From positions 1 through 29,058 of the forward strand of contig JBGSMD010000018.1 in assembly GCA_041740355.1 (NCBI GenBank): a stretch of 29,058 bases of DNA, given 5' to 3'. The translations under genes were made by a program, and so were the position numbers. Under the pieces are notes generated by a model that made no database searches, was not told the origin of the DNA, and was given only the letters and a program-made list of their open reading frames with translations. The stretch comes from Bdellovibrionota bacterium. GTDB lineage: Bacteria > Bdellovibrionota_C > UBA2361 > CALJRW01. This document shows positions 1 to 29,058 of this stretch, in pieces; position 1 is the stretch's first letter, and each line of letters begins with the position of its first letter.

Positions 1-139
1 TTAGTAAATTGAATAGAGTCATTACGGCTAATGCAAATCTTGGTTTTATCCAAGTTTGCATAGCTAAAAACAACATTAATAGTGAGTTCAAGCAAAATCG
101 TTAATCATTTAAAGTAATTTATTTATTGGACTCACTATA
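1..139. mobile_element. MITE copy 1 (TATAG-ended family), truncated by window start
   Basis: Aligns by eye with 11235-11404 and 12823-12991 (ttagtaaattg..agagtcattac..tatccaag.ttgcata.ctaaaaacaaca..gtaatttattt.ttggactcactata). Confidence 0.85.
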
Positions 140-196
140 TATTAAGCCGAACAGCAATTCTGAAAAAGTTTTTCGGAAATTCATTCTTGGGTTTAC

Positions 197-253
197 TATA
201 TGACAAAAAGTAATTTCGAATGATGAAAAGTTAGCTTTTTGTCAAAAAATATA
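197..253. repeat. Degenerate mini inverted-repeat element related to the MITE left TIR
   Basis: TGACAAAAAG (201-210) / CTTTTTGTCA (235-244) inverted repeat, preceded by TATA. Confidence 0.5.
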
Positions 254-315
254 TGATCTCCGACTGCCTTTATTCTTCCTAACAAGAAAAAAAGGGGGCT
301 TGGGTTTTTGGCTTT

Positions 316-382
316 TATAGTTATGAAAAAAATAATTTCTAAATATTTAAAAGCTAGTTTTGTGATTTTTGTCATAACTATA
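316..382. mobile_element. 67-bp mini-MITE with TIRs TATAGTTATGA(A/C)AAAA
   Basis: tatagttatgaaaaaa (316-) and tttttgtcataactata (-382) are inverted and match the left TIR tatagtgatgacaaaa at 12797. Confidence 0.7.
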
Positions 383-407
383 TGATATTATTGTTCCTCT
401 GGGAGAA

Positions 408-456
408 AGTAAGCTCAAAAAAGTAATTCCCACTGAAATTACTTTTTAGACTTACT
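408..456. repeat. Degenerate inverted repeat resembling the MITE TIR
   Basis: agtaagctcaaaaaagtaatt / aattactttttagacttact. Confidence 0.5.
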
Positions 457-527
457 AAAATATATTTCTTAGATTCAGGAAGCAATTTGTAGTTTTAATT
501 TTTGCAAAAAATCTTATGAATAAAAGA

Positions 528-1058
528 TTATTTACAACCGTGATCATTGGTGAATTTACGTTTTGGATTAACTAAGAAGTCTCCAGTCTTTAGAAAATTG
601 CGCCCAATTAATACTGGATAAATAAATTGAGAGCGATCCGATAAATTAACTCTTCCTGCAATTTTTCTACCACCTAAGCAGATATCCATTTTTACTACTG
701 GACGGGAGATAAACTCATCTAGACCAATTTTTTTGATTCGCATCCATTCCAGAACATCCTTAGTAAGAGTCTTTTTCTCCCCATCTTCATTCTCAATTTC
801 AAAAGTAACTTGATCTGGTTCCCCCTTGGCTTTTGATTTGTGAATTTTAATAATCTTAGCATTAAGAGAAGTGACTCCAGCGCCACTATCAATCCTAGCT
901 TTTAATGGGATATCAACTTCATCAATATAGGCATTTTCAACACGACCAATTATATTATAGTGTTCAGGAGTTAAAATTTTAGGTTTAAAATCAAAAAAAT
1001 ATAACGCTCCTAAAATCGCAGCAATAATCCAACCGAAAATTCCTAATTTATTATTCAT
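528..1058 (-). CDS. RimK-associated 'ATP-dependent zinc protease' family protein (retropepsin-like aspartic fold), N-terminal membrane anchor
   Basis: Motifs IGRVE, ARIDSGA (D-S/T-G), RPVV, VNLSDRS, YPVLIGRNFL. Confidence 0.88.
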   Translation of the reverse strand: MNNKLGIFGWIIAAILGALYFFDFKPKILTPEHYNIIGRVENAYIDEVDIPLKARIDSGAGVTSLNAKIIKIHKSKAKGEPDQVTFEIENEDGEKKTLTKDVLEWMRIKKIGLDEFISRPVVKMDICLGGRKIAGRVNLSDRSQFIYPVLIGRNFLKTGDFLVNPKRKFTNDHGCK

Positions 1059-1103
1059 CAGTTAATTATTGTACTGATTTTTTATTTCCGCACAACTACG
1101 CTG

Positions 1104-2264
1104 CTAAACTGAATTTAAGAACCTTTGATTTAGCTTCTGAAATGCGATAGCAACGATCAACAGAGAAAGACTAAGTAGTCCAAAAGAAAGTGCTAAAGAG
1201 AACCAATCGGCAACAAAACCAATTAATGCTGGACCAATTAGAAATCCTGAGTAACCAACCGTGGTTAAGGCTGGAATGGCAATTGCCGCGGGAACATTTG
1301 GAAATTTTCCAGCGGTACTAAAAAAAATTGGTACAATATTTGCTAAGCCTAATCCAACAAGTAAATAGCCAAGCAAGGCACCGATCGAAGAAGGAATAGT
1401 TGCTACAAAAAGGTATCCTACAGCTGCCAGACAGGCACCATAAAAGACAACTCGAGTTGAACCATAGCGAATTACTAATGAGTCACCTTTAAATCTCATA
1501 ACAGCCATGGCAATTGAAAACATGGCATATCCTAATCCCGAAAATTCTGGATCAAAGCTTCGGGAAAACTGTAAAAAAATGGCACTCCAATCTAACATTG
1601 CACCTTCTGCTAAATAAACAATAAAACATAATCCACCTAGTATTAAGATTGGTCCTTTAGGAATCACAAATGAGGCCCTGGATAATTTATTCTCACAATT
1701 AGATGCTAGTAAGGTTTTTCCATATATCAAGAGTACTATAATGATGCTTAACATAATCGATAACGCTGCTAGGGTTGGGCTTAGATTAACTTTTAACAAC
1801 AGACCAATTCCAAGTGATCCTGCTAGTCCTCCCAGACTAAACATGCCATGTAAAGTAGACATAATTTGTTTGCTCATTTTTTCTTGAAGCACTACTGCTT
1901 GGGCATTGATTGCGACATCCGCCGAGCCTATGGCTGCACCAAAAATAAATAGTAAACAACTTAGTTGTAAGGCGCTTGTGGCATTAATTAAGAGTGGCAA
2001 CACAAAGGCCAAAACAAAACAGCTAAAAATCGTAATTGCTCGGCTTCCAAAGTGATTTATGCAAAATCCACTAATTGGCATTGCAATAATTGAACCAACC
2101 CCTAATGATAGTAAGATAATCCCCAGCTTCGCATCACTTAATGCCAAAGAAATTTTAGCGAGTGGAACCATTGGCGCCCAACTAGCAACTCCAAAACCAT
2201 AGATAAGAAAAAAGAAGAGAAGTCCACGATGAGCTTTAGGGAGCAAATTCATAATTTTAGACAT
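1104..2264 (-). CDS. MFS transporter (YbjJ-like)
   Basis: About 12 hydrophobic segments; motifs SWAPMVP, DVAINAQAV, MSTLHGMFSLG, EGAMLDWSAIFL. Confidence 0.92.
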   Translation of the reverse strand: MSKIMNLLPKAHRGLLFFFLIYGFGVASWAPMVPLAKISLALSDAKLGIILLSLGVGSIIAMPISGFCINHFGSRAITIFSCFVLAFVLPLLINATSALQLSCLLFIFGAAIGSADVAINAQAVVLQEKMSKQIMSTLHGMFSLGGLAGSLGIGLLLKVNLSPTLAALSIMLSIIIVLLIYGKTLLASNCENKLSRASFVIPKGPILILGGLCFIVYLAEGAMLDWSAIFLQFSRSFDPEFSGLGYAMFSIAMAVMRFKGDSLVIRYGSTRVVFYGACLAAVGYLFVATIPSSIGALLGYLLVGLGLANIVPIFFSTAGKFPNVPAAIAIPALTTVGYSGFLIGPALIGFVADWFSLALSFGLLSLSLLIVAIAFQKLNQRFLNSV

Positions 2265-2320
2265 CTAATTTAAACGGTACTAGGCTTTTAAATTAGGGTT
2301 GTGAATAATCATCAAGAAGA

Positions 2321-3013
2321 TCATTTAACTAGCCAACCGTTAGCTTTGACTACTTTACCTTCGAGAGGATCAAATTTTAAGATATTACTAGGTTCGTCTC
2401 TATGTCTAATCCAGATTATAAAATAAACATCATCAAGTTTACACTCTACTTCAATTTTTGGATCTAATGTCTCACTTACTCCTTCAGACTTCCAAGTTTG
2501 TCCGTATCCTTCGTAAAACAAATCGAGACATTCTTGATTCTTACATGGTAGAAACAGATCATGATCAACAAAGTATCCTTCTTGAGCAAAATGTAGGATT
2601 TTTATAATTTTCTTAAGTTGTTCTTGATTAGGATCTTTAATCGTATCTGGAGTATTTACCAATGCTTGGGTTACGACCTCAGGCCATTTATATCCTGAAC
2701 CTGGCTGTATCCCTCCATTAGCTTTGTCCCATAAATAAATATTTCTAGAAGTCGAATTCTCACGATAAAAAATTTGATAATTTACTTTAGTTCCAGAAAC
2801 TGCAACTTCAAACTTTTCTTCTGGTAAAGTATCTACATTGCAATCTTGATTATAGCAGGAAAAATAATACTTCTTATCGATAAAAAAAATCTCTTGATAA
2901 TTCGCAACTTGTTTAAAAATCGTTTGAATTTTTGGGTCAATGCTTTGCTCAGAATCAATTGCTAATACTGCCTGAGTATATAACAATAGCATTACTAGGT
3001 GAAAAATTTTCAT
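2321..3013 (-). CDS. Secreted hypothetical protein with an internal two-domain duplication
   Basis: Signal peptide ending AVLA; repeated FFIDKKYYFSCYNQDC / YFVDHDLFLPCKNQEC. Confidence 0.75.
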   Translation of the reverse strand: MKIFHLVMLLLYTQAVLAIDSEQSIDPKIQTIFKQVANYQEIFFIDKKYYFSCYNQDCNVDTLPEEKFEVAVSGTKVNYQIFYRENSTSRNIYLWDKANGGIQPGSGYKWPEVVTQALVNTPDTIKDPNQEQLKKIIKILHFAQEGYFVDHDLFLPCKNQECLDLFYEGYGQTWKSEGVSETLDPKIEVECKLDDVYFIIWIRHRDEPSNILKFDPLEGKVVKANGWLVK

Positions 3014-3208
3014 AATCAGTCATTTTAAAATTCCTGATTTTCAAACTAGTCGAATAATCGCTTGCTGACAATCAGTAATAAACCTCAAACTACTAATAAG
3101 GCTAATTATCCTAATAAGTTACTAGTAAGATCCACCCGCTAAAATGAATCCATTAATCTAATTTTGGCATCCAATCATTTTAGATTCCGCTCTCATAAGA
3201 TCAATTAC

Positions 3209-3706
3209 ATGGCAAAACATTCACTATTCACTAAAAAATTCTTTAAGCTTCAAGTGCTTCTTGTCATTTCTATAAGCTTCTCTGTCTTTGCCGATCCTTT
3301 ATCAACGGAAGATGGACACAAAAAACGAGCAATCTTATCACTTTTTACACCTGCGCATGAAATAAACTTTAAAGGTTACACTGGCGATGAACTCACTAAT
3401 TTTGAAAAAACATTTACGGAAGAGAAAGGGAATGAAATAGGAACTCGCCTTATAAAGTATCCTGAAATTTCCAATCTTTATTTTGGGGAAAATGAGTTCC
3501 ATACAAAGCGCCTTCAAGATCTATATGAAATTGAAAAAATAATTGATACTTATGAGAGTTTAGAAAACATTCTTCAAATTACTGACCTGACAAGTCTTTT
3601 TTCTAGCGCTGATATTGATTTAATCAAAACCGAACCTAGTATCTTTAAAAAATTACTATTTTCTCAACCATACTCAGATTGTATCATAAACGTCAGGACA
3701 TCCTGA
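3209..3706 (+). CDS. Secreted hypothetical protein, N-terminal part of a probable frameshifted gene
   Basis: ATG at 3209 gives signal peptide MAKH..SFSVFA; overlaps the next ORF, which is in the -1 frame. Confidence 0.6.
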   Translation: MAKHSLFTKKFFKLQVLLVISISFSVFADPLSTEDGHKKRAILSLFTPAHEINFKGYTGDELTNFEKTFTEEKGNEIGTRLIKYPEISNLYFGENEFHTKRLQDLYEIEKIIDTYESLENILQITDLTSLFSSADIDLIKTEPSIFKKLLFSQPYSDCIINVRTS

Positions 3707-4839
3707 CGTTTAAAAATGCAGCTATTGCCTATGGGTTAATCAGCGAAGATGAATTTACCAAATTATCTTCGTATTCTTCACTCCAAAACGGTTTATTCCA
3801 AGCACATTTATTAGTTGCAAGAGTGAATCAAGCGAAAACAATCAAGGAGTCTTTCGCCTCAGCTCTTATAAATAATATTATTAACGAGAAACAGTTTGAA
3901 GAGATAAATTCGCTCAGAGATCTGACTAAAAAGAGTTCTATCGCCGGGTTCCTGGCAAAGGCCGTAGAAAGAAAAATTTTAGATCAACAATATGAACGAT
4001 ATATGCAAGTATTAAGTCCGATCATACTCAAGTCTAATACTACTTACACGATGGATAATTTAATATCGAGTCTTCAAATGGAGCTGATGAATGCTCACGG
4101 GAAAGAGACAACTCCACAACGACTGAATTTTATACTTGAGAATAAAACAGTTGCGGAAAGAATCATTCCAAATCAAGATCAGACTAGCGCCATTATGTTA
4201 GCTTACCACGTTAGCAAAGGACATATTAGCGAAGAACATGCTGAGCGAGCTTTGCAAAAAGAATTTCCTGAACTCAAACACGATTATACAATTTACATGA
4301 ATAAAGATATTATCTCAGTTCAAAGATCTTTTGATAACGGACTAATATCTGTTAAAGAAGCCCTTGAAATGTTAATTAATGGTACTGATCAAAATCAAGA
4401 ACTTGCTCTTAATAGGAAGGTTGAGATCCAAAGTAGAGTTAAAGAAATACTTTCTGCATATTCCAATTTAGACTTAGATATTATGCCTGACGAAGTGGTC
4501 AAAATGGTAACTAACTTAGCTAAAGAATGTGATCCAGAAAAACTCCAACGAGCATTTTATAAAATTGCTCCTGCCGTAGAGTTTTTTGAATCGCTTCGTG
4601 AATTAAAATCTCCTGAGTATTTAAATTTAAACGATTTAGAATGTGGCAAAAATACAGCAATCGCTCTTCAGCGTTATTTTATTTCACTGGAAGCTAAAAT
4701 GGCAATTTTAAATCATCCTAAAGCCAAAGTTTTTTATCAAAGATTTCAAACAACGGTTACAAAATTATCTGACCCTTTAGCTATTCAGGAACTTTTATAT
4801 GATTATTCAAATCAAGCAAAACAAGTTGCTGTAAACTAA
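3679..4839 (+). CDS. Helical hypothetical protein, probable C-terminal part of the gene starting at 3209
   Basis: 386 aa ORF with weak TTG start; frame is open from 3649, inside the A6 run at 3647-3652. Confidence 0.65.
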   Translation: MYHKRQDILTFKNAAIAYGLISEDEFTKLSSYSSLQNGLFQAHLLVARVNQAKTIKESFASALINNIINEKQFEEINSLRDLTKKSSIAGFLAKAVERKILDQQYERYMQVLSPIILKSNTTYTMDNLISSLQMELMNAHGKETTPQRLNFILENKTVAERIIPNQDQTSAIMLAYHVSKGHISEEHAERALQKEFPELKHDYTIYMNKDIISVQRSFDNGLISVKEALEMLINGTDQNQELALNRKVEIQSRVKEILSAYSNLDLDIMPDEVVKMVTNLAKECDPEKLQRAFYKIAPAVEFFESLRELKSPEYLNLNDLECGKNTAIALQRYFISLEAKMAILNHPKAKVFYQRFQTTVTKLSDPLAIQELLYDYSNQAKQVAVN

Positions 4840-4869
4840 TTGTGCCAAACTAGGAAGCCAAAACTGTTT

Positions 4870-6873
4870 TTAATCTATAAGCATTTGCATATAAAGGCTT
4901 TCGATGTGTTCCAGAGGATCCGCAAATCTAATCCGATGTAATTTTCTTTTCAATGCTAAGTGTGCTTCGAGATCTACTGATTCTAGACCAGAGAAAGCGT
5001 AGGCTAAGTTTGAATCAATCATCACGGGACTTAGAACCTTACCCAAAACTTCATGAGCAATTACTTCAAACATGAAATCAGTGGAACAGGTACGAAGTCT
5101 AATGTCTTCTAAAAGTTTTGGCGCAATAAGTCCGCTAAGTTCTTTTGTAACTTGTTCTGTAAAATATGTCTCAGCAGCACTAGCCCCAACAGTAGCATTG
5201 CGATTGGTTTCAGCAATTGTCCAAGCAAGTTTTTCTGAAAGCTTTTCCCGTTCTTTGCCTTCTAAAATATTACTATAGATTCCCTGCAATACTTCGGAAA
5301 ATGCTGCGCTAGTTCCTCCTTGAGAAACATTATTAACAATCGATCCTTCCTCAAGCGCCACTTTGCAATAGTGAGCAAAGGGCTTCCCGTCAAAATTTAT
5401 AACTCTAACTTCGACACTATGATTATTAAATTTAGGAGCTTCAATTGCCTGTTCGGCGTATTGCATAACACTTTGCTGTAACATCATTAAATCAATTTGA
5501 TGGAAGAGATTTGCTTCTTCCTCGGGAGAAACTTGTACTGTCAATTTGAACTGCACTCCATCTTGTTCCAGAGTTGTTTTGCAATTAGAAATAAAATCTT
5601 GTTCGAAACCGATCATTGCTAAGGTATCATAACTTGGTTGCTCTAATTGGTAGCGGCCAGCCTCAATCTGGTAGATTATATTGCTTTTAAAAACCTCAGG
5701 AGTTTCAAAATAATAGCCATTTTCCTGAGTAAGAAATTTCGCATCTTGATTTCCGGAAATATAACCAACTACTCTAAAAAGTTCCTGCAATTCCGGTTTT
5801 AAATCTGTTCGATCTCTTAAATCAATTAGTAGTTCCCCATAGTCGCTTATAGCTTGGTCAAGCTGATTAAGGCATACGGATTCAAAAAAATTATTTTCTG
5901 GCATTACAGCTCTTTGGTTGGAAAAGATGCCTTTTGCAGCCATTTCTAAGAAGCTCATAATTCTTTGATCCCCTTGAAACACTAATCCCTTCTCTGTTCG
6001 TTCGACTTTTAAAACTCCAACCCCTCCTGCTCCATCTATTGGTTTTAAATAAATCGGCCCTTGATCCAGTAAGGCTCGTCGACTTTCAATATAAGCCTTA
6101 GAGGCTTTAAGATAATCTTCCGGATAGTTACAGGCCTCATTCAAAGTAAGTTTAGCAGAATCAAAAAGATTTGCTTTTTCTACTTCACTTCGATCTGATT
6201 TTTTAATATTAACACCTTGCTTCTCAATTTCCGAAATTAAATCTGCTTTAAGATAAACACTACGGGAATGCGTCTGTGCTAAATTAACTAAAACCCTAAA
6301 TGCTGTGGATTGTTCAAAGTTTGGAAGTTGATCAGGAAAGTTTGGAATTTTAGCTCCGAGAGCAAAAGCAGTTAAAACTTTAGTTGGATCAAATTGATCG
6401 ATGCTGGAAATACTTCTTTCATATTGACTGATAGTTGCAAAAAGAAATTGTGCGGTAAGAAAAACGGGGATTTTGCTTGTTACGTGAATAGCTTCACTTT
6501 TTGGGTTTTGATATTCAAAATTATTAAATGGGAGATTCGAAAATAGTAGTATCGTTTTAACCGTAGCAACTAAATCTGGTTTTTCAAGTAATGGAATTAA
6601 CTCTGAAATTGCTTCTCGAAATTTCAACAAACTATTAAAAACATTAGTATCTGTTTTTAAAGCAATTTCAAGAGATTTTTGATGAGTATCAATCCAGCTA
6701 TCAAATTGTTTTAAAAGTTTAACTGCTCCACTTAGTCTCGGTTGACACAAGCGTAAAATTCTTTCTTGTAAAAATTCCTGATCAACTCCTAGCGGAAAGG
6801 AATTTTCTATCCTTGCTTGATGCCTTGCCGGTAACACAAAGGTATCAGTTTTATCATTAGGAGAACTACGCAT
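4870..6873 (-). CDS. ATP-grasp domain protein (RimK/YheC-D-like) with long N-terminal extension and internal insertion
   Basis: YLKPIDGAGGVGV, EVRV..., GSIVNNVSQGG, TDFMFE...IDSN motifs. Confidence 0.75.
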   Translation of the reverse strand: MRSSPNDKTDTFVLPARHQARIENSFPLGVDQEFLQERILRLCQPRLSGAVKLLKQFDSWIDTHQKSLEIALKTDTNVFNSLLKFREAISELIPLLEKPDLVATVKTILLFSNLPFNNFEYQNPKSEAIHVTSKIPVFLTAQFLFATISQYERSISSIDQFDPTKVLTAFALGAKIPNFPDQLPNFEQSTAFRVLVNLAQTHSRSVYLKADLISEIEKQGVNIKKSDRSEVEKANLFDSAKLTLNEACNYPEDYLKASKAYIESRRALLDQGPIYLKPIDGAGGVGVLKVERTEKGLVFQGDQRIMSFLEMAAKGIFSNQRAVMPENNFFESVCLNQLDQAISDYGELLIDLRDRTDLKPELQELFRVVGYISGNQDAKFLTQENGYYFETPEVFKSNIIYQIEAGRYQLEQPSYDTLAMIGFEQDFISNCKTTLEQDGVQFKLTVQVSPEEEANLFHQIDLMMLQQSVMQYAEQAIEAPKFNNHSVEVRVINFDGKPFAHYCKVALEEGSIVNNVSQGGTSAAFSEVLQGIYSNILEGKEREKLSEKLAWTIAETNRNATVGASAAETYFTEQVTKELSGLIAPKLLEDIRLRTCSTDFMFEVIAHEVLGKVLSPVMIDSNLAYAFSGLESVDLEAHLALKRKLHRIRFADPLEHIESLYMQMLID

Positions 6874-7200
6874 GAAAATCTAAACTTCTTAAACGCTTAG
6901 GTCCATATCGTAATGAAACACCAATTTGCTTCAAAATTTGTATCATTATTAGAAGAATAAGCTGGATCAAAGCTTAATTTGAATATTTAGAGGGTTTCTA
7001 AGTGGAAATTATTCATTAATACTACCAAGACATTAACTGCTAAGATTCATGGGTATCTTCAAACGAGTAGCCAGAGAGCATGTCTTCATAAATTAACTCT
7101 AGCAAATCAGGCCTTAGTTCAAATTCCATTTAATAGACATGAAACAGCAACTCCAAATAATAAGTCAAACCCATTAACTAGATAACTAAAAGTCTATTAT

Positions 7201-8223
7201 TTATTCAATAGTTTTTTGACATTCACCACCATTTTTATTAATAATTTTTGATGAACAAAAACAGTTTGGATTAACTGAATCTGTTGTAAAATAATTAATA
7301 TTGCTTTGATCAAAAGCAACTCCCACAGGGAAAGTGATTGAAGTTACAAGGTCAGTTTCTAAATTATAGATTAATCCACTGCCATCAGAGTTAGCAATAA
7401 CGATTTGTTCACTATTCCCCGCTTGATATTGACCAATCAGAATTGCACCAACTTTATCTACAAATAAAGTTTTTATCGTTCGTCCACTAGCATTAAGAAT
7501 TGTAATTTTTGTTTCTTTTTCTGTCGCTGTTTCTGTCATTCGATATGTAATTACATAGTCCGAACCGAAAAGGTTACGAAGTGTTAAGGGGCAATTCTGT
7601 AATTTTTTTACTGCAAAATTTGCAATTTTTTTATTACTTTGAACATCTTTGCAGATCATTTTAAATCTTCCTGTTAACTTATTGTTACTTTCAATTGGTA
7701 CAGTCCAACAGAAGTCATCTTTTCCATCTCCATTAGCATCTAAAAATGTTTTATAGTAATACCCTTTGGAAGTGCGAAAGTTTATTGATAGCGGACTTTC
7801 AATGGGGTTAATAACTATATAGGTTTTGCTTCTTTTGCTTTCACAAACATTGCTTGTGTAAGCCGCATCTGCTTTACCATCGCCATCAAAATCACCCCCG
7901 GCAACATATAATGCATTAGCGGCACCATGTGTAAAGTTAGATAGTTGATCGATTGTCCAAATTCCAGCTGAACTAATTGTTGCAAGATTTGTATTTGCCC
8001 CATCATAACTAGCAACTGCTAGATGGTCTTCGGAATTACCAAAGCCCGTAGCTAGTTCCGTCGAAGAACCCAAAATCAAAGCTTCCCATCTTAAAGTATT
8101 GTCTTCCTGAATATCGATTACTGCCGGATCGCTAATCTGATCATTATTAAAGTCAGTAGGTGCTGCTAATAAAAACGAAGGAAAGGACATTGTTAGTATA
8201 ATTATTTTTGTAATGATTTTCAT
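7201..8223 (-). CDS. Secreted FG-GAP/VCBS-repeat protein
   Basis: Signal peptide; DFNNDQISD, GDFDGDGKAD and DANGDGKDD Ca-binding repeats. Confidence 0.8.
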   Translation of the reverse strand: MKIITKIIILTMSFPSFLLAAPTDFNNDQISDPAVIDIQEDNTLRWEALILGSSTELATGFGNSEDHLAVASYDGANTNLATISSAGIWTIDQLSNFTHGAANALYVAGGDFDGDGKADAAYTSNVCESKRSKTYIVINPIESPLSINFRTSKGYYYKTFLDANGDGKDDFCWTVPIESNNKLTGRFKMICKDVQSNKKIANFAVKKLQNCPLTLRNLFGSDYVITYRMTETATEKETKITILNASGRTIKTLFVDKVGAILIGQYQAGNSEQIVIANSDGSGLIYNLETDLVTSITFPVGVAFDQSNINYFTTDSVNPNCFCSSKIINKNGGECQKTIE

Positions 8224-8267
8224 AATTAAATCTATTTAGTAAGAGTTTCAAAAAACTTATTTATTTT

Positions 8268-8393
8268 AAACCTGAGTTCGACATAAGATTCGTGACGAGA
8301 TATGCAAAGTGGTTGAAATGATTGAAAATTTATTTTTAATCATTTCAGCCAATTTGCTTATCGTAGTAGAATCCTTAGGTCGAACTCAGGTTT
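8268..8393. mobile_element. ~126-bp palindromic MITE with IS982-like ends
   Basis: Perfect 15-bp TIR AAACCTGAGTTCGAC / GTCGAACTCAGGTTT; interior also self-complementary. Confidence 0.75.
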
Positions 8394-8588
8394 TAAGGAA
8401 GTTTATTAGCAAAACTAATTAATTCACATGATTCTGATCATATGGAGAAATATATAATTTTATATTTTTCTTTTTTAAAATTAGATATTTAAATAATTTA
8501 CAGAGCTGAAATGCGAAATTAGACTTGATACATTTTTTATGTTTCTCTGAGTGATTGTGTAATACTAAGCAAGGTAGAAAAAGCAGTG

Positions 8589-8618
8589 CTTGTCCTCCGA
8601 AACTTAAGCGCAAGTGGA
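8589..8618. repeat. Degenerate REP-like short palindrome
   Basis: cttgtcctccgaaacttaagcgcaagtgga resembles 11204-11234. Confidence 0.5.
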
Positions 8619-8776
8619 AGCTAATTTCTAATTAGTATGGTCAATACTTAATAGGTTTTAGTTTATTAGAAATAATTGGGGGAAAGTTATTGTATAGCTC
8701 AGTCAGTTTATTGTTAGATCTCAAGTTAATTAAGATGATTGACTAGTGATTACTCAATATTTAATGCTGTGACTGC

Positions 8777-9640
8777 CTAGCAAGCTTCTGCTTTTTGCTG
8801 AAAAAGTATTTTTACGATTCGATTTAATTCCATAATTGCAATTGAGAAATGACCATCTTCGTCAGTTTCATTTAAATCAAAATTTGGAATTTGCTTTTGA
8901 TACTCTCGGGCATATTCCACAGGAATATTCTGATCCATTTTGCCATGCCACCAGGTAATTTTTCGTTTTATGTCCGAAAGCTTAAATTTTGGATTATCTA
9001 AATAAATTTGGGCATCCGTTAATAAGACCTTTCCACCTGCAATAATCTGATCTTCCATACTTTCTAACATCACTTTAAAAACTTTCGGATTTCTTAAGAC
9101 CTCCTGATCTTTCTTAGGTAATGTGAGAGATATTAATTTAAAAAATATTAAATGAAACTTAAGTGGCCAAGTAAATCCTACTAGATCAACTAATGCGGAT
9201 AGAAATTTAGGGCTAATCCGAAAAATTCCGATTAGTAAGCGATAAACCCAAAGCAATTTTACTGGACTGGAAACCAAGTCCATTAATGGTGCCCCACAAA
9301 CGATTAGAATTTTGTCCAATAAAGGAGAATCATGAACAGCACAGGCGAGTGCATAGGGTCCACCTCCAGAAACTGCAATTATTGAGTATTTCTCAAGCTT
9401 TAATTCTTTAGCTAATTGTTCGATTTGTTCAGGCCAATTCCTCAAATTTCTATCGGGAATAAATCTTGACCCACAAATTCCCGGGCGATTAATTGCTATG
9501 ACTCGCAATCCAAGTTCATTCGCCACTTGGTCAAGGAAGACACCCTGCTTGGCACTTCCTGGCCAACCATGAAAAAATAGGACGGGCTCTCCGAGAGTCT
9601 GTCCAAACTCTAGAAAGGTTAAAGCATTATTATTTGACAT
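8777..9640 (-). CDS. Alpha/beta fold hydrolase
   Basis: FHGWPGS oxyanion motif, nucleophile elbow AVSGGGPYA, HGKMD acid, DGHFS histidine. Confidence 0.92.
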   Translation of the reverse strand: MSNNNALTFLEFGQTLGEPVLFFHGWPGSAKQGVFLDQVANELGLRVIAINRPGICGSRFIPDRNLRNWPEQIEQLAKELKLEKYSIIAVSGGGPYALACAVHDSPLLDKILIVCGAPLMDLVSSPVKLLWVYRLLIGIFRISPKFLSALVDLVGFTWPLKFHLIFFKLISLTLPKKDQEVLRNPKVFKVMLESMEDQIIAGGKVLLTDAQIYLDNPKFKLSDIKRKITWWHGKMDQNIPVEYAREYQKQIPNFDLNETDEDGHFSIAIMELNRIVKILFQQKAEAC

Positions 9641-9659
9641 TCATAGAGATAAAAATTCT

Positions 9660-9688
9660 TTGTTAAAGCTTAGCAGATCTAGTATAAG
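9660..9688 (+). promoter_or_regulatory. Possible sigma70 promoter of the lipoprotein operon
   Basis: TTGTTA-N17-TATAAG about 30 bp upstream of ATG 9719; AT-rich background weakens the call. Confidence 0.3.
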
Positions 9689-9718
9689 TTATCTTAGTCA
9701 TTTTAATATTCCCAAACA

Positions 9719-10177
9719 ATGCTTAAACAATTATCACCTAAAATTATATTCATTTCCTTGTTAATACTTAGCTCTTGCGTCGCTGCCCGTGACCACGTCG
9801 AAGATGTATCAGGAGTAGGCGGCAAATTAACTGTTGGTACTGTCCAAAGAGAAATTAAAGTCGGCATGTCGGGATCTGAAGTTGCGACGGTACTTGGTTC
9901 TCCAAATATTGTTTCGACTGATGAAAATCGTAATGAGGTATGGATTTATGATAAAATTGCCACAACAAAGGCTTATTCCACAAGTGCTGGTGGTGTGGCT
10001 GGTCTATTTTTGGGAGTAGACCCAACTGGCGGTGCTGGAGTTGGCGGCGCTGGATTTGGATCATACAATAAGAATGCTGGTGCAACTTCAAGTTCCCAAC
10101 AAACTCTTACTGTGATTATTAAGTTTGATTCATCAAAAAGAGTCCGTGACTTTGCATATAACACAGCTAGGTTTTAA
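9719..10177 (+). CDS. SmpA/OmlA (BamE-like) lipoprotein with Gly-rich insertion
   Basis: Lipobox LSSC; IKVGMSGSEVATVLGSPN, EVWIYD, LTVIIKFD..V motifs. Confidence 0.82.
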   Translation: MLKQLSPKIIFISLLILSSCVAARDHVEDVSGVGGKLTVGTVQREIKVGMSGSEVATVLGSPNIVSTDENRNEVWIYDKIATTKAYSTSAGGVAGLFLGVDPTGGAGVGGAGFGSYNKNAGATSSSQQTLTVIIKFDSSKRVRDFAYNTARF

Positions 10178-10191
10178 GATTATCTATTGGG

Positions 10192-10746
10192 ATGTTCCTG
10201 CGTAAAATTAAAACCATTACTTTGATTATATTCTTACTTGCCAGTGCTTGTACTCAGTATATTCCTAAACAACTTTTAGAACTTAGCGAATCAAATTTAG
10301 AAATTCGTTCTAGACAAACTAGGGTTTTTCAAACAAATAATGAAGCTGAAGTACTTTCATCAGGCCTTGCCGTATTACAAGACATGGGATTTGCACTAGA
10401 AGAATCGGCTTCAAAACTAGGATTGTTAGTAGCTAGTAAGACAGCTGATGCCCAGAAAACTTGGGAAATATTTGGCTCAATTATGATTGGAGCTTTAGCG
10501 TCATATGGGAACTCGGGTTATAGCAATGAGCATACTTATGATGTTGAGCAAAAGATTCGCGTTGCTTTTGTATCTACTCGGAGTAAACAAAGGGGGGGCT
10601 ATGCTGTTCGCGTTACTTTCCAAAGAATAATCTTAAATAACCTGGGTCAAATTACTAAGAGCGAAGCAATTGATGATCCAAAAATTTATCAACAGTTTTT
10701 TCAACAACTATCTAGCGCGCTATTTCTAGAGGCAAATCAATTATGA
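10192..10746 (+). CDS. Lipoprotein of unknown function (paralog of the next gene)
   Basis: Lipobox ASAC; QTRVF..LQDMGF..LGLLVASK..YQQFF. Confidence 0.82.
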   Translation: MFLRKIKTITLIIFLLASACTQYIPKQLLELSESNLEIRSRQTRVFQTNNEAEVLSSGLAVLQDMGFALEESASKLGLLVASKTADAQKTWEIFGSIMIGALASYGNSGYSNEHTYDVEQKIRVAFVSTRSKQRGGYAVRVTFQRIILNNLGQITKSEAIDDPKIYQQFFQQLSSALFLEANQL

Positions 10747-11165
10747 AAAAATTTATTGTTCTTTTCGTGATCTTTAATTTAATGGGCTGTGCTGAAATGT
10801 TTCAAGAACGAAATGACTTCCTTGACTCTGAACAAACACAGTTACAACTTCGTCAAATGCAGTCGCGTAGTTTTGACACAAAAGACTTAGTTGAAGTGCA
10901 AAGAGCGGTAATATCCACACTTCAAGACTTGGGATTTGTAATGAATCGTGTCGATGCCGATTTGGGGGTAGTATCAGCAACAAAGCTTGATGGCTATCAT
11001 TTAGTGATGTCTGTTACCAGTAGACTTTCTCCACAGAAACGACAAGTTAGTGTTCGTGCAAATGCTAATTATCAAACTACACCAATTGTAGATCCTCTAT
11101 TTTACCAAACTTTTTTTAATGCTTTGCAAAAATCATTATTTTTAACTGCTAACAATATCGATTAG
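10743..11165 (+). CDS. Lipoprotein of unknown function (paralog of the previous gene)
   Basis: Lipobox LMGC; QSRSF..LQDLGF..LGVVSATK..YQTFF; ATGA overlap with previous gene. Confidence 0.82.
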   Translation: MKKFIVLFVIFNLMGCAEMFQERNDFLDSEQTQLQLRQMQSRSFDTKDLVEVQRAVISTLQDLGFVMNRVDADLGVVSATKLDGYHLVMSVTSRLSPQKRQVSVRANANYQTTPIVDPLFYQTFFNALQKSLFLTANNID

Positions 11166-11175
11166 ATTTTATTTA

Positions 11176-11404
11176 TATAGTAGTGACAAAAAATAATTTG
11201 CTGCCTGCCTAGCCGAAGCTTCAGCGAAGGCTGGTTAGTAAATTGCACAGAGTCATTACGGCTAAAGCAAATTTTGCTTTCCTTTCAGGCCAAAGCAAAA
11301 GCTACGGCGGATATCCAAGATTGCATAGCTAAAAACAACATAAATAGTGAGTCCAAGCAAAATCGTTTGTCTTATATAGTAATTTATTTTTTGGACTCAC
11401 TATA
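11176..11404. mobile_element. MITE copy 2 (229 bp, TATAG...CTATA, TA target), carrying a REP-like insertion
   Basis: Imperfect TIRs tatagtagtgacaaaaaataatttg / gtaatttattttttggactcactata; homologous to 1-139 and 12797-12991. Confidence 0.88.
11204..11234. repeat. GC-rich REP-like palindrome nested in the MITE
   Basis: cctgcctagccgaagcttcagcgaaggctgg, absent at the equivalent position of copy 3. Confidence 0.7.
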
Positions 11405-12038
11405 ATAATTCATTCAAAGTGTTACTTACCTCACTCGCAGTCGGACGTTTTCTAGGAGAAGTTGATAAACAACTCTCCACTAAATCCTTTAACTTTTTAG
11501 GATAACGAGTACTGCTAAGTAGTGCATTGCTACTTCTTGCCCCTGTAATTGTGTAAAAGATGACTGCTCCAAGTGAATAAATGTCTGATTTCATGCAGGC
11601 AAAGGGACGTTGTCCAAGGTACTTTTCGGGGGCAATAAAAAACTTAGATCCCCTGAGGCTCCTTTGATGCTTTAACCCTACTCCAATTTGAAATGCATCC
11701 TGAAAATCAATAATCACAGGAGCTCGCTTTCTTCCACGTAGCATAATATTACGATCTGACAACTCATTATGCACAATCTCATGTTCATGTAATACAGTTA
11801 AAACTGAAGCTACTCCTAGTGAAATCTCTAGACACTTAGAATACTTTCGTATTTGTCTTTCCCTAAAATCATATAAAGTTAAACCTCGTATTTTCTCTAA
11901 AATGATTTTCCCATCGCGATCATTAAAACCAATTATTTTTGGCAATCCGGAATGAGCAGGTAGTTGATCTAAAATTCTTTTTTCATTTTTATATAGGTTT
12001 CTATCTTGATGGGGAGTCTTAATGAAAACATCTGTCAT
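11400..12038 (-). CDS. Hanks-type Ser/Thr kinase-like protein with degenerate motifs (possible pseudokinase)
   Basis: VFIK, NE (helix C), VHNELSDRNIML, IIDFQ, IAPE, SDIYSLG, RKRP. Confidence 0.82.
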   Translation of the reverse strand: MTDVFIKTPHQDRNLYKNEKRILDQLPAHSGLPKIIGFNDRDGKIILEKIRGLTLYDFRERQIRKYSKCLEISLGVASVLTVLHEHEIVHNELSDRNIMLRGRKRAPVIIDFQDAFQIGVGLKHQRSLRGSKFFIAPEKYLGQRPFACMKSDIYSLGAVIFYTITGARSSNALLSSTRYPKKLKDLVESCLSTSPRKRPTASEVSNTLNELL

Positions 12039-12151
12039 AAGTCTAATTTAGAAGAATCCGATAAGTCAAAAGTAATACCTTTAATTGAAGATTAAAAAAT
12101 AACAAGTTATTGAGTCTTAATCAATTTTTCTAATAATTGTAAAACCGATCA

Positions 12152-12568
12152 CTAATTAATATCTAGGATCTCCATTTCTACCTGCTGAACTCCAGAAATC
12201 GCCAGCTTTGTTGCAGCGGCATTGGAAATATCTAATTCTCGTCCACGAATAAATGGTCCCCGATCGTTGATTTTTACTATTACAATTTTTGAGTTTTTTG
12301 GATTTTTCACTTTAACCATCGTACCGAAAGGTAATGTCTTGTGTGCACAGGTCAGCTTGCTCGGATCATAAATCTCTCCGCTAGCAGTGCGATTCCCCGC
12401 AAGTTTTGTGCTGTAATGTGAAGTGACTACTAGTTGAGGAGAACTTTCGATTGTAGCAATAATTGGTGTAACGCCTGCTGGTTTAGGCATAACAGAGCAA
12501 GAATAAAAAAAGAGTGAATTAATCGCAATTAATGCAAAGCTTCTTTTGGTATTAATCAAACCGGACAT
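12152..12568 (-). CDS. rlpA: Septal ring lytic transglycosylase RlpA-family lipoprotein (DPBB domain)
   Basis: RTASGEIYD, AHKTLPFGT, INDRGPF, RELDIS; lipobox FYSC favours start 12568 over 12637. Confidence 0.9.
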   Translation of the reverse strand: MSGLINTKRSFALIAINSLFFYSCSVMPKPAGVTPIIATIESSPQLVVTSHYSTKLAGNRTASGEIYDPSKLTCAHKTLPFGTMVKVKNPKNSKIVIVKINDRGPFIRGRELDISNAAATKLAISGVQQVEMEILDIN

Positions 12569-12796
12569 AAATATTACAAGAAAAAATAAAAAACCTAGAA
12601 GATCCGTATTTTTACTTGTTGAAATTACTTTTGACAAATAATGTAGTGAAATAAGGTTTAAATGCTAATAAATTGCTTATTTTTAATATTTTTGATGTCC
12701 CTAGTCTCGTACTTTAATCAAGTCGGAAAAGGGATCGAATTTATCCTGATAATTTTTAAACTGATAACTTCTTCAATTACATTGAAAGAATTATTA

Positions 12797-12991
12797 TATA
12801 GTGATGACAAAATAAATTTACCTTAGTAAATTGAGCAGAGTCATTACAGCTCATGTAAATTTGCATCACTGTCGCTCCAAAGAAAAAACAACAGCGGATA
12901 TCCAAGTTTGCATATCTAAAAACAACATAAATAGTTGCTCCAAGCAAAATCCTTAGTCTTTAAAAGTAATTTATTTTTTGGACTCACTATA
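12797..12991. mobile_element. MITE copy 3 (195 bp)
   Basis: tatagtgatgacaaaataaattt ... gtaatttattttttggactcactata; homologous interior. Confidence 0.88.
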
Positions 12992-13009
12992 AGCCCTTCC
13001 AGATAATCA

Positions 13010-13927
13010 ATGATTAAGTCACTTCTATTAAAAATACACGGAAATATTTTTTATCTTCTGCCAATCGCTTTTATTCTAGGTCTCCTTGCTCCTGGTGCCG
13101 ACTATCCAGGTTCTATCGCATTAAAAATAATTGTCTCCCTAATAATTTTCCTTTCCTGCTTCAAAGTTAACCTTAAACATTTAAGTCTTGAAAATATATT
13201 ACTGGCATTCAAGTTTTGGCTCTCGAGGTTTATCCTCCTACCAATAATCCTTTTTCTGATTGCGAATTATTTCTTACCTGAATTAGCTCCGGCAATTTTA
13301 ATTCTTAGTCTCGCTCCTGCCGGTGTATCTTCTATTGCCCTCGCTAGTATCTTTGGAGGAAACATTACCCTTTGTTTTATTTTAGTAATTATTTCCAGTT
13401 TATCCGCTCCATTTATCTATACTAGCTGTTCAGCATTATTACTTTCCAGTCAGATTGATCTTAATATTGCCGGGATGTTGCTGGAATTATCTATAATTAT
13501 TTTTTCTCCAATTATCTTTTTTTTAATTTTATCAAAAATTAAACCCTTAAACGTCTTTGTTAACAATTATGGCTCTATCTGGAGCACTTACTTAATATCT
13601 TTACTATTGCTTTTTGCTATCGCCATGCAACGGGAGGCCTTTGACTTTAGTTCAAAGCTAATCCTAGATTTAGCAATTCTGACGATTCTCTATATTTCTT
13701 ACTATCTATTTGGGTTTATATTTTCTAAAGTCAAAAATGATCAACAGTTATCTTTAGCTATCTGCTCAGGAGCAAATAATAATGCCTTAGCAATTACTAT
13801 CGCTGCTTCGTTTTTTGCATCAACAGAATTAAGATTTAATGTACTCTCAGAGATATTATGGTTTGCTGGAGTAATATTTTTTCCAAAGGCATTAAACTTA
13901 TTAAAAAGAGATAAACAAAGTAGTTAA
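13010..13927 (+). CDS. Bile acid:sodium symporter (SBF/BASS) family transporter
   Basis: About 10 TM helices; LAPAGVSS..FGGN and SGANNNALAI motifs. Confidence 0.8.
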   Translation: MIKSLLLKIHGNIFYLLPIAFILGLLAPGADYPGSIALKIIVSLIIFLSCFKVNLKHLSLENILLAFKFWLSRFILLPIILFLIANYFLPELAPAILILSLAPAGVSSIALASIFGGNITLCFILVIISSLSAPFIYTSCSALLLSSQIDLNIAGMLLELSIIIFSPIIFFLILSKIKPLNVFVNNYGSIWSTYLISLLLLFAIAMQREAFDFSSKLILDLAILTILYISYYLFGFIFSKVKNDQQLSLAICSGANNNALAITIAASFFASTELRFNVLSEILWFAGVIFFPKALNLLKRDKQSS

Positions 13928-14267
13928 AAATTTATTTGTCTTAAGAAAATTATTACTCTGAATTACTTAATTAATTCATAAACTGAATACAAATTCTTTA
14001 AATCCATTTTTAATTCACAGCCTGATTTTTTTGATCCAGAATTCGCGGTACCCAATTGTACGATAGATCCAGTAAATTCACTTTTAAGTACTTCCTTCTT
14101 AATCTTAATTCCGACCCTAACGAAAACTGATTTTACAAGTATAATTAGGTACTTAGGCTAGTAACTAAGTGTCCGACTCTAGGGATTTGAAGATAAATAG
14201 TCCTTAAGCAATCATTTTATTAGTCGATACTTAAAGTAATAATTTAATATTTTCGCAAATCCTGCTT

Positions 14268-16088
14268 ATGGGTTCACGACAAGATCCAACTACTAAACTG
14301 GACCATGATCCACCTATCAAATTGTATCGGCTGGGAATTCGGACAGGAATTAAAGTTGATCCACGCACCGCCAAGGTGATTAGAACTCTTGCCGCCGTTA
14401 TTGTTGTTGGTAGTACTACCTATGCAGGAATTAAAGCAATTAATCAGGGAATGGAGAAACTGGCAAATTTATTAGAGCCATCAGCTGCTAAGGTCACCGA
14501 ATTGAAACAGCAAAAACTAATTGATGCTCCAAGGCATAATTATCAAGTAGATTTTAAAGCTATTAAATTACAAGGCAAGACTCCAACAGGTGATTCAATA
14601 CTGATGTGCGGGTTAAAACATCAAGGTCATAATCTAGAATTAATTACCGGTGTTCATTTCATGGAAATGAGCAATGAAGCAAGACGTTATGGAATTGACT
14701 TCAAGATTACTGCGGTTCAAGGATCGTTAAATAATGCTCTACAAATTGAAGGTAATGAGGCAATTGCTTGGGTTAAACAACAAGGTCTTCTTTTTGGATT
14801 TACTTCATTAAAGGATAAAGCTGGGCAAGAGGTACAAAAAGGATTGTTTGAATTTAATCGTGATCAGGCAACTAAAGATTACTTAAGTCTAGCAGATAAT
14901 TTAAGACCTACTCATGCCAAAGGATCTGTTTTTGGTATTCTTCAACAACTGAAAATGCCAGATAGTGGGATAACAATTCCATTTGAGAATAAAGATTTTA
15001 CGGACTACTTTACTTCTGCCGGTCTTGTGCATGGCTTTGTTCCACAAAACTTTAAAGTTAACCAACCAGAGACAAGTTATACCTACGTTTATGACTCTAA
15101 ATTAGCACATAAACTTTTATCAGATTTAAGCAGTGAAGGAGTAAATTCATTTAAATTTTGTAAACTTCAAGGCACACTTTGGAATACAATTGAAAATCAA
15201 TACCCATACTTGTCCTCGCAACAGGTTGGAAGAACTGTTGACTTAGCACTTAAAATAAATAAATTGCTAGATCCTAGTTTTAATCCCACTAAATTACAAT
15301 TAAAATCACAGCTAGTTATTCCCGATCTTCAATCTTCTGAAACGCAACTGCTCTTATCCAAAGCAGTTCCAACTAATCAAATTGATCAAGTACCTACAGT
15401 TACTAATGCTAAAAAGCATTCCAAAGTTACAGAAGTAATGAATGCTGCTAATCTGTCCAAACTTGCAGTAACAGATGATGGATTATATTTAATTAAAACT
15501 TTCGAAGCATTTCGAGAAGCTCGTTATCTCTGCCAAGGTGGGGTTCCAACTATTGGCTATGGTTGCACAAGGCCTAATATCGTTAATGGTCCGGAATTAA
15601 GTGAGCCTCAAGCCGTTGCCGTACTCAGTCAGGATTTAGATAAGCACGTGAAACGAGTTAAGCAAATTGTTAAAGACAAAGTTCTGGCAGAACTTACTCC
15701 TAATCAATTTGCAGCTCTGGTATCTTTTGATTTTAATACTGGTGCACTTGATAAATCGACACTCTGTGCTGAACTTAATAAAGGAAACATGAACATTGGA
15801 GCCTATCTTTGTCTCTTTAATAAGGTTCGTGAAAATGGATCTGGTGAGCATGTTTTTAGTAAAGGTTTATTTCGAAGAAGGTTATCTGAGATGCTTCTTT
15901 ATTATGGTGCTAAAGGAGCAGATTCCTACATTACACCAGATTCTTACGATCAATGGGCGAAAGAGTTAGCTTTTGACCCTGATGTAAAATTTAAAGATAA
16001 AAATCAAGAAAAAGTATTTGTTGCTTCGATGATTGGAAAAGCTCAACAAGAAAGAATTAAAAATTTAGAGCAGTTAGTTAAAAATTAA
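14268..16088 (+). CDS. Membrane-anchored multidomain GH24 (phage-type) lysozyme with a LysM-like domain
   Basis: N-terminal TM; GTLW...N..P.KL...QLVIP (LysM-like); LIKTFE-x8-C-x5-TIGYG, NQFAALVSF.FNTG, GLFRRR.SE. Confidence 0.82.
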   Translation: MGSRQDPTTKLDHDPPIKLYRLGIRTGIKVDPRTAKVIRTLAAVIVVGSTTYAGIKAINQGMEKLANLLEPSAAKVTELKQQKLIDAPRHNYQVDFKAIKLQGKTPTGDSILMCGLKHQGHNLELITGVHFMEMSNEARRYGIDFKITAVQGSLNNALQIEGNEAIAWVKQQGLLFGFTSLKDKAGQEVQKGLFEFNRDQATKDYLSLADNLRPTHAKGSVFGILQQLKMPDSGITIPFENKDFTDYFTSAGLVHGFVPQNFKVNQPETSYTYVYDSKLAHKLLSDLSSEGVNSFKFCKLQGTLWNTIENQYPYLSSQQVGRTVDLALKINKLLDPSFNPTKLQLKSQLVIPDLQSSETQLLLSKAVPTNQIDQVPTVTNAKKHSKVTEVMNAANLSKLAVTDDGLYLIKTFEAFREARYLCQGGVPTIGYGCTRPNIVNGPELSEPQAVAVLSQDLDKHVKRVKQIVKDKVLAELTPNQFAALVSFDFNTGALDKSTLCAELNKGNMNIGAYLCLFNKVRENGSGEHVFSKGLFRRRLSEMLLYYGAKGADSYITPDSYDQWAKELAFDPDVKFKDKNQEKVFVASMIGKAQQERIKNLEQLVKN

Positions 16089-16138
16089 TTTGTAAAAAAT
16101 ACTTACTTCCTCTCGTCCATGATGTATTAGCTCCTATT

Positions 16139-16882
16139 ATGTCTTCAACTATCTCAAGTCGCCAACTTTTAAAGTCTTACCCGCTGGGACAACGACCAGT
16201 AATGTACCAACGTTGGGAAGATCTATTATTCTTACATTGGGAAGTATCTCCTGAATTGATTCAATCAACCTTGCCACTAGGATTAAAGGTAGATACGTTT
16301 AATACGAAAGCCTATATTGGCATAGTGCCATTCTTTATGCAGGCTGTACGTCCAGCATATCTTCCAGCAGTTCCTCATCTATCATATTTTCAGGAACTAA
16401 ATGTCCGTACCTATGTAACCAATCAGGATGGAATTCCTGGGGTATGGTTTTATTCACTTGATGCCAATCGTATTCTTGCCGTTCAAATTGCCCGCCGATT
16501 ATTTTCATTAAATTATTTTCAAGCAAGTATGCAGGCACGCAGATCGTCTGTGATTAATTATTCCGCACTACGTCGGGATCAAAGCTTGTCAGCAAATTAC
16601 ATATACTCTCCCGGTGAAATCTTAGATTCACCAACTCCTGCTTCACTAGAATCATTCTTATTAGATCGCTATCTGTTGTATTCGTATAACACTAAACAAA
16701 ATAAGCTTTTTCAAGGTCGCGTCTGGCATCAACCCTATAGATTAAGAAAAGTAGTCTTAAATTCTTATAGTGATGCCCCGATGGTCTGGAATGGTCAACA
16801 AAGATTTGAAAGATCACCTGATCATATCTGCATGTCAGCAGATGTTGCAGTTAAAATTTTTAAAATTCAAAATGTCTGCTAG
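16139..16882 (+). CDS. yqjF: YqjF/DUF2071 family protein
   Basis: MYQRWEDLLFLHW, IGIVPF.M, ELNVRTYV, GVWFYSLDA, FLLDRY. Confidence 0.9.
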   Translation: MSSTISSRQLLKSYPLGQRPVMYQRWEDLLFLHWEVSPELIQSTLPLGLKVDTFNTKAYIGIVPFFMQAVRPAYLPAVPHLSYFQELNVRTYVTNQDGIPGVWFYSLDANRILAVQIARRLFSLNYFQASMQARRSSVINYSALRRDQSLSANYIYSPGEILDSPTPASLESFLLDRYLLYSYNTKQNKLFQGRVWHQPYRLRKVVLNSYSDAPMVWNGQQRFERSPDHICMSADVAVKIFKIQNVC

Positions 16883-16897
16883 TTTAAAAGGGGAACT

Positions 16898-17446
16898 TTA
16901 ATCAAAGTTAGTCAATTTGGCATAGCTACTTGCAATAAAAGTATAAAGGACTCCAAGCTGAGTACGTTCTAATTTCAATGGTAATAATATCGGCAAGGCA
17001 TGTTCTAATAAAAACTCTTCTCTTGGAGTTTGCAGTGTGGCATGTCGCCTAAATGCAAATTTTAAATCAGTACGAGTATGACAAGGTAATTCATTATGTT
17101 TTTGATCAATTTGCACAGAAATTTTCTCCAGAAGGTTAGGAAGCATTTTTTTAAGCCAACAATCAGAACAAATTTTTAAAATTTTCTCTTGATCCTTGCT
17201 GCTCCAAATTTTTTCCCGAAGAACCTCCTGAGCTTTAAGCGTCAAAGTATCATATTCAATTCGACTCTTTGGAGTTTCTAAAAGTAGCGCAATCATTGAG
17301 TGACGTAGTCTAATTATATCTAATATATTGCATTGTTGATCCAGTGGATCCGAATGATACTCTGCTAATATTTGATTTAACACTTTAGTATCAATAATCT
17401 CTAGACGAGACTCCTGATGTTGATAGACTGGTTCAGAATTAGGCAT
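16898..17446 (-). CDS. Hypothetical protein
   Basis: 182 aa ORF filling the gap between genes; no recognised motif. Confidence 0.6.
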   Translation of the reverse strand: MPNSEPVYQHQESRLEIIDTKVLNQILAEYHSDPLDQQCNILDIIRLRHSMIALLLETPKSRIEYDTLTLKAQEVLREKIWSSKDQEKILKICSDCWLKKMLPNLLEKISVQIDQKHNELPCHTRTDLKFAFRRHATLQTPREEFLLEHALPILLPLKLERTQLGVLYTFIASSYAKLTNFD

Positions 17447-17578
17447 GCCTCAGATCTTAGCAAAGAATAGTTCTTAAGCAATCAGTACCAGAGTTTACAG
17501 AACAAAGTTAGCTACCATTCATTGTAGCCTTCAAAATTAGTGATCCTAACTACAATAACTTCGTTTGAAATTTTTTCT

Positions 17579-17607
17579 TTGCATAGTAACTCAATTTTCA
17601 CTAGAAT
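17579..17607 (+). promoter_or_regulatory. Putative sigma70 promoter for the ankyrin gene
   Basis: TTGCAT-N17-TAGAAT, 31 bp upstream of start 17639. Confidence 0.45.
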
Positions 17608-17638
17608 GTTTAAGAATTTAGTTGTTTAGGCTGTACTC

Positions 17639-19915
17639 TTGAGACGTAGTTCCGATTCACATCATGATAACCATAAACCAAACTATGACCATAGTTTTAA
17701 TTTTGAACAAACTGAGTTTGCTTCCTACCATCATCCCCAAGCAAATCTAATTAGCGAACACATTCAGCAAATCGGTTCTTGTATTGGTAGTAAAGATTTC
17801 CACCAAGCTGAAATGCACTTATCATTTATTACCCATAAATTAAGCCCAGCTCTAACTAGTGAAGATGTAAAGTGGTTACTGAATAAACAAACCCAATTTT
17901 CACCAGATCTGACCCAAAATTCAATTTTAGAACAGCTAATAATTCAAGAAGCTCCGCCAATAACATTAAGCAAGTTCTTTCTTTATGGTGTTAGTGACCA
18001 CTATTTTTATACCGTAGTAGACAGTTTTATACCAAACTCTAAGGAGGAGAATGCTTCCGTTATCAACCGAGAATATGAGGGTTGTAACTTAGTTCACCTA
18101 GCTGCTAAAGAATTAAATGTCGTAGCACTTCAGGCACTAAGTGAGTGCAACATAGATTTTAACTTAAAGAATGCCAATGGACTGACTCCCCTGACATTAG
18201 TTATGGAGATCTATTTAGTTAATATCCATCAATCCTCGCGTAAAACTCTGGACAATGTCATCAGTCTTTTAATCGATAATATTGATCCCAGTGCTAAGCA
18301 CTTTACTAGCGAACATCCTTTTTGCTTTGCTTTACAAAGATATGACTTAGATTTAGCAGAAGAGATTTTAAATAATGTTACTGCAACACCAATCGGAACT
18401 GAGAGTGCTCGTTTTATAATTATTAAAAATGGAATTGAAGAATCTGTTGATTTCCATGGCATTGCTAGGGAAGTTCTTAAGCTTGGTTTTCAAATTCAAA
18501 GCACAATTCCAGAATATGATAATAAACCGGCATTAGAATTAATCTACGAGGGTTGTAATTTTTATCGCCTCTCAGCGAACATTCAGTATTTTTATTATTA
18601 CTTACAGTCTTATCTGGAGATGACAAATCAAACAGAAGTCCATGAAGATCGTTCATTTAATAAACTAGCGATAGCGATTACAAATTCCTACTCACCACAA
18701 GATATTGAAAGTTTACTGGCAAATGTAGAAGCATATCATGATGAAGTTTTTGAGCAGAATGATCGGATGTTCTCACCTGATTATCACCAAAATGAAGCTG
18801 AGCTTCTGCTATTACTAGCTCATCCCGAATTCATCCATAATTTTAACCCTAAGCATGCTAGCAGTATTACTAAAGTCTTAACTAGTCCCTATCGTTTTAT
18901 GGATTATAATGTCCAAACAATCGATCTAGTAGATGGTGGCTGGAAAACTATTTCCAACTGGCAAAGAATTGGTCAGCTGACAAATTCCTTCTTAAATTGG
19001 AGATTTGATTCTTTGCACCCGCAAGATCAAGTAACAGAAAATAAACTACCTGCTTTAATTGAAGATTTTGGTTTTACCAAATGCCAGCTAAGTTTAGAGA
19101 CTAATCAGAAGTATGGATCTTGTTATCAAATCAAACCTAATGAATGTAGTTTAAATTTTATTAGTCGAGATCAAGAGATGGAAAGTTTCTTAACTTACAA
19201 TCCAAAAGCTATTTTCTTTCTTGCTCGAGGGTACATGATGATGTCCGATCCTAGTTTAGGCACTCTACTGATTAGAAATTCATCTTTAATCTTTGGGCGT
19301 AATACAATGCATCACCCTGCTTATTACAGTCCTGAATTTATTAATACTCCAATTATTGATAATCAGTATGAAAATCTTTATCCGATTCTCTCCAGGAGAA
19401 TTAATGGGGTTAATGACGGGGTTATTCCTGGCAAACAGCATCGGGATGAAATCAGATATCTAACTGAAGAAATTACTGGCATTTTTGATTCATATAACCG
19501 TTGGAAGTTTAACACCGATCCACAGACTAGTTTTAGAAAAACAAATACTACAATTACTAACAATGAAATTATTGGTGCCTACAATTCCGTTGGATTCGAA
19601 TCCTTGGTAAGAAACATACGAGCAACTTACGAAACTGGAAAGCAAACAAAGAATCCTAAACTTATCCCTAGCTTGGCGATGACACATCGCTATAGTCCTC
19701 CTTGGAATAGCTTTGCTTATGATAAGTTTGTACCTGATACTGGGGGTACTATTCTCCAAAGAAAATTTGAAATTGATGATTATAACTTAGAGGTGATGGA
19801 AAGTCTGGCCCAAGGGGAATATAATCTCCGCGACTTTAGGAATTCTAGTTTACAATCTTTTTTCCAAACTGGAATTAATTTTCAAGCAAATTTAACAATT
19901 GTATCTTCTAAGTAA
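17639..19915 (+). CDS. Ankyrin-repeat-containing large hypothetical protein
   Basis: GCNLVHLAA..NV..LQ.L..CNIDFNLKNANGLTPL.L; unknown C-terminal region of about 450 aa. Confidence 0.78.
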   Translation: MRRSSDSHHDNHKPNYDHSFNFEQTEFASYHHPQANLISEHIQQIGSCIGSKDFHQAEMHLSFITHKLSPALTSEDVKWLLNKQTQFSPDLTQNSILEQLIIQEAPPITLSKFFLYGVSDHYFYTVVDSFIPNSKEENASVINREYEGCNLVHLAAKELNVVALQALSECNIDFNLKNANGLTPLTLVMEIYLVNIHQSSRKTLDNVISLLIDNIDPSAKHFTSEHPFCFALQRYDLDLAEEILNNVTATPIGTESARFIIIKNGIEESVDFHGIAREVLKLGFQIQSTIPEYDNKPALELIYEGCNFYRLSANIQYFYYYLQSYLEMTNQTEVHEDRSFNKLAIAITNSYSPQDIESLLANVEAYHDEVFEQNDRMFSPDYHQNEAELLLLLAHPEFIHNFNPKHASSITKVLTSPYRFMDYNVQTIDLVDGGWKTISNWQRIGQLTNSFLNWRFDSLHPQDQVTENKLPALIEDFGFTKCQLSLETNQKYGSCYQIKPNECSLNFISRDQEMESFLTYNPKAIFFLARGYMMMSDPSLGTLLIRNSSLIFGRNTMHHPAYYSPEFINTPIIDNQYENLYPILSRRINGVNDGVIPGKQHRDEIRYLTEEITGIFDSYNRWKFNTDPQTSFRKTNTTITNNEIIGAYNSVGFESLVRNIRATYETGKQTKNPKLIPSLAMTHRYSPPWNSFAYDKFVPDTGGTILQRKFEIDDYNLEVMESLAQGEYNLRDFRNSSLQSFFQTGINFQANLTIVSSK

Positions 19916-19931
19916 TTTTTTATAAGAGTTT

Positions 19932-20168
19932 ATGAATACACTTTTTCAAAAAAACAATTCGATTACGGCATCGTTTTCAATTCGTCCTGATTTTGCATCA
20001 CCGGTTGCTGATCCCGAAGCTCCGGCAACACCAAGTCCAGCAAGGCCTGCGCCAACTCCCGCCCAACCTTCGGAACCAGCTCCGCTCACCCCTGCGCCAA
20101 CAACTCTGCCAGCTCCATTCCCACCGTTTGTCAGGCCTAAAGAAGGAGAGGAAGTTGAAACATGTTAG
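19932..20168 (+). CDS. Small proline-rich protein
   Basis: 78 aa, ATG 16 bp after the ankyrin stop; fills the gap up to the convergent gene; PAP/PTP repeats. Confidence 0.6.
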   Translation: MNTLFQKNNSITASFSIRPDFASPVADPEAPATPSPARPAPTPAQPSEPAPLTPAPTTLPAPFPPFVRPKEGEEVETC

Positions 20169-20171
20169 CTT

Positions 20172-21074
20172 TTATCTCTTTAACATTTCACATTTAACAT
20201 CTAGAGCAATCGGATAAGACTGCATCCATTTCATTAGTCGCCATCTTGATCCATAAGATTTAACTCTACACTGGGATGGAACATTTGGGACAACACCAGC
20301 AACATCATCAGCAATAAAGGGAAGACCTTTGGTAACGATACTCCAAATAAAATGGACTAGGCTTGGTTTAACTCTAAAATACACGGCGTCTTCTGGTGGG
20401 CATTCGACTTTATCTTCACAACCATTAATTGACCAATAGTTATCTTCAGCACTTAATTCATTTTTGCCATTTAAATAAACTGTCTCTACTCTTATTTTAC
20501 CACCATGAAGTAACATGTTGGCCGCAATTCTTACGGAATCATAAACTGGCTCATAGCAGGTGGCATAGGAAATATCCTTTAGATAAGGAACTCGGAGTGG
20601 CCAAGCGAATACCAAAAAAGTAAGACAGATGAAAACTCCAGCTCGACCTCTGGAGAATCTAGCCAACTCTTTTTCAGATTCTGCTTCATCGTCAGTATTT
20701 ATTGAATCTGTAACTTCAGGTGATTTCTGACCAAATGTTTTAAAAAAGTTGCTAACTTGAAAGTAAATTTCCTTATAAAGTTTTCTTTCTGGATAGCAAA
20801 ACCAACGCCAAAGTCTTTTATAGAATTGCCAAATATTTTTTAGGAATGGTAATATTCGTATTAGCGGTCGAATAATCTTTGGTGCAATCCAGAGAAACCC
20901 GTCTTTGATATGTAAAATTGTTTTTGCAACTAGACTTAAATCTCGCTGAAGTTCCGCAACACTAAAATCTGAATCTTCTACAGGTACATTTTTTCTTTTT
21001 TTTGTTTGAATTCCTAAGCGCTTAATCCGTTTTAGTAAGTCATCACCATTTTGTTCGTTATTATTGTCTGACAT
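20172..21074 (-). CDS. Membrane protein with C-terminal Cys-containing, DUF1523-like domain (operon gene 3)
   Basis: TM AGVFICLTFLVFAWP; C-terminal V.SYG.R....YP motif; 3-bp gap from the ATPase gene. Confidence 0.75.
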   Translation of the reverse strand: MSDNNNEQNGDDLLKRIKRLGIQTKKRKNVPVEDSDFSVAELQRDLSLVAKTILHIKDGFLWIAPKIIRPLIRILPFLKNIWQFYKRLWRWFCYPERKLYKEIYFQVSNFFKTFGQKSPEVTDSINTDDEAESEKELARFSRGRAGVFICLTFLVFAWPLRVPYLKDISYATCYEPVYDSVRIAANMLLHGGKIRVETVYLNGKNELSAEDNYWSINGCEDKVECPPEDAVYFRVKPSLVHFIWSIVTKGLPFIADDVAGVVPNVPSQCRVKSYGSRWRLMKWMQSYPIALDVKCEMLKR

Positions 21075-21077
21075 AGC

Positions 21078-23363
21078 TTAGACTATGGTTGCACTGGCCA
21101 AAGAGTTTGGCAAACTAGTTTTTGATTTCGGAGGATCAATTTCGACTTTTTGAGTTTGCTGGTTAAATCTTAAAGCCATTACCCCTGTCGCTTCTGGCGT
21201 GCGAAGCATTGTATCGGCAATCGTTGGTTTGATAATATCGGCAATATATCCAGTGACACCCCTAGCACCGTTGACCGGTTCATATGTCGCTTGACACATT
21301 GCCAGTAAATCTGATGTTGGCATTTCCACAAAAAGTTCAGGTGATTTAAAATGAATCATAGAGTTAAGTTTCGCAAGTTCTCGCTGAGCAATTTTTTCAA
21401 TTACAGGTAAGGCAAGTTTACTAAAGCAAACAATATTTCTTCGCCCATTAAATCGGTTTAAGAATTCTGGACGATACTGGTTAGCAAGATCTTTCATAGC
21501 ATTAGCTTCAGCATCTTCCGGAGTTAAATCTTCATTTAAGAAGTGAAGGGTCCCAATGTTTGTTGTCATAATAATAACAGTTTCATGAAATGATACTGTT
21601 AATCCACGATTATCTGTTAAACGAGCATCGTCAAGAATTTGTAAAAAAACATTGAAGATATCCGGATGTGCTTTCTCAATTTCATCAAAAAGAATAATTC
21701 GATTTGGATTCTTGCGTAGAGCATTGGTTAAGATCCCACCTGCTTCGTAGCCTTCATACCCGGGAGGTGCCCCAATTAATTTAGCAACTGCATGCTTTTC
21801 CATATACTCCGACATATCAAATCGTAGCAACGCTCGCTCATCATCCATCAAGGCAACTGTTAGTGCTTTAGCGATTTCTGTTTTACCAACACCAGAAGGA
21901 CCTAAAAATAAAAAACTAGCTTGAGGTTTATTGGGATCTTGTAATCCTGCTCTTGCCACGCAAACAGCATTGGATAACTTTTCTACCGCCTGATCTTGTC
22001 CAAATACTCGACTAGCTAAATTGTCTTTTAATCCAAGCAATTTAACGCGCTCATCTTGAGTTAATTTGCTTACTGGAATTCCAGAGATATGACTAAATTC
22101 TAATAGTACATGTTCAGCAGTCAAAATTAGCCCCGAATTAATTTTGCTGGATACTTGGTCAAACTTAGCTTTGTTTTCATCAACTTCACTTTGGAATCTC
22201 TGAATCTCTAATTTTATCTCACGTATTTCTGAAGAATCAAATCCGGCATTGATTACGGAGAAAGATCCCGGATGTTCGACTGCTGCTGACTTATTTGCTT
22301 TCAGTTGTTCTCTGTTTTCTTGTTCTTTTAATTGTTGTTCTATAATTGCTTCTTCTAACTCACGAATTGACTGCTCGCCTGTGCGTTGATCTTGAGATAA
22401 TTTACGAATTTCTTGCTGTAGCTTTTCCCAATTATTTTTAATGTCATGAATTTTTTCTTCTGTCTCTGTTGCTAATTTTTGTAACTCTGTGGGACTTAAT
22501 TTAGCATATTCCTTGTCAGCCTTCCCGGTTTTTATTGCGGAATTAAGCTTTGTTAATTGTTTCTCAACTGCCGCCAACTCAGGAGATTTAGCATGGGCTT
22601 TTTGACGATAAGTTGTGAGTGCTCGGTCTAGTAAAGTTAAACTACGTTCTGGTTGAGCACGACTAAGACCTAAATCAGAAACACGGTATTTACTAGTTTG
22701 TAGTATAGCTGATTTAATTGCCTCTTCTGAGATTTTTATTCCATGATGCTGTTGTAAATGCTCAGCTGATGATTTAATAATTAAAAGTAAATCATCTGGT
22801 GCAGGCTCTTGAATATCGAGTAAGGTAAAGATCTCCCGCATATCAGAATGACATTTAAGTACAATCTCTAAATCATCATCTCTGGATTCAAAAATAGCTT
22901 GAAATTTTTTATTGCGAATCTCACGCATCAAAGCATTAATTAGATGTGTCGAACCACTATTTCGCGCGGCTTCTACAAAATTTTTGGTATCTTCAATTAA
23001 TAAAATTGTTTCAGGCGAACGAGAAAGCGAGCGTAATGCTTTTTGAAAACCTTCATTTATTTGAACGGGATCCCCTGATGCAAACAAACCATCAGTGTCT
23101 AACCAATAAAGTCGTTTATTAACGATATCAAAGGGAGCAGTTGGATCGGCTTTCATTGCCTGTAAACCTAAGCAAATGGCAGTGCAACCAACCCCTCCAG
23201 CACCTACAAGCAAAACTGAATTTGCACTATTCCTCATTAAGATCGCGGAAAGGCGTTGTAATTCTGCACTTCTACCAACAAGTTTAAAATCAGGTCTTAG
23301 TGCTAAAGTGTCACTTGCTCTTATTAAATAATCTGCACTATGGGAAATTCTTGGTTTACTCAT
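21078..23363 (-). CDS. Atypical ClpB/Hsp100-like AAA+ ATPase (no N-domain, degenerate NBD1, long coiled-coil middle domain)
   Basis: NBD2 intact: GPSGVGKT, DMSEY, GAPPGYEGY, LFDEIEKAH, RPEFLNR, GAR. NBD1 degenerate: GAGGVGCT and LLIED. Confidence 0.92.
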   Translation of the reverse strand: MSKPRISHSADYLIRASDTLALRPDFKLVGRSAELQRLSAILMRNSANSVLLVGAGGVGCTAICLGLQAMKADPTAPFDIVNKRLYWLDTDGLFASGDPVQINEGFQKALRSLSRSPETILLIEDTKNFVEAARNSGSTHLINALMREIRNKKFQAIFESRDDDLEIVLKCHSDMREIFTLLDIQEPAPDDLLLIIKSSAEHLQQHHGIKISEEAIKSAILQTSKYRVSDLGLSRAQPERSLTLLDRALTTYRQKAHAKSPELAAVEKQLTKLNSAIKTGKADKEYAKLSPTELQKLATETEEKIHDIKNNWEKLQQEIRKLSQDQRTGEQSIRELEEAIIEQQLKEQENREQLKANKSAAVEHPGSFSVINAGFDSSEIREIKLEIQRFQSEVDENKAKFDQVSSKINSGLILTAEHVLLEFSHISGIPVSKLTQDERVKLLGLKDNLASRVFGQDQAVEKLSNAVCVARAGLQDPNKPQASFLFLGPSGVGKTEIAKALTVALMDDERALLRFDMSEYMEKHAVAKLIGAPPGYEGYEAGGILTNALRKNPNRIILFDEIEKAHPDIFNVFLQILDDARLTDNRGLTVSFHETVIIMTTNIGTLHFLNEDLTPEDAEANAMKDLANQYRPEFLNRFNGRRNIVCFSKLALPVIEKIAQRELAKLNSMIHFKSPELFVEMPTSDLLAMCQATYEPVNGARGVTGYIADIIKPTIADTMLRTPEATGVMALRFNQQTQKVEIDPPKSKTSLPNSLASATIV

Positions 23364-23389
23364 GATTAAAGTTATAGAAAACTACTAGA

Positions 23390-25114
23390 CTAAAGATTGA
23401 ATCCACCCATACCGCCACCTGTGTTCCCATCTTTCGGTTTTTCAGCTTCTTCCTTTTTAGGTGCGCCATCAACTTCAGCACCGACATCAGCATTAATACC
23501 ATAAGAGGCATTAACATCACGCTGAATTTCCTTAGTAACTTCCTCTAGCCCTCCAATTCTTTCTTTAACAGCACGAACATTCTCGCGAGTTATATCAGAC
23601 GCTTTTCGAATAACTTGTCCCATAGCTGCTAAATCATCAATTGCTTTAGTTAAGGAATCACTCTGATCTTTTATTCCAGAAGCACGTCGCAGTGCATCCT
23701 TCGCAATTGTGCGATTAGTTTTGTCGTTCATTAAGCTTAAAGACATGCTGGTCATTTCACTGGCTTCATTTAAAGCAGCCCCAGAAAGGGCATCAAGGGT
23801 TGTAGCTAAACGCTGCGCAACTCCTGCGACACCAGAACTCTGAATTCCACGAGTCTTGGCCATTTGTTGTTGATTACTATCTTTCATTGATTTGATTTGG
23901 AAGCTAGCATTTGATAATTCAGCAAGCGTTGTTCCGGTATCCACACTTACAGTATCAAGCGCTGTAATATGTTCTTCTAATGAGCGTAATTGCTTTTCTT
24001 TTTGCATTTTCGCGATGGCACTTTCTTCTTTCTCAACATCTTGAGTTAGTGTTCCTCTTAAGTTTTGATTATTACCCTCGGCATCTTTTTCTGCTTCTCG
24101 TAGAACAGTATAAATACTTTCCATACTATCGTTCATTTCAGCCACACCTTCGATATGCTGATTTCGACCCGATAGATGCTTCATTACTTCACCAACTCGT
24201 TTTTCAGTTGTATCTACAAAGTTATTAGCCGCATTTACTAAGTCTTGTTGACGTTCTTTATGCTGATCACTGCTAATATCCAGAAGACTTTTTAAAGTAG
24301 CTTTTTGTTTTAACAAATCAGTATACTTACTTTCTAAAGGACGATTTGAAAGCGTATTAATACTTTCAATGTCCGCTTGTAAGTCAAGACGTTCTTGTTC
24401 CGCTTTTACTAAATCTACTTGTTCAATTTGAGCAATTGCTTGGCGTGCTTCTTGTGTCACACCACCAAGTCCAAAAAAACTTTTTTCTTCAGCTAAACTG
24501 GATTTGCGTTTATTTAATTTATAAATTTGATCTTCTAACTCAGACAGTTTCGATTCTTGTTCTTGTTTTAATTTCAAGCGTTTCTCTTCTTCTGCCTGAT
24601 CATCTTTAATTTCTTTGAAAATATCAAAAATAACATCTCCCCCAGCCATTCTGAGATCAAAAACTGCATCAACAATATCTGTTAATGGTTGCATCTTGCC
24701 GTCAAAGTCCATCAAAGCTGAATTGATATCATCATAAACCATTTTCAGTTCAGAAAAGGCTTCGGTGTCAGTCAAAGAAATTAATTTCTGTGACATCTCT
24801 TTTCTTTGTAACTGTAACCATTCTTTAAATAATTCCAACTCGGCTAATTTCTCACGATTAGCTTCTTTAGATTCTTCTGCCGAAAAAGCTAATACTTTTG
24901 CCACCGCTTCTTTCTTCTGTTCTGGACTAAGTTCAGGATTCCAAAGAATTTTCTTAAATGTATTTGCTTCAATTTTAGCAAATCTTTCATCAACGGGCGC
25001 AGCTTTAGTTTCAGTAACACCAACTGTTCTGGTATTACGCTTGCCCTGTATATTTTCAGCCTGATCTACAAGATCACTTAACTTAGTAGATTTTTTTGAT
25101 GATGATGAAGACAT
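23390..25114 (-). CDS. Long coiled-coil protein, TelA/toxic-anion-resistance-like (operon gene 1)
   Basis: All-helical heptad pattern; C-terminal QIKSMKDSNQQ..K...MNDKTNRTIAKDA parallels TelA; AAGGA RBS upstream. Confidence 0.7.
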   Translation of the reverse strand: MSSSSSKKSTKLSDLVDQAENIQGKRNTRTVGVTETKAAPVDERFAKIEANTFKKILWNPELSPEQKKEAVAKVLAFSAEESKEANREKLAELELFKEWLQLQRKEMSQKLISLTDTEAFSELKMVYDDINSALMDFDGKMQPLTDIVDAVFDLRMAGGDVIFDIFKEIKDDQAEEEKRLKLKQEQESKLSELEDQIYKLNKRKSSLAEEKSFFGLGGVTQEARQAIAQIEQVDLVKAEQERLDLQADIESINTLSNRPLESKYTDLLKQKATLKSLLDISSDQHKERQQDLVNAANNFVDTTEKRVGEVMKHLSGRNQHIEGVAEMNDSMESIYTVLREAEKDAEGNNQNLRGTLTQDVEKEESAIAKMQKEKQLRSLEEHITALDTVSVDTGTTLAELSNASFQIKSMKDSNQQQMAKTRGIQSSGVAGVAQRLATTLDALSGAALNEASEMTSMSLSLMNDKTNRTIAKDALRRASGIKDQSDSLTKAIDDLAAMGQVIRKASDITRENVRAVKERIGGLEEVTKEIQRDVNASYGINADVGAEVDGAPKKEEAEKPKDGNTGGGMGGFNL

Positions 25115-25392
25115 AGAATCCTTTTTAAATATTTTAACTCTTAACTTTTAGAGGGTTTACTCAAAGCAAGTTCTTAAATTCGAAAATAAAATTTTGAACA
25201 TTTGTTATGATAACATTTTGAACCAATTATATTCAGGTAATAGTGATTGTTTAGAATTTCAGTAACAGCTTTTGAAATGCAATGCTTAAAAACTGAATTT
25301 AAGCACCAAACATAGTAAATACCTAAGATAATTAAAGATTCTAGCAAAACCACGCGGTTCTACAAGGATTATTATTTAATAATAAAGGGAAA

Positions 25393-25617
25393 CTATTCTA
25401 GCTTCCATTTTATTTGAAACTCAATTTCCTGAGAATCCAGATCCCGTTCATGCTCAATATTAAAAGTCGCACTATCAGGCACATAAATACGCTCTCCAGC
25501 AATTTGGATGTTAAAGTTCTTACCCGCTTCAATTGAATCTGCAAAACGGCGCAATTTAGCAACAAATTCCTTTTTACTGTAGGACTTTTCGATATCACGA
25601 GTTTTTTTCTTAAGCAT
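25393..25617 (-). CDS. Amphi-Trp domain-containing protein
   Basis: RDIEK.Y..EFVAKLRR.AD.IE.G..F.IQIAGERIYVP...FNIEHER....EIEFQIKW. Confidence 0.9.
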   Translation of the reverse strand: MLKKKTRDIEKSYSKKEFVAKLRRFADSIEAGKNFNIQIAGERIYVPDSATFNIEHERDLDSQEIEFQIKWKLE

Positions 25618-25819
25618 TTTTTTGTTTTTTTAAAATTATCTAGTGATTATAAATAAGATTTGCAAAGTTCGATATAATAATTAATATAGAATTTCACTTT
25701 TTACTTGTTTTTTTAAATTAATAACTCCTAGTTTGTTGTTAATGGTGTTACAATTAACAAGTTCCTGTTAGTTTAGGTTATTATAGCTCTTTGCCATAAG
25801 TTTATCTTTAGATCTTCTC

Positions 25820-26977
25820 ATGAATACAAAAATTCATTTATCTATAATTTTTTCTTTTATTACATCTTTATCTTTAACTTCTAGCCTTTTTGCATATGAA
25901 GGTGATATTCCTGTTCAGATTAGCGAAGGAAGTCCATTTTACTGTTTAGCTAATGCTGAATATGGAAATGGTTTGGCAAAGTTTGATGGAACAAGGTTAG
26001 CAGAGATTGGCCTTAATAATAAAATCGGAAGACTACTTAATTTAATTAGAAATATTACAAGAGAGATAGTAGCCGCTCGGGAAGATGGGAACTCAACATT
26101 AGTTCTACGCTTAAAATCAAATCGTATAAAGAAAAAAAATCTACGCAATATTTTAATAGAATGTCAAAATCAGTCAGGGATCTTTGATCCACTTGCCGCC
26201 ACTCCTGATGTCCCAACTCAACCAGAGACTCCCATCGATCCAGATACAGGCGAAACAGCTTGTTCGATTATTGGAAATAATAACTCCTTAAATCTTAAAC
26301 TTTATCGAAGTTTTCCTAAGATTATTAATGGATCTGCCTGCGTAGTTGGAAATAGCCCAACAGTGGAATTAGAATTATTTGTTGCTGGACGTAATGATGG
26401 TTTCTGCACTGGGACTGTAGTAAATCCAACTACAGTAATCACTGCTGCTCATTGTGCTCAAGGAATAAGTTCGATTAAAATTTATTATGGATCAGGGGTA
26501 ATTACTAGCAGTTCTATTCACGTCCACCCTGATTATGAATCTACTAATGATCTACAAGATCATGATGTAGCGGTAATCAGAACAAGCTCTGAGATTCCAA
26601 CACGTACTGTAAATATTCTCTCCGGAAATAATTTAACAGTAAATGAATTGGGATTTATTGGTGGATATGGCCTAAGCAATGGTTCCAATAATAATAGTAG
26701 TGGAACTCTTCGAGCCGCTACTGTTTTACTAGATACCGTAGCTGGAAATTCAATTGGCACTGTTTACACAGCAGGCAATACTCATGGAAATACTTGTAGT
26801 GGAGATTCTGGTGGTCCACTACTAGTTAAAAGAAATGGTTCTTGGGTTTTAGCCGGAGTAACATCTAATGGTGTTTCCAGGTTTTGTACTCCAACAGACT
26901 TTTCTTACTATGCCAATTTAACTAGTACTAGTAATAGGAATTTCATTAATGGAATTGTTCCTAATTTGATAAATTAA
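25820..26977 (+). CDS. Secreted trypsin-like (S1) serine protease with N-terminal pro-region
   Basis: Signal peptide; IING mature N-terminus; catalytic triad TAAHC, HDVAV, GDSGGP. Confidence 0.93.
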   Translation: MNTKIHLSIIFSFITSLSLTSSLFAYEGDIPVQISEGSPFYCLANAEYGNGLAKFDGTRLAEIGLNNKIGRLLNLIRNITREIVAAREDGNSTLVLRLKSNRIKKKNLRNILIECQNQSGIFDPLAATPDVPTQPETPIDPDTGETACSIIGNNNSLNLKLYRSFPKIINGSACVVGNSPTVELELFVAGRNDGFCTGTVVNPTTVITAAHCAQGISSIKIYYGSGVITSSSIHVHPDYESTNDLQDHDVAVIRTSSEIPTRTVNILSGNNLTVNELGFIGGYGLSNGSNNNSSGTLRAATVLLDTVAGNSIGTVYTAGNTHGNTCSGDSGGPLLVKRNGSWVLAGVTSNGVSRFCTPTDFSYYANLTSTSNRNFINGIVPNLIN

Positions 26978-27005
26978 TATGAAGTGATCTATAGAGTTCG
27001 CTTCA

Positions 27006-27962
27006 TTATTTTGCTCTAATTGATTCTAAAGAATTATTCTGCATTTTGCTTGTACCTAATTCTGTAATTACAGATCCTAAAAATAGCAATATCAAGCTAG
27101 CAATTAATCCACCTGTCGGTAGTAAATTAAACGAGAATGACGATAAAGCTAAAGAGCAAAATGGAAGTGCGTGAGAAAATAAATTAATTCTTGTTATATC
27201 TCCATGACGCATGGCATAATCCCAACAAAGATAAGCAATTAATGGGGCCACTCCCATAAATACAATTAGGACAATAATTACATTGCTCCACTTCGCAGGA
27301 TGATAAAAGAAGATTTGAAAAATTACCATCAATATACCTGACGCGCACATATAGAATGGAGTCAAATTAATATCGGGAAGTATCTCCTGTTGCTTCTTTG
27401 CCATGCCCGAAAATAGTGCCCAACTAATTGCTGCACCAAATGCTAAGAACTGTGGAATAGTTCCTCCTAGTTCCTCTGCTTGGTTAGCTGACTGTGATAA
27501 ATAAGTTATTAAAAAAGGTAAAAAGCTACCAATATGAGCAAGTACTACTCCACTAATAAGAAATAACCAGCGAACTTTATTTCTATTAATTAGATTTCCA
27601 AACAGAATTGTTAGCGATGGCCAGAGATAATTAATCATTGTCACTTGAAGGATGCTTGTTCTATTTTCAGCCAGGTTAATCGCCAGATATAAGCAATTCA
27701 CATAAGCAACGAAAAGAATTGCTCTAATTATTATAGTTAAGGAAAGCAACCTATAGAAATCTAATAAATAATTTCGTCTTCTAAAATTTAAGAATCCTAA
27801 TATACTACCAGTTAAAAAAATTAATGCTCCCGCACTAAAAGATCCAAGAGCCTCACAAAGTATCCGTGCTAACGGAATGGTAGAACTCCAAATAATCACA
27901 GAAAACATACCGCTAATGCTTGCTTGGTTACTTTGAAATAATTTAACTGTTCTTTTATTCAT
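27006..27962 (-). CDS. yddG: DMT/EamA transporter, YddG-like aromatic amino acid exporter
   Basis: 10 TM helices; IWSSTI, MINYLWPSLTILF, AYLCWD.AM.HG. Confidence 0.82.
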   Translation of the reverse strand: MNKRTVKLFQSNQASISGMFSVIIWSSTIPLARILCEALGSFSAGALIFLTGSILGFLNFRRRNYLLDFYRLLSLTIIIRAILFVAYVNCLYLAINLAENRTSILQVTMINYLWPSLTILFGNLINRNKVRWLFLISGVVLAHIGSFLPFLITYLSQSANQAEELGGTIPQFLAFGAAISWALFSGMAKKQQEILPDINLTPFYMCASGILMVIFQIFFYHPAKWSNVIIVLIVFMGVAPLIAYLCWDYAMRHGDITRINLFSHALPFCSLALSSFSFNLLPTGGLIASLILLFLGSVITELGTSKMQNNSLESIRAK

Positions 27963-28031
27963 TACAATCTAATAAAAAATGGTTTGCTTAAATCTTATGA
28001 AGGGATTAAATTGAGTGGCAAAGATCATCCT

Positions 28032-28051
28032 ATGGTGATAGTAATCACCAT
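28032..28051. promoter_or_regulatory. Palindromic operator candidate between divergent yddG and TrmB genes
   Basis: ATGGTGAT-AGTA-ATCACCAT, perfect 8-4-8 inverted repeat. Confidence 0.6.
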
Positions 28052-28064
28052 TTAATAATGAATT

Positions 28065-28811
28065 ATGTATACTGAACTATTGCAGCAGCTGGGACTTCCT
28101 AAAAACGAAGCTTTAATTTATGAAACATTGATTAGATTTGGAGAATCAGGAGTAGCCATGATTGCAGCTAAATCTGCGGTTAATCGAAGGAACGTTTATG
28201 ATTCACTAAAAAGACTACAAGAAAGAGGTTTGGCTTTTGAGACTAAAGGCCTGCGGGAATCCATCTATCAAGCAGTTGAGCCAAGAAAGCTCTTAGAAAT
28301 TATCCAAGAAAAAGAGCGTCTGCTAACTGCTCACCTACAAAATCTAGAGAAACTTTATCACGAATCCCCCATTCAACAGTCAGTTCATCTCTATCGAGGC
28401 ATTGAAGGTTGGAAAAATGTGATGCGTGATATTATTCTGACGAAGGAACAATACCATTGTATAGGTGGCAAGGGAGGCTGGCTTGAACCAAGAATTACTG
28501 GATTTAGTAACTGGTTTTTAAAAGAACTTAAGTCAAATAAGATTAAGTCGTACGTACTATTCGATCAAGAATTAAAGAAAAAGCAGCATCCAATCACAAG
28601 TTTAGTAGGAAAGAATTATCGTTATCTTCCTAAAGGTGCCTCCTCTCAAGCCTCAATTGAAATCTTTGGTGATCGAGTTGTATTGGTAAGCGACCTTAAT
28701 CCAGGAAAATTTGAGAATGATTTTACCCTGACCGTCAATATAAATCAGCAATTAGCAGACGCCTTTCGTGCTTGGTTCAAAGTTCTCTGGGATGGTTCCG
28801 AATTAGCTTAA
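28065..28811 (+). CDS. TrmB-family HTH transcriptional regulator
   Basis: LGL..NEA.IY..L..G, NRRNVYDSL.RL.ERGL, YQAVEP, Y.GIEG, IEIFGDRV, F..LW. Confidence 0.9.
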   Translation: MYTELLQQLGLPKNEALIYETLIRFGESGVAMIAAKSAVNRRNVYDSLKRLQERGLAFETKGLRESIYQAVEPRKLLEIIQEKERLLTAHLQNLEKLYHESPIQQSVHLYRGIEGWKNVMRDIILTKEQYHCIGGKGGWLEPRITGFSNWFLKELKSNKIKSYVLFDQELKKKQHPITSLVGKNYRYLPKGASSQASIEIFGDRVVLVSDLNPGKFENDFTLTVNINQQLADAFRAWFKVLWDGSELA

Positions 28812-28919
28812 GTTAATTAAATTGCTAAAATATAGAATTTCCTCTGGCTTCTTTTTGAACCTTCAAAGCCCTTTCAGGTTTTCCACTCCAACAGTCCTTT
28901 CTTACTAAGGCAATTTCAC

Positions 28920-29058
28920 TATAGGGAGTCCAAAAAATAAATTACGTTAAGAGAGGATAAGCTTTCAAAAGCAATCTGACGAATTGAGTTTGTGAATTAA
29001 TTCCTAAATTTTTTTGGTATATCGTCTTTACCTGAATAGGTGACTAGGATTAGTGGTA
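28920..29058. mobile_element. End of another TATAG-family element, truncated by window end
   Basis: TATAGGGAGTCCAAAAAATAAATTAC (28920-28945) is the reverse complement of the MITE right TIR with 1 mismatch; the interior differs. Confidence 0.7.

Follow-up and report, generated by a model that had tools for sequence, protein, structure and literature searches.

Hsp100 machines are textbook double motors. The question raised by the locus described here is what becomes of such a machine when the motifs of its first ring are lost, and what it then works on. The window referred to below is the whole stretch analysed, 29,058 nucleotides from a Bdellovibrionota bacterium (assembly GCA_041740355.1, contig JBGSMD010000018.1, positions 1 to 29,058 of the forward strand). 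An earlier note, made from the sequence alone, proposed a ClpB-like ATPase with an inactivated first nucleotide-binding domain (NBD1) at 21078..23363. This open reading frame (ORF) is real. It lies on the minus strand with an intact frame, and its translation is a 761-aa Hsp100 protein, here termed B, with a predicted dead NBD1 and live second domain (NBD2). The strand, the partner genes and the link to phages are additions to the earlier note.

Domain organisation and motifs of B

B was aligned residue by residue to the ClpB of T. thermophilus (1qvr), its best solved relative, and to the ClpC of S. aureus (6em9). The protein begins almost directly at NBD1, with LVGR at residues 28-31. There is no Pfam match to Clp_N, and the ClpB profile match begins at profile position 175, B residue 28, in agreement with the proposed absence of an N-domain. 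Other Pfam matches are AAA_lid_9 at 191-289, AAA_2 at 479-639 (8.6e-57) and ClpB_D2-small at 654-721 (1.2e-05).

The motif changes described for NBD1 were re-read at their coordinates, all on the minus strand, or seen in the alignment to 1qvr. The Walker A motif is GAGGVGCT (23181..23204, residues 54-61), in which GKT has become GCT and Cys60 replaces the Lys. The Walker B motif is ILLIED (22989..23006), in which IDE has become IED, with ED in place of DE. The pore loop AGAKYRGEFE is replaced by ASGD-PVQINE and its Tyr is gone; the NBD1 stretch re-read at 23052-23087 is LFASGDPVQINE. Sensor-1 has changed from GATT to FESR, and the arginine fingers of ALERRF are both gone in DMREIF (22827-22844). 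Judged by these motifs, NBD1 of B lacks every residue needed for ATP hydrolysis or substrate grip.

The note placed a coiled-coil domain of about 160 aa behind NBD1. A middle region of ~165 aa was found there (residues ~251-415; 22119..22613, minus strand), where SMC/JetC coiled-coil profiles match over 239-411 and the alignment to the M-domain stretch of 1qvr continues through residue 342. Its identity as a ClpB-type coiled-coil insertion following the NBD1 lid is supported only indirectly.

NBD2 retains its Walker A motif GPSGVGKT (21879..21902, with K494 and T495) and its Walker B motif IILFDE (21681..21698, with D560 and E561). The pore loop is GYEG (21750..21761, with Y536 and E537), where canonical Hsp100 proteins have GYVG; all three motifs are on the minus strand. 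By sequence, NBD2 appears canonical bar this V to E exchange. A 7-residue gap in B lies opposite the ClpC stretch rfagfggssd of 6em9, presumably the ClpP-docking loop. B is therefore read as being without an IGF-type loop, as had been proposed.

Conservation across the B family

The changes in NBD1 are shared by the family. Among 120 homologues, the Walker A Lys is found in none, the site being occupied by C (101), G (11), L (5) or A (3). The catalytic Glu of Walker B is likewise present in 0/120: position 125 is Asp in every sequence and position 124 is D in 65, E in 54 and N in 1. No close homologue with GKT and DE, which by the note would have refuted its proposal, was found among the 120. 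In a more distant subfamily (6 sequences) the Lys is replaced by I or V, and the viral copies have C, I or R there. The NBD2 residues K, T, D, E, Y, R and R are present in 120/120, as are Y536 and E537 of the pore loop, so that the note's view of an intact NBD2 with GYEG extends to the family. In a census of pore loops, GYVG was found in 70 of 78 canonical Hsp100 loci, while the 21 B-family loci gave GYEG in 16, GFEG in 1 and GYDG in 1. The acidic loop GY[ED]G is specific to the B family.

Mean pairwise identity is 0.65 in NBD1, 0.77 in NBD2 and 0.37 in the middle region, which is the least conserved part of B and varies from 127 to 179 aa across the 120 homologues. In NBD1, 41 of 223 columns are invariant. 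The pattern of loss, common to 120/120 homologues, is beyond chance, and the retained identity points to purifying selection on NBD1 despite the loss of its motifs. The note's proposal of a selected, single-motor subfamily is thus borne out. It is hardly credible that B is a ClpB paralogue in decay, or that its changes are a mutation of one strain or an error of sequencing. Such a reading can draw on a fragmented remnant of B and the adjoining gene A in one relative (L087/L122), from which it follows that the genes can be lost. Against it are the intact frame of 761 codons, the identical NBD1 losses throughout the 120 homologues beside invariant NBD2 motifs, and an NBD1 that is still 65% identical.

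The glycines G54, G56, G57 and G59, together with A62, are retained in all 120 homologues. As these P-loop glycines are invariant, NBD1 may still bind nucleotide or another ligand, and the label of a pure scaffold may be too simple.

Relationship to known Hsp100 proteins

The best-scoring NCBIfam family for B is ClpB (TIGR03346), whose profile gives 441 bits over residues 28-723, where the cut-off is 1232.1. The scores are 394.9 for ClpA (cut-off 993.15) and 343.7 for ClpV/TssH (TIGR03345; cut-off 884.95). The genome of B also encodes a true ClpB (1295.9 bits) and a true ClpA (1002.4 bits), both above the same cut-offs. B was rejected as the housekeeping ClpB on the basis of its score, the separate ClpB in its genome and its place outside the ClpB clade.

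This place was obtained from a quick maximum-likelihood tree of 19 B-family, 6 ClpB, 5 ClpA, 9 ClpC-like and 3 ClpE/L-like rows, rooted at the midpoint and built without ClpV, ClpG/K or ClpX rows. No ClpV over the cut-off was present in 41 genomes of this class, hence its omission. The 19 B-family rows fall on one side of a branch with an SH-aLRT of 100, and the midpoint root is joined by branches of length 2.31 and 1.92. The phylogeny suggested by the note accordingly gives one clade apart from ClpB, ClpA, ClpC-like and ClpE/L-like proteins. Relative to the sequences in this tree, the B family appears as a distinct Hsp100 clade.

ClpB/Hsp104 shares with B the order NBD1, lid, coiled-coil middle, NBD2 and D2-small, and the absence of a ClpP-docking loop. 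It differs in its N-domain, competent NBD1 and GYVG pore loop, whereas B is tied to two partner genes. ClpV (TssH) is an Hsp100 devoted to a single client, the contracted sheath of the type VI secretion system, and not to general proteostasis. One dedicated client is also what the working model would assign to B and A. Unlike B, ClpV has a client-binding N-domain and two live rings.

Outside the Hsp100 proteins, Pex1/Pex6 and NSF are two-ring AAA+ machines with one silent ring, and Vps4, acting with ESCRT-III, has a single ring. In these systems a tier that holds the ring or docks is set against a tier that threads a helical, membrane-associated client. They come from eukaryotes and archaea and belong to the classical clade of AAA proteins, whereas B is of the Hsp100 clade. 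Bacterial PspA has been reported to adjoin a protein with two AAA+ domains, the N-terminal one inactive, in a section headed classical AAA+ ATPases in the accessible text of PMC11237479. Compared by description only, that protein could bear on whether the B family has been described before.

Other Hsp100 derivatives have given up part of the double motor, as B appears to have done. Plant SMXL proteins have degenerate ATPase motifs. SMXL/D53 proteins are described as ClpB-like, and human CLPB/Skd3 as a single NBD2-type module behind ankyrin repeats, in the portions of the sources available. Skd3 matches NBD2 of B with an E-value of 1e-41. Both differ from B in being eukaryotic and in their domain make-up, and neither is known to us with partners like A or C. 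Among bacterial defence models, PADLOC matched B to DolB of Dodola (PDLC03838) and to PDC-M37B, with E-values of 9e-25 and 2e-32. These are ClpB-like ATPases of defence or candidate-defence systems, and the matches are confined to NBD2 and the preceding region (317-609 and 432-605). An identification as DolB was rejected, as its match covers residues 432-605 and not the full length and no PADLOC model falls on the neighbours A and C. In a search of the literature outside subscription journals, no paper was found that describes a bacterial Hsp100 whose NBD1 is silenced and which has partners of the A and C type.

The A-B-C cassette

B is the middle gene of three, all on the minus strand, in the order A, B and C. 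Gene A (23390..25114) encodes a 574-aa all-helical protein and is separated from B by 26 bases. Gene C (20172..21074) encodes a 300-aa membrane protein; it starts 3 bases past the B stop codon, the whole of the B/C gap. Upstream of A is a promoter-like site, TAAACA and TATAAT with a 16-nt spacer (25226..25253, minus strand), which is no more than a consensus match, at 10/12 positions. In a promoter and terminator scan of the region, the counts were not above the shuffled expectation. The sequencing runs listed for this DNA are 4 DNA runs of one study, with no RNA run among them.

A lies directly upstream of B in all 16 loci that have DNA after A, in 8/8 other genomes of the phylum and in 9/9 viral loci. 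The viral loci were picked by an alignment of B's own N-terminal half; a single-protein query with the same half gave no match on the viral contigs. The scan of genome contigs with the B alignment was dominated by ordinary Hsp100 proteins, and 2 of its 80 kept loci belong to the B family.

A homologue of C, in ORFs of 254-291 aa, is found downstream of B in 10 of the 11 loci with room for it. It is present in 8 of the 9 viral loci and was not found in the ninth. At one locus (L097) an unrelated DUF3137 membrane protein takes its place. The Agrobacterium jumbo phage Atu_ph07 carries, in this order, a homologue of A, a protein annotated as ClpB with 44% identity to B, and a C-like gene that matches C with an hhalign probability of 99.95%. 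Three small ORFs separate B and C in this phage, and its B homologue lacks ~50 residues of the middle region. Because of the DUF3137 exchange, the separation in Atu_ph07 and the absence from one viral locus, C may be an accessory part.

The flanking genes vary between cassette loci, and at one of them (L092) the cassette adjoins ParA/RepB partition genes. No match of A to plasmid records was found. The cassette was present in 9 of 124 genomes of the phylum and in 1 of 40 relatives, where the copy is broken. It is self-contained and horizontally moved, and is carried by a minority of bacteria in at least two phyla and by large phages. Cultivable carriers include isolates of Motilimonas and Vibrio. 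A, B and C look like a dedicated three-part system, in which A has about 570 aa and C about 260-300 aa.

Partner proteins A and C

The A family comprises 347 representative clusters at E <= 0.001. In its AF2 model (pLDDT 73.7), long helices extend across residues 83-470, and a non-helical tip stands between the helices H159-208 and H221-257. The tip of this long hairpin, EEKSFFGLGGVT (residues 209-220; 24455..24490, minus strand), carries a conserved FG.G motif, in which F214, G215 and G217 do not vary across 14 sequences. In the model A is elongated and all-helical, and its ends are disordered and charged. A and C both lack a Pfam, NCBIfam, PADLOC or PHROG family, and their profiles gave nothing above coiled-coil noise against PDB chains. 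For 10 homologues of A and C whose clusters were looked up, no source gave a usable name. Internal repeats in A were not found by hhalign among four segments (probabilities <= 2.4%).

Three kinships were considered for A. TelA (PF05816) is also all-helical and similar in architecture, and A is ~170 aa longer. The nearest named Atlas cluster of one A homologue (P0126) is of TelA type, with a feature score of 0.88, which is a lead only. Against BFVD, A matched two phage proteins named for tellurite or toxic-anion resistance (rows 26 and 28) with probabilities of 1.00 and 0.92 and an E-value of 0.01; their TM-scores by target are 0.37 and 0.19. By sequence, A was rejected as a TelA: hhalign gave 0.1%, 2.7% and 6.5% for three alignments against 97.7% for the TelA-to-TelA control, and none of 47 A-family members had a Pfam match to TelA at E <= 1. 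We know of no solved TelA structure for comparison. Kinship with PspA is not supported, the hhalign probability against 20 PspA ORFs of the phylum being 6.8%. The genome of B itself has no Pfam match to PspA or TelA. The A model also aligns with Snf7/CHMP hairpins of the ESCRT-III type (Z 9.2-9.8, residues ~170-260 only) and with ClyA-type toxins, namely XaxA (Z 10.6, 252 residues aligned, rmsd 7.8), AhlC (9.9) and Cry6Aa (9.4). All of these are below the bar of Z ~13 given by the tool for helical bundles. Foldseek found nothing for the model in the PDB at E <= 0.001. These comparisons leave it unproven that A is kin to TelA, PspA or pore-forming toxins, and as A is without a recognised fold relative, the words polymer or assembly for it are a guess.

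C has a predicted transmembrane helix at residues 144-165 (20580..20645, minus strand; top Kyte-Doolittle 19-residue window 1.81), and its model has a helix at 142-160. The C-terminal beta domain (residues 193-300; 20175..20498, minus strand) has four nearly invariant cysteines, C219, C225, C269 and C295, each at least 90% conserved in 39 sequences. Its pLDDT in the AF2 model is ~90. In the 50 VIA-align rows shown, Z is 6.6-8.5 over 70-92 aligned residues. The rows recognised are, to our reading, OB folds: RPA, SSB, PriB, B subunits of AB5 toxins and anticodon domains of tRNA synthetases. The best Foldseek E-value is 0.006. The model is consistent with an OB-like domain, the structural match being of middling strength.

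Proposed mechanism and alternatives

The best joint explanation, to which a probability of about 55% is given, is that B, an Hsp100 in which NBD1 is dead and NBD2 live, works within the A-B-C cassette to remodel A, its client, at the inner membrane. A specific client, as the note proposed, is likely, since both partner genes accompany the ATPase in different phyla and in phages. B would form a ClpB-type hexamer, the hexamer and its ATPase activity being taken from knowledge of the family. Its NBD1 tier would act as a structural or docking ring and its NBD2 tier as the sole motor. A would probably enter through one of its disordered tails of ~30-45 residues, and the basic N-terminal tail would suit the acidic pore loop of B. 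B would then unfold A or dismantle its assemblies on the cytoplasmic side of the inner membrane, where C may serve as a tether or sensor. Residues 1-143 of C would lie in the cytoplasm and its Cys-rich domain in the periplasm. The cassette may serve to protect the envelope, to exclude superinfecting phage or in some other conflict.

An alternative held to be possible, if tentative, makes the cassette a conflict module that serves in defence against phages or, where phage-borne, in superinfection exclusion. In this reading B would arm, disarm or recycle A, which would act on membranes as an effector or form a barrier beneath them. This overlaps with the remodelling of A by B and differs from it mainly in purpose. 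The patchy, horizontally moved distribution would suit it, as would carriage by large phages, the partition genes beside L092 and the broken remnant in one relative. The A model matches ClyA-type pore formers (XaxA, AhlC and Cry6Aa) widely but weakly, at Z-scores beneath the helical-bundle noise bar. TelA-type proteins are leads for A from the Atlas and BFVD comparisons, and in the accessible text of PMC7824862 TelA has been proposed to form sub-membrane structures against incoming phage, and jumbo phages to carry Ter-system genes for competition. Set against these leads are the hhalign values of A to TelA (0.1-6.5%) beside their positive control. A and C have no PADLOC family, B matches DolB and PDC-M37B only around the shared NBD2, and the genes on either side belong to ordinary metabolism or regulation and not to defence islands.

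It is unlikely that B works as a general chaperone or disaggregase or helps in virion assembly, as phage papers take it to do, with A and C as unrelated neighbours. Its NBD2 and D2-small are fully ClpB-like, and the Atu_ph07 copy, annotated as ClpB protein, is discussed as a chaperone against aggregates in the accessible part of PMC6102473. In that of PMC7824862 the same protein (AUZ95251.1) appears under the name ClpA and is given as a possible translocase or helper in assembly. Such a role fits poorly with an ATPase that has no substrate-binding N-domain and appears to have lost its NBD1 motor and pore loop, in a genome already provided with ClpB and ClpA. Occurrence of the cassette is rare and patchy, and A is linked to B at every locus examined (the 16, 8 and 9 counted above).

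A wider proposal, regarded as rather doubtful, is that bacteria and phages have in the cassette their own version, made of other components, of the principle behind ESCRT-III/Vps4 or SNARE/NSF. On this view A, long and helical, would assemble beneath the inner membrane. The assembly would be dismantled by B, a dedicated motor derived from Hsp100 in which one silent ring is kept for docking, and the P-loop glycines of its dead NBD1 might bind nucleotide or another ligand as a switch. Through an OB domain with disulfide bonds, C would report on the condition of the periplasm. The three would allow large phages and some bacteria to reshape or shield the envelope, for example against superinfecting phage.

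Significance

The reading of B as a single-motor Hsp100 that remodels A concerns a widespread natural clade whose first ring is silenced yet conserved, which offers a test of what such a ring does apart from hydrolysis. The family points to an uncharacterised client system. What is new is that B is the middle gene of a self-contained A-B-C cassette. As B is tied to two unannotated families, working out one member would put a name to three families. The jumbo-phage cassette has so far been read as a generic chaperone, as far as the accessible text of PMC6102473 and PMC7824862 goes. Its carriage by jumbo phages under that reading suggests an overlooked role in phage-host envelope biology.

Anatomy of the Hsp100 protein B

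Gene B lies on the minus strand at 21078..23363 and is, as the earlier note held, a real and intact ORF of 761 aa, in which all of the motifs quoted there were re-read at their coordinates and are present. The top match of B in a phmmer search of all solved chains is ClpB of T. thermophilus (1qvr), and the motif equivalences were read from that alignment. Within the first AAA+ module (NBD1), the Walker A GKT of ClpB is replaced by GCT (Cys60), the Walker B IDE by IED, the pore loop AGAKYRGEFE by ASGD-PVQINE without its Tyr and the arginine-finger sequence ALERRF by DMREIF. These four losses had been noticed previously; sensor-1 is also changed, from GATT to FESR. The second module (NBD2) contains canonical Walker A (GPSGVGKT), Walker B (LFDEIEKA) and sensor-2 (GAR) motifs, and is intact save for a pore loop of GYEG in place of GYVG.

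The Pfam domains of B are AAA_2, AAA_lid_9 and ClpB_D2-small, with no match to Clp_N, in agreement with the reported lack of an N-domain. The absence of a ClpP-docking loop is borne out by a 7-residue gap in B opposite a stretch of S. aureus ClpC which we take to be that loop. The putative coiled-coil middle region, at approximately residues 251-415, is supported by the ClpB alignment and by matches to SMC/JetC-type profiles. The top NCBIfam family is ClpB, but the score of B, 441 bits, is far below its cut-off of 1232.1.

The genome also codes for ClpB and ClpA, both above their curated cut-offs. The position of B was inspected in a quick maximum-likelihood tree of 42 rows: 19 of the family (15 from the homologues described below and four from loci) and 23 reference Hsp100s, comprising 22 picks from profile-scan loci together with the genome's ClpB, labelled by best NCBIfam scores, and the genome's own ClpA. 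All family rows, with two phage copies nested among them, are split from the references by a branch with an SH-aLRT of 100. In this tree, the separate subfamily proposed earlier stands apart from the references, which are ClpB, ClpA, ClpC-like and ClpE/L-like sequences and include no ClpV, ClpG/K or ClpX.

Conservation of the silent NBD1

The best 120 relatives listed from a search of 5.8 billion proteins (711-786 aa, 54-66% identity) were all aligned. The Walker A Lys of NBD1 occurs in 0/120, its position being taken by C (101), G (11), L (5) or A (3), and the catalytic Glu is likewise found in none, with Asp at that position in every one. No relative with GKT/DE motifs is present among them, and the loss is conserved. 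In a more distant subfamily from the phylum of the window (six sequences), the Lys is replaced by I or V, and in the viral copies by C, I or R. One of the latter (L165, on the same contig as L106) has the sequence GPGGVGRSA, in which Arg replaces the Lys, together with DD at Walker B; two further viral copies have Ile. Across all copies, this site was occupied by C, G, L, A, I, V or R and in no case by Lys. The presence of I, V or R in other copies indicates that what matters is the loss of Lys and not the Cys itself.

Judged by sequence conservation, the dead NBD1 of B is not drifting. Mean pairwise identity, calculated on every second sequence, falls from 0.77 in NBD2 to 0.65 in NBD1 and 0.37 in the middle region. 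With all 120 homologues included, 41 of the 223 columns of NBD1 show no variation. In NBD2, residues K494, T495, D560, E561, Y536, E537, R637 and R701 are kept in 120/120. Selection rather than decay, as first suggested, is favoured by these values. The invariant NBD1 positions include Asp125 and, in the P-loop (residues 54-62; 23178-23204, minus strand), G54, G56, G57, G59 and A62, although Lys and Glu are gone. This glycine backbone would be compatible with a domain that binds a ligand without hydrolysing it, and NBD1 may bind a nucleotide or other phosphate ligand in this way.

The acidic residue of the NBD2 pore loop is, from the sequences compared, a mark of the family. GYVG is found in 70/78 ordinary Hsp100 loci, against GYEG in 16, GFEG in one and GYDG in one of 21 family loci, the remaining three being pattern misses.

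The partner proteins A and C

Gene A (25114..23390, minus strand) is a 574-aa ORF upstream of B with a gap of 26 bases, and gene C (21074..20172, minus strand) is a 300-aa ORF starting 3 bases past the stop of B. None of Pfam, NCBIfam, PADLOC and PHROGs yielded a family for A. In a profile search across 1.84 billion representatives, 347 clusters reached E <= 0.001; of the 150 listed, most measure ~530-615 aa, with around twenty shorter and fragment-like. An AF2 model of A (pLDDT 73.7, pTM 0.56), built from 46 of these representatives and the window's own sequence, is predicted to be all-helical, with very long helices at 159-208, 221-257, 282-357 and 366-470, a conserved non-helical tip (KSFFGxGG) and disordered tails of ~30-45 residues, the N-terminal one basic. 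Model confidence is low for residues 1-13, 22-33 and 465-574.

Foldseek found no PDB match for this model at E <= 0.001. The VIA-align neighbours, namely a designed helical bundle (Z 12.0), XaxA (10.6), Mrs2/CorA (~10), AhlC (9.9), Snf7/CHMP hairpins (~9.7) and Cry6Aa (9.4), are all under the tool's helical-bundle noise level. Matches in BFVD included an unnamed 364-aa phage protein (E 1.4e-5) and two proteins named for tellurite or toxic-anion resistance (each E 0.01), and an Atlas query by P0126, a homologue of A, returned a TelA-bearing cluster (score 0.88). Profile-profile comparison gave probabilities of 0.1% with five canonical TelA ORFs, 2.7% with 12 divergent ones and 6.5% for 132 A sequences against a merged set of 57 TelA (17 locus ORFs and every third of 120 homologues), compared with 97.7% in a TelA-vs-TelA control; the probability for PspA was 6.8%. 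Given these low values, A is left unassigned to relatives and its TelA-like architecture is a lead only.

The protein C begins with a conserved N-terminal helix (consensus DDLLRRAERL), followed by further helices and a single, strongly hydrophobic one (residues 144-165). At the C-terminal end is a modelled beta domain (193-300, pLDDT ~90), the listed structural neighbours of which are OB folds (Z 6.6-8.5). Four Cys are at least 90% conserved across 39 sequences, which fits a disulfide-bonded, periplasmic location for this domain.

Linkage and distribution of the cassette

The linkage of A and B holds across three independent samples; two of the nine viral loci in the third are contigs already seen. 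In 19 loci found via A or B (two genomes and 17 metagenome contigs), A is followed by B in 16/16 with DNA after A, the other three contigs stopping inside A. A related C ORF of 254-291 aa follows B in 10/11 loci with room; in the eleventh, a metagenome locus (L097:4174-5211), C is replaced by a 345-aa DUF3137 membrane protein (PF11335, E 3e-33). Among 124 genomes of the window's phylum, A is present in nine, including the window's own, and B is directly downstream in 8/8 of the others. In the nine viral-contig loci, found with the N-terminal half of B, A precedes B in 9/9 and C is present in 8/9.

A trace of the cassette was found in only 1/40 close relatives. One of the eight other genomes (G015, same order) has a broken remnant at L087/L122, in which A is cut to its first ~165 residues and B lies in at least two out-of-frame pieces, indicating that the cassette can be lost through decay. 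The bacteria named as carriers of B, all of them Pseudomonadota, are Vibrio, Motilimonas, Pokkaliibacter, a Micavibrio MAG and a Thiodiazotropha MAG. The window's phylum is a small, different one; the names borne by TelA homologues close to one copy from this phylum would suggest bdellovibrio-like bacteria. The G+C of the cassette (20001-25000) is 0.37-0.39 against 0.32-0.35 in its flanks, a mild shift consistent with horizontal arrival.

The flanks vary between loci and include metabolic genes, regulators and, once, ParA/RepB. In that metagenome locus (L092:957-3199), ParA-like and RepB/ParB-like partition genes lie just upstream, and the cassette may therefore be on a plasmid; A had no matches among 72,556 plasmid records. 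In the window, the strand of A also carries, upstream of that gene, an ORF of 74 aa (25393-25617, minus strand) with a match to the Amphi-Trp domain (PF20068, E 1.1e-7), which is followed by a terminator-like hairpin (25388-25406); the ORF was not seen next to the cassette in the other loci. Several envelope-active or secreted-type genes are also nearby (11400-16088 and 25820-26977): a protein-kinase-like ORF (11400-12038), a DPBB lytic transglycosylase (12152-12637), a 606-aa protein with a phage-lysozyme domain (14268-16088) and a trypsin-like protease (25820-26977). None of these recurs next to the cassette elsewhere.

Phage copies

The cassette A-B-C is borne by IMG/VR contigs of 40-247 kb. 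In a tblastn search of 50,697 phage records, the sole match to A was the Agrobacterium jumbo phage Atu_ph07 (two records, one genome). In this phage, the gene after A carries the annotation 'ClpB protein' (AUZ95251.1; 661 aa, 44% identity to B), and its product has the motifs GPGGVGCS and LIVEN and a shorter middle region; a C homologue lies beyond three small ORFs (hhalign probability 99.95%, E 1e-38). The parts of the literature consulted read this gene as a generic chaperone, either a ClpB acting against aggregates (PMC6102473) or, under the name 'ClpA', a protein that may serve as a translocase or in assembly (PMC7824862), and in those parts the silent NBD1 and the partners go unremarked.

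Proposed mechanism and significance

AAA+ machines with a silent ring, such as Pex1/Pex6 and NSF, are well known, and B resembles them in this respect. Hsp100s with one ring reduced, like B, are known as human CLPB/Skd3 and plant SMXL, but these are eukaryotic, whereas the clade of B is bacterial and phage-borne. A two-AAA+ protein beside PspA with an inactive N-terminal copy is mentioned in PMC11237479. Full-text literature searches brought up no description of the bacterial/phage clade with its silent NBD1, or of the two unannotated families to which the partners A and C belong.

The anatomy supports a scheme in which B would form a ClpB-type ring with the lower (NBD2) tier as sole motor and the upper (NBD1) tier retained for shape or docking, A would be its dedicated helical client and C the membrane partner of the system. 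From the general geometry of Hsp100s, the tails of A would be long enough to pass through the passive upper ring, and its basic N-terminal tail would suit the acidic pore loop of B. No known defence system was recognised at the cassette by PADLOC. The patchy, mobile and phage-linked spread of the cassette suggests that its role may be one of conflict or envelope protection.
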